Part shown: positions 1 to 64,000 of the stretch, piece after piece
Numbering within the stretch: the stretch's first letter is position 1
Layout: each line of letters opens with the position of its first letter
NCBI GenBank assembly: GCA_035221665.1
Contig: CM069139.1
Coordinates: 2,790,001-2,854,000 of the forward strand
DNA length: 64,000 nucleotides
Direction: 5' to 3'
Source of the DNA: Okamejei kenojei
Lineage: Eukaryota
Made by a program: the position numbers and the translations under genes
Notes under the pieces: model-generated
The model's input: only the letters and a program-made list of their open reading frames with translations
Told to the model about the DNA's origin: nothing
The model's database searches: none

Positions 1-321
1 TTCCCGGATGGTATCGGGCAACGGCACTGTCCTCTCACCAGTCAGACAGCAGTTCTGGCTTCCCACCTACTTCATGGGAGACCTTTGACCTATCCTTTAT
101 CGTAACTTGTTGGATTTTAGGTTTGGCACAGACATTGTGTGGGCAAGGGTGTGTTCCTGTGCTGTACTGTGGTGGTTCTATGTTATATTGGCACCTTGAT
201 TACGTGAGAGCCAGGCATCATGTACCCAAAGGGCCAATACAAATCTTTGTCACTACAGGGAAGTTATGTGTTGTGTGATGTTTCAGAGGGCAGTGCGCTG
301 ATGCTGTTTTTTGCTCCTTAG

Positions 322-462
322 AACGGTGTAACGTCACTGTGAGAGCAGCCAGATACATGCTGCTGGGATGGGTCCTGCATTATTTTCCCTTCTACCTGAT
401 GGGCCGAATCCTCTACTATCATCACTATTTCCCAGCAATGCTTTTCAGCAGTATGCTAACAG
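322..462 (+). CDS. POMT2: POMT2 third-to-last coding exon (protein O-mannosyltransferase 2)
   Basis: ctccttAG acceptor and G|GTGTGT donor. Translates [46 protein letters not shown], matching the POMT2 motif [33 protein letters not shown]. Confidence 0.95.
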
Positions 463-694
463 GTGTGTAAACTGGCTAACAATCTACAATATCACACACT
501 CCAGCCACTGATTGGGACACACGTTAGTTTTATTTATTGCTGGAAACAATCCACAAGTCTGTCAGTATCTCTGGGAAAAGAAACACTTGTCCCAATATCT
601 TGCAGACTAAGCTGGTTCCGTTTCCAACCAATCACGTTGGTGTAACTGATAGATGGAATAATTACTTTCCGCTGGGCTCAGAGTATGTGATTCA

Positions 695-1600
695 ATAGAC
701 TATAGGTGCAGGAGGAGGCCATTTGGCCCTTCGAGCCAGCACCGCCATTCACTGTGATCATGGCTGATCATAGTTCCTGCCTTCTCCCCATATCCCCTGA
801 CTCCACTATCTTTAAGAGCCCTATCTAGCTCTTTCCTGAATGCCAGAGAATTGGCTTCCACTGCCTTCTGAGGCAGAGAATTCCACAGATTCTCAACTTT
901 CTGGGTGGAAATCATCTCTGTTCTAAGTGGATTGCCTCTTATTCTGAAACTGTGGCCCCTGGTTCTGGACTCGCCCAACATCGGGAACCTGTTTCCTGCC
1001 TCTATCTTGTCCAAACCCTTAATAATCTTATATGTTTTCATAAGATCCCCTCTCATCTTCCTAAATTCCAGAGTATACAAGCCCAGCCACTACATTCTAT
1101 CAACATATGACAGTCCCGCCATCCCGGGAATTAACCTTGTAAACCTACGCTGCACTCCCTCAATAGCAAGAATGTCCTTCCTCAAATTTGGAGACCAAAA
1201 CTGCACACAATATTCCAGGTGTGGTCTCACTGGGGCCCTGTACAACTTTGCTAATGTTACTTTTAATCCCTTCATCAAAATCATTAATGTATATTGTAAA
1301 TAGCTGCGGTCCCAGCACCGAGCCTTGCGGTACCCCACTAGGCACTGCCTGCCATTCAATACAATACAATACAGTACAGTACAATATGTTTTATTCCTCA
1401 CATTGCACATGAAGTGCAAGTGAAATGAATTTGTAAGGGACCGGTTTATCCCTACTCTTTGTGTCCTGTCTGCCAACCAATTTTCTATCCATGTTAAGTA
1501 TTTTATGTTTCTATATAAGATCCCCTCTCATCCTCCCAAATTCCAGTGAATACACGCCCAGTCGACCCATTCTTCCATCATACGTCAGTCCCGCCATATA
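695..1600 (-). mobile_element. Rearranged CR1 3' fragments in a POMT2 intron
   Basis: ORFs [32 protein letters not shown]; internal deletions and an (ACAAT)n insertion. Confidence 0.88.
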
Positions 1601-1778
1601 ATGAAGGAATGGGCCGACTGGGATTGTACGTGACTCTGATGACCAAGGAGGTTGGAAATGTCGTCAAAGAGAACTATAAACCCTATATAAAGTTTAGAAA
1701 GATGAAATGGGATAGGTCCTTTGTTATTGTTTAAAGCTTGTCCAGCAGGGATCACATTTGTTTTTATTCCATCTGCAG

Positions 1779-1890
1779 CTATTACTTGGCACATTGTGCT
1801 GCAAAGTTCAGACCTCCTGTTAAGCCATCAAGCAGCTGAGAGAGTTTACACTGGGGGAGTGATGTGCTTGACCATCTTCTGCATCTACAG
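1779..1890 (+). CDS. POMT2: POMT2 penultimate coding exon
   Basis: atctgcAG acceptor and AG|GTGAGC donor. Translates ITWHIVLQSSDLLLSHQAAERVYTGGVMCLTIFCIYS. Phases are compatible with the flanking exons. Confidence 0.88.
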
Positions 1891-2142
1891 GTGAGCATGG
1901 ACTCGACAAAAACACTGGAATGTTATAGTTCCAGACCAATGCAACATGCAACCGTGCAGACTGAGCTAGATGCTGCACCTCTCCTTTATCCCATATCCTT
2001 CTAAACCTTTCCTGTCTAAATGTCTTTTAAATGTTGTATTGTCCTGCCCCAGCTACGTCACCAGCAGCTGGTTCCTTGTACCCACCACCCTCTGAATGAA
2101 AGGCTTGGCCCTCAATTCCTATAAATGAGTCTCTTGCATCCA

Positions 2143-2410
2143 TCTTATTTTAGAGTTTCCAGATACAGTCCACACCGACCAGGGATCCCCGTATACTAGC
2201 ACTATCCAACACACTAGGGACAATTTTATAAATTGTACCAAAGCCAATGCTCCTACAAACCTGTATGTCTTGGGGGTGTGTGAGGAAACCAAGCACCCAA
2301 AGAAATCCCATGCTGTCACGGGGAGAATGTACAAACTCCGTACAGACAAAACCTGTAGTCAGGATCAAACCTGGTGCTGGAGCTGTGACTGCTGTGTCAC
2401 TGTGCCACCC
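2143..2410 (-). mobile_element. tRNA-derived V-SINE (HE1-like)
   Basis: GGTGGCACAGTG box-A-like head, GGTTTGATCC box B and a V-core-like GAGTTTGTACATTCTCCCCGTG. Confidence 0.75.
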
Positions 2411-2617
2411 TCTCGTTACATAAGAGCCCAGCACAAGAAGTAACAACAGCCAAGACCAACTCATGATCCGTATCGCTGGATGCTCGTGCCTCTGCCATGA
2501 AGAACAATATAGCACAGAAACAGGCCCTTCCGCCCATAATATCTGTGCCGTCTCCTTCCACTCCAAAAGCCTCTTGAATGCCACAATCATGTTGTTACTA
2601 ATTAGTGATAAATCTGC

Positions 2618-2708
2618 AGTACACAAAATGCTGGAGAAACTCAGCGGGTGCAGCAGCATCTAAGGAGCGAAGGAGATAGGCGACGTTTCGGGTCGAGACC
2701 CTTCTAAA
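2618..2708 (-). mobile_element. Short Penelope-type 3' fragment with a 14-bp TSD
   Basis: AGTGATAAATCTGC is duplicated at 2604-2617 and 2709-2722. The insert matches the 3' end of the GIY-YIG element at 55552-56148. Confidence 0.8.
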
Positions 2709-2994
2709 AGTGATAAATCTGCTGTCCCTGGGCACAGAGAAGTTGCATCCACAAACTGCATGTTGGCCACTAGCCAGAGTTGCTTTAACAACACCTCTCA
2801 AAGCTACCTCATTTGGTCAAATAAACCACCAAAAGAAAACTGGGATAATGATCTTTATTCTTTAATCATTTGCCAGCCCAACGCCAGCCACTGTTGTCCT
2901 TCCCTCCCTCCCTCCTCCCCTCCTCCCCAAGACTGTACCAGACCGTGATGCACGGGGCTGCCAATCTACAGGTGATGATTGTTTCTTGTTCCAG

Positions 2995-3100
2995 CTTCTA
3001 CCTGTTCCATCCTCTGTCCTACGGGACGATCGGTCCTCACGCTCAGGACCCCCTCAGTCCAATGGCAGGGTTTGATGTGGATGGAGTGCTGGAATTCTGA
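2995..3100 (+). CDS. POMT2: POMT2 terminal coding exon
   Basis: ttgttccAG acceptor. Translates SFYLFHPLSYGTIGPHAQDPLSPMAG...EF*, resembling the POMT2 C-terminus [34 protein letters not shown]. Confidence 0.93.
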
Positions 3101-5500
3101 CCCTCGCTGAAGGTGGACAAGTCACGGCACCTGGTCATCGTCTCGGCCACAATGTTGGAACAAAGGTTTTGTCAAATTAGATGATCTGAAATTCGATAAA
3201 TTCCTGTGCAAATGATTCGCTGGTTAAAGTCTCCTTTTGAAACATTACTGTCATTTGATATACTTTGTTCTGAAGATTTATCTGGAATCAAGCAACAGGC
3301 TCGAGGCTGCTGTTATCCCAGCACAAGTAAAACAAACCGTGAAACATTGCTGAATGTTGGTGTGAAGGGTTTGACGTAGATTCCGCCGCAACGGTCCGAT
3401 CACTCAGGACCAGAAGCTACTCTCAATATCAGCCGTCACCCCCCCTCGTTCCTTCCCACATGTCTGGGCCGGCTCATGAAGAAAGACTAGACCACGCGGG
3501 GACGGCCCTCCGCCGAACGAAACAAAGGCGCGACGGCCTCTGAGCGACACGCACCGCCGCGAGACAAGACAGCCGAGATGCAATAGAGTGGGGGAAGCCA
3601 GCACCGGAAGGCAACATGAAAGAGAGACACAGAAAAGGACGCCACGAAGAAACCGAGAAAGCACAAGCAAGGGCAGCTAGACATAACTGCGCCCGACTAT
3701 ACGCAGGCCGCACACGACCTCCCAGCCAAACAGCCCCGCGCATCCTCAACTCACAGCTCAACTCCCCCCCCCCCCCACTACCACTTTCTCATCCCTCCCT
3801 CCGCCCTCCCCTCCGTTTACCTCCCCCTCTACCATCCCTTGCTCTCCTCCACTTTTTCCCCCTCACTTTCTCGGCTCCGCTGGTTCCCTCACTCCATGCA
3901 CCCTCCGCCTTTCCTTCCTCCCTCCTCCTTGCCCCCACCCCCCACCACAAGACCTCCTTCCTCCTCTAACCAAAGAGCTGCACACTCATGGTATCGTGTC
4001 CCAGTCTATCTAATGCCAGTTCCACATCCTGTTCTGGAAGGAAAATCCGAGCAGGTTGAATAACAACTGCGTTTATTGTCTTAAAAGTGTATGTTAAGCC
4101 GAAAATAGTGATTTACGGCCAAGTGCGGACTGTTGGGCATGTCCCCCCCGTGCAAGTTTCTCCACTCTTCCTCCCCTACTCTGTCACTCCCTCTTCCTAC
4201 CTCATAAACCCCTTTCTCTTCCCCATTGCCTATCCCCTTCCTCTCTTACCAACATTCTCCCCACCTCTCTCCTCACTCCCCCACTTTCCCTCCGACCCAT
4301 CCTCTCCTTCTATCTTAACCCCACCCCCCACACACACACACACACCATTGATAATCACCACCAGAATTGGAATAAAACGTTAGTTTTTTTAATACGCTCT
4401 TTTATACAACAATCGTTATTTTTGGACCCATTGTGGACATCATTGTGCTGTCTTTCTACAGTAATAGGTAGTAGCTAGAGGAAGTGTATTTTTGTCAAAG
4501 TGGTTTTTGCAAAGTTTAAACTGTGCATAACTTGTAACATATACTTCAATCTTGAACGAAAACTTGCCACAACATCAAAAGGAACCGGTGAGTAAGGTGG
4601 GCACGGAATATTGTGTTGCCCATTTTGGCATAAAGTTAGGGGATCACGAGCATGAAAAACAAACGAGAGGTTTTAGTAATAAACTAGGGACAAGTGGGAA
4701 CGTTGGGTCCTGTTACAGGGTTGCTTGTTTCCAAGCAATATTCACCACTCACTGACCAACCTGCGCTGACGTGGCGATAACTTGTAAAAATAACGTAAGA
4801 TTAATGGGAAGCAACATCAATTCCCCTGCTTCCTGTCCTATTCACTCCTATTCTCTCTTCCACTTAACTAACTTTGCTTCCTTTTCACCTCTCTATTTGC
4901 ATCCTTTCACTATCCTATTTTCCCCCCCCTCGTTCCCTCAACCCGCATAATCTTTATTCTCTTCCTTTCCTTCCTCCATTCGTCACCTATCATCATTCTC
5001 TTTTCTATCGACTTTCCTCATAACCTTTCTCTTCTACCAAACCACACTCTATTTCGACACAACATGAACTTCCAATGTATTACCTGAAATTAATTTTTTT
5101 GTAAATTAAAACAAGAATTGATTAACACGGAAGTTATGAACAACTAGATATTTTTCAAGTAATAAGTATTGGGCACCTTGTGACCTCTTTCGTTCTAAAC
5201 GGCAGTGAAGTGCAAGTGATTTTTGTCACAGTGGATTATGATAAAGTTTAATGTGAAACACTTATAACAAATAATCACTTGACACAAAATTGGCCCAACA
5301 ATTCCATGGGAACTTTGTGGGAAATGTTTAAAGAACGAATGTCAAGGTTCACACAGTAAACCACCACCGACCAGGCCCGCAGCAGCCCCCCCACAACTCA
5401 TCTCTAAAACTACAACACCCACACACACACACACACACAAAACCCACCAACACAACACACACAACAAAACACAAACACACACACACAACACACACACACA

Positions 5501-6000
5501 NNNNNNNNNNNNNNNNNNNNNNNNNNNNNNNNNNNNNNNNNNNNNNNNNNNNNNNNNNNNNNNNNNNNNNNNNNNNNNNNNNNNNNNNNNNNNNNNNNNN
5601 NNNNNNNNNNNNNNNNNNNNNNNNNNNNNNNNNNNNNNNNNNNNNNNNNNNNNNNNNNNNNNNNNNNNNNNNNNNNNNNNNNNNNNNNNNNNNNNNNNNN
5701 NNNNNNNNNNNNNNNNNNNNNNNNNNNNNNNNNNNNNNNNNNNNNNNNNNNNNNNNNNNNNNNNNNNNNNNNNNNNNNNNNNNNNNNNNNNNNNNNNNNN
5801 NNNNNNNNNNNNNNNNNNNNNNNNNNNNNNNNNNNNNNNNNNNNNNNNNNNNNNNNNNNNNNNNNNNNNNNNNNNNNNNNNNNNNNNNNNNNNNNNNNNN
5901 NNNNNNNNNNNNNNNNNNNNNNNNNNNNNNNNNNNNNNNNNNNNNNNNNNNNNNNNNNNNNNNNNNNNNNNNNNNNNNNNNNNNNNNNNNNNNNNNNNNN
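5501..6000. other. Assembly gap (500 N)
   Basis: Run of N. Confidence 1.
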
Positions 6001-6515
6001 GTTCTTCCCCTATCATTTGCGATTCTTGCGCGGGTCTCGGAGCTCAAGGACACTTTCTTCTTCGCTTGTGATTCCTGTCGGGGGATTTAACATTGCAACG
6101 CGGCGCAAATAATACACATACATTCCTGTACAGCTTTATTTCCAGCTTAACTCACTTAATGACCTCTTCCTACCAGCAGGGTGACAGGGGCGGCGGCTCT
6201 AATGGCTGGCGGGACTCCCATATACATGCAATTGTGTTGAGAGGTTGACCCACAATAACCGTCACCTACCTGATCCATGTTCCCCACAGGATGCTTGCTG
6301 CCCCACTCGCGTTACTCCCAGCCTCGAGGTGTGTCCTTGTTCCCTCAGATGCTTGTCTGCCCACTGCGTATTACTCGCAGGTGTGAACGTCACCTTCTAG
6401 CAATTAAGCCAATGTACTGAATGCTCTTTACCAGCTAGCTTACCTGTTCTGCCACTTTCAGGGTATTGTTACTGACAGTCCTTGATCTCACGCTCATCCC
6501 ACATACATGCCCTAT

Positions 6516-6861
6516 GGCCCTGCCCCCATACGAGGTAATCTCAAGAGCTTCCCGAGTTTAAACAAGAAATCAAACTCTTCGTGGTAAGTCTGTTAGAATG
6601 AACTTAGCAGGTAAGTCGGAGCTGAGGACGTCTAAACTTAAGCGGCTCGTAACGCTAACGGCAGGTACTCGGGAAGGAAACGCGGGGGGTAAGCTCGTGA
6701 AGATTTTTCAATCTGTTGAAAATGAATAAAAATGTCACACGAGAGCCACGAAGTAACCCACGAAGCCGGATATTACTGTAATTCTTCGAGGTTCGAATCA
6801 CGAGGAAAATCGGGAGGGGGTGAGAAACTCTTGAATTCACATCGTACAGTGGGAAAGGGGC
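6516..6861. mobile_element. MITE, probably PIF/Harbinger-type
   Basis: Degenerate inverted ends GGCCCTGCCCCCATACGAG ... CGTACAGTGGGAAAGGGGC. Confidence 0.5.
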
Positions 6862-6869
6862 TTTGAATA

Positions 6870-7210
6870 GGATATGGTCAGCCCATTTTAGAGAACTCAG
6901 ATTGAGGACAACACTTTTCACCCAGAGAGTTGTGAATCTGTGGAATGTTTTCTGCCACAGAAGGCAGTGGAGGCTGATTCACTGGATGTAATAGAGAGAG
7001 TTTAGATAGTGCTCTTAGGGATAGCAAAATCATATGCGATATGGGGAGAAGGCAGGACGGGGTCGCATTTGGGTCCTGGGGGGTAATCGGGTTACTGGAA
7101 TGTGGATGATCAGCTCCATGACCCAGTGAATGGCAGGGTAGACTGGCTTGAAAGAGGGCCTGAATGCCTCCTCCTGCACCCATTGTCTTTGTTTCTATGT
7201 CTATGTCTCA
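6870..7210 (+). mobile_element. CR1 3' end
   Basis: CAGAGAGTTGTGAATCTGTGGAAT... ending in a TTTCTATG tail. Confidence 0.8.
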
Positions 7211-7580
7211 TAAGAGTCTCAAAATGCAACACCTCACACTTATCATGCATAAAACTCCATGAACTATTCTCCCCGGATGATCAACGATTCCCTCATTCCC
7301 TCCTTCTCAATCCATACATTCTGGAACATCACGCGTGCGTCATCAATGCTCCATGTGCTTACTGTATTGGTGCTGGTTGGTGTGTGTATCGGTACCAGTC
7401 AGTGTATTGCAAGCTGTTGCTGTTGTGGAGGCCAGTAGATAGAGGATAAGTGGGAGGTCTCGCGTGGTCAGGGCCGTGAGTGGGTACTCGGACGCGATGG
7501 TTCAGTGGCGTGAGTGGCGGCAGGAGGTCTAGGGCTTTGTAGGGGGTCCAGCATACAGGGCGATGGGGTCACGTCATCAC

Positions 7581-7721
7581 ACAGTGTCATCCGATCATCC
7601 TGAGAATGGTAACCATAAAACTCATTCAGCCGATGGAGGGAGATGCGTTAGCGTGCTCTGCGGTGAACTCGTCCGTCAGGCTTCTCCTACAGCTCACTGT
7701 AGTATTGGCTCGGCAATCCAC
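7581..7721 (-). CDS. TMEM63C: TMEM63C coding exon 11 (error-containing, 3' boundary approximate)
   Basis: gtgcAG acceptor. VDAEQYYSELEEKLTDEFTAE...QDDRMT is readable across indels. Confidence 0.82.
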
Positions 7722-7874
7722 CTGCACTCACGCAACACACTCTAGTTGATGTGAATGACAGCAGCCTCAACCACGAGACAAGGCTGCTCACCCTCCCGTG
7801 TGTGTAGCTTTGACACCAGCTTGAGATACAGAGATGAGGATACAAGCTCAGTAGCTGACCCCCCACTCCTCTAC

Positions 7875-8675
7875 AACTACCAGCCCCCACCCCTCTAACT
7901 TAGTGGACCCATCCCTCTAACTAATGGCCACATCTCCCTCTAACGAGTGACCCAACCTCTATACCTAAGTGGCCCCACCACTCTATATATCGTGCCCGCC
8001 TCACCCCCTCTAACTAGAGGCCACCATCCCTCTAACTAGAGGCACCACTTTCAGTCCTCTTCTCATATACTAGGTGGCCACACCCATGTAACTAGTGAAC
8101 CCCCCCTCCTTAACTAGTGGCCCCACCCCTCTAACTAGAGGCCCATCCCTCTAATACAAGAGGCCCATCCTCGAACTAGTGGCCCACCCGATGTCAATAG
8201 TGGACCCCCCTCTCTAACTAGTGGCCCATACCTCTAACTTAGTGGCCCCACCACTGTAACTAGTGACCCCCCCCCTCTAACTAGGTGGCTCACCACCCCA
8301 TCTAAATAGAGGCCCATCCTCTAAACTAGAGGCACCCCCACCCCTCTTATCTAGAGACCCCTCCCCTCTAAACTAGTCGCACCACCCTTCTAAACTAGTG
8401 GCCTCCACCTCTTACTAGTGGCACCCCCACCTCTCCAATCTAACTAGTGGCCCCACACCTCTAAACTAGTGGCTCCCAACCCTCTAACTAGTGGCCCTCA
8501 CCCACTCCTCAACTAGGTGGCCCCACCCCTCAGAATAGTGGCCCACACCCTCTTTAAACTAGTGGCCCACCCCTCTCCTAACTAGTGGCCCCACACCTCT
8601 AACTAGTGGCCCTACTACTTATCTAGCTGACACCACCCCTCTATATAGTGACACCACCCCCTCTAACAGTGATCA
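7875..8675 (+). repeat. About 20-22-bp minisatellite (CCCTCTAACTAGTGGCCCAC)
   Basis: Noisy tandem copies. Confidence 0.85.
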
Positions 8676-9169
8676 CCCTCCAGCCCCATCTCTCGGAATC
8701 TCCTGCGCAGCGGACACTAAGTACAAGATATGGTGACACACCAGGGTCGTCAACCCAATGACCAAATTGACACAAGGCTAAGTAATCCCACTCCTTGCCT
8801 GCACGTGAATCTCATTCCCTCTGCACCATTTCGAGGTGCCAATGCTGAAAGTCGGCTTCAAACGCACCATTATCTGCTCCACCCACCACCCCTGGCAGCT
8901 CGTTGCATGGGACCCACCACCCCTCTCTCCCATAACGCTGCAAACTTACTATTGGACTTTTCCACCTGGACAAAGGCTCGCTGACCCAGTTTCTACCCAA
9001 CCGATGGCTATTTAATCATAATTTTAATGTCTAAATTATATTTTCCTTCAAAACCTCGCATTCCAGGAGAGGAACATTCAGTCTGTGCGACCTCAGGCTC
9101 CCTGTGCTAATCTCCCCCTATCTAAGTTCATTCACTCTGAACCCTCTCCAAGTTCCCCACACCCCTGGT

Positions 9170-9452
9170 TAGGAAGCAGCTGATCACAGCGCTATGAGAC
9201 CCCGCCTCGATCCTTGATTATGGGCGCTGTCTGTAAGAATTTCATACATTCTCCTGAACCCGGCGAGGCTTTCTACGGGTGCTCCAGTTTCCCGCACACT
9301 CCAAAGACGTGCAGGTGTATAGGTTAATTTGCTTCTGTAAACTTGCCAAGTGTGTAAGGATATGAAAGTGGGATCAACATCGACTGGCGACACCGGACAG
9401 GGTGACGCAGTGGGCCGAAGGGCCTGTTTCCACGCTTAATCTAAACTAAAAA
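9170..9452 (+). mobile_element. V-SINE (HE1-like)
   Basis: Homologous to 2143-2410 and 35824-36145; CTAAA tail. Confidence 0.65.
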
Positions 9453-9639
9453 CTGTATAGTCTCATAATTGACGCAGGGCTGAGACAAAGGTGAGAACAA
9501 TACAGGACCTTTCTCCCAGGCGTGGGAAACATCACAGTAGGAGACTAGGGCGGAGGTAATAGTAGATGGATTTAATTACAGAGAAAGTGTGGAGGTGTTC
9601 GTGCAATTTTGGCCGCTTCGACCTGCTTGGGCCCAGGAC

Positions 9640-10475
9640 CCTACATCAGTGAGATGGTCCGGCCCTCTGGGTTGTGTTGTAGGCAGAGGGATCGAGGAGT
9701 ACAGTGCATGAGTTCCTCTCAAGTGAAGTCGCAGGTTAGATAAGGTAGTCAAAAAAGGACTTTGTGGCACTTGAGAACCTCCATTAGCCAGAGTATTGAG
9801 GTATAGAAGTCTGGGCGGTACATGTTAACCTCGCAGTTGTAATAACGAAGTCGGTGAGGCTCGCATTTAGAATATTGTGTTCAGTACTGCGGCACCATGT
9901 TATAGGAAAGATAATTGTCCAAGCTAGAAAGGGTTTCAGAATGTTTACGAGGAGGATGTTGCAGGACTAGTAGGGCTTGTGATGCCTATAGGGATCGGGT
10001 TGAGATTAGAGTGGCTGGAGTCTCATAGTACCATGGTGCTTGGTTGATGAAGGTGGTGACCTTATAGAGGTGTATAAATCATGAGAGGAATAGATAGGGA
10101 AGAAACACTCAGAATCATCGCCAGAGTAGGGAAATCGAGGACCAGGGGACATAGGCTTCAAGGTGAAGGGAGAAAAGATTTAATGGTGAATCTAGAGATT
10201 TGGTAACCATTTTTCACACAAAAGGTGGATGGGTGTCATCGGAACAAGCTGCTGGAGGAAAGTGTTGAGGCTGGGACTATTCAAGAAAAAGGTTTGACAG
10301 GTATCATTTGAGTAAAAGTTCAGACAAGTTACATGGATAGGACAGGGTTAGAAGGAAGTTATGGACCATACGCGCAGGCAGGACGTGACCAGTGGAGACT
10401 GGGATATGTTCGGCTGGTGGTTGCCTGTGGGCAAGTTAGGGCGAAGGGCTGTTTCTCACACAGTATCACATCTGA
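9640..10475 (+). mobile_element. CR1 3' fragment (error-rich)
   Basis: Recognisable RT C-terminal and 3' UTR motifs. Confidence 0.75.
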
Positions 10476-10516
10476 CTTGAATTATGTACTGGGCAGTTGT
10501 ATGGTAGATGCACACA

Positions 10517-10827
10517 CTGTCCTCACTTAGGAAACCTGAACCGGAAACCTCTTGGAGGACTTTGCGCCCCCCACCCAAGGTTTCCGTGCGGTCACCCGGA
10601 GGAAGTTTTTTTTTTTGCTCCTCCTCGGCACCACACATCAACTAGCATAGCAAACCACGGCTTCGACTAAAAAAGTACCGTTTGTTTAACATACAGGATA
10701 ACCAACTTTCGACCATTAGGGATGGCCTGGGACTAAAACCACTCCGGGAATCGCACGCCGGTATCTTGGGTGATGCGCCAAAGTCTCCAGAGTTTCCGTT
10801 CAGGTTTCCTAAGGTGGGACAGGGGCT
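10517..10827. mobile_element. MITE with long TIRs (Harbinger-like)
   Basis: CTTAGGAAACCTGAACCGGAAAC... mirrored by ...GTTTCCGTTCAGGTTTCCTAAG. Confidence 0.7.
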
Positions 10828-11039
10828 TAGGTTTTAAGGAGATGTTGTGAGCTCAATTACTTGTTTTACACAGAGACCAGGGGGGGAGAGTTAGGTTCCT
10901 TAGGCATACATGTTGTGTGGCACCGATGGGCATGTTCTTGTGCTGTTACTGTCTCTCTGTTCAACTTAAGGTACTTAAGGATGCTCTGTAGTAGCATTTT
11001 GTAGACATTTGTAGACGCATTAGGCTGCATTTAACACCC

Positions 11040-11540
11040 ACATGCCGAACTAAGCACCCAACTGGAGCGGAAAAAGGATGCAGAGTGTTGTAACCTGCCC
11101 AGTCCATCATCGGCTCTGACTCCCCACCACCGAGGGGTTCTGTCGCAGTCGCTGCTCAAAAAAGGTGGCCTAGCAATGCATCAAGACCACACTACATCAC
11201 TGCCACACACTACATCTCTCCGCTGCCATACAGGGATGAAAGTACAGGAGCACTGAATTCTGCAAGCATCCAGGGTTCAAGGACAGCTACTTCATTCCCA
11301 ACATAGCCGTGAGGCTATTAAAACAACTTCAAACAAACTTCCGAACTATAACAGCCTTTTGGCACTATTATCTGTTTATTTATTGTGTAATATATATTGT
11401 CTAATGGTGCATAGACATTAGATGAATTTTATCTCCTGTTCTATGATTATGTTTAACTTTATTCTGTTGTGCTGCGGCAAGCAAGAATCTCATTGTCCTA
11501 TCTGGGACACATGACGATAAAACTCTCTTGACTCTTAACC
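11040..11540 (+). mobile_element. Rex1/Babar-like LINE 3' end
   Basis: Degraded RT C-terminal region and an ACACATGACGATAAAACTCTCTTGACTCTT tail. Confidence 0.55.
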
Positions 11541-12170
11541 TGTATTCACTTTGTAAAGGTGGCAAGGTGATGGTCTCGGTTATTATTTACGGTGCTGTTA
11601 CAGGTAAGAATGCCATTGTTCTGATCTTAATTGCAAACGGCAACTAAACACTCTTGACTTGCCAGTGCTTGTCCCATTTCCTCCCAATCCTTTTCTATCT
11701 ACATGCCTGTCCAAATCTCTTTTAAATGCGATGTATCCAAAAACTTAGCTTGGAATTAAACAGAGCATGCATTGTCAATCACAGCACGCATGTATCGTAA
11801 TCTCAACATGCATGATATCTAAACTCAGCACGATGGAAAAAATAAAACACGCGGTTGGACTTGAATCTTCGATGGCGGATCTGTATTCAGTTTAGTGATG
11901 CTGACCCTTGACCAATCTCCTTGCCTGTCCCTCTTTGCCAATGCCGGGCTCTATAACCTTCCTATATGTGCCAAAGTCAGAGATGGTCACAACTGGCCAG
12001 TTGCCTCCTACATTTACCTCTCAACATCTCTCACTCACCTACTCTCATCTCTCACTTACCACCCCCTCCTCTGATGGCTCTGAACCACCTCCCACCTCCC
12101 CACCTCACATCCTGTCCATCCATCAACATTGACCAATGTTAAAAGGGGTCGAGTATCTCTCTATCTGTGC

Positions 12171-12309
12171 CTGTTTCAAACCCACAGGCCAGTCGCTAAC
12201 AGCAGTATCCCGGGCCTAGAGCGGTGTGTCTTAATCCTTTTGATTCTATCCTTCCTTTCTGGAGCTTTGGCTTTGTGATATATAGACGGCCTTTCATTGC
12301 CTTTTCGTT
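12171..12309 (-). CDS. TMEM63C: TMEM63C coding exon 10 (error-containing, boundaries approximate)
   Basis: RKAMKGRLY...IKTH...CGFE is readable across indels, after a polypyrimidine acceptor. Confidence 0.75.
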
Positions 12310-12384
12310 CTTGGCTGAGGAGGAGAGAAAGAAAAGTTGAAGAGAACACTTGAGATCTGTGGCTGGGGATCATGGTGATTAGTA

Positions 12385-15300
12385 CCCACAGGTTTGTGTG
12401 ACTCACAGGTTAGTGTTGTCCCTCAAGGTTAGTGTTAGTGTTACGACCACAGGTTAGGGTTTAGTGTTAGGACCCACAGGTTAGTGTAGAGTCACCCACA
12501 TGTTAGTGTTGGTTTAGTGTAGAACCCACAGTGAAGACCCAACCCAGTTATTTTAGTGTACCCAGTTATGTGACCACTAGATTATGTTAGACACCCACAG
12601 GTTAGTGTATACCCACAGGTTAGTGTTAGACCCACAGGTGTAAGACCCCACAGGTAGTGTAGAACCCACAGTAGTGTTATAGAGGTTTACAGTTAGTTAG
12701 ACCCACAGTTAGTGTAGACCCACAGTTAGTGTAACCCACAGTTTGTGTAGACCACCCACAGGTTGTGTTAGACCCCACAGTGTTAGTGTAACCCACAGGA
12801 TAGTGTAGAGCACAGTATGTTTAACCCACAGTTATGTAGACCCTCAGGTATAAGAGGTGGAGACCACAGGTTAGTGTAGACCCACAGTTATGTAGAACCC
12901 ACAGGTTAGGGTTAGACCCACAGGTTTCAGTGTAGCCCCTCAGTAGTGTAGGACCCACAGGTTAGTGTAGACCCACAGGTTCAGTGTTAGTAGAACGCAC
13001 AGGTTAGAGTAGACTCCACAGGTTAGTGTAGACTCCACAGGTTAGTGTAGACCCACAGTGTTAGTGTTAGTGTAGACCCACCCCCAGCGTAATTGTTAGT
13101 GTAGACCCACAGGTTAGTGTACGACACAACAGTGTTAGCGTTTGTGTTAACACCACAGGTTATACACCTACTGGTAGTGATATAGACCCCACAGGTTAGT
13201 TGTGTAGACCCACAGGTTATGTGTAGACCCACACGGTCTAGTGTTAGCCCACTGGTTAGTGTAGACCCACAGGTTAGTGTAGACCCCCACAGGTTAGGTT
13301 AGTGTTAGACCCACAGGTTACTGTTAGATGTTAGACCCATCAGGTTAGTGTAGAACCCACAGGTTTGTGTTTGACCCACATGTTAGGGTAGACCCACAGG
13401 TTAGTGGTAGACCACAGGTTAGTGTTAGACCCACAGGGTAGTTAGTGTTAGACTCCCACTGGTTTAGTGTTAGTGTTAGACCCCAAGACAGGTTAGTGTA
13501 GACCACCGTTCAGGTTAGTGTAGACCCACAGGTTAGTTAGAAAGACTGTTTAGACCCACAGGTTAGTGTAGGTACCCACAGTTAGGTTTGTGTTTACCCA
13601 CAGGTTAGTTTAGACCCACATGGTTAGTGTAGACCACAGGTTAGTGTTGGACCCACAGTTAGTGTTAGTGTTAGACCCAGGGGAGGTTTAGGTTAGTGTT
13701 AGACCCACAGGTTAGTGTAGACCCACAGGTTAGTGTTAGTTATACCCACAAGATAGGTTAGTGTAGACCCACAGGTTGAGCGTGTTAGACCCTCCCACAG
13801 GTTAGTGTTAGTGTTAGACCCCACAGGTGAGTGTAGACCCACAGGTTTATGTTAGTGTTAGACCCACAAGGTTCAGTGTTGACCACAGTGTTAGTGTTAG
13901 TGGTAGACCCCAGGTTACTGTTTAGTGTAGATCCAGGGTACTTGTTTCTGCACCCACTGTGTTCGTGTTAGTGTTAGACCCCAAGGTTTGTGTAGACCAT
14001 GTAAGTGTTAGACCCACAGGTTAAGTGTAGGGGTAGTGTTAGACCCACAGGGTTAGTGGTAGACCCACAGAGTAAGTGGTTGTCCCATCAGGTTAGTGTT
14101 AGGTTCTGTGTGAGTGTTAGACCCACAGGTTAGTGTAGACCCACAGGTTCGTTAGACCCACGGTGTAAGTGTTAGACCCACAGGTTAGTGAGTGTCTTAG
14201 ACCCACAGGTTAGACCCACAGGTTAGTGTTAGGTAGGACACAGGTAGGTGTAGACCCACAGGTTAGTGTTGACCCACAGGCTCTAGTGTTGTTAGTGTTC
14301 AGACCCACAGATTAAGGTTAGTGTAGACCACAGGCTTAGTGTTAGCCCCACAGGTTAGTTGTTAGACCCACTGGTTAGTGTTAGGGTCTAGAACCCACAC
14401 AGGTTAGTGTTAGAGTGTCTAGACCACAGGTTAGGTTATGTTAGACACCACAGGTAGTGTTAGTGTTTAGACTCACAGGTTAGTGTAGGACCCAACAGGT
14501 TATGTGTTGTTATACGCCACAGGTTAGTGTAGACCACAGGTTAGTGTGACGCCAGAGGTTTTGATGACCCACAGTTAGTGTAGACCCACAGGTAGTGTAG
14601 ACCCACAGGCTTAGTGTTAGACCCACAGGTTTAGTGGTTTGACCACAGGTTAGTGTAGACCCAACAGTGAAGACCACCAATAGATTAGAACCCAGCAGGT
14701 TAGTGTAGACCCACCAGGTTAGTGTTAAGTGTTAGACCCACAGGTATAGTGTTAAGGTTAGTAGACCCCCACAGGTTAGGTTTAGTGTAGACATCCCACA
14801 GGTTTAGTGTAGACCCACATTTGTGTTAGACTCCACAGGTTAGTGTTAACCCACAGTTTAGTGTTAGACCCACAGTTAGTGTTAAGTTAGACCCACATTA
14901 GTGTAGACCCACAGGTTAGTTCTGTAGACCCACAGGTTAGTAGACCCCTCAGCGTTTTTGTGTAGACCCACAGGTAGGTTAGTGATTAGACCCACAGGTT
15001 AGTGTTAGTGTTAGACCCACAGCGGATAGTGTACCCACAGGATTAGTGTTTGACCCACAGGTTATTGTAGGACCCACAGGGTTAGTGTAGACCCACAGGA
15101 TTAGTTTCGACCTCCACCGGTTTAGTGTTAGTCACAGGTTAGTGTCGACCCCAGGTCAGTTTAGTGTAGACCCACAGGTTAGTGTAGACCCACAGGTTAG
15201 TGTAGTGTTCGACCATCACAGGTTAGGTTTAGACCCACAGTGTTGGACCTCACAGGTTAGTGTTAGTTAGCCACAGGTTTAGTGTAGACCCACAGGTAGA

Positions 15301-16940
15301 GTTTTGGACCCACGTAGAGTGTAATCTCACCGTTAGTGTTAGACACATGTTATGTAGACCCACTGGTAGTGTTAGTGTTAGACACCCACAGGTTAGTGTT
15401 AGTGTTGGACACAGGTTTAGTGTTAGACCCACAGGTTAGTATAGAACCCACAGGTTTTATGTTAGTGTTAGACCAGGTTAGTGTTAGACCCACAGGTTGT
15501 GTTAGGTATAGACTCCAGGTTAGTGTTAGACCCACGCAGGTTAGTATAGACACAGGTTAGTGTTAGTGTTAGACCCACAGGTTAATATAGACCCACAGTA
15601 TTGGGTTAGACTCACAGGTTATAGACCCAAGGTTCGACCCCCAGGTTAGTGATGTTTAGACCCCACAGGTTAGTGTTAGACCCACTGGTTAGTGTGTAGT
15701 GTTATACCAACAGGCTAGTGTTAGACCCACAGGTTAGTGTTAGTGTTAGATAAACCACAGGTTAGTGTTAGACCACAGTGTACGGGTTAGTGTAGACTTA
15801 GAACCACAGGTAGTGTAAGACCCACAGGTTAGTGTAGTGTTAGACCTCCACAGGTTAGTGATTAAGACCCACAGGTTATATAGACCCACAGGTTAAGTGT
15901 TAGACTCCACATGAGGTTGGGGTTAGTGTTAGACCCACGGTTAGGTGTAGACCCACAGGTTAGTGTTAACCTCTTGACCCAACAGGTTAGGTTAGACCCC
16001 AACAGTTAGTGGTCAGTGTTTAGACCGCCAGGTTTAGTGGAGACCCACCCCAAGGTTATGTAGACAGTTAGACCACAGGTTAGGTGTAACAGGTTAGTGT
16101 TAGGCCAAGTGTGGACCCTCAGTTAGTGTAGGACCCACAGTTAGTGTTAGACCCCACAGGTTAGTTAACCCAACAGGTTAGTGTTAGACCCACCCCACAG
16201 GTTAGTATAGACCCACAGGTTAGTGTAGTGTTAGAACGCCAACAGGTTAGTGTTTGACTGCCCCCCGGAGCCACAGGTTAGTGTAGACCCACAGGTTTAG
16301 ACAGGTTAGTGTTAGACCACACAGGTTTAGTGGTTAGACCCACAGGTTAGTGTTGTGTATAGACCCACAGGTTATGGTTAGACCCCACATCGAATAGTGT
16401 TAGTGTTAGACCGACACAGTTAAGTGTTAACGCCCCCCCACAGTTTAGTGTTTAGAACCCCTCACAGGTATAGTGTAAGACGGCACACGGGTTTAGACCC
16501 CGATCCACATGTTAGTGTTAGTGTTAGACGGGTACACAGGTAAGTGTTTACCCCGCTCTCACAGGATAGATGTTAGACCCACAGTTTCGTGTTAAACCCA
16601 CAGGTTAGAGAGTAAGACAAGCCCGTCGCTTCACAGGTAGTGTTGACCCCCATGTTCATTGTAGACGCCCACAGTGTTAGTGTTAGGACCCACCACCACA
16701 TGTTTTAGTGTTAGACCTCTCACAGGTTAGACCCACAGTTTATGTTAGTGTTATAGACCCACAGTGTTAGACCACCACAGATTGTATAGACCCCACAGTT
16801 AGTATAGACCCACTGGTTAGTGTTAGACCCACAGGTTAGTGTTATGTTGGTAGACCCACAGGTTTAGTATCAGGTTAGTGTTAGACCCACAGGTTAGTGT
16901 TAACCCACAGTGTGAATAGACCTCCACAGGTTAACCCCAT
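12385..16940 (+). repeat. About 4.5-kb satellite, unit GACCCACAGGTTAGTGT(T)A with extra GTGTTA hexamers
   Basis: More than 200 noisy tandem copies in a TMEM63C intron. Confidence 0.95.
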
Positions 16941-17196
16941 AGTTTGTTGGCCATCTACTCCCATTTACAAACGGCAGCTTTTCCAAACACATTCCCTGAT
17001 CCAACATCCCATTGCATTTAGTCACTGGGTCCAAGCACAAATCCAGGGCAGGATCTGACCGTACTTTCATCAGTACATTGATGGAAAAGACAGGCAGAGC
17101 AAATCTCCCTCGTTACAAGTGGAAACAGGAAACATTGGGCTCAGAGTGGCCAAGTGTGAAGCTGTCCTCGTACACACTGCTGGTGTACTTGCTCAC

Positions 17197-17277
17197 CTCT
17201 CACTGTCGAGTTTCATCAGGGCACGCACATCGAAGCAGAACTGCACATCTGTCACCGTGCAGCTTGGGTAGGCCTCA
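17197..17277 (-). CDS. TMEM63C: TMEM63C coding exon 9 (intact)
   Basis: Translates EAYPSCTVTDVQFCFDVRALMKLDSER; cttgcAG acceptor and GTGAGC donor; 81 nt. Confidence 0.92.
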
Positions 17278-17354
17278 CTGCAAGACAGTGCAGGCACAGT
17301 TAGAACCACGCTGCATGTACAGTTAGAACTAGGACAGGTTCATCCGAGGAGCTC

Positions 17355-20300
17355 AACATCACACACAGCAACACAACAACACACACACAACCACAGACAA
17401 CACACAGACGCACGCCACACCACGACACAGACTGCACACCAACACACCACAACACCACACACACAGACACACACAGACACACACACACACAGGACAACTC
17501 AGCAACGAGACACACACACACCACACACACGCACCACAAGGAATACCAGAACGCACCGACACACAACTCACACACAACAGACACACACACACACACCCGC
17601 GACAACAACACCGACTGCATCCACCACACACCACAGACCACACCTCAGACCAAAGACACACACGTGCACACGCCAACACACGCACCACACAACCCACACA
17701 CAGAATAGACGTCACACCACAGACGACACTCCCACATACACACCACACACACACACACACTGAGACCAGCCACACACAGACCGCACGCACGCACACGAGA
17801 CAGATACTTGCACACACAGACACACACACGCTAGCACAACGCAGCTCAGCAACCATACCACACAACACACACGTCCCCAGACACACCAAACTACACACAC
17901 ACAAGACCAACGCGAACGCACACAACTTACAAAATACAAACACCACGCACACTACGCACACCCACAGACACACACACACACCGCAGACACACACACACAG
18001 TAACACACTACAGCTCACACACAGAAGAAACCCAAATGACAGAAACTGACACCAACAGACCTGACCAACCCAACATAAAATGCTCAACTACACGACAGAA
18101 CGCCCAGACCGCGCACACACACACAACAGACGAGACTGCACACTACAGATCACACAGACACACACAATACAGGACCACAGCGATAGACACACACACCACA
18201 CACACGACTCACACAAACACAGACAACCCACGCGCACACACAGACACCGACGCACGCGGCACAAGACACACAGACCCACACACACCCGCACAAGTAGGGC
18301 TTAGCAGACACACGTGGGCCCAGAACGTTCACCCACACAAACACACACAGACAACACACAATCACACACGACAGGAACACAATCACACCCAGGTGCGCAC
18401 ACGGACATTACACAGACAACAGAACCAAANNNNNNNNNNNNNNNNNNNNNNNNNNNNNNNNNNNNNNNNNNNNNNNNNNNNNNNNNNNNNNNNNNNNNNN
18501 NNNNNNNNNNNNNNNNNNNNNNNNNNNNNNNNNNNNNNNNNNNNNNNNNNNNNNNNNNNNNNNNNNNNNNNNNNNNNNNNNNNNNNNNNNNNNNNNNNNN
18601 NNNNNNNNNNNNNNNNNNNNNNNNCACAGGACACACACAGAACAAGAACAGACACAGAACACACACAGACACACATACACGCACACACACACGGAAGACA
18701 ACAACACACACACTAGACACAAACACAGACAACACACTACACAACACACAACGACACACTAGAAGGAACACACAAAAACACACCAGAACACACACACACA
18801 CGGAAAGACGATGAAGCCACAACGACATTCACAACGCGACACACAGACAGCACACGACCAGCAGCACCACACGCACACACACAACACACACAATAACCAC
18901 AAGGCGCCACACACCCAGACCCACACACAGACACATACACACCACCAAACCCAAACACACACAACAACAACACCACACAGACACACAAACACACAGACAC
19001 ACACCTCACAGACGTGGGGGTGGGGACACACACACAAAGGACACACACTATACTACACCACACAAGAACAGCACACACCGCGCGGTGACACTTTGAACAC
19101 AGACCACGCACGACACACAACACACACAACACAGACGCACGTGCACACACACCAAAACACAAACTCATAACCACACCACACACACAGCACCACACCACAC
19201 ACACAACATGCAGATGCAACCACAGACGCACGTCACTCCGACACTACCGCCTCACACACATACACACGCACATCACACACACACACAACACACGCATCGC
19301 ACACACACTACACACACGCGCACCTACACGACACAGACTCGTCACGACGACACGGAACGCACGCACACACACAGAACCCGCACACGAGACACACACTCAC
19401 AGAACGCACACACAAACACCCGACACACTGGACACACGCAAACGACCAGCAACGTACGACACACACAACACTCACACACTAAGTGTACACAGACACGCAC
19501 GCACTCCCACACCCTCACAGACCCAACGAGGACAGACACATACACAGACACACCTCCCAGACAAACACGACTGTCCCCAGACCCACCATAAAACCCACGC
19601 CCCAGACCCATCGCCCCGACTCCACGCCACCACAGACACACGCCCCAAACACACGCACACAGACACATGCCCAGACAACCCTCCCACAGTCCGGCATACA
19701 CACGTCCCAACACACGTCCCCAGACACAACACACACAGACTGCACAGCACACGCCAACACAGAAACCACACACAGACACAAAACCCACATTCCCCACAAC
19801 GTGCACACGCCACCACAAACACACCCACAGAAACACGCCACACAGACACACGCCCCACAACACAACCCCCATGTCAGACACACTACCACAGAAGAGCACA
19901 CACACGTCGCCACACCCCACACACACACACACACGTCCCAGACACACGCTCACAGACACCCACACGCCCAGGCAGACCACACACCTACACACACAGGACC
20001 CACGCACTACACACACACGCACACAAACACAGACACAAACACACACACACACACACACACCACACACAGAACCAACACTCACAACACAACCACTCACTGG
20101 AAGTGTTTGTGGTGAGGAATTGGCTCGTGTCTGTATTTCCTTCGGATTTGGGAGGATCATCCAATGTTCGTGCCACCTGGAGGAAGCAAAAGCCAGACAC
20201 AGCAGACCCACGCCCCAGATTACCAGCACCTGTAACTCAACAAACTAAGCCCACTGGCCCCAGACACACGTCCCCACTGACACACGCCGCCGGCCCACAG

Positions 20301-20560
20301 ACACGCTCTCCCGCAGAAACGCACAACGCCGCCCAGAACCCCACGCCCCACAGGACGCACAACGCACCCCCCACAGACACACGAGCCCCAGAACACAAAC
20401 GACCCACAGGTCCCAGACACACGTCACCCCAGACACACAAACTTCCCCCAGACACACGACCCCGAGACACACGCCCCAGACACACGCCCCAGATGCACGT
20501 CCAAGACACACGCCACCACACAAAACGCAAACGCCCCAGACAGTCCTCAACAAGCTAAAA
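17355..20560 (+). repeat. CA-rich low-complexity and minisatellite tract (includes a 195-N gap at 18430-18624 and TMEM63C exon 8)
   Basis: Units such as (CA)n and CCCAGACACACG. Confidence 0.9.
20098..20176 (-). CDS. TMEM63C: TMEM63C coding exon 8 (error-containing)
   Basis: cctccAG acceptor, VARTL-MI...PKEI..D....TKHF, GTGAGT donor. Resembles [24 protein letters not shown]. Confidence 0.8.
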
Positions 20561-21087
20561 AAACTACACGACACGAGAAAAGCCGCATTAGCCCAGACCC
20601 AACTGGGCAGAGGAGGGCGGGTGCCCAGGGAGCCATGGTCAGGGGTCATTAGTAGGGAACATCTCTACAGGGGAAGGCAGTGACCAAAGGGCACAGTCAG
20701 AGCCCAGGGTAGGAATGAGAAAGACTAACTACAAGATACGGATCTTCCAGGCGAAGGGCGAAGAAAGAAGTGTGTTTACACAGAGGTGGTGGGAGCCCGG
20801 AAGGTGCAGCCAAGGGTGGGGGTGGAGGCAGATACCAGGGTGGTGGTTTGAGGCTTTTCTATTCTTCTTTTCTATCTAGGGGTTGATTGGACATGCAGGG
20901 AGTGGAGATATGATCACGAGCAGGTAGACAGGTGATGGTCACGGGACGTTGAGAGTATCGCGGGTAGTTCGCGAGCCTGTGACTCTTGCGTGTACTGTTC
21001 CGTGTTGTATGTTTTTAATGCATGTTGCGAGCAAGTGTAGTTTGTGGTGTGGTCGGAGAGGGACCAGCCCGTCTGCTTCCCTCTCAC

Positions 21088-21203
21088 CTTCTCATTCTCT
21101 TTGTAATCGATGCTGCAGCGAGAAGGTGGCCCATACAAACCACGGTCACCACAAAGTAGAGGAGGGCAAAGATACTGATAGTGTAGCCACAGCAAGCGGT
21201 CCA
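21088..21203 (-). CDS. TMEM63C: TMEM63C coding exon 7 (error-containing)
   Basis: DRLLWLH..SIFALLYFVVTVVCM...IDYKENEK; gtcgcAG acceptor and GTGAGA donor. Confidence 0.85.
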
Positions 21204-21402
21204 CTGCGACAACACAGAGAGGTTGAGGAGAGAGAGGGGGGATGCTCAGCGCAACAGGGGCACAAGGGAGGGGGCTGGCAGTGGGGGCGGTGGTGGGGAG
21301 GGGGGGGCAGGAAGGCAGGGGAGGCAGGGGAGGGGCACTGGTGCGGGGGGGGGGGGGCGGACGTTGGACAGTCTGTCCGGACTCGGACGTTCACAAGCTC
21401 CC

Positions 21403-21459
21403 TCTGCAGGGACGTTTGGCGATGGATGTTCGTTCCGAAAAGTGCTGGGGGCTGTCCAC
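21403..21459 (-). CDS. TMEM63C: TMEM63C coding exon 6 (error-containing)
   Basis: ctccAG acceptor. DSPQHF..RTSIANVPAE is readable across indels (compare the family motif FGRTTIAN). Confidence 0.72.
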
Positions 21460-21633
21460 CTGGAGCAGGAACCATGCCGTCAGTGAGAGACCCCTCCTCT
21501 CTCAACAGAGACTCACCCACCACCCCCCCCCCCCTCCCTCCTACGCAGCCCACCCTGCCAAACCCCAACACCCACACCACCCCTCTTCCATCCCCACACC
21601 ACTATGTTGCCATGCCCCCCCCCTCCCCCTCAC

Positions 21634-21778
21634 CCAGCAAGTCCCCGGAGAAGTTGAGGGCGGGAGGAATGATGCGAGGAGAAGACACAGACCACACTCT
21701 CAACTCCCAGGATTGTGTCTCTGGAACGACAGGTAGATGATGGCGTCCAGCCCACACTTGTACTGGATCTCATCATCC
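21634..21778 (-). CDS. TMEM63C: TMEM63C coding exon 5 (frameshifted in this assembly)
   Basis: DDEIQYKCGLDAIIYLSFQRH...NFSGDLLG is readable across indels. Donor GTGAGG is intact; the acceptor reads TG, probably a base error. Confidence 0.85.
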
Positions 21779-21924
21779 CAGCAAGACAAGGGCGCCCAGG
21801 TCACTGCCACAATCACATGCCTCCAAACAGCACCACCACCCCCCCGCCTGTACCCCCACCCTCACACCCCCCGCCCGTTATTCACACCCCCCTCCCCACC
21901 ACTGTCCCAGACTTGTACAAGAAG

Positions 21925-22244
21925 GATCCCAACTTCCCTGTAACAACAAGAAGCGCCAGTAGGCTGGGTGGGCCGAGGAGCATTTTTCTCGTTCGGGAGA
22001 AGTTTCATGACCCACACCAACTCTCACGGAACTACCTGAATTTTTCACATATTGTGTAAAGATATTATATAAATCATACCTGAAACTCGTCAAGACCAAA
22101 ACATTTTTTTGAAATATGGGAAAAACTTCCAATTTTCCGAGTAGCAATTGTCCAATCAATGCACGTTTGACATTGAGGTCGGACGCAAATTGACCAATCC
22201 CGCGCTTTGTTTTATGGTCGCCAGGCAGGGAGAACTCTGGGATC
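21925..22244. mobile_element. Putative MITE
   Basis: Inverted ends GATCCCAACTTCCCTG / CAGGGAGAACTCTGGGATC. Confidence 0.45.
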
Positions 22245-23238
22245 ATGGCGGCCTCCTCATTACATCAAAACAATAGCAAGGTTTCCAAGGAATAAAGGTA
22301 ATTCTAATGCTGGGATTAGGGTCAGGGTTATGGTCAGGGTCAGGCTCTGTCGGTCGGGCTTGTCGGTAGGCCGATGGATGCTGTCGGTCCACTGGTGGGT
22401 GGTGAGTGGCCGGGCCGCCGGTGGATGGTGAGAGTGGTCGGTCGGGCTGCCACTCGGCCGGTGGGTGCTGCGAAGGGTCAATCGGGATGTCAGGCGGCCG
22501 GTGTTGCAGCGAGCGTGCAGGCGGACTGACGGAGCCGGCGCTATGGGCAGCGTGCAAGGCAGTGCTGCTCCCCACCATCATCACCACCACGATCCAGGAG
22601 GGCACGCTGGCCGAGGTGGGCTCGCTGAACGGCCACACGTACAGAGCCCGCAGCCGGTCCCAAGTCGGCTCCAGATCCAGCCGTGGGCAGCTCTGGAAGG
22701 GGGGGCGAGTTAGGGTTAGTATAGGGTTAGGCAATTTCCTCTCAGTGGAAGATGCCTTAGCGTTCCCCCAGCCTGGCACTGCCCCAGTCCCACTATGGCC
22801 ATGACCCCCACTCTGCACACTGGCAGTCAGTGGGGTTCAATAAATGGGGGAACCCAGAAGAACTTCCCTCACCCATTAATTAGGCTGGTTCAGGAGCCAG
22901 ACCTCTGCGGCAGTCTCATTCAAAAAACAAACACAATTATATTAATTACTAGACTAAGTGGGACCCGTTGGGGCCCATGTTCACACAGAAGGGCTGGTCC
23001 ACTAACGCAATATTCCACATCTCCACCAATTCCAATATTGGTGGCTAGTGGGGGGGAGGCTTTCTGGAGCATTAGTATGTGTTGTGGGCTGAAGGGACTG
23101 GCTTCCAGAGGGCTAGTATGGACATTGTGGGCAAAATGGAGTCTTTGGGTGGCAGTTCAGTCACTCAAGCCTGATGTGGTGGCAGCTCACTCACGGCTGG
23201 TGGGTTGGCAGTTGACTCACGGGTATTCCTTGATATTC

Positions 23239-23620
23239 CATTTCAAGCAGGGTGCAAGGCCACCAAACTCATGCAGTTTACGACCACTTCAAGCAGGGTG
23301 TAAGGCCATCGAATTCAAGTGCAGTTTCATACCACTTCAAGCAGGGTGCAAGGCCAATTAATTCAAGTGCAGTTTCATGCCATTTCAACCAGGGAGCAAG
23401 GCCACCAAATTCAAGTGCAGTTTCATGCCATTTCAAGCAGGGTGCAAGGCCACCAAATGCAAGTGCAGTTTATTCCCATTTCAAGCAGGGTGCAAGGCCA
23501 CCAAATTCAAGTGCAATTTCATGCCATTTCAAGCAAGGTGCAAGACCACCAAATTCTGGTGCAGTTTATTGCCATTTAAATCAGGGTGCAAGGCCACCAA
23601 ATTCAAGTGCAGTTTCATAA
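23239..23620 (+). repeat. 48-bp minisatellite (about 8 copies) inside the Helitron-like element
   Basis: Unit CATTTCAAGCAGGGTGCAAGGCCACCAAATTCAAGTGCAGTTTCATGC. Confidence 0.95.
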
Positions 23621-23624
23621 CATT

Positions 23625-26600
23625 TAGAAACATAGAAAATGGGTGCAGGAGTAGGCCATTCGGCCCTTCGAGCCTGTACCGCCATACAATATGATCATGG
23701 CTGATCATTCAACCCAGTATCCTGTACCTGCCTTCTCTCCTTACCCCCTGATCCCTTTAGCCACAAGGGCCATATCTAACTCCCCCTTAAATATAGCCAA
23801 TGAACTGGCCTCAACTACCTTCTGTGGCAGAGAATTCCACAGATTCACCACTCTCTGTGTGAATAAAGATTTTCTCACCTCGGTCCTAAAAGACTTCCCC
23901 CTTATCCTTAAACTGTTACCCCTTGTTCTGGACTTCCCCAACATCGGGAACAATCTTCCTGCAACTAGCCTGTCCAACCCCTTAAGAATTTTATAAGTCT
24001 CTATAAGATCCCCCTTCAATCTTCTAAATTTCAGCGAGTACAAGCCAAGTCTATCCAGTCTTTCTTCATATGCGTATGCGTTGGTGAGCACTTCGGGACC
24101 AGTGATCACAATACCATTAGTTTCAATATAATTATGGAGAGAGTCAGAACTGGACCTAGGGTGGAGATTTTTGATTGGAGAAAGGCTAACTTTGAGGGAA
24201 TGCGTAAGGATTTTAAAGGAGTGAATTGGGACACTTTGTTTCATGGGAAGGATGTAGAAGAGAAATGGAGGACATTTAAAGGGGAAATTGTAAGAGTACA
24301 GAATCTTTATGTCCCTGTTAGGTTGAAAGGAAATAGTAAAAATTGGAAAGAGCCATGGTTTTCAAGGGAAATTGGACACTTGTTTCGAAAAAAGAGAGAT
24401 ATCTACAATAATTATAGGAGGCATGGAGTAAATGAGGTGCTAGAGGAGTATAAAGAATGTAAAAAGAATCTAAGAAAGAAATTAGGAAGGCTAAAAGAAG
24501 ATATGAGGTTGCTTTGGCAAGAAAGGTGAAAGTAAATCCAAGGGTTTCTACAGCTATATATAATAGCAAAAGGATAACAGGGATAAAATTGGACCATTAG
24601 AGAACCAGAATGGACAGCTATCTGCAGAACCAAAAGAGATGGGGGAGATATTGAACAATTTTTATGTTCTTTGGTATTCACCAAGGAGAAGAATATTGAA
24701 ACTCTGTGAGGTAAGGGAAAAAAGTAGAGTAGCTATGGGAAACTATGAGATTCAAAGAGGAGGAAGTTACTGACACTTTTGGAAAAATATAAAAGTGGAT
24801 AAGTCTCCAGTTCCTGACAGGATATTCCCTAGGACATTGAGGGAAGTTAGTGTAGAAATAGCAGGAGCTATGACAGAAATATTTCAAATGTCATTAGAAA
24901 CGGGAATAGTGCTGGAGGATTGGCGTACTGCGCATGTTGTTCCATTGTTTAAAAAGGGTTCAAAGAATAAACCTAGCAATTATAGACCTATTAGTTTGAC
25001 GTCAGTGGTAGGGCAAATTAATGGAAAGGATACTTAGAGATAATATATATAAGCATCTGGATAAACAGGTCTGATCAGGAACAGTCAACATGGATTTGTG
25101 CCTGGAAGGTCATGTTTGACAAATCTTCCTTGAATTTTTTGAAGCGGTAATTAGGGAAATTGATGAGGGTAAAGCAGTGGATGTTGTCTATATGGATTTC
25201 AGTAAGGCCTTTGACAAGGTTCCCCATGAAAGGTTGGTTAAGAAGGTTTCAATCTTTGGGTGTAAATGGCGGAGTAGCAAGATGGATTCAACAGTGGCTG
25301 AATTGGGAGATGTCAGAGAGTAATGGTGGATGGCTGTTGTCAGGTTGGAAGCCAGTGACCAGTGGGTGCCTCAGGGATCTGTGTTGGGTCCACTGTTGTT
25401 TGTCATGTACATCAATGATCTGGATGATGGGGTGGAAAATTGGATAAGTAAGTATGCAGATGATACTAAGATAGTGTGGTGTTGTGGATAATGAAGTAGA
25501 TTTTCAAAGTCTACAGAGAGATTTGGGCCATTTGGAAAAGTGGGCTGAAAGATGGCAGATGGAGTTTAATGCTGTTAAGTGTGGAAGTGGCTACAATCTT
25601 GGCAGGACAAATCAAAAATAGGACGGTACATGGTAAATGGTAGGGAATTGAGGAATGCTGTGGAACAGAGGATCTATGGAATAACTGTGCATAGTTCCCT
25701 GAAGGTGGAATCGCATGTAATAGGGTGGTAAAGAAAGCCTTTGGTGTGCTGGCCTTATAAATCAGAGCATTGAATATAGGAGTAGTAGGGAAGTAATGTT
25801 AAAAATTGTACAAGGCATTGGTAAGACCAATTCTGGAGTATGGAGTACAATTTTGGTCCGCCTAATTGTAGGAAGGATGTCAAACAAAATAGAGAGAGTA
25901 CAGAGGAGATTTACTAGAAATGTTGCAGGGTTCCAGCAACTATGTTACAGAGAAAGGTTGAACAAGTTAGGTCTTTATGCTTTGGAGCGCAGAAGGTTAA
26001 GGGGGACTTGATTGAGGTCTTTAAAATGATGAAAGGGATAGACAGAGTTGACGTGGATAAGCTTTACCCATTGAGGGTAGGGTAGATTCAAACAAGAGGG
26101 CATGATATGAGAATTTAAGGGACAGAAGTTTAGGGGAAACGTGAGGGGAACTTCTTACTCAGAGGGTGGTGGCTGTGTGGAATGAGCTTCCAGCAGAAGT
26201 GGTGGAGGCAGGATCGATTTTAACATTTAAAAGTAAAGTGGGTAGGTATATGGACGTGAAGGGAATGGAGGGGTATGGTCTGAGTGCAGGTAGATGGGAC
26301 TAGGGGAAAACAAATGGTTGGCACGGACTGGAAGGGCCGAGAGGGCCTGTTTCCGTGCTGTAATTGTTATATGGTTATATGGTTATATGGAAGTCCTGCC
26401 ATCCCAGGAATCCGTCTGGAGAACCTTCTCTATGGCAAGAATGTCTTTCCTCGGATTAGGAGACCAAAACTGTACACAATACTCCAGGTGTGGCCTCACC
26501 AAGACCCTGTACAACTGCAGTAGAACCTCCCTGCTCCTGTACTCAAATCCTTTTGCTATGAATGCCAACATACCATTCGCTTTCTTCACTGCCTGCTGCA

Positions 26601-29600
26601 CCTGCATGCCTACTTTCAATGACTGGTGTACCATGACACCCAGGTCTCGTTGCATCACCCCTTTTCCTAATCGGCCACCATTCAGATAATAGTCTACTTT
26701 CCTGTTTTTGCCACCAAAGTGATAACCTCACATTTATCCACATTATACTGCATCATCTGCCATGCCATTGCCACTCACCCAGTATATCCAAGTCACCTTG
26801 CAGCCTCCTAGTATCCTCCTCACAGCTATACACTGCCCCCCCACAGCTCGTAGCATCATCCACAAACTCGGAGATGTTGCATTCAATTCCCTCATCCAGA
26901 TAATTAATATATATTGTAAATAGCTGGGGTCACAGCACAGAGCCTTGTGGTACCGCACTAGTCACTGCCTGCCATTCTGAAAAGGACCTGTTTACGCCTA
27001 CCCTTTGCTTCCTGTCTGCCGGCCAGTTCTCTATCCACATCAATACTGAACTTTCAATACCGTGTGCTTTAAGTTTGCATACTAATCTCTTATGTGGGAC
27101 CTTGTCGAAAGCCTTCTGAAAGTCCAGATATAACACATCCACTGGTTCTCCCTTATCCACTACTAGTTACATGCTCGAAAAATTCTATAAGATTCGTCAG
27201 ACATGATTTACCTTTCGTAAATCCATGCTGACCTTGTCCAATGATTTCACCACTTTCCAAATGCGGCGCTATCCCATCTTTAATAACTAGCAGTTTCCCC
27301 ACTACCGATGTTAGACTAACTGGTCTGTAATTCCCTGTTTTCTCGCTCCCTCCCTTTTTAAAAAGTGGGGTTACATTAGTTACCCTCCAATCCTCAGGAA
27401 CTACTCCAGAATCTAAAGAGTTTTGAAAAATTATCACTAATGCATCCACTATTTCTGGGGCTACTTCCTTAAGTACTCTGGGATCCAGCCTATCTGGTCC
27501 TGGGGATTTATCGGCCCTTAATCCATTCAATTTACTTAACACCACTTCCCGGCTAACCTGGATTTCCTTAGTGAAGACAGAACCAAAGTAGTTATTCAAT
27601 TGGTCTGCCATGTCCTTGTTCCCCATGATCAACTCACCTGTTTCTGACTGCAAGGGACCTACATTTGTTTTAACTAATCTTTTTCTCTTCACATATCTAT
27701 AAAAACTTTTGCAGTTAGTTTTTATGTTCCCTGCCAGTTTTCTTTCATAATCTATTTTCCCTTTCCTAATTAACCCCTTTGTTCTCCTCTGCTGGACTCT
27801 GAATTTCTCCCAGTCCTCTGGTAGGCTGCTTTTTCTGTCTAATTTGTATGCTTCATCTTTCGTTTTGATACTATCCCTGATTTCCCTTGTTATCCACAGA
27901 TACACTACCTTCCCTGATTTATTCTTTTGCCAAACTGGGATGAACAATTGTTGTAGTTCATCCATGCAGTCTTTAAATGTCTTCCATTGTATATCCACCG
28001 TCTACCCTTTAAGAATCACTTACCAGTCTATCTTGGCCAATTCACGTCTCATACCCTCAAAGTTACCTTTCTTTAAGTTCAGAACCCTTGTTTCTGAATT
28101 AACAATGTCACTCTCCATCCTAATGAAGAAATCAACCATATTATAGTCACTCTTGCCCAAGGGGGCACGCACAACAAGGCTGCTAACTAACCCTTCCTCA
28201 TTACTCAATACCCAGTCTAGAATAGCCTGCTCTCTCGTTGGTTCCTCTACATGTTGGTTTAGAAAACTATCCCGCATACATTCCAAGAAATCCTCATCCT
28301 CAGCACCCCTGCCCATTTGATTCACCCAATCTATATGTAGATTGAAGTCACCCATTATAACGGTTTTACCTTAGTTGCACGCATTTCTAATTTCCTTTTT
28401 GATGCCATCCCCAACTCCACTACTACTGTTAGGTGGCCTGTACACAACACCCACTAGCGTTTTCTGCCCCTTAGTGTTTCGCAGCTCTAACCATATCGAT
28501 TCCACATCCTCCAAGCTAATGTCCTTCCTTTCTATTGCGTTAATCATTGCGTTAAACCAGCAACGCTACCCCACCTCCTTTTCCTCTCTGTCTATTCCTC
28601 CTGAATATTGAATACCCCTGGATGTTCAGCTCCCAGCCTTGGTCACCCTGGAGCCATGTCTCCGTGATCCCAACTATATCATATTCATTAATAACTATCT
28701 GCACATTCAACTCATCCACCTTATTACGAATGCTCCTTGCATTGAGTTACAAAGCCTTCAGGCTTGTTTTTACAACACGCTTACCCCTTATACAATTATG
28801 TTGAAAAGAGGCCCTTTTTGATTTATGCCCTGGATTTGTCTGCCTGCCATTTTTATTTTTCACCTTGCTACCTATTGCTTCTGCCCTCATTTTACACCCC
28901 TCTGTCTCTCTGCTCATGCTCCCATCCCCCTGCCACATTAGTTTAAATTCTCCCCGACAGCACTAGTAAACATTCCCTCAAGGACATTGGTTCCATTCCA
29001 GCCCAGGTGCAGACCGTCCTGTTTGTACTGGTCCCACTTACCCCAGAACTAGTTCCAATGCCCTAGAAATTCCCTACCTTCCCCTGATGAGCCATCTCCC
29101 CCAACAGTATCCAACATGGTATATCTGTTTAGGAGGGAGATGACCGCAGGGGACTCCTGCACTACCTGCCTACTGCTACACTGGCTAATGGCTACCCGTT
29201 CCTTTTCTGTTCACTTACCTTTTACCTGCGGTGTGACCAACTTACTGTACGTGCTATTCACGACTTTCTCAGCATCGTGGATGCTCCAGTATGAATCCAA
29301 CCATAGCTGCAATCGTTCATTGCGGTCTGCCAGGAGCTGCAGCTGGACACACTTCCTGCAAACGTAGTCACCCGGGACACCGACCATATCCCTGATCTCC
29401 CACATGTTGCAGGATGAGCAAACCATGGGGCTGACATAGCTGACATAGCTTAACTCACAGTACCCTTAACTCACTGAACCCTTAACCAGAAAGCAGAAAT
29501 GCAAACCTGGGGTTGCTCCCAATCAGCTGCTTCCTCTAGTCCGCTTCCACCAATCTGCGGCTTCCACCAGAACACTTCCTTTGAAGTGTGATGGAACATT

Positions 29601-29724
29601 ACAGATTGGGTCCTCCTCCTCTTGCTCCAACGGCTCCTGGGCCTCTGTGGAGCAAAGCCCCGCGCTCGATTTTATAACTAACCGCCCGGAAACTCCTCCT
29701 CTTGCTCCAACGGCTTCTGGGCCT
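23625..29724 (-). mobile_element. Near full-length, internally deleted CR1 LINE
   Basis: ORF1 zinc finger/leucine zipper (VCSSCNMWE...YVCRKCVQLQLL) and esterase end (DGLHL). ORF2 APE (MGDFN...LDWVL..SDYN) and RT (KSPGPD, NYRPVSLTSVVGK, LDFQKAFDKVPH, VPQGSVL). 3' UTR ends in a TTTCTATG-type tail. Confidence 0.93.
24073..26389 (+). mobile_element. 5'-truncated CR1 LINE inserted into the minus-strand CR1
   Basis: RT motifs (NYRPISLTSVVG, YADD) and a (GTTATATG)n tail. ATATG occurs at both junctions, and the host CR1 reads through when it is removed. Confidence 0.92.
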
Positions 29725-30610
29725 CAAGGTCAGTAAAACCACATTCACAGTTTAGTAGACATGTGTTCAGTGTTATTCACAGCTCAGACTGAGAGACGTG
29801 GCCCTCTCGCTCCCCCATCTTGCAGAGACTGACTGAGGCACTCTACACATCCGGGTTTTATAGTCCCTCCTGAAGGGGCGTGGCCTTCAGGAGAGAGAAT
29901 CTCAACATTTTTAAAACACTAATAACTCTTTTATTTTTCATCGATGGGAAAAATCCTCTTGTCCTGCACAGCGGAGGGGGACTCTGAGTAAGATGGCCAA
30001 AAATCACAGCCGTAAGTGGCAGCGTTTGTTCTAAAATCAATATGCAGATCAACAGGAAGTGGTCAAGATCAGACTTTTAGTAATTTAGTAAATACATAAT
30101 TATATATGATTATTGTCATATTCACAAGTCATATATATATATATATATATATATACACACTAAGATGGTATAATAATATATGGTTTAAATCGACTGCAAC
30201 ACGGAATTAGGCTCCCAAGGTGTAATATGGGCATTGGACACTAGATGGCGGTCACTTTTACAATCTCATTTTCTAATTAGTTTAATTAATTAATGTGCAA
30301 CCTTTTGGAACTGATGAGTTATGACTTACTTCTTAATTATATTTTATCTAAACCTGTGCAAAACTTCATGTAGTTCCGACACACGGGTCACGAATGTTAA
30401 ATTCTAGACACATTTTTGATGCTTGGCCCACAGCCGACAGCCCAAGCCCACTACCTGATCACCACCCCCCCCCCCCCCCCCGCTGCCTCTACCTACCCCC
30501 CCCCCCCCACCCCACCCCACCCCCACCACCACCTCCATCCTCACCCTTCCCCTGCTTACATCAGAACTGCAGTGAGATCAAAAGGGTGAAGCAATGAAAG
30601 GTAAACTTAC

Positions 30611-30648
30611 CGCATGTGGTAAAGTGTGGTCAACCACGAACAAAAGCC
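30611..30648 (-). CDS. TMEM63C: TMEM63C coding exon 4
   Basis: 38-nt exon translating GFCSWLTTLYHMR; ctgcAG acceptor and GTAAGT donor. Confidence 0.9.
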
Positions 30649-31012
30649 CTGCAGACAGAACAAAGCCACGCTCAGAAATCCACAACTCAAAGTGAAGACA
30701 CAGCTCAGGTAGTTCAGCAACAATGAAATGATTGTAAAGGAGTCTCACATTCACTGGGGTGACCTGTTCAAAGTTCCCGGGACTGGTGGGGTCACACCGG
30801 GCTTATAGGGATCTCTGGGATGGAGGAATGGGACAGGTGTATGCAGCTGGGATGGCCAATCTCCCTGGACTGGGACAGGTGGGTTCACACCTGGGATATA
30901 GGGATCTCTGGGATATAGACCCCACTCGGCCAAGGAATGGGACAGGTGTAGGCAACAGGGATCATCAATCCCCTTGGACTGGTACAGGCGAGGGCAGAGG
31001 CAGGAGATTGAT

Positions 31013-31254
31013 CTGCACCAGCACCCTGCACCAGCACACTGCACCAGCACACTGCACCAGCACACTGCACCAGCACACTGCACCAGCACACTGCACCAGC
31101 ACACTGCACCAGCACCCTGCACCAGCACCCTGCACCAGCACCCTGCACCAGCACCCTGCACCAGCACCCTGCACCAGCACACTGCACCAGCACCAGCACA
31201 CTGCACCAGCACACTGCACCAGCACACTGCACCAGCACACTGCACCAGCACACT
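31013..31254 (+). repeat. 13-bp minisatellite GCACCAGCAC(A/C)CT
   Basis: About 18 near-perfect copies. Confidence 0.97.
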
Positions 31255-31393
31255 GAGAAACAGGCCCTCCAGCCCAACTCATCCATGCTGCCCAACATGC
31301 CCCATCTATGCTGCTCCTATTTCCCACAGTTGCTCCATATCCTTCTAAACCTTTCCGATTCATGTGCCTGGCCAAATGTCTTTTAAACGTTGC

Positions 31394-32281
31394 AGCATGG
31401 AGCCACATCACAGTCCCAGCATGGAGTGATCACACAGCCCCAGCATGGAGTGATCACACAGCCCCAGCATGGAGCCACATCACAGTCCCAGCATGGAGCC
31501 ACCACACAGCCCCAGCATGGAGCCACCACACAGCCCCAGCATGGAGTGATCACACAGCCCCAGCATGGAGTGATCACACAGCCCCAGCATGGAGTGATCA
31601 CACAGCCCCAGCATGGAGCCACATCACAGTCCCAGCATGGAGCCACCACACAGCCCCAGCATGGAGTCACATCACAGCCCCAGCATGGAGTCACCACACA
31701 GCCCCAGCATGGAGCCACCACACAGCCCCAGCATGGAGCCACCACACAGCCCCAGCATGGAGTCACATCACAGCCCCAGCATGGAGCCACCACACAGCCC
31801 CAGCATGGAGTCACATCACAGCCCCAGCATGGAGCCACCACACAGCCCCAGCATGGAGTCACATCACAGCCCCAGCATGGAGCCACATCACAGCCCCAGC
31901 ATGGTCACATCACAGCCCCAGCATGGAGCCACATCACAGCCCCAGAATGGAGTCACATCACAGCCCCAGCATGGAGTGATCACACAGCCCCAGCATGGAG
32001 CCACATCACAGTCCCAGCATGGAGTCACATCACAGCCCCAGCATGGAGTGATCACACAGCCCCAGCATGGAGCCACAACACAGCCCCAGCATGGAGCCAC
32101 CACACAGCCCCAGCATGGAGCCACCACACAGCCCCAGCATGGAGCCACCACACAGCCCCAGCATGGAGCCACCACACAGCCCCAGCATGGAGCCACCACA
32201 CAGCCCCAGCATGGAGCCACCACGCAGCCCCAGCATGGAGCCACCACACAGCCCCAGCATGGAGCCACCACACAGCTCCAG
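31394..32281 (+). repeat. 24-bp minisatellite CAGCATGGAGCCACCACACAGCCC
   Basis: About 37 copies with a few variant types. Confidence 0.97.
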
Positions 32282-32534
32282 TTCCTACAACACTGTCCAC
32301 GCCAAACACCCATCAAACACCCATTGATGCCAGGACTAAAGCAGGAGCTCTGGATCTGTGAGGTAGCAGCAGCATCAGCCCCTTTCCTTGAGGAACGATC
32401 TCAATCACAAAACATTAACTTCTCTTCCCACAGATGCAGCCTCTCCTGCTGAGACCTCCCAGCATTCTCTATTTTATCTCAGATATACAACATCTGCACT
32501 ATTTTTGCTGGGTCAGTTGATGAGAGATAGAGTT

Positions 32535-33070
32535 TTTGAGGCATAGAGTGTCCAGCATGGAAACAGCTCTGTTCACCCACCTTATCCATGATAACCAATT
32601 TACCACCTGGGATAGTTCCATTTACCTGCACTTGGCCCATAGTTGAGGGGACGGGACCCAACAGGTCCCACTTGGCCCATTGTCCTTTAAACCCTTCATC
32701 TCCATATACGTATCTGTCCAAATGTGTTCCGAGTTGTAATTGCATCTTCTTCCACAGCTTCCTCTGGCAGCTCGTTCCAGATACGGACTACCCTCCGAGT
32801 GATAACGTTTCCCCTGAGATCCCTCTTAAATCTCTCCTCTCTCACCTCAAGCCTATGCCCTCTAGTTTTAGAATCTTTGGGAAAGGGAAGGCTGTGAGCA
32901 TTCTCGTTGTCCATTCCCCTCATGGTCTTGTACACCTCAATAAGGTCACCCCTCAGCCTCCTACACTCCACATGCCAGCCTATCCAACTCTGTCAGTCAC
33001 CCACGAGCCCAGCTAACATCCTGGTCAATCTCTTTTGTCCAACAATGTTCTCCTTCCTGTAACTGGGCAC
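32535..33070 (-). mobile_element. CR1 3' fragment
   Basis: RRLRGDLIEVYK...SKTRGHRL...WNELP. Confidence 0.85.
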
Positions 33071-33343
33071 CAGAAATAATCAGCAAGTAGGCTTTCCCCG
33101 AGTAAAGGATTCTAAAACTAGAAGGTATAACTAGAGGGTACAGCACTCCAAGTGTGGAAATACATTACATTTAATTGAAGAAGCAATAGTTTAATGCTCG
33201 TTATAGCCAGCAGGGAGTGTATGATAGTTTGAAAACTCCACAACAAGTAGCTGGACTGGATGTGAGTGACATGGAGCTGGTCACTACCTGGTACAGATTC
33301 ATACGGGGAAGAGGCAATGCTGAGGCTGCGTAAGTCCACTCAC

Positions 33344-33431
33344 CACGTCCTTACTCTCCAGTTCTGTGGGGCTGGTTTCAGAGGAGCATTTCTCCTTTTC
33401 ATTCTGTTCTCCGTAAAACAGGGAGGTGAGG
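33344..33431 (-). CDS. TMEM63C: TMEM63C coding exon 3
   Basis: Translates SLTSLFYGEQNEKEKCSSETSPTELESKDV; ctgcAG acceptor and GTGAGT donor. The segment is characteristic of the C paralogue. Confidence 0.93.
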
Positions 33432-33999
33432 CTGCAGAGAGCAAAGAGAGCTGTAAACACAGCAGCACACTCAGACCCCTGAAGGCTCGGTGAATGACAG
33501 CGGGACCAACATGCAAGCAAGGCAATGTGGACACAGCAAGAACATAATGCACGAGAGAAGCAGGAAGAGGTAGTTCATCCCCAGAGCCAGCCCACCCCTC
33601 AGAGTCAGAGTCATGGTCATATGCACAGAAACAGGCCACTCGGCCCCACCCCGTCATGCTAGGCAAGGTGCCTTCCTGAGATAGACCTACTCTCATGCAT
33701 ATGAGAGCCGTATCTCTCTAAACTTTTCCTATCCCTGTATCCATGTACGCCCAAACCTCTTCCAGACGTTGGTACAGTACCTGCCTCACCTACTTCCTGC
33801 AGCAACTCATTCCATACACCCACCACCCTGTGTGAAAAACCCTCACATCCTTTTAAATCTTTTCATTCACACACTTTTTGCCCTTTCATCTCTGGCCTTT
33901 GTCCAATCAAACCCTCACCTGTATCCACCTATCAGTGGCCGGGCTTCATCCTGCCCCTCCTCTCTTCCACATTTCTCCCCACCCCCACCCCCATGATGA

Positions 34000-34395
34000 A
34001 TCTGAAGAAGAGTCCCGACTTGAAATCACCTGTCCACGTTCCCCACAGATGCTGCCTGACCCGCTGCGTTACTCCAGCACTCTGTGTCCACGTTCCCCAC
34101 AGATGCTGCCTGACCCGCTGAGTTACTCCAGCACTCTGTGAAACGTCACCTATCCATGTTCCCCACAGATGCTGCCTGACCCGCTGAGTTACTCGAACAC
34201 TCTGTGAAACGTCACCTATCCATGTTCTCCACAGATGCTGCCTGACCCACTGCGTTACTCCAGCACTCTGTGAAACGTCACCTATCCATGTTCCCCACAG
34301 ATGCTGCCTGACCCGCTGAGTTACTCCAGCACTCTGTGAAACGTCACCTATCCATGTTCTCCACAGATGCTGCCTGACCTGCTGAGTTACTCTTA
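34000..34395 (+). repeat. Tandem array (about 66-bp unit) derived from a Penelope-type 3' end
   Basis: Repeated TGAAACGTCACCTATCCATGTTCTCCACAGATGCTGCCTGACCCGCTGAGTTACTCCAGCACTCTG. Confidence 0.85.
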
Positions 34396-34406
34396 AACTG
34401 TGACCC

Positions 34407-35185
34407 CTAGTTCAGGAACATTTTTCCTGCATCTAGCCTGTCCAATCCTTTAAGAATTTTACATGTTTCTATAAGATCTCCTCTCATCCTTCTAAATTCC
34501 AATGAATACAAGCCCAGTCGACCCATTCTTTCATCATATGACAGTCCCATCATCCCGGGGATTAACCTGGTGACCCTGCGCTGCACTCCCTCAATAGCAA
34601 AAATGTCCTTCCTCAAATTAGGAGACCAAAACTGCACACAATATTCCAGGTGTGGTCTCACTAGGACCCTGTACAACTGCAGAAGGACCTCTTTGCTCCT
34701 ATACTCAAATCCTCTCGTTATAAAGGCCAACATGCCATTAGCTTTCTTCACTGCCTGCTGTACCTGCATGCTTACTTTCAGTGACTGATGTACAAGCACA
34801 CCCAGGTCTCGTTGCACCTCCCCTTCTCCTAATCTGACACCATTCAGATAATAATCTGCCTTCCTGTTCTTGCCGCCAAAGTGGATAGCCTCACATTTAT
34901 CCCCATTATACTGCATGTGCCCACTCATCCAACCTATCCACGTCACCTTACAAGCTCACAGCATCCTCCTCGCAGCTCACACTGCCACCCAGCTTTGTGT
35001 CATCCGCAAACTTAGAGATGTCACATTTAAATCCCTAATATAATTAATATAATTTATTATATAAATTATTATTAATTTATTATATATATTAATATAAACC
35101 ATTAATATATATTGTAAATAACTGGGATCCCAGCATCGAGCCTTGCTGCACCCACTAGTCACTGCCTGCCATTCTGAAAAGGACA
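34407..35185 (-). mobile_element. CR1 RT fragment
   Basis: ORF QRDLGVLVH...RPHLEYCVQFWSP. Confidence 0.9.
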
Positions 35186-35299
35186 GGGGCCGTTGGAGTG
35201 GTGTCTGTGAGGAACTGTAGGGTTAGGGTCCACGAGGCCCGACCCTGGACAGGGGGTGTTGGGAGTGGTGACCGTGAGGACTGAGCAAAGGGCAAGCAC

Positions 35300-35379
35300 C
35301 TGTCATTGTCCATCAGCAGAGCCAGGCGTCCATAGTCCCAGGCAGCCTTGCGGAGGCAGGAGAAGACAAACAGCAGCAC
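35300..35379 (-). CDS. TMEM63C: TMEM63C coding exon 2
   Basis: Translates VLLFVFSCLRKAAWDYGRLALLMDND; AG/GT bounded; 80 nt. Confidence 0.95.
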
Positions 35380-35823
35380 CTGCGATGCAGGAAGACACCG
35401 TTAACACCCACAAACATGTCACTGTGCACTCTGGTTTGTCACTGGTACTCATCTGTATCAAGGTGCAGGGAAAAACGTTGTCTACGTGCTATACAATCAA
35501 ATCAAATCTTACTGTACGTGATTACAATCAAACCATACACAATACGACAACAAGACAAAGACCAGAGAGCAGTTACATCATCGCACAGTTACAGGGGAAG
35601 TGTAAATAGTGGGAGGTGGAGACCTTTGTCACTTTGTGGCCCCTTATTCAAGATGACTGAGATCATAAGGTCATCAGGAATAGGAGTAGAATTAGGCCAT
35701 TCAGCCCATCATGTACTCTGCCATCCAATCATGGCTGATCTATCTCTGCACGCCAGTGTTCCCGATGACGGACATGCAGAGGAGCCACTCCGAGCGCCAG
35801 TTCTTCTCTACAGGTGCAAACAT

Positions 35824-36145
35824 TTTGTTTAGTTTAGTTTGGAGATACAGCGTGGAAACAGGCCCTTCGGCCCACCGAGTCCGTGCCGACCGGCGATCCC
35901 GCACATTAACACTCTTCTACACCCACTAGGGACAATTTTTACATTTATCAAGCCAATTAACCTACAAACCTGCACGCCTTTGGAGTGTGGGAGGAAACCG
36001 AAGATCTCGGAGAAAACCCACGCCGGTCACGGGGAGAACGTGCAAACTCCGCACCAAGAGACAGCGCCCGTAGTCGGGATGGTACCGGGTTCCCGGCGCT
36101 GCGTTCCCTGTAAGGCAGTAACGCTTCCGCTGCTCCACCGGGACC
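35824..36145 (-). mobile_element. V-SINE (HE1-like), near full length
   Basis: tRNA-like head, V-core and a (CTAAA)n tail. Confidence 0.8.
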
Positions 36146-36366
36146 ACTCTATTCTAATTGTAGATTATTGAAATAAAAACAGAAAGAGCTGAAACACTGG
36201 GCAGGTCAGACGCACCCTGCAGATTGCAAACCAGAATTAATATTCCAGCTGAACCGTCCCTGGAATACAACGAGTTTCTTACTCCACCGTTGCTGCCTGA
36301 CCTGTTGACTAGACTTCAGATTGCCAATGGCTTTGTAGGGCAGAGGAAGTGAGGAAGGGTGCGTAC

Positions 36367-36570
36367 CAGCCAGAGGATGAAGTTGATGGCGAGGACAGTG
36401 GGGACGCCTCCAAAGGACAGGCCCTGTAGCACGGTGCTGCGTGACCTGGCGCTGTAACAGTGCTCCACCGTCTCGTTGGCCAGCGTGTTCAGGAAGCCCA
36501 GGATGCCCAGGATGTGTCCCGATTTGTCACTGGCAGCTTGGGGACTGTGTTGAAGTGTAGAGTCGTCCAT
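36367..36570 (-). CDS. TMEM63C: TMEM63C first coding exon (OSCA/TMEM63 osmo/mechanosensitive channel); exon acceptor at 36588
   Basis: Translates MDDSTLQ...[37 protein letters not shown]. Acceptor ttcctgcAG lies 18 nt upstream of the ATG; donor GTACGC. [15 protein letters not shown] is the TMEM63 signature. Confidence 0.93.
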
Positions 36571-36821
36571 CGAAAGTCTGCTGTGTACCTGCAGGAAGAA
36601 CAAAGCATGAGCAGGAATGCAGGTGAAGGTTTCCAGCAGACCGGTGGGGGGGGGGGGCAGTGAGACAAGGGACATACGGGAGAGGTACCGGGCCATATTG
36701 CCCTACTGCCCAATGTGATGCCTTCCACACTAGCCCTCACGTCCTACAGCACCGGTTCAGGCCCTTCAGCCCACAATACCGTTGCAACCACGTTGGCATA
36801 TTGGGCTAATCCCATTTCATA

Positions 36822-37362
36822 AGTATCATAAGTGATAGGAGCAGAATTAGGCCATTCAACCCATCAAGTTCACTCCACCATTCAATCATTGCTGATCTCT
36901 CTCTCCCTCCTAACCCCATTTTCCTGCCGTGTCCCCATAACCTCTGACACCTGTACTAATCAAGAATCTATCTATCTGCCTTAAAAATATCCACTGACTT
37001 GGCCTCCACAGCCTTCTGTGGCAACGAACTCCACAGGTTCACCACCCTCTGACTAAAGAAATTCCTCCTCATCTCCTCCCTAAAGGAACGTCCTTTAATT
37101 CTGAGGCTGTGCCCTCTGGTCCTGGACTGTCCCACTAGTGGAAACATCCTCTCCACATCCACTCTATCCAAGTCATTCACTATTCTGTAAGTTTCAAAGA
37201 GGTCCCTCCTCATTCTTCTAAACTCCAGCACGTACAAGCCCAGTACCGACAAACGCTCATCATATGTTAACCCACTCATCCTGGAATCATTCCTGTAAAC
37301 CTCCTCTGGACCCTCTTCAGAACCAGCACATCCTTCCTCGGATATGGGGCCCAAAACTGCTC
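36822..37362 (-). mobile_element. CR1 3' fragment
   Basis: LEFRRMRRDL...SRTRGHSLRIKG. Confidence 0.88.
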
Positions 37363-37908
37363 ATATTTGATTGCATTTTGCCTATTCCCTCTCAACCCTT
37401 CCTATGTATATCCATCCAAATGTCTGTTACTTCTCTAACTTCCTCTGGTAGTTCAGTCCAGTTCAGGTCATCCCTCCTACATCTCCCTCCTCTGCCCAGG
37501 GAGACAGACTGGGAGTGTTCACTATCCATGCCCCTCATAAAAGATCACCCGTCAGCCTCACACACTCCAAGTCCCAGCCTATCCAACCTCTCCCTGGAAC
37601 TCAAGCCCAGGTGACATCTGGTGAATTTCTTCTGCACCCTTTTCCAAATTAGTGACGTCATTCCTGCTGTTGGGTGAGCAGAGGTGCACGCAGAACTGCA
37701 AGTGTGGTCTCACCAAGGTCCTGTACAGCCGCTTCTTGATGTCCCAACTTTTGTTCAGTACCCTTCCCAATGAAGGCAAGTGTCCACAAACCTTCTTCAC
37801 CACATTGTCCACCTGACTCACCATCTTCAGGGAACCGTGCACCTGTTTCCCAGCAAGGCTCTACAAGACTCTACAAGGCCCTACCGTTTACTGTGTATGT
37901 CCCACAAG

Positions 37909-38105
37909 CACGGCTGTCTTAACAGCATTGCACTGGGGCACTCCAGCTTCTTTATGCTGAATCAAATATGTCGTCATGCACTAGCGATGTTCTTCTCCAT
38001 TTTCATGTTCTACAATAACATTCTGCAATACATAGATTAGCGTGGGGCCCCTATGCTCGTGGGCCCAGGCAACTACCCAGCGTGCCCATGCGCTAAGACG
38101 CCCTG
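37909..38105. mobile_element. hAT-type MITE (197 bp)
   Basis: Ends CACGGCTGTCTTA / CAGGGCGTCTTA (reverse complement); 8-bp TSD CCCACAAG / CCCACGAG. Confidence 0.7.
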
Positions 38106-38180
38106 CCCACGAGGCTCTACAGGGCCCTTAGTTTACGGTGTAAGTCCCAGCAAGGCTCTACAGAGCCCTACCGTATACCG

Positions 38181-38277
38181 TTGCAGTCTGAAGAAGGGTC
38201 TCGACCCGAAACGTCGCCTATCTCCTTCGCTCCTTAGATGCTGCTGCACCCGCTGAGTTTCTCCAGCTTTTTGTGTA
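38181..38277 (+). mobile_element. Short Penelope-type 3' fragment with a hammerhead-like motif
   Basis: CTGAAGAAGGGTCTCGACCCGAAACGTC at 38188-38215, flanked by duplicated CCCTACCGT. Confidence 0.75.
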
Positions 38278-39454
38278 CCCTACCGTTTATTGTCCTGCCC
38301 TGCTTTGACATACAAAAGTAATCACCTGACACTTGTCAATTAAATTCCATTTGCCGTTCCTTGGCCACATTCCCAAGCGATCCAGATCCTGTTGTGAAGA
38401 GATCTGTTTCCTGGCTACTGTACCTTCAATTAGTGTCATCTGTAAATTTACTAACAATGTTAACCTCATTGTTCTTAGTGTAGTGTTTGCTGTTGGGGTG
38501 GGTTTAGAATAAGATGACAGAATGATGGGTGACATAATGAGCTAGATGGGAAACTGGGAGTTAGTTAATGGGTAACAGCAAACGTGGAAGATGAACAAGG
38601 AGAAATGTCATTACGTCAGGAGTGGTGAAGCTGTGACCCACCGACCACAACAGGAGGCAGTAGAGGCCTTATCATTGGATATATTCTGCGAGTTAGAAAT
38701 GGCTAAAGAAGCAAAGGATATTGGGAGAATGCAGGAACAGGGTTTGCAACGTCAATGACAATAGATAATTGTCTATTACCATTGACATTATCAATGATCA
38801 ACCAATATCACATTGAATGGAGAAGCAACACGAGAGGCTAACGGACCTACTCCCGCAATTAAGAGTCATACACCACGGAAATAGGCCCTTCAGCCCAGTG
38901 GCTCCATGCTGACCAACATTCCCATCCAGGCTAGTGCCATTTGCCTGTATTTGGCCAATATCCCTCTAATGGCAGAATGTTGCTCCTCCTGGAGGCCTGT
39001 GACTAGTGGTGAGCCTCAGGGTTCCGTGCTGGGCCCGTTACTGTTTGTCATCTACATTAATGATTTGGAAGAGAACATACAGGACAAGATTAGCAAGTTT
39101 GCTGATGATATAAATGTGAGTGGTTTTGCAGATAGTGAAGCTGGTTGAGAAGAAAGGGGTGGCGTTTCAAGTCGAGACCCTTCTTTAGACTTCCCGTTCT
39201 TTCTCTCCAGAGGTGTCCCGCTGAGTTACTCCAGCATTTTGTGTCTACCTTCGATTTAAACCGGCATCTGCAGTTCCTTCCACCACACTGGTTGCGACAC
39301 GGTCTGGTTTTGATATTTCCAACTTACAGGAACGCAAGAGTGTGCAGAAGGTGGCGGACTGGTCCATTACCGCCACAGCCCTCCTCATCATCAAAAGCAT
39401 CCACCTGAGGCAGCTTTTCATTGTACCTCAGTACACATGACTATAAACTAAACT

Positions 39455-40215
39455 AATAGACAATAGGTGCAGGAGGGGGCCATTTGGCCCTTCGAACCAG
39501 CACCGCTATTCAATGTGATCATGGCTGATCATCCCCAATCAGTACCCCGTTCCTGCCTTCTCCCCATATCCCCTGACTCCGCTATCTTTAAGAGCCCTAT
39601 CTAGCTCTCTCTTGAAAGCATCCAGAGAACCTGCCTCCACCGTCCTCTGAGGCAAAGAATTCCACAGACTCACCACTCTCTGTGAGAAAAAGTGTTTCCT
39701 CGTCTCCGTTCTAAATGACTTATTCCTTATTCTTAAACTGTGGCCCCTGGTTCTGGACTCCCCCAACATCGGGAACATGTTAACTGCCTCTAGCGTGTCC
39801 AAGCCCTTAACAATCTTATGTGTTTCAATGAGATCACCTCTCATCCTTCTAAACTCCAGCGTGTACCAGCCCAGCTGCTCCATTCTCTCAGCATATGACA
39901 GTCCTGCCATCCCGGGAATTAACCTCGTAAACCTATGCTGCACTCCCTCAATAACCAGAATGTCCTTCCCATAATTAGGGGACCAAAACTGCACACAATA
40001 CTCCAAGTGTGGTCTCACTGGGGCTCTGTACAACTGCAGAAGGACCTCTTTGCTCCTATATTTGGTTCCTCTTGTTATAAAAGCCAACATGCCATTCGCT
40101 TTCTTCACTGCCTCCTATACCTGCATGCTTACTTTCATAGACGGATGTACAAGGACCCCCAGACCCCATTGTACTTCCCCTTTTCCCAACTTGACGCCAC
40201 TTAGATAGTAATCTA
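39455..40215 (-). mobile_element. CR1 3' fragment
   Basis: 189-aa RT C-terminal ORF and 3' UTR. Confidence 0.92.
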
Positions 40216-40502
40216 AATAGTAATATATAGTAATCTGTCATCGAGGATCCATACCATCCAGGCCATTGCTACAATTGGATAGGAGGTGGAGAAGCCTGCG
40301 GACCAACATCACCATGTCCAGGAACAGCCACTTCCCTGCAGCTATTGGGTTTTGTATCGACCCACACAATCCTAAACCATGCTGACTATTCCTAACCAGC
40401 CCCATCAATACATCCTATGTCAGAATACTCTCTAGCAGGGCTGCCAATATTGGGTGAGAGTTGGGTGAGAAATTGCGAGACCAAGTCAGAGGGAGCATAG
40501 CG

Positions 40503-40559
<57 letters not shown>

Positions 40560-42491
40560 GGAGGGTGTGTCCCTCCCATTGGTACGGAACTTTTGCATTT
40601 TTCAGGTTGAAATTGTGTAATATGGCGCATACTGTAGCGAGTCTTTAACTTACACTTGAATGCAATATTAAAATTTGTACACTTGATTGCAATATTAAAA
40701 CTTAAAATTGGATTAGCTATGAATAAGGTTAGAGTAAATTACATTCCTAATTACATTCCACAGTAGAGCCCAGGCTCTGATCCATACGTGCAGCACATGA
40801 ATGATCTTAGTGTATTCATGTATGGAAATCAGATTATAATCAAACACTTGGCCCATGTTGGCCAACCTGGGTCTCACTGCACACCTGGTACTACTCCTGG
40901 CCCTGACTCCAGTTGCATACCTTCTCTCATTCCTGTCCCTGAGTCCAGCCCTACACCTAGCCCCCTATTCTACCCTGATCATAGCTGCTTACCTGCTTAG
41001 GTTCCCAGTGCTGAACACACCCCTGGTCCTAGCTTTGACTGCACGCCTAGTACTATTCCAGACCTTGACTCTGGATGCACACTGGGCCTTGCTCCTAGCC
41101 CCTTTGCACTGACAATATATCTGGCCCACACATAAAGCCCCATATCTGACCCCCTGGACTTAACCTATTACGTTCAAGTCCACAGGTGCTTAGCTAATGC
41201 AGTAATCCTTTATGGGGCACTTCACAGACCAGATTATGGATAACAACATTTGCTACATTCATTGTCTTCCTTGTTATCTAACATGCTAGTCACTTTGTCA
41301 AAGAAGTCATCAATTGGTTGAACACAATTCCCATCCATAAAATTATACTCACTCAGCTGTATAAGTATTCCGATACCATTTCTTTCATTTTCGTAACAAA
41401 CTGTCCTGAAGTCATCAGGCTAATTACAAATCAATAACATTAGCCAACTCCGAAACATGAAGCGCTGAGCATTGGGATCTAAACATCATGGACAACTGGC
41501 CTCAGTTCCCTGCTCACATCTGGCAGTATTCTCCATCTGAACCAGGGGCCGCGGAGCGTTTTTGAAAGTGGGGAGGCTGAGCGATCACTGATCACTGGCC
41601 TTGGGGGCACCCGGTGAGGGAGTGGAGCAACCGAGTGGGGAGAGGGTGTGGAAGAAGGGTGTCCCCCCTCCCAGGGTAGGAGGAACTTTTTGAAATTAGA
41701 TGTATTAAAATCATGTTTTCGTGCATTGTAGAGGTTTGATTTCAATGTTTTTTGTATGAAGTATTTTTAAGAAGTAACTTTTTAAGGGGTAACTTTATCC
41801 ACACAAAGGGTGGTGGGTGTGTGGGACAAGCTGCCAGGGGAGGTAGTTGAGGCAGGGACCATCCCAACATTTAAGAAACAGTTAGACTGATACATGGATA
41901 GGACAGGTTTGGAGGTATGGACCAAAAGCAGGTAGCGTAGCTGGGACATGTTGGCGGGTGTGGGCAAGTTGCGCTGAAGGGCCTGTTTTCACACTGTATC
42001 ACTCTATGACCACATTATACCTCCACCATGCATGAATGCTTCAAAATCAAGTGATCGAGTTTTATTGCCAAATACTGAAGCATAGAGACGTAGAAAATAG
42101 GTGCAGGAATAGGCCATCGGCCCTTCGAGCCAGCACTGCCATTCAATATGATCATGGCTATTCATCTAGAATCAGTACCTCTTTCCTGTTTATTCCCCAT
42201 ATCCCTTGATTTTGTGAGCTAAATGTAACTCTCTCTCGAAAACATCCAGTGAATTGGCCTGCACTGCCTTCTGTGGCAGAGAATTCCACAGATTCACAAC
42301 TCTCTGTGTGAAGAAAGTTTGTCCTCATCTCAGTCATAACTTGACCCCTGGTTCTGAACTCCCCCAACATCGGGAACATTTTTCCTGCAGTTACAGTAAG
42401 TGAAAATCTAGCAGGCACGCAGGATGCTTTCTCCAACCACCCCCATTTGTCCGCTGTATTCCACCGTTTCTACCCAGTGCCTGGTACTTAC

Positions 42492-42629
42492 TTGCAGCAG
42501 CCACTGGTTGTCCTCCAGGATGCACCGAGCCGCAGCCTGATCCATGCCGGTCACCTGGGCAAATTTGGCACAGAGACTCTCACGGCAGCGGCGCAACACT
42601 TCCGACGCCTTGCACTGAGGCTGCTCCAT
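42492..42629 (-). pseudogene. TDP2: Captured TDP2-like exon 1 (UBA-like domain) inside the hAT element
   Basis: GCCATGG start; translates MEQPQCKASEVLRRCRESLCAKFAQVTGMDQAAARCILEDNQWLLQ; phase-0 GTAAGT donor. Resembles the TDP2 N-terminus RRLLCVEFASVASCDAAVAQCFLAENDWEME. No downstream TDP2 exons were seen. Confidence 0.7.
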
Positions 42630-42873
42630 GGCCGGACCTGCCGTGAGCGACTCGCCAGCCCGGCAAACCCTCGCCAGCCCCGCTCCCCGTCTGCATCTGT
42701 CCCCGTCGCTGCTTCTGCTTCCAACTCCCATGGCCCATGCAGTTGATATGAGTTTCGAAATTTTCGTTGATCACAGAATTTCTCAAGACAGAGCGTGAGA
42801 AATTAGTGATCAGCGTGAGAATTTGGCGAAATGCGTGATTCTCACGCTCAGTGCATGGGAGTTGGCAGCCCTG

Positions 42874-43645
42874 CCTCTCTATCCCCCTCTCAATCTCTCC
42901 CCTTTCCCTCTCTCTCCCACCTCACTCTCCCCCCTCTCTCTTGTCCCCCTCTCTCCCTTCCCCTCTCCCCTCTCTTTCCCCTAACTTCTCTCCCCACTCT
43001 CTCCCCCTCACTTCCTCCCTCTCTCCCTCCCTCCCTCTCTTTCTCCTCTCTCCCCTTTCTTCCTCTCTCTCCCCCTCTTTCTTCTCTCCCTCTCTCCTCT
43101 CGCTCCCCCTATCCCTCTCTCTCCCCCTCGCTTCCCCCTATCCCTCTCTCTCTCCCACTCTCTATCTCTTTCTCCCTCCCTATCTATCACCCCCTCTCTC
43201 TCCCTCTCCCTCTCCACACTCTCTCCTCTCTCTCCCACCTCTCTCTCTTCCCCCTCCCTCTCTGCTCTTCTCTCATCCTCTCTCCCCCTCTCTCTCCCCC
43301 ATTTCTCCACCTCACTCTACCCCTTGCTCTCTCTCCCTGTCTCTTTCTCCTCTGTCTCTATCTCCTATTTCTTTGCCCCCCATCTCCCTCTCTTTCCCCC
43401 ATTTTTCCCTTTCCCCCTTCCCCCTGTCTCTCTTCCCCCACCCCCACTCCCATTCTCTCCTCCCACTCCACCCCCTCTCTTTCTTCCCTCTCACCCCTCT
43501 CTCTCTTTCCCCCCCTCTCCCACCTCACTCTCTCCCCTCTCTCCCCCCCCTCCCCTCTCCCCAGTCACTCTCCCCCCTGTCTCTCCTCTCAGCCCCTCTC
43601 TCTCCCCTCACTGCCTCCCTGTCTCCTTCCCCTCTCCCACCGCCT
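42874..43645 (+). repeat. CT-rich polypyrimidine tract inside the hAT element
   Basis: Almost pure C/T over about 770 bp. Confidence 0.9.
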
Positions 43646-43850
43646 CCCTTTGAGAGTCTCTGTCCCATCGGCACGCTTCCAACGCCTCCGACGGCCCGGG
43701 ACTCTTGCACTGCTCCATGGCCGGAGCTGCAGCGAGCGACTCGCAGGCCCCGCAAACACTCGGCAGCCCCGGCTTTCTGTCCGCATCTGTTACACCTGCT
43801 TCCAGCCCTCCCTCAGCCCCGCTCTCCAACACCCGCGGACCATGCAGTTT
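43645..43850 (-). pseudogene. Second, truncated copy of the TDP2-like 5' region
   Basis: Homologous to 42570-42750 (APAMEQ..SPGPSEALEA); truncated by the CT-rich tract. Confidence 0.6.
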
Positions 43851-45744
43851 ATCTGAGTTTTGACATTTTCGTTGATCACAGAATTTCTCACCACAGAGCG
43901 TGAGAAATTTCTGATCAGCGTGAGGGCGTGAGAGTTTCTTCAAATGCCTGATTCGCATGCTCAAAGCGTGAGAGTTGGCAGCCCTGCTCTTTAGTCACGT
44001 AACTACCACAGATGGTAGGCTCATGGCCTGTAGTTCCCAGCCTATTCCTGCAGCCCTTCTTGAATAGAGGTACATCAGTCACCCTCCAGTCATCCATGTC
44101 TAATGAGGATTGATATATTTCAGCCAGGGCTCCTGCAACAATGCTGGAGCTTCCCTGGATATATGGCAGACTTCACCACCTTCATGCATCTGAGGATGAT
44201 CACTGGCTACTTCTTGCACTATTGTGGACTTTATTCTAACTATGTTTGGCACTAATGTCTTTATCTAGTCTGAAGAAGGGTCTCGACCTGAAACGTCACC
44301 CATTCCTTCTCTCCAGAGATGCTGCCTGTCCCGCTGAGTTACTCCAGCACATTGTGTCTATCTTTGGTTTAAACCAGCGTCTGCAGCTCTTTCCTACACG
44401 TCTTTACTTTGCAGTCTGTTTTCTTTGTTACTGTCTTGCATTACTTTTACTGTGTAATTTCTGTATCATTTATGTTTTTGTGGATATGACGTTGCTGCAA
44501 GATTTGCAGCGTATCTGTACTTCCCCGTACACCCACATGACCATGAGGCTGGGCTGACTGGACCGTATCTGTAGCAGTGTCTGAAACTGCCCGCACAGGT
44601 CTGTGCCTCAATGCATGGGGGTCAGCTGGCCGGGGACTGAGTGTGCTGTCTGTGCTTCAATGCGCAGTGGTCATGTCGTGGGGAACTGACCACACAGGCC
44701 TGTGCCTCAGTGCATGGGGGTCATCTGGCCGGGGACTGTGCTTCAATGCGCAGTGGTCATGTCGTGGGGAACTGACCACACAGGCCTGTGCCTCAGTGCA
44801 TGGGGGTGCTTTGGCCAGGGACATTCACACAGGATCGCATTTCTTCCAGCACACTGGCAGAACTTTACAGGGATGATATCTGTCATTTCTCCGGTGCTTC
44901 GAGATCTCTGCGGTAGGTAGTCCAAATTTCAGAAATAGACAGGAAGACAAAGGCCAGAACATGGAACAGTCCAACACAGGATCAGGCCCTTCGGCCCACA
45001 ATGCACGTTCCGGACATGATGAAAGGATCGATGCTGCCCACAAGATGATGAGCTTTGTGCCAGGTCTCAGGCCATTGTCATACAGCACAGAAAGAGGCCC
45101 TTTGGCCCCACCATGTTGATGCTGACCCTTTATATTCATCCCATTTCCCAGCACGGTCCAGGTTTGCAGAATGGCAGCGCTGAAGGCATTGATGAATTTC
45201 ATCATCGATGTCTGCCAACGTTGTAAGTGGTCCCAAGATCTGCAGTTCTTGGTTTCCAGTTGTTCAATGGCCCTTGGGGCACATGGGGCCAGGAGATGGA
45301 CGGATCCATGATCAGTGTGTGTATCATCTCCTGGATGGGCAAAGCAGAAGAGGAGCCGTGTTTGCTGTCTAATGTTGTCTCTGCAATGTTAGTGCAGCTG
45401 TAGAGAGCATTAAGCAAATGCACTGGTGGCACTGAGCCAATGTGGCTGTGGGCTCTTTCATCTCTCTGTGTCCAGCCCTGGTCAGGAACGGTGATTGAAG
45501 CAACAATGAAGTGCCTCAGGGAGCTGCACACAACCACACCCACACCCAACGCCAATCACTCTCTGCACATTCAAGATTCATTTGCCTCAAGTCATTCACT
45601 CTCTTGTGCCAACAATGATTTGTGTGGGAATATTCACACGCAGACTGAAGGCTCAAACACTCAAACAGGGACCAAGGAATAAAGTCTCTTTCATGTCTCC
45701 ACTCTTAACCCTCCTCAAGCCACCGGCAGATCGAGGAGAAAGAC

Positions 45745-46200
45745 TAACAAGTCATAGTGTTAGGAGAGGAGGGGCCGGCAGGAGATGCAGTGGCAGCAGT
45801 GAGGGTGAAGGATGGTGAGCTGTCCCTGGGGCCAGGGTCCAGGATGTCTCGGAGCAGGTGTATGACATTCTCAAGGGGGAAGGGGAGCCGGGCGTCATTG
45901 TGTACAGGGACACCATTGACAAGGGGATGAGGGCCATGGAGTAAATACAGGGAGTTGGGCAAAAGCTGACAAAGCAGGTCCTGCAGGGGAGTGATCTCCA
46001 AGAGCCATGTCCTAGTGAGGGTAAGAACAGGAAGACAGGAAAGGTGAATGTATGGCTGAGGAGTTGGAGCAGGGGACAGGGATTCAGATTTTTAACCATT
46101 GGGATCCCTTCTGGGGCAGAGGTGACCTGTACAAGAGGAATGAGTTACATCTGAACTGGAGGGAAGCAAGATCCTGGCAACTTGGGTGGGTTACTACTGG
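45745..46200 (+). mobile_element. CR1 ORF1 SGNH-esterase fragment
   Basis: Frameshifted GARVQDVSEQVYDILKGEGEP...VNVWLRSWSRGQGFRF...HWDPFWGRGDLYKRNELHLN. Confidence 0.75.
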
Positions 46201-46941
46201 ATTGGCACGAAGGGCAGGTCCAATGTGTAGGAAGGAACTGCAGATACTGGTTTACATCGAAGATAAGACTCAAAATGCTGGAGTAACTCAGTGGGACAGG
46301 CAGCATCTCTGGAGCGAAGGAATGGGTAAAGGATTGGGATAGAGCTTTAGGGGCTAGTGGAATCAAGGGATATGGGGAGAAGGCAGGCACGGGTTATTGA
46401 TTGGGGACGATCAGCCATGATTGCAATGAATGGCGGTGCAGGTTCGAAGGGCCGAATGGCCTCCTCCTGCACCTATTTTCTATGTTTCTATCAATGTATT
46501 CCAGAGAAGCTGCCTGACCCGCTGAGTTACTCCAGCACTGTGTGAAACGTCACCTATCCATGTTCTCCACAGATGCTGCCTGACCCGCTGAGTTACTCCA
46601 GCACTCTGTATCTTTCTTTGCAAGACCAGTAACATTATCATAGTTAAGTATCAGAGTAAAGACATTTCCCCTCATCTCAATTCTGTTACTACTCCCGTCC
46701 TGACAGTGAGCCTCCAGTCAAAGCTCCAACATCGGGGAAAACTGTTTTTAGCATAAACAGTCCCTTTCGGAATCTTGTAGAATCTGACAGCTTTAACAGA
46801 AAAGTACAAGACAGCAACTGACCTTTCTGCTCATAACGTCCATACTGGCCATAATGCCACGATAAATTAGTCTCATCTGCTTACACACGATCCATGCTCT
46901 TCCATTCCCAGCACATCCATGTGCCTCTCTAAATGCCTCTA

Positions 46942-47978
46942 CCACTGGGCCACCTCCATCACTGGGCCACCTCCACCACTGGGCCACCTCCACCACTGGG
47001 CCACCTCCACCACTGGGCCACCTCCACCACTGGGCCACCATCACTGGGCCACCTCCACCACTGGGCCACCATCACTGGGCCACCTGGGCCACCTACATCA
47101 CTGGGCCACCTCCACCACTGGGCCACCTCCATCACTGGGCCACCATCACTGGGCCATCTCCATCACTGGGCCACCTGGGCCACCTCCATCACTGGGCTAC
47201 CATCACTGGGCCACCATCACTGGGCCACCTCCATCACTGGGCCACCTCCATCACTGGGCCACCTCCACCACCGGGCCACCTCCACCACTGGGCCACCTCC
47301 ACCACTGGGCCACCTCCACCACTGGGCCACCTCCACCACTGGGCCACCTCCACCACTGGGCCACTACCACTGGGCCACCTCCACCACTGGGCCACCATCA
47401 CTGGGCCACCTCCACCACTGGGCCACCTCCATCACTGGGCCACCATCACTGGGCCACCTCCATCACTGGGCCACCTCCACCACTGGGCCACCTCCACCAC
47501 TGGGCCACCATCACTGGGCCACCTCCACCACTGGGCCACCTCCACCACTGGGCCACCTCCATCACTGGGCCACCATCACTGGGCCACCTCCATCACTGGG
47601 CCACCTCCACCACTGGGCCACCTCCACCACTGGGCCACCTCCACCACTGGGCCACCATCACTGGGCCACCTCCACCACTGGGGCCACCTCCACCACTGGG
47701 CCACCTTCACTGGGCCACCTCCACCACTGGGCCACCTCCTTCACTGGGCCACCTCCACCACTGGGCCACCTCCTTCACTGGGCCACCTCCACCACTGGGC
47801 CACCATCACTGGGCCACCTCCACCACTGGGCCACCTCCACCACTGGGCCACCTCCACCACTGGGCCACCTCCACCACCGGGCCACCTCCACCACTGGGCC
47901 ACCTCCACCACTGGGCCACCTCCACCACTGGGCCACCTCCATCACTGGGCCACCTCCACCAATGGGCCATCTCTACCA
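46942..47978 (+). repeat. 17-bp minisatellite CCACCTCCACCACTGGG with 14-bp variants
   Basis: About 60 copies. Confidence 0.97.
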
Positions 47979-48384
47979 CTGTAGTGATGCTGCTAACACA
48001 ACACTGACACGTGGTCCAGCCAAGCCATGGCAAAGCTAGTGCTGCACAGGAACCTTCCTCCTTTCCTCAGCTACATCTATCAGCCTGTTTGTCTGCGTCC
48101 TTCTCTTCCACATGGCTACAACAAGTAATAGACATTTGGACAGGAAATATCGCTTACACGAGATAGTGGCTCGATTGTAGCTGTCAGAGAATGTTTGGAG
48201 GGATATGGGCAAAATGTGGGCAAATGGAATTGCTTAGATGGGGCATCTTGATCAGTTGGGCTGAAGGGCCTGTTTCCATGCTATAAGACTGTGACCCTAT
48301 ATACACTCTGTCAAAATATTTCATGATTTTAATACCTGTGTGTTCATAATCATTTCTCAAGAGGAAATACACATATTAGAACAC

Positions 48385-49260
48385 AGTTCTGCTCGCACAG
48401 CAGAGGATAAGGTCCTTTGGCCCACAATGTTTGTGCTAAACATGATGCTAACCTAAAATAATCACATCTGCCCGTATATAATCCATATCCCTCCATTCCC
48501 TGCATATCCATGAGCCTATTTAAAAGCCTCTAAAACACCACTATGGCATCACTCTCCACCACCACCCCTGGCATCGGGTTCCAGGCCCCCACCACCCTCT
48601 GTGTAAAACACTTGCCCTACAACTTTTCCCCTTTCACCCTGAAGCTTTGCCCTCTATTATTTGACTTTTCCATACTGGATTCTGACTGTTTACCTTATCC
48701 ATGCCTCTCATAATGTTGTACACTTCTAGCAAGTTTTCCCTCATTCTCCGATGAAAACAATCCAGGTTTGTCCAGCTTATATTTGATAGCCTCTAATCCA
48801 GGCATCGTTCTGGCAAACTCTTCTGCACCCCCTGCAAAGCCTCAATACCATTCCTGTAATGGGGTGACAAGAACTGCAGCCAATACTCCAAATACAGCCT
48901 GAGGAAAGTCCCATACGAGTTCCTGACTCTTACACTCAATGCCACACCCAATGAAGGCATACACGCCTTGATTGCTACGCTATCAACGTGGGCTGTCACT
49001 TTCAGCGCTCCTGACCGGGAGATTGCTATACATCAGTCACGTCATTAAATGCACACTTACCCCGTACATTCGATTGTACACATTAAACTCCCACTGGCAA
49101 TTCTTCCGCCATTTGTGCATCTGGTCTTTATCATGCAGTAACTGCCTTGCTCCGTCTGTAAACCTACTAACCAACCCATCCACATTTGTGTCCAAGTCAT
49201 TTACATTGATCACAAACAGCACAGGTCCCAGCACAGATTCCCCGTGGATCTCCATTTGAA
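48385..49260 (-). mobile_element. Old CR1 fragment
   Basis: LEYWLQFLSPHY and SVLGPVLFVINVNDLD. Confidence 0.75.
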
Positions 49261-50187
49261 AAAAAAAACTTTTCAATAGACACGCTGGTGGTGAAACCAA
49301 TAATAAACAAAGGCAAAAGAAGGCAGTGGTCGTCTAATTGACACACCTTAATCTTTTAAGAACAGGTGGAAACAGTAATGTCTGGTACAACACTGATATT
49401 AATAATCATTGCCAACTGGCAGTTCCTGACATTTCTGTCCTGTAATTCTTTGAATAAAATGATCATGTGTCCAATTTATGTAGATAAATGGACTTGGTAT
49501 AAAAGTAACAAATGTTCCTTGTGCGCGTAGGATCAGTGTGGGGATCGCTAGTCGGCCGGACCCGGTGGGCCGCAGGGCCTGCTTCCGCGCTGTAGCTCTA
49601 TAAAAAAAATAAAAAATAAAAACTCCACTGGTCAGACATCCAGCCTGACTGTGACGCCCTTCCACTACAACCCTGCCTTCTGACACGAAGATGGAGCCTA
49701 CCCTCATCCGATACAATCGCTCTACTCTCTTACACCTGTGAATCTAGCACTACAATGCTGAGAACTATATTCTGCACTCTGTACCTTCCCATTTGCTCTA
49801 CCAATTGTACTGGAGTTTGACGTGATTGTATTTATGTACAGCAATGTCGGATGTGATGGGCAGCTTGCAAAACAATGTGTTTCACTGTACCTCAGTAATC
49901 AACCTAAACCTATCAGTAAGCCAGTTCAGAATCCATACAAGTCACTGTGGATCCAATGCATCTTAAACTTGATCATGGGGCACTGTATCAAAAGCATGAC
50001 TGAAATCCATAACATCCACCACGCTACGGTCACAGATCACATTCACGGACTCCTCAAAAAACGATTAAACTAGTGAAAAATGACCCGTCGCGTACAGTGC
50101 CATGCCGACTGTCCCAAATTAACCCATTCTCTTCCAAATGGAGAGTCAATCCTATTCTGAAGAATCCTCTCAGGCTTCCTGACCATT

Positions 50188-50307
50188 GACATCACGCACT
50201 CTGGCCGTTCATGCCCTGGACATCACGCACTCTGGCCGTTCATGCCCTGGACATCACGCACTCTGGCCGTTCATGCCCTGGACATCACGCACTCTGGCCG
50301 TTCATGG
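50188..50307 (+). repeat. 31-bp tandem repeat, about 4 copies
   Basis: Unit GACATCACGCACTCTGGCCGTTCATGCCCTG. Confidence 0.95.
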
Positions 50308-51036
50308 CATAGATTATCTCTACTTCCCTTCTAAAACAAAGGCAAAACTTCTTGCTTCATTCTGAATATCTTTTCCTTCTAAACATTCCTCGCATTTCCC
50401 ACGTGAAAGATATTTGCCGTCCACCCCATTATTGGAGCTTGCACTCACTTGTCGAAGCCTCAGCAATGCCCAGTGCCGATTCATAACAACTCAAAGACGC
50501 TCCGCCTTACAACTGGGACAGCTCGATGTTGGGCGAGAGGGGAAGATTGAACAGGAACGTGAGGGACAGCTTGTGGTGTATGGAACCAGCTGCCAGAGGA
50601 GGTCGTGGGGGCAGGTACTCTAACAGCTTTTAAAATTCATTTGGACAGGTACATGGATAGGAAAAGTTTAGAGAGATATGGGTGAAACAAGGGCAAATGG
50701 GACTAGTTTAGATGAGGTATCTGGGTTGGATTGGACCAGTTGGGTGGAAGGGTCTGTTTCCGTGATGCATGACTCTGGGAGCTGCAGATACTGAGCAGGT
50801 GTGGCTGAAACACAGGCAGCAAAGAGCCCTGGGGCCATGGCTGGGACCAGTAGAACACAGAGCTGACCACGTGATGGGGAATGTACGGTTTATATAACTC
50901 CTTTTAGTCAGTTTAGAAATACAGCAGGGACATGACCATCGATCACTCCTTTACACTAGTTCTCGTATCCACTTTCTCATCCACTCCCTACACACTCGGG
51001 GCATTTACTGAGGCCAATTAACCTGCGGGAGCACCC

Positions 51037-51668
51037 GGAGGATACCCATGTCACTGGCGCTGTGAGACAGTGGCTCCACTGGAGGACACCCATGTCACTG
51101 GCGCTGTGAGGCAGTGGCTCCACTGGAGGACACTGGCACTGAGACAGTGGCTCTACTGGAGGACACCCATGTCTCTGGCGCTGTGAGACAGTGGCTCCAC
51201 TGGAGGACACTGGCACTGAGACAGTGGCTCCACTGGAGGACACCCATGTCTCTGGCGCTGTGAGACAGTGGCTCCACTGGAGGACACTGGCACTGAGACA
51301 GTGGCTCCACTGGAGGACACCCATGTCTCTGGCGCTGTGAGACAGTGGCTCACTGGAGGACACTGGCACTGAGACAGTGGCTCCACTGGAGGACACCCAT
51401 GTCACTGGCGCTGTGAGGCAGTGGCTCCACTGGAGGACACCCATGTCTCTGGCGCTGTGAGACAGTGGCTCCACTGGAGGACCCTGGCACTGAGACTGTG
51501 GCTCCACTGGAGGACACCCATGTCACTGGCGCTGTGAGGCAGTGGCTCCACTGGAGGACACCCATGTCTCTGGCGCTGTGAGGCAGTGGCTCCACTGGAG
51601 GACACTGGCACTGAGGCAGTGGCTCCACTGGAGGACACCCATGTCTCTGGCGCTGTGAGGCAGTGGCT
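51037..51668 (+). repeat. Compound 44/33-bp minisatellite abutting a truncated V-SINE (about 50905-51050)
   Basis: Units CAGTGGCTCCACTGGAGGACAC + CCATGTCTCTGGCGCTGTGAGA or + TGGCACTGAGA. Confidence 0.95.
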
Positions 51669-51911
51669 GCCATTCACTGGTGTAACAGCAGAGTGCGCGG
51701 TCACTGGAAGGGATCGAGTGGCCGCATCGCCAGCTGCTGCTGCTGCAGGGGCTCTGCAGCCTCCTCCCTCCCAGCAGACGGCTCGGTCACAACAGGGAGC
51801 AGGGACAACTGAAGCCCAAATGACCACACTTCTTGCCTCTAACCCATGCTTAAACTCATAGACAGGCTATTCAGCGGGGAGCCCAGCCCAGTTTGTACAT
51901 CAGCAACTCAC

Positions 51912-52085
51912 CAGGTGGAGCGAGCAGACGTGCAGACAGCCGCGGTCAGTAGCAGAGCTCCGCGCAGTCGTTGCCGACTGCTGCTGAGCCTGTGAGCCTG
52001 AGTCATCAGTGCCGCAGGTATAATAATGCTGGTAATGCAGCCTGCCGCACACACAAGCCTCCAGGCCAACGTGAGTCAGCACACA
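51912..52085 (-). promoter_or_regulatory. Candidate TMEM63C non-coding first exon and promoter
   Basis: Non-repetitive, CpG-containing segment. It has a minus-strand G|GTGAGT donor (51906-51911), an AP-1 site TGAGTCA (51999-52005) and GTGAGTCAGCA (52071-52081). The acceptor at 36588 requires some upstream exon. Confidence 0.35.
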
Positions 52086-52289
52086 CAGGGCTCAATACTA
52101 ACCAATTAGCTGAAATGGTTTGTATGACAGAGCAGCCAACAAGCTGGAACTGTGAAATCATCACTGCAGGCTTCATCAGGCCGTTGGCACAAGAGCCATG
52201 GCAGATGCAATATTGAACGTAGTGGCTTTGAAAACAAATACAAGCCGAGCATTCTGCACACCCGCAATGCCGGAACCCGTCCAAAACCT

Positions 52290-53280
52290 GCACTCAGCCA
52301 CCCACAACAGTGTCCCAAATTCACACTGAATGATCCAGCATGGACACAGGCCCTTCCACCCAACTCACACGTGCTGACCAACATGCCCCATCTACACTAG
52401 TCACACCTGCCCACAGTTGGTCTATGTTCCTCCAAACCGTTCCTATCCATGTACCTGTCCAAATGTCTTTTAAATTTGTTATAGGGAAATGATTGAATGT
52501 GGGAATAGACTTGATGGGCCAAATGGCCTAATTCTGTTCCCAGAACTTATGAACTATAGTACCTGCCTCAAGCTCCATCAGCTCATTCCATACATCCACC
52601 ATTGTATGAAAAATGTGCCCCTCAGGTTCTTATTCAATCTTTTCCCCATCACATTAAACCTATGGTTCTTGATTCTGCTACTCTGGGTAAAAGGCTTCTA
52701 CCTTACCCCCTCAGGATCTTTTACAGCTCTCAGATCACCCCGTCATCCTCCTGCACTCCAAGGGATAGTGAGCCAGCCTGCTCAACCTCCCCCATAGTTC
52801 AGGCCCTCCAATCCTGGCAACACCCATCTTCTCCGCACTATTTCCAGCTTAATAACATTACTCCTACAGCAGGGGGGCTGAAACAACACAATGCTCCCAA
52901 CACTGTGGTCTCAACAATGTTTAGTACAACTGTAACATAATATCCCAACTTCTATACTCTATCCCCTGACTGATGCCTTCTTCACCTCCCTATCTACCAA
53001 TGACACCACTTTTAGCCAACTGTGTACCTGCACTCCTAGATCCCTCGCCTCAACAACATTCCCTAGGGCCCTACCATTCAGTCAAGATCCTGCCCTGGTC
53101 TGACTTCCCAAAATACAACACCATACACACATCTGCATTGAATTCCATTAACCATTCCTCAGCTTACATGCTCAACAGATGAAGGTTTTGCTGTAATTTG
53201 TGATAACCATTTTCGCTATCTAATGTACCACACTTTAGTGTAATCAGAAAATTTACAATCATGCCTTGTACATTATTAAC
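52290..53280 (-). mobile_element. Old CR1 fragment
   Basis: Degraded RT C-terminus and 3' UTR. Confidence 0.65.
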
Positions 53281-53309
53281 CCTGGATAGCAGGACAAGCC
53301 CTCTTGTTC

Positions 53310-54085
53310 ATAGAAGGGTGATGTAGTCCCAACCTGAAACGTCACCTATCCATGTTCTCCACAGATGCAGCCTGACCCGCTGAGTTACTCCAGCACTCTG
53401 TGAAACGTCACCTATCCATGTTCTCCACAGATGCTGCCTGACCCGCTGAGTTACTCCAGCACTCTGTGTCCATGTTCTCCACAGATGCTGCCTGACCCAC
53501 TGCGTTACTCCAGCACTCTGTGTCCATGTTCTCCAGAGATGCTGCCTGACCCGCTGCGTTACTCCAGCACTCTGTGAAACGTCACCTATCCATGTTCTCC
53601 CCAGATGCTGCCTGACCCGCTGAGTTACTCTAACACTCTGTGAAATGTCACCTATCCATGTTCTCCCCAGATGCTGCCTGACCTGCTGAGTTATTCCAGC
53701 ACTCTGTGTCTTTCTTGGGGGAATCAAGGACAACTGGCATAGGTTTCAGGTGAGAAATTTAATAAGAATCTGAGGGAGATTGTATTCACGTGGAGTGTGG
53801 AGAGTATATGGAACAAGCTTTCAGTGAAGAGTATAAACAAGGAACTGCAAATGCTGGTTTATTAAGGAAAGATACAAATGTTGGAGTAACTCAGCGGGTC
53901 AGGCAGCATCTGTGGAGAACATGGATAGGTGACGTTTCACAGAGTGCTGGAGTAACTCAGCGGGTCAGGCAGCATCTGTGGAGAATATGGATAGGTGACG
54001 TTTCAGAGTGCTGGAGTAACTCAGCGGGTCAGGCAGCATCTGTGGAGAACATGGATGTGACGTTTCAAGTCAAGGCCCCTTTTCT
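53310..54085. repeat. Two oppositely oriented arrays of the Penelope-derived unit of about 66 bp
   Basis: Plus array at 53310-53710; reverse-complement array at 53880-54085. Confidence 0.85.
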
Positions 54086-54188
54086 GAGCTCAGAGTATTT
54101 TTTTGGCCATAATTAGCCTTTATGTCAAAAACTGGAAGGGGTGTTTTTTTGTCGAATTCAGTGTCAAACCTTGAGGGCTGTAGCATGC

Positions 54189-54912
54189 TGTGCATAGTTC
54201 CCTGAAGGTGGAATCGCATGTAGATAGGGTGGTAAAGAAAGCCTTTGGTGTGCTGGCCTTTATAAATCAGAGCATTGAATATAGGAGTAGGGAAGTAATG
54301 TTAAAATTGTACAAGGCATTGGTAAGACCAATTCTGGAGTATGGTGTACAATTTTGGTCGCCTAATTATAGGAAGGATGTCAACAAAATAGAGAGAGTAC
54401 AGAGGAGATTTACTAGAATGTTGCCAGGGTTCCAACAACTATGTTACAGAGAAAGGTTGAACAAGTTAGGTCTTTATTCTTGGAGCGCAGGAGGTTAAGG
54501 GGGACTTGATTGAGGTCTTTAAAATGATGAAAGGGATAGACAGAGTTGACGTGGATAAGCTTTTCCCATTGAGGGTAGGAAATTCAAACAAGAGGGATGA
54601 CATGAGAATTACGGACAGAAGTTTTCGGGGTAACGTGAGGGGGAACTTCTTTACTCAGAGGGTGGTGGCTGTGTGGAATGAGCTTCCAGCAGAAGTGGTG
54701 GAGGCAGGATCGATTTTAACATTTAAGAGTAAAGTGGATAGGTATATGGACGTGAAGGGAATGGAGGGGTATGGTCTGAGTGCAGGTAGATGGGACTAGG
54801 GGAAAACAAATGGTCGGCACGGACTGGAAGGGCCGAGAGGGCCTGTCTCCGTGCTGTAATTGTTATATGGTTATATGGTTATATGTTATATGGTTATATG
54901 GTTATATGGTTA
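54189..54912 (+). mobile_element. CR1 3' fragment, same subfamily as 24073-26389
   Basis: Near-identical to 25686-26389; (GTTATATG)n tail. Confidence 0.92.
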
Positions 54913-55078
54913 TGCCCAGACAGAAGAGGAAATGTTGTGCCTCGAAGAAGGGTCTCAACCCAAAACGTCACCATTCCTTCCCTCCAGAGATGCTGCCTGT
55001 CCCGCTGAGTTATTCCAACATTTTGTGTCTCTTTGATTTAAACCAGCATCTGCAGTTATTTCCTACACATGTGTGGAC

Positions 55079-57731
55079 CAGGCTGTGGAGTCGATAACAA
55101 AGTCCCGACTCCGACCTCAACATGAATTTCAGAGACTACGTAAATCGGAAAAAAATCGCGTTTTTTAAACGTACCGCGCACATTATTTCCACCCGAGACA
55201 ACGAGGAATGACATTGGTGCTGCCACCTGGCGGCAGAACCACAAGAAACTAAACGTAAACGCCATCACCGACCGATTCCCTCCGCCTGCTACTGACTGAA
55301 CGTGTCTGCATCGTTTCTGAATTCAAAAGGTGAATGTAGTCATTCATTTATGGGGAAATATATTATAAATGAATACAGATTATGAATTTTCATGATTTGC
55401 TGCAAAATAAATTGTCAGTGATAATTAATTCCTTCTCAACAGCAGTAAGCACTAGTCTTGGCAAAGCGTCAAAGAATCTGGTCATGTTTCATCAACACAA
55501 CCCATCTTTTCTACTTTCCGTGGGTGCTCGAACAATATTCCAGCTTCAAAGTTTCAAAGTCTATATCGGTGAGACCAAGCGGAGGCTTGGCGATCGCTTC
55601 GCCGAACACCTCCGCTCGGTCCGCAATAACCAACCCGACCTCCCGGTGGCTCAGCACTTCAACTCCCCCTCCCATTCCACATCCGACCTCTCGGTCCTGG
55701 GCCTCCTCCACGGCCAGAGTGAGCAACACCGCAAGTTGGAGGAACAGCACCTCATATTCCGCTTGGGGAGTCTGCATCCTTTGGGCTTGAATATTGAATT
55801 TTCTCAATTCTGTTAACCCTTGCTGTCTCCTCCCCTCCCACCTCTCCTCTCCCTCAGCCCTCGGGCCCTGGCATTCCCTCCATCTCCATCTCCCTCCCCC
55901 ACCCCAGTCGCACCAGCTTCTCATTTTCACACCACAAACAGCTTACAATGGCTTGTTCCATTTATCACCGATACTTCTTTGCATATCTTTCACTCATTGT
56001 TCCTTATCTCTCCACATCACCGTCTATATCTCTCGTTTCCCTGATCCCTGACCAGTCTGAAGAAGGGTCTCGACCCGAAACGTCGCCTATCTCCTTCGCT
56101 CCTTAGATGCTGCTGCACCCGCTGAGTTTCTCCAGCTTTTTGTGTACCTTCCAGCTTCAAAGGTTTGAAGGGGTTGGATGATGATGGAAAAAAAGGTTAG
56201 GGCTCCTTTAGGTAAAAGTATAGTAAACACCGACTAATGGGGGCTGCATCCCCTTGACCCCCCAAATCCCTTCAAACACGTTTGCTCAAATGATTGAATT
56301 ATTACTATTGAATAGAGACTACTAAAGTGAGTTAGTAAAGGTAAGTAAAGAATATCAGTTCTTCCGCCGGTATTCACTGTACTTTAACCCTGTATTTTGT
56401 GATATATAAAATGTTAATAATTCCATTTCAGCCACTATTCATTCACTAATGTCATTCATTCTTTTCTTTTTCAGGAAAACAAATTGAGTGAATTCAAAAT
56501 GTCCCAAGTGAGCAAGTTTGAAATCTCAAGCCCCTTTCTCAATGGCACGAAAACTCCAAGCAGATCTGCTGTTTTTGAATATTTTAAACAACAGATGAAA
56601 AACAGTTTGTATGTCAGTCTATGATAGAAGATGGTGATGGTGAAAGACTGTGTGAATCAAAGCTCATGGTTGTGATAAAAAATGCCCCAACAAGAGGTTC
56701 AAATTTGAAAAGACATTTGCAGCATTTCCACCCTAACATTTTAGAAGTTGTAAATGAGAAAGGATAAAGTAGCAATAAAAATCTTACACCCACATCAAAG
56801 TCAGCAAAAAAACAAATCTGCGGAGGAACAACCCAGACAAAAGCCTGGAAAAGCTGTTAAGGAGCGGTTCATGTTGATTAAAATGGATGCCACCACTCAT
56901 CACAGAGTTCACTATTTTGCCATCAAGGATGGATTTGTTGATGAAAACAATAAAATAGTAACTCAGGCGTCAGGAGTGAAGGACGGCAAGGACAACAAAG
57001 ACTGTTCTCCACACTGAAAATAATTAAATCAGAATTCAGGGCTTCATTCAAAGAGGATCTGGCAGAAGCAATTCTGTTCCTAAGACAAGTTATTAATACA
57101 TTTTAGGTACGTACTTCTGTAGCAAACCTTTGTAGCAAACTGCCTGTGCATTTACTTTTAATTTCTATTGCACAAGAATTCTTGTGGTCATAATTTAGCC
57201 ATTTAGCTCATACCTGTGGCCTTAGTTTAATACATTTTGGAGTAATGCTTTTATAACTTTTATTTAATTCAATGGAATTTTAATTGTCTATATGTTTTTT
57301 TTTTCTTTTAGCATAATGAATTATGTTTTGTTTTTCAAGAATAGACAATAGGTGCAGGAGTAGGCTATTTGGCCCTTCAAGCCAGCACCGCCATTCAATG
57401 CGATCATGGCTAATCAGTGCCCAGTTCCTGCCTTCTCCCCATATCCCCTGACTCCGCTATCTTTAAGAGTTCTATCTAACTAATAAACAATAAAAAAGCT
57501 ACAATAGCACAGCTACAACCATTAGACTCAAAACTTTAAGGACATGGGTATAAAAGGCAGCCTGATGATTCATGTGGTTCTTATGAAATGCCACATTGTG
57601 TAGTGTCATCACAGCAGATTTACAATTATTTTTATACCTAGGGGTCGGAATCGGAGTCGGAGTCGGATGCACAAGAAATCAAGGAGTCGGGATCGGAAAC
57701 GGGTGTTTTGGGTATCGACTTCACGACCCTG
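55079..57731 (+). mobile_element. Deleted hAT DNA transposon with a BED-finger transposase remnant
   Basis: Imperfect TIRs CAGGCTGTGGAGTCGATA / CAGGGTCGTGAAGTCGATA; TSD GTGTGGAC / GTATGGAC; subterminal CGGAGT repeats. 56499-56950 encodes frameshifted SAVFEYF..FVCQ...LC...SNLKRHLQHFHP and MLIKMDATTHHRVHYFAI. Confidence 0.85.
55552..56148 (+). mobile_element. Penelope-like element 3' fragment (GIY-YIG endonuclease end) nested in the hAT
   Basis: YIGETKRRLGDRFAEHLRSV...AQHFN..H...RKLEEQHLIFRLGSLHPLGLN; 14-bp TSD TTCCAGCTTCAAAG (55538-51 / 56149-62). Confidence 0.88.
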
Positions 57732-58340
57732 GTATGGACTCCTATATATCGGCGAGACCAAGCTCAGGCTCAGCGATCGTTTCGCTGAACACCTCCGCCC
57801 AGTCCGCCTAAACCTACCTGATCTCCCGGCTGCTCAGCACTTTAACTCCCCCTCCCATTCCCACACTGACCGCTCTGTCCTGGGCCTCCTCCATTGCCAG
57901 AGTGAGGCCCAGCTCAAATTGGAGGAGCAGCACCTCAAATTTCACTTGGGCAGCGTACACCCCAGCGGTATGAACATTGACTTCTCTAACTTCGAATAGC
58001 CCTTGCTTTCCCTCTCTCTCCATCCCCTCCCCTTCCTAGTTCTCCAACCAGTCTGACTGTCCCTGATTACACTTTATCTCTGTCTGCCTCGTTGTCACCT
58101 TCTCCCAGCTAACAGTGACCTATTCTACATTTTCTTTGATCTCTATCCCTTTTGATGTCTCACACCTGACACTTCCTTATCTCTGGAACTCCCCCTCCCC
58201 TGACTCTCAGTCTGAAGAAGGGTCTCGAAAAGAAACATTACCCATTCCTTCTCTCAAGATGCTGCCTGTCCCGCTGAGTTACTCCAGCTATTTGTGTCTA
58301 TCTTCAGTTTAAACCAACATCTGCAGTTCCTTCCTACACA
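57732..58340 (+). mobile_element. Penelope-like element 3' fragment (GIY-YIG)
   Basis: GLLYIGETKLRLSDRFAEHLRPV...PSGMNIDF. The hAT at 55079-57731 inserted at its CGLLYIG codons. Confidence 0.85.
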
Positions 58341-59154
58341 ATGAATAGAAAGAAACTGCTTCCAAAAGTTGCAAAGGCCAACGTGGCCAAGAAATGATGT
58401 AATAAAAAGGAACTGCAGATACTGGTTTATACCAAAACTAGACACAAAACACTGGAGTTACTTAATGGGTCAGGCAGTAACTCTAGAAACTTCTCTCCAG
58501 AGATGCTGCCTGGCCTGCAATGTTGCTCCAGCATCTTGTATCTATCTTCAAAAAATTAAATTGTTTGGTATGAAGTCAGAAAGCATCTCTCAGGGTTAAG
58601 AAGACTAGATTTGTCAAAGTCACTTCCACTAAAGGTTGTTGCTTCGATGTGGGAAGATAATGTTTTAAGCTTGAGTTTGGGAGAGTTTTTCAGCCACAGT
58701 TACTAATGGCGATGAAGGAAGGGTGGGTTAATGGAATCAGAGCACAACCATTGAACAAAGAACAGCACAGGAAGAGGCCCTTCAACCCACCATGTCTGCA
58801 CTGGCAACATGCCAGTCCAAACTAATCCCACCTCATGGAATAAAGGATAAATCACGAAGCTAAACACTCTCCCGCAGTGCGCAACACGGATGTGCGTTTA
58901 CACTATACCTGATCTATTCACCTCGTCACCACAAGTTCAAACTTCATTCACACGGCAGTTCCACGCATCACAATGGGGAAAGGTGCGATTGGTTACTGAC
59001 CTGGACAGAAAGCAGCTGCCATCTCTAATCAGCGTGAGCTCACAGCCCAGCGCGCATCACATCACCGGCACAATCATTCACCTCATTCTCACATCACAAT
59101 CTTGCCCTTGTCTATCATTGTCTCACATTCTCTACATCTCTCATAGTCACTCTC

Positions 59155-59995
59155 TGGGGGAGTGGGCGGATGCATGGCAGATGATGTGGAGAAATGCGAG
59201 GTTGTCCACTTCAGGAAGGCAGATTATTATCTAAATGGCGTCAAGTTGGGAAAAGGGGAAGTACAGCGGGATCTGGGGGTCCTTGTTCATCAGTCTATGA
59301 AAGTAAGCATGCAGGTACAGCAGGCAGTGAAGAAAGCAAATGGCACGTTGGTCTTTATAACAAGAGGATCGAATATTCAGGAAGCAAAAGAGTCCCTCTG
59401 CAGTTGTACAGGCCCTAGTGAGACCACACCTGAGTATTGTGTGCAGTTTTGATCCCCTAATTTGAGGAAGGACATTCTTGCTATCAAAGGAGTGCAGGGT
59501 AGGTTTACAAAGGTTAATTCCCAGGGGATGGCGGGACTGTCGATAATGCTGAGAAATGGAAGCAGCTGGGCATGTACACTCTGGAGTTTAAAGGAAGAGA
59601 GTGATCACATTGAAACATAATAAGATGTTTGAAGGGTTTGGACATGCTGTGGCAGGAAACATGTTGGGGGAGTCCCAACCAGGGGGGCCACAGTTTAAGA
59701 ATAAGGGGTATAGCCATTTAGAAAAGTGAGACAGGAAACATACCACTTTTTCTCACAGAGATTGTGAAATTCAGTGGAATTCCTCTGCCTCAGAGGGCAG
59801 TGGAGTGCAGGTTCTCTGATACTTTCACAGAGAGAGCTGGAAAGGCCTCTTAAAGATGTGCTGAGTCAGGGGATATGGGGAGAAGGCAGGAACGGGGTAC
59901 TGATGGGTATGATCCAGCCATGATCACATTGAAAAGGCGGTGCTATTGGCTGAAGGGCCGAATGGCCTCCTTTCCTGCACCTATTGACTACGATT
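59155..59995 (+). mobile_element. CR1 3' fragment (error-rich)
   Basis: KCEVVHF...QRDLGVLVH...EYCVQF. Confidence 0.85.
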
Positions 59996-60990
59996 CTCTT
60001 TCTAAGCTCCCCCGTTCCCACTGCCGCTGCCTGGCCAAAGCTGTCCCAACACCCTCCATGGTCACACACACTCGCTCTACACCCTCCCCACCCAATGGCC
60101 CACCTGCTGCTGCAACCTCTAACATACCCACTGCCAATTTCTCAACCCACCGTGACTGCTCTCACTCTTCCTGAGTTCGCCTTTCATACCTGATGCTGCT
60201 GTGCCTTCTCATTCCCTCCCAAATCCCCCTCTCTCTGTCTTTCCTTCATCCTCTGTCTGCTAGCCCAGTGTCGATCACTTTCCCGCAAAGCTGCCCTCTT
60301 GAATACACACTTCCCCCCTCTCTTCCTCACCTTATTGCCCATTCATCCTTGTCTTCCACTCTCCTCTCTTCTTGGTACAGTCTCTGCCTTTTTGGTGAGA
60401 AAAAAGACAAGGGTAATGAAGGTGGTGAGGTAGGTGCCATCTGCATGGATTTTACCAGGAAGATACAAAGTCTCACAGTAAAAGCTGCTGAAAAGACTGA
60501 GATTCATAAAATGAGAGTCAGTGGCAGTGTAGGACTTTGGCATAGGGGTCAGAAAGGCACTAGGCAGCTGTTTTCACCTAGAGGATGGGAAACAGAGCGT
60601 TTCCTGGATCGTCCATTGGGAGCTCTTGTCTACAGTAATGACTCCAGGCATCCACATTTCTAAATAGACATATCACAAATCTTAGAAAGGCTGCTCCTAG
60701 TAGAACAAAAATAGCAGCCTATTAAAAAACAGAGATAAATTGGCTAAGTTAGACATTAGCTAATAAAGTTTAATATAGAGCAGTGTGAAATGAGGTCACT
60801 TTGGCAAAAATGTCAAGAGACATCATTAGACAGATAAGATAGGAGTGTGAGAAGAAGAAAGCTATCCTTTCATTGGAAGTGATGGAAATTATGTCATTGC
60901 TAAATCAGAAGAGTTGCAGTGGACTAAATCAAGGGTGGCTAGTGATGCGGCCATATGGACCTCAGTGAGGAGAGGGGAGAGGGGAGCGAG

Positions 60991-61490
60991 NNNNNNNNNN
61001 NNNNNNNNNNNNNNNNNNNNNNNNNNNNNNNNNNNNNNNNNNNNNNNNNNNNNNNNNNNNNNNNNNNNNNNNNNNNNNNNNNNNNNNNNNNNNNNNNNNN
61101 NNNNNNNNNNNNNNNNNNNNNNNNNNNNNNNNNNNNNNNNNNNNNNNNNNNNNNNNNNNNNNNNNNNNNNNNNNNNNNNNNNNNNNNNNNNNNNNNNNNN
61201 NNNNNNNNNNNNNNNNNNNNNNNNNNNNNNNNNNNNNNNNNNNNNNNNNNNNNNNNNNNNNNNNNNNNNNNNNNNNNNNNNNNNNNNNNNNNNNNNNNNN
61301 NNNNNNNNNNNNNNNNNNNNNNNNNNNNNNNNNNNNNNNNNNNNNNNNNNNNNNNNNNNNNNNNNNNNNNNNNNNNNNNNNNNNNNNNNNNNNNNNNNNN
61401 NNNNNNNNNNNNNNNNNNNNNNNNNNNNNNNNNNNNNNNNNNNNNNNNNNNNNNNNNNNNNNNNNNNNNNNNNNNNNNNNNNNNNNNNNN
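60991..61490. other. Assembly gap (500 N)
   Basis: Run of N. Confidence 1.
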
Positions 61491-62079
61491 TGAAGAGCTG
61501 AGAGAGTGGTTTCATGCTGGCAAGGAGGAGGGACCAGGAACAACACATCCGAAAATGGAGATGCTGCTGCCTGACCTGCGAGAAACCTCAGCACTTTTTC
61601 TTTGGTTTGTAAACCCAGTCATCTCATTTCCTTCACACCAGATGGATCCCGGAGCCACATCACATATGTAGTCTGGTTTTACACCAGTTTGTCCGGTTTT
61701 CCCACCAGACGGGAGGCCGGTTCCACACCAGGGTAGGAGTGGAAACGAGAACAAAGCTGCCTTGTCACTAGGTGACCCGCAAGTTGTCCAGTGGTGTATG
61801 GTTGCTACCGGTCCACCATGGCTGAGTCTCTCTCGAGTCTCGGACAGCCTCCTCTGTTACCTTCCCATCAGCCAACCATTCATACATTTTCTTGATCACA
61901 CGTCTGCTTTGATCTGTTGTTTTCACACCTTCCCCTTCCAGATTCTCTAGTTCCGTCACCCCCTGACGCAGTCATGCAGAAGGATCACAGCCAAAATGTT
62001 CCACCCGTCCTTCTCTCCCAGAAATGCTGCCTGTTCCTGCCTGAGTTACTCTAACTCCAGCATTTTGTGTCCATAAGTC

Positions 62080-62680
62080 CCATTCGTCCCATCGTCTACT
62101 CTGCCATTCAATCATGGCTGATCTATCTCCCTCCTCATCCCATTCTCCTGTCTGCTCCCCATAACCTCTGCAACCCCATACAAATCAAGAAAATATAATG
62201 TCTTAAAAATCTCCATTTACGGCCTTCCACAGCCTTCCAGTGGGCAAAGAATTCCCACAGATACACCACCCTCTGACTAAAGAAAGTTCTTTCTCCTTCA
62301 ATACACAATAGGGGCAGGAGAGGGCCATTGGCCCTTCGTGCCAGCACCATGCCATTCAATGTGATCATGGCTGATCGAATCCCCAATCAGTACCCCCCGT
62401 TCCTTGCCTTCCACCCCATAACCCCTGACCCGTAACCGCTATTCCTTCCGAAAAGTACGTCCTTAAATTCTGAGCTATAACCACTGGTCCTGGACTCTCC
62501 CGCGGTGGAAAAATCCTCTCACAACATCCACTTCTATCCAGGCCTTTCACTATTCTGTACATTTCAATGAGGTCCCGCCCTCATCTAAACACCAGCGAGA
62601 ACAGGCCAGTGCCGACAAACGTCCATCATATGTTAACCCACACATACTGGGGATCGTTCTGTAAATGTGTCATGATCCTG
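62080..62680 (-). mobile_element. Nested CR1 3' fragments
   Basis: FFSQRVVYLW and 3' UTR motifs; a second 3' end is inserted at about 62300-62445. Confidence 0.7.
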
Positions 62681-62779
62681 GGGACAATCATGTTTATCTT
62701 GCCGTTCATGAAGCCACTGTTGACTCTGCCAGACTGTCTGTCAGCTGTCCTCCTCTCCCGATGCCTCAGTCTAACACGG

Positions 62780-63650
62780 TTCATAGTCTCCTGCCTCTCT
62801 GACCGGTTTGATATCTCCGTTCTCTCCTGAACCGGTTTATTTCGTCCTTCTCTCTGACCGTTTCATAGTCTCCTTCTCTCTGACCGGTTTATATTTCCTG
62901 CTCTCTGCCCGGTTTTTCAATAGACTCCTTCTCTCGGACCCGGTTTATATCTCCTTCTCTCGGACCGTTTTTATATCACCTTCTCCCTTCTCTCTGACCG
63001 GTTCATAGTCTCCTTCTCTCTGCTCTGACCTTTTATATCCTCCTGCTTCTCTGACCGGTTTCATAGTCTCCTTCTCTCTGACCCGGTTTAATCTCCTGCT
63101 ACTTCTGACCGGTTATATCTCCTGCTCTCTGACCGGTGTCATAGACTCGTCATCACTCGGCCATGACCCGCCATTGCAGGGTCCTGGGCCCTTGGCCGAG
63201 GGCTGCAGCATTTCATCTCCGCCCAGCGCGGCCATGGAACTTTGGACCGCGGACTCCTGTAGGAGGGTGGCCGACTCTGGCCCACGCCGCTAGTGACGTC
63301 CCCCAGGGCCCCGACCGTGGGACTTACATCACCCCGGCGAGCGAGCCTGAACATCGGGCCGCCCGGAGCGGCGACTACGGAGGGTTCAGGGAGGCCCCGA
63401 CCAGGGGGAACAGTGGGGAACATTAGAGGAAGATGACTTTGGTGCCTTCCCTCACAGTGGGAAACTTTGATTCTGCTGTGTGAGGATGTTTTATGTTGAA
63501 TTCTACCAACTCTGTGTTGTGTTCTTTATTTTCATTGTATGGCTGTATGCTGATCACATATCACTGTGTTAACTGGCACATGTGACAAAATAAATGTATC
63601 TTGTATCCTGCTCTCTGATCTGTTCATAGTCTCCTGCGCTCTGATCCCTC
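62780..63650 (+). repeat. About 25-bp minisatellite (TCTCCTGCTCTCTGACCGGTTCATAG) interrupted by a CpG-rich retroposon-like insert at about 63145-63606
   Basis: The array resumes after the insert, which ends CACATGTGACAAAATAAATGTATCTTGTATC (Rex/L2-like tail). Confidence 0.7.
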
Positions 63651-64000
63651 GGATCGGGACCATTATAGCTGCATTTTGTAAACATGTGCGACCTCTCGGG
63701 AGTTTTGATCATATCTGCTCTCTCTCAGGCAGTTGGTGGCTGACCCAGGAGAGGGCCCCTGCCTTAAGCCCCATTATTGAACCTTGTACATTCTCCAGTG
63801 GTTCGGATTGTTCGCCTTCCTGCATCTGTTTAACTTGCAATGTTTTTGGAATCTTTGTGAACATGGACACGAACCAAAACTAATTATGTCTTCCCACTTT
63901 GTTTTTTCTCATAGAAACATAAATACATAGAAATTAGGGTGCCAGGAGTAGCCAGTTCAGCCCTTCGAGCCTGCACCGCATTCCAATTATGATCAGGCGA

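Follow-up and report, generated by a model that had tools for sequence, protein, structure and literature searches.

A multicopy Pack-TIR family, probably hAT-like, carrying TDP2 exon 1 in the skate Okamejei kenojei

The element in the window and its insertion site

The stretch analysed (the window, 64,000 nucleotides of contig CM069139.1 of Okamejei kenojei) contains a composite element whose features are collected in Table 1. The 12-bp terminal inverted repeat (TIR) is exact at both outer ends, and with at most 1 mismatch it occurs 4 times in the window against 0.5 expected (0/100 shuffles reach 4). The two copies of the target-site duplication (TSD) are identical at 7/8 positions, and the flanks of the element join into one continuous RT fragment, which from its peptide pattern we take to be CR1-like. 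The copy in the window sits within a dead LINE. Four paralogues of the flank were compared and the empty site was seen in 3/4 of these CR1 copies: in L071 and L074 sequence like the right flank adjoins one lone CTCTCTAG, and L072 has a single variant, CTCTCCAG; L073 shows a short local duplication. The perfect TIRs, the 8-bp TSD with one mismatch and the restoration of the RT fragment by excision, all proposed in an earlier note on this DNA, were confirmed.

Table 1. Features of the element and its flanks (window positions)
Feature	Position	Strand	Remarks
Interrupted CR1-like LINE RT fragment, left part	40330..40427	-	insertion target
Left target-site copy	40428..40435	+	8 bp
Left TIR	40436..40447	+	12 bp, exact match
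Carrier left arm	40436..40840	+	common to sister elements without TDP2
Internal segment	40841..41356		fixed in TDP2 subfamily; no protein match
TIR-like end	41543..41785	+	possible second element; fixed within family
Captured TDP2 intron 1	41785..42491	-	~640 bp from the host, nested repeats of its intron included
Captured TDP2 exon 1, coding part	42492..42629	-	open frame of 46 codons between ATG and donor; UBA-like domain
Captured exon 1, 5' part	42630..42736	-	matches host N-terminal extension and start region
Inner right arm	42770..42873	-	exact TIR at 42862-42873; fixed in subfamily; without own TSD
CT-rich simple-sequence spacer	42874..43650	+	length varies from copy to copy
Second copy of TDP2 exon 1, 5' half	43650..43830	-	truncated, diverged
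Outer right arm	43896..43986	-	~92 bp; TIR at 43975-43986
Right target-site copy	43987..43994	+	8 bp, 1 mismatch
Interrupted CR1-like LINE RT fragment, right part	43995..44172	-	

Subterminal words are present in both arms, GGGTGAGA twice in the left arm, which also has a G run, and GCGTGAGA in the outer right arm. No source was found for the internal segment, for which the genome search gave close copies only; its open frame of 103-153 aa (40850-41350, in 10 copies) matched no protein credibly (top atlas score 0.82). The TIR-like end is preceded by the same 5' flank in almost every occurrence retrieved and may be the end of a second element. The CpG-rich exon that had been described as ending at GTAAGT was recovered, with the donor at 42491-42486 (-) and a CpG observed/expected ratio of 0.7-0.8 at 42400-42900 versus 0.06-0.4 over the rest of 40400-42400. 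As had also been claimed, no transposase-like frame was recognised by eye among the ORFs listed in 40000-44500, where the Pfam scan covered the UBA frame only. The inner right arm, with its third exact TIR, and the diverged second exon piece are additions to the earlier description.

The TDP2 cargo and its parent gene

The peptide of 46 aa belongs to Pfam UBA_4 (E=2.2e-5, above cut-off), its top PDB match is TDP2 (6q00_B, E=4e-4), and it matches Leucoraja TDP2 at 72% and Amblyraja TDP2 at 38/54. The cargo exon, a UBA-like domain best matching TDP2, ends at the exon border of TDP2 itself; the TDP2-like identity put forward for it earlier was thereby sustained by both profile and protein comparison. 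TDP2 is a DNA-repair gene, and its intact host copy is on another contig (G000:C2:145.913-145.942 Mb), where the skate TDP2 exons from residue 56 on are ordered along G000:C2:145920006-145941822 with 81-98% identity. Host exon 1 (G000:C2:145913232-145913501) is not flanked by the TIR, and the nearest copy of the family ends ~17 kb upstream on the opposite strand. Window positions 42736-41785 are collinear with 145913221-145914142 (713/821 aligned bases, 87% ungapped), covering exon 1 and ~640 bp of intron 1, with capture junctions placed at less than base resolution. The captured intron has ~90 bp extra relative to the host near 42005-42095. The collinear intron consists mostly of common repeats, and the case is carried by ~100 unique bases past the donor and by the shared order of junctions. 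Homology to the host starts just ~10-20 bp before the host ATG, so there is no clear capture of the TDP2 promoter.

None of the exons of the catalytic EEP domain was found with the cargo, all 113 matches listed beyond exon 1 falling in C2:145.7-145.97 Mb. A functional TDP2 paralogue, which would need such exons downstream, was consequently discarded as a reading of the cargo.

Could a retrocopy, a misassembly or one segmental duplication account for this copy of TDP2 exon 1? The host region does have a tandem segmental duplicate of its own, ~185 kb upstream. Against this origin, intron and donor are kept while the downstream exons are absent, host exon 1 is present at its own locus, the 866 matches are dispersed, and distinct TSDs occur at distinct sites. 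We consider it extremely improbable, and the copy count and TSDs led us to reject it. In particular, the cassette is not the true exon 1 placed here by misassembly, as the true gene is elsewhere and the cassette is high-copy. The dispersed copies and the one parental TDP2 locus, collinear through exon 1 and the start of intron 1, that the earlier reading called for were both present in the genome.

Family structure, target sites and the mobilising enzyme

The genome has 866 exact matches to an exon 21-mer and 1240 to a 23-mer of the left end (controls 0 in both cases); the exon count gives at least 865 copies in addition to the host gene. The exon lies inside the element at 15 of the left ends in a sample made up of the first 40 on contig C1; others in that sample have the same ends and different interiors, for example L161, L162, L173 and L181, which are without cargo. 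Of the first 60 exon matches, 55 keep an intron word, 58 the GT dinucleotide of the donor, and for 37 a TIR of the right arm lies no more than 800 nt away (none for the other 23). Two sampled elements, L159 and L160, resemble a local duplication, so some copies have spread by duplication. The core of the earlier proposal, an intron-containing genomic TDP2 piece captured and moved by a non-autonomous TIR element, stands; this is no rare capture, since the copies form a large family whose right end is composite and doubled. With bounding TIRs, an interior whose host locus is not flanked by the element, a retained intron, distinct TSDs and cargo-free carriers, the family is a multicopy Pack-TIR. 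In the openly readable literature, no report of a TDP2-carrying skate transposon was found.

Exact TSDs (at least 5 bp) were present in 25/43 complete elements versus 8/1806 mismatched pairs; several of the remaining 18 have one with 1 mismatch. Their lengths were 7 bp (12), 6 bp (10), 5 bp (2) and 8 bp (1). The element had been called hAT from its 8-bp nTnnnnAn TSD: the window TSD is indeed of 8 bp, but with 22/25 at 6-7 bp the window copy is an outlier in its family. The assignment to canonical hAT (Ac/Buster/Tip100 type), whose fixed 8-bp TSD is seen in 1/25, fails because the family TSDs are mostly of 6-7 bp. Nor is there a family-wide TSD of 6 bp as in hAT6, 7 bp being as frequent. The TSDs of 5-8 bp with short TIRs do agree with hAT in the wider sense, including hAT5/6/7 and Blackjack.

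A short 12-bp TIR starting with CAGGG, together with short subterminal repeats, fits hAT. Among 80 stretches with hAT transposase, some of which overlap, there was none that combined the TIR with its subterminal words or matched the element ends, and no transposase-like ORF was seen in the 20 inspected of 28 matches to the TIR-variant pattern. The hAT label is thus only inferred, as no transposase was found with these ends. The carrier could instead belong to a non-hAT TIR superfamily, or to an undescribed lineage making mixed 6/7-bp duplications, which we regard as somewhat unlikely. The mixture of lengths inside one family and the lack of a partner in the 80 stretches point that way, as does the single TSD length given for each of hAT5, hAT6 and hAT7 in the accessible part of PMC12730594. 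However, the same part of that source describes hAT groups with TSDs of 5, 6 and 7 bp, and the partner searches, seeded with Pfam PF05699 and PF14291 and scoring 150 candidates each, may overlook divergent hAT lineages. The form of the TIR and the subterminal repeats also suit hAT.

Taking all this into account, we favour, with a probability of roughly 0.88, a high-copy non-autonomous DNA transposon whose TDP2 cargo, exon 1 with a stretch of intron 1, was copied from genomic DNA; a hAT-like transposase encoded elsewhere likely moved it, and the exon is likely a neutral passenger. Its history would begin with a carrier family whose common ends are found both with and without the TDP2 piece. This piece adjoins the right arm, reads inward and retains the intron with the nested repeats of the host intron, so that it was captured from DNA and not from mRNA. 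A single capture at a carrier element, via template switching or gap repair, would have taken place in an ancestor, because the copies retain residues common to three other skates that have been lost in this genome's own TDP2. Host exon 1 also differs from the copies by a 22-to-1 shift from AT to GC. The loaded element then moved many times, as seen in the own TSD of each copy, and subfamilies arose, one with the duplicated right end that the window copy shows. The mobilising enzyme would come from the short-TSD hAT lineage (Blackjack/hAT5/hAT6). In the sample, the coding frame decays neutrally.

Fate of the copies and comparison with known systems

With context-aware rates and an unbiased sample, omega of the UBA frame was 0.92 (p=0.38) and 1.26 (p=0.87), and rare changes per base were 0.025 in the exon core and 0.027 in the intron. 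The sampled copies thus appear to evolve neutrally, with no sign of retention for function. Purifying selection was suggested by naive pN/pS values of 0.37-0.52 from a sample skewed to close, protein-like copies; it vanished under the former conditions and was rejected.

After the same capture, a share of the copies might act as portable first exons that splice to host exons further downstream and provide these with a start codon or the UBA-like domain. Three sequence runs read for RNA use behaved like genomic contigs and gave no informative joint. ATG, open in-frame exon and GT donor are all kept in 26/60 sampled copies, the full consensus GTAAGT in 33/60, and with at least 866 copies many are expected in or near genes. 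According to the accessible parts of the sources, a Helitron of bats that carries exon 1 of NUBPL is reported to be fused into an SGSM3 transcript (PMC4224331), and chimeric RNAs are frequently formed by Pack-TIRs (PMC8277862). On the other hand, omega is ~1 across the sample, open frames of 46-52 codons are expected anyway at ~5% divergence, and the promoter was not clearly captured. The window copy lies in a dead LINE of a repeat-rich window, where no host exon was recognised among ORFs of at least 130 aa, a size that short exons could escape. We judge this role unlikely and hold to the neutral passenger.

Plant Pack-MULEs are also TIR elements with intron-containing coding sequence. In animals, the consulted parts of a systematic survey (Tan et al. 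2021, PMC8277862) give 370 Pack-TIR cases, 208 of them hAT, vertebrates included, so that such capture is documented for vertebrates as well. Nearly all are single-copy repair by-products, multicopy cases being 4/370, and in the same parts the elephant shark was the only cartilaginous fish found in the supplement, with 0 Pack-TIRs. By comparison with Pack-hAT-N8_XT of Xenopus tropicalis (PMC8277862), as far as described there, both are non-autonomous TIR elements with host 5' gene sequence, a distant parent gene without TIRs and distinct TSDs denoting repeated transposition; that family has 3 copies with 291 bp of the CAPSL 5' UTR, whereas the skate family numbers at least 865, its host-derived part measures ~930 bp and contains a coding exon together with ATG and splice donor, its right end is doubled, and its TSDs mix lengths of 6 and 7 bp. 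Ssk-FB4 of Drosophila is likewise a TIR element with intron-containing coding sequence, but the survey describes 4 copies that hold almost the entire gene, have long TIRs and TSDs of 9-10 bp, and show evidence of selection, in contrast to one exon, short TIRs and neutral decay in the skate. HelibatN3 of Myotis, in the part of PMC4224331 available, is a rolling-circle Helitron without TIR or TSD and with the promoter included, while the skate element has TIRs, TSDs and no clear promoter capture. The TSDs below 8 bp and short TIRs are shared with hAT5/hAT6/hAT7 and Blackjack, each with one TSD length in the accessible text (PMC12730594, PMC9004415), where the skate family mixes 6 and 7.

On these partial sources, the copy number is more than 100 times that of the published animal Pack-TIR examples with 3-4 copies. 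The family shows that multiplication of a coding exon and the splice donor behind it by a vertebrate TIR element can reach the scale of plant Pack-MULEs and bat Helitrons. It is doubtful that this skate family, possibly an undescribed short-TSD lineage, has scattered a cassette of start codon, UBA-like domain and consensus splice donor to thousands of sites with some copies serving as alternative first exons for unrelated proteins while preserving the ancestral TDP2 exon. For TDP2 in skates, the copies will confound annotation, the mapping of reads and the design of primers or guides; they also offer a dated outgroup against which changes of the host exon can be read. Because one cassette has inserted independently hundreds of times, and every insertion can be scored in RNA data, exon shuffling by DNA transposons becomes directly testable in a vertebrate.

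Structure of the element and its target sites

The earlier note was right about the positions of both terminal inverted repeats (TIRs), of the nearly perfect 8-bp duplication and of the LINE fragment split by the insertion. It had overlooked a third exact TIR and a second, diverged copy of the exon's 5′ half. The window element has two right ends with a CT-rich tract between them. A genome search with the left flank as query detected four paralogous copies of the interrupted host repeat. Two of the four had the empty-site form, a single CTCTCTAG directly joined to right-flank-like sequence, and one had a single variant target site. In another one (L073) two copies of the same target site enclose 10 extra bases, possibly as the footprint of an excision, possibly through tandem duplication on a small scale. 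Because three of the four paralogous LINE copies show a single target site, the 8-bp reading of the target-site duplication (TSD) is right for the window copy.

The canonical 8-bp hAT duplication is not the family rule. Fifty-eight elements with a left end were re-fetched, and in 48 of them the right end was in range as well; 5 were left out since their last end was the inner right end, and 43 remained for the tally. An exact duplication of at least 5 bp was present in 25 of the 43 (mismatched-pair control, 8/1806), with lengths of 7 bp (n = 12), 6 bp (n = 10), 5 bp (n = 2) and 8 bp (n = 1). According to the available text of PMC12730594, there are hAT groups whose TSDs measure 5, 6 or 7 bp, those of 5 and 6 bp belonging to the Blackjack lineage; our best guess for the partner is therefore a short-TSD hAT, and we regard it as fairly probable. 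No transposase with matching ends was found in the 80 fetched stretches. A separate hAT family with transposase was also seen (L196, L197, L198, L201, L204, L211, and L212; copies ~90% alike), whose ends begin CAGGGCCGG and are unlike those of the TDP2-carrying family. In one family copy a transposase fragment is nested in the stretch that separates the exon from the inner right end; by its pattern we take this fragment to be Harbinger-like. Ten of the copies checked have, in the second internal segment, an open frame of 103-153 aa rich in Pro, Ser and Thr, for which no protein match was found.

Coordinates of the features in the window and in the searched genome (G000; C2 and C9, contigs; L190, fetched stretch)
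Feature	Position	Observation
Element	window 40436-43986	
Second internal segment	window 40841-41356	
UBA frame	window 42629-42492	46 codons
Third TIR (inner right end)	window 42862-42873	exact
Diverged repeat of exon 5′ half	window ~43650-43830	
Outer right-end TIR	window 43975-43986	
CpG-rich stretch and several minisatellite arrays	window 19000-23300, 30700-32450, 44551-44821, 50980-51870	CpG-rich stretch without match among fetched repeats
Nested transposase fragment	L190:3580-4485 (-)	
L073 target site	C9:2926298 region	
Intact host TDP2	C2:145913232 (ATG) to 145941822	
Window-host homology	window 42736-41785; C2:145913221-145914142	713/821 ungapped columns identical
Host exon 1 (L044)	C2:145913221-145913520	78% GC
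Host intron 1 splice borders	C2:145913501, 145920003	alternative GT/AG pair 4 nt downstream, same frame
Tandem segmental duplication	C2:145.69-145.76 Mb, 145.87-145.97 Mb	offset ~180-185 kb
Second TDP2 5′ region	C2:145726600	frameshifted
Additional TDP2 last exons	C2:145731333, 145757057, 145967605	three copies

The captured TDP2 exon and the host gene

The proposed identity of the cargo as TDP2 was confirmed. The frame scored above the Pfam UBA_4 cut-off, TDP2 was its top match among solved structures, and Leucoraja and Amblyraja TDP2 matched it at ~70%. With skate TDP2 as genome query, all scored matches beyond exon 1 were on C2. Window and host are collinear through exon 1, the donor, ~100 unique intron bases and then an identical series of nested repeats; host exon 1 has no flanking TIR. 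The homology reaches only 10-20 bp upstream of the host ATG and hence gives no clear sign that the promoter was captured. The segmental duplication on C2 contains the second TDP2 5′ region, and the family copy upstream of host TDP2 was duplicated along with the gene region. A TDP2-like protein of Amblyraja (P0014) has no UBA domain.

Along 203 aligned columns, the family majority had A/T and the host G/C at 22 sites (7 of them in host CpG context), and the reverse was seen at 1. At the MEQPQ start the element residues are in common with Amblyraja, Leucoraja and Rhinoraja TDP2 and not with the exon of the searched genome, which also lacks the methionine present in sawfish and stingray. Since other skates keep the element residues and sawfish and stingray keep the methionine, most of the change likely occurred on the host lineage, after capture. 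The polarity is not uniform, because at one site, Thr versus Met before the DQAA motif, the host is in agreement with the outgroups. It is possible that GC-biased gene conversion lies behind the change, exon 1 being a possible hot spot. At the homologous border the host donor is GC. Either this GC opens intron 1, or donor and acceptor have both moved by 4 nt to a GT/AG pair downstream; the frame is kept in both cases.

Abundance and neutrality of the cassette

The TDP2 cassette is high-copy: a 21-mer within the exon occurred 866 times in the genome, one of them the host gene, and a left-end 23-mer 1240 times (reversed-pattern controls, 0 for both). These exact-word counts are too low, because copies diverge from the family majority by a median of 5.4% (range 2.7-9.0; 60 copies); as a rough estimate, TDP2-bearing copies may number ~1,500-3,000. 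The first 40 left ends of contig C1 include 15 whose element holds the exon; many of the rest have both arms in common and differ inside, and they define a carrier family free of the cargo. The first 60 exon matches include 37 with a TIR of the right arm no more than 800 nt away, 17 of these being of the inner type seen in the window; an intron word is retained in 55 and the GT in 58. Four sister elements without TDP2 (L174, L184, L186, and L188) had at least two right ends each, with GC-rich sequence next to the right arm, and may hold starts of other genes that were captured.

When counted naively in a biased sample, pN/pS was 0.37-0.52, which suggested constraint. This signal was gone in 60 copies sampled in their order along the genome, once separate rates were used for CpG changes, other transitions and transversions: omega of the UBA frame was 0.92 and 1.26 (p 0.38 and 0.87), and rare changes were equally dense in exon and intron. 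ATG, open frame and GT were still together in 26/60 copies, the upstream anchor being missing in 12/60. Element-type open frames were present in Logan and ENA records (P0002, P0003, P0009, and P0015). No host exon was recognised among the long ORFs of the window.

Capture, spread and comparison with known cases

TDP2 was captured at the DNA level, adjoining the right arm, and the element bearing it transposed repeatedly. One subfamily has the donor GTAGGT and another GTAAGT with the doubled right end; the tree suggests that the former is older. There would have been a single ancestral capture, through template switching or through gap repair, in line with the model given for multicopy Pack-TIRs in the available text of PMC8277862, and mobilisation would have been in trans.

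The family is a Pack-TIR family by all the features tested. In the accessible part of a 100-genome survey, multicopy cases were 4/370 Pack-TIRs, the frog family treated in detail numbered 3 copies and carried a UTR piece, and the only cartilaginous fish found in the supplement had 0 Pack-TIRs (PMC8277862). The bat Helitron HelibatN3 comes nearest in both scale and content: going by the available text of PMC4224331, it carries NUBPL exon 1 and part of intron 1 in about a thousand copies, and its mechanism of movement differs from that of the skate TIR family. No report of a skate TDP2-carrying transposon family was found among the publications searched. The skate TDP2-carrying family is real and high-copy, and the present analysis contributes the distribution of its TSD lengths, a test of neutrality and a sample of carrier elements.
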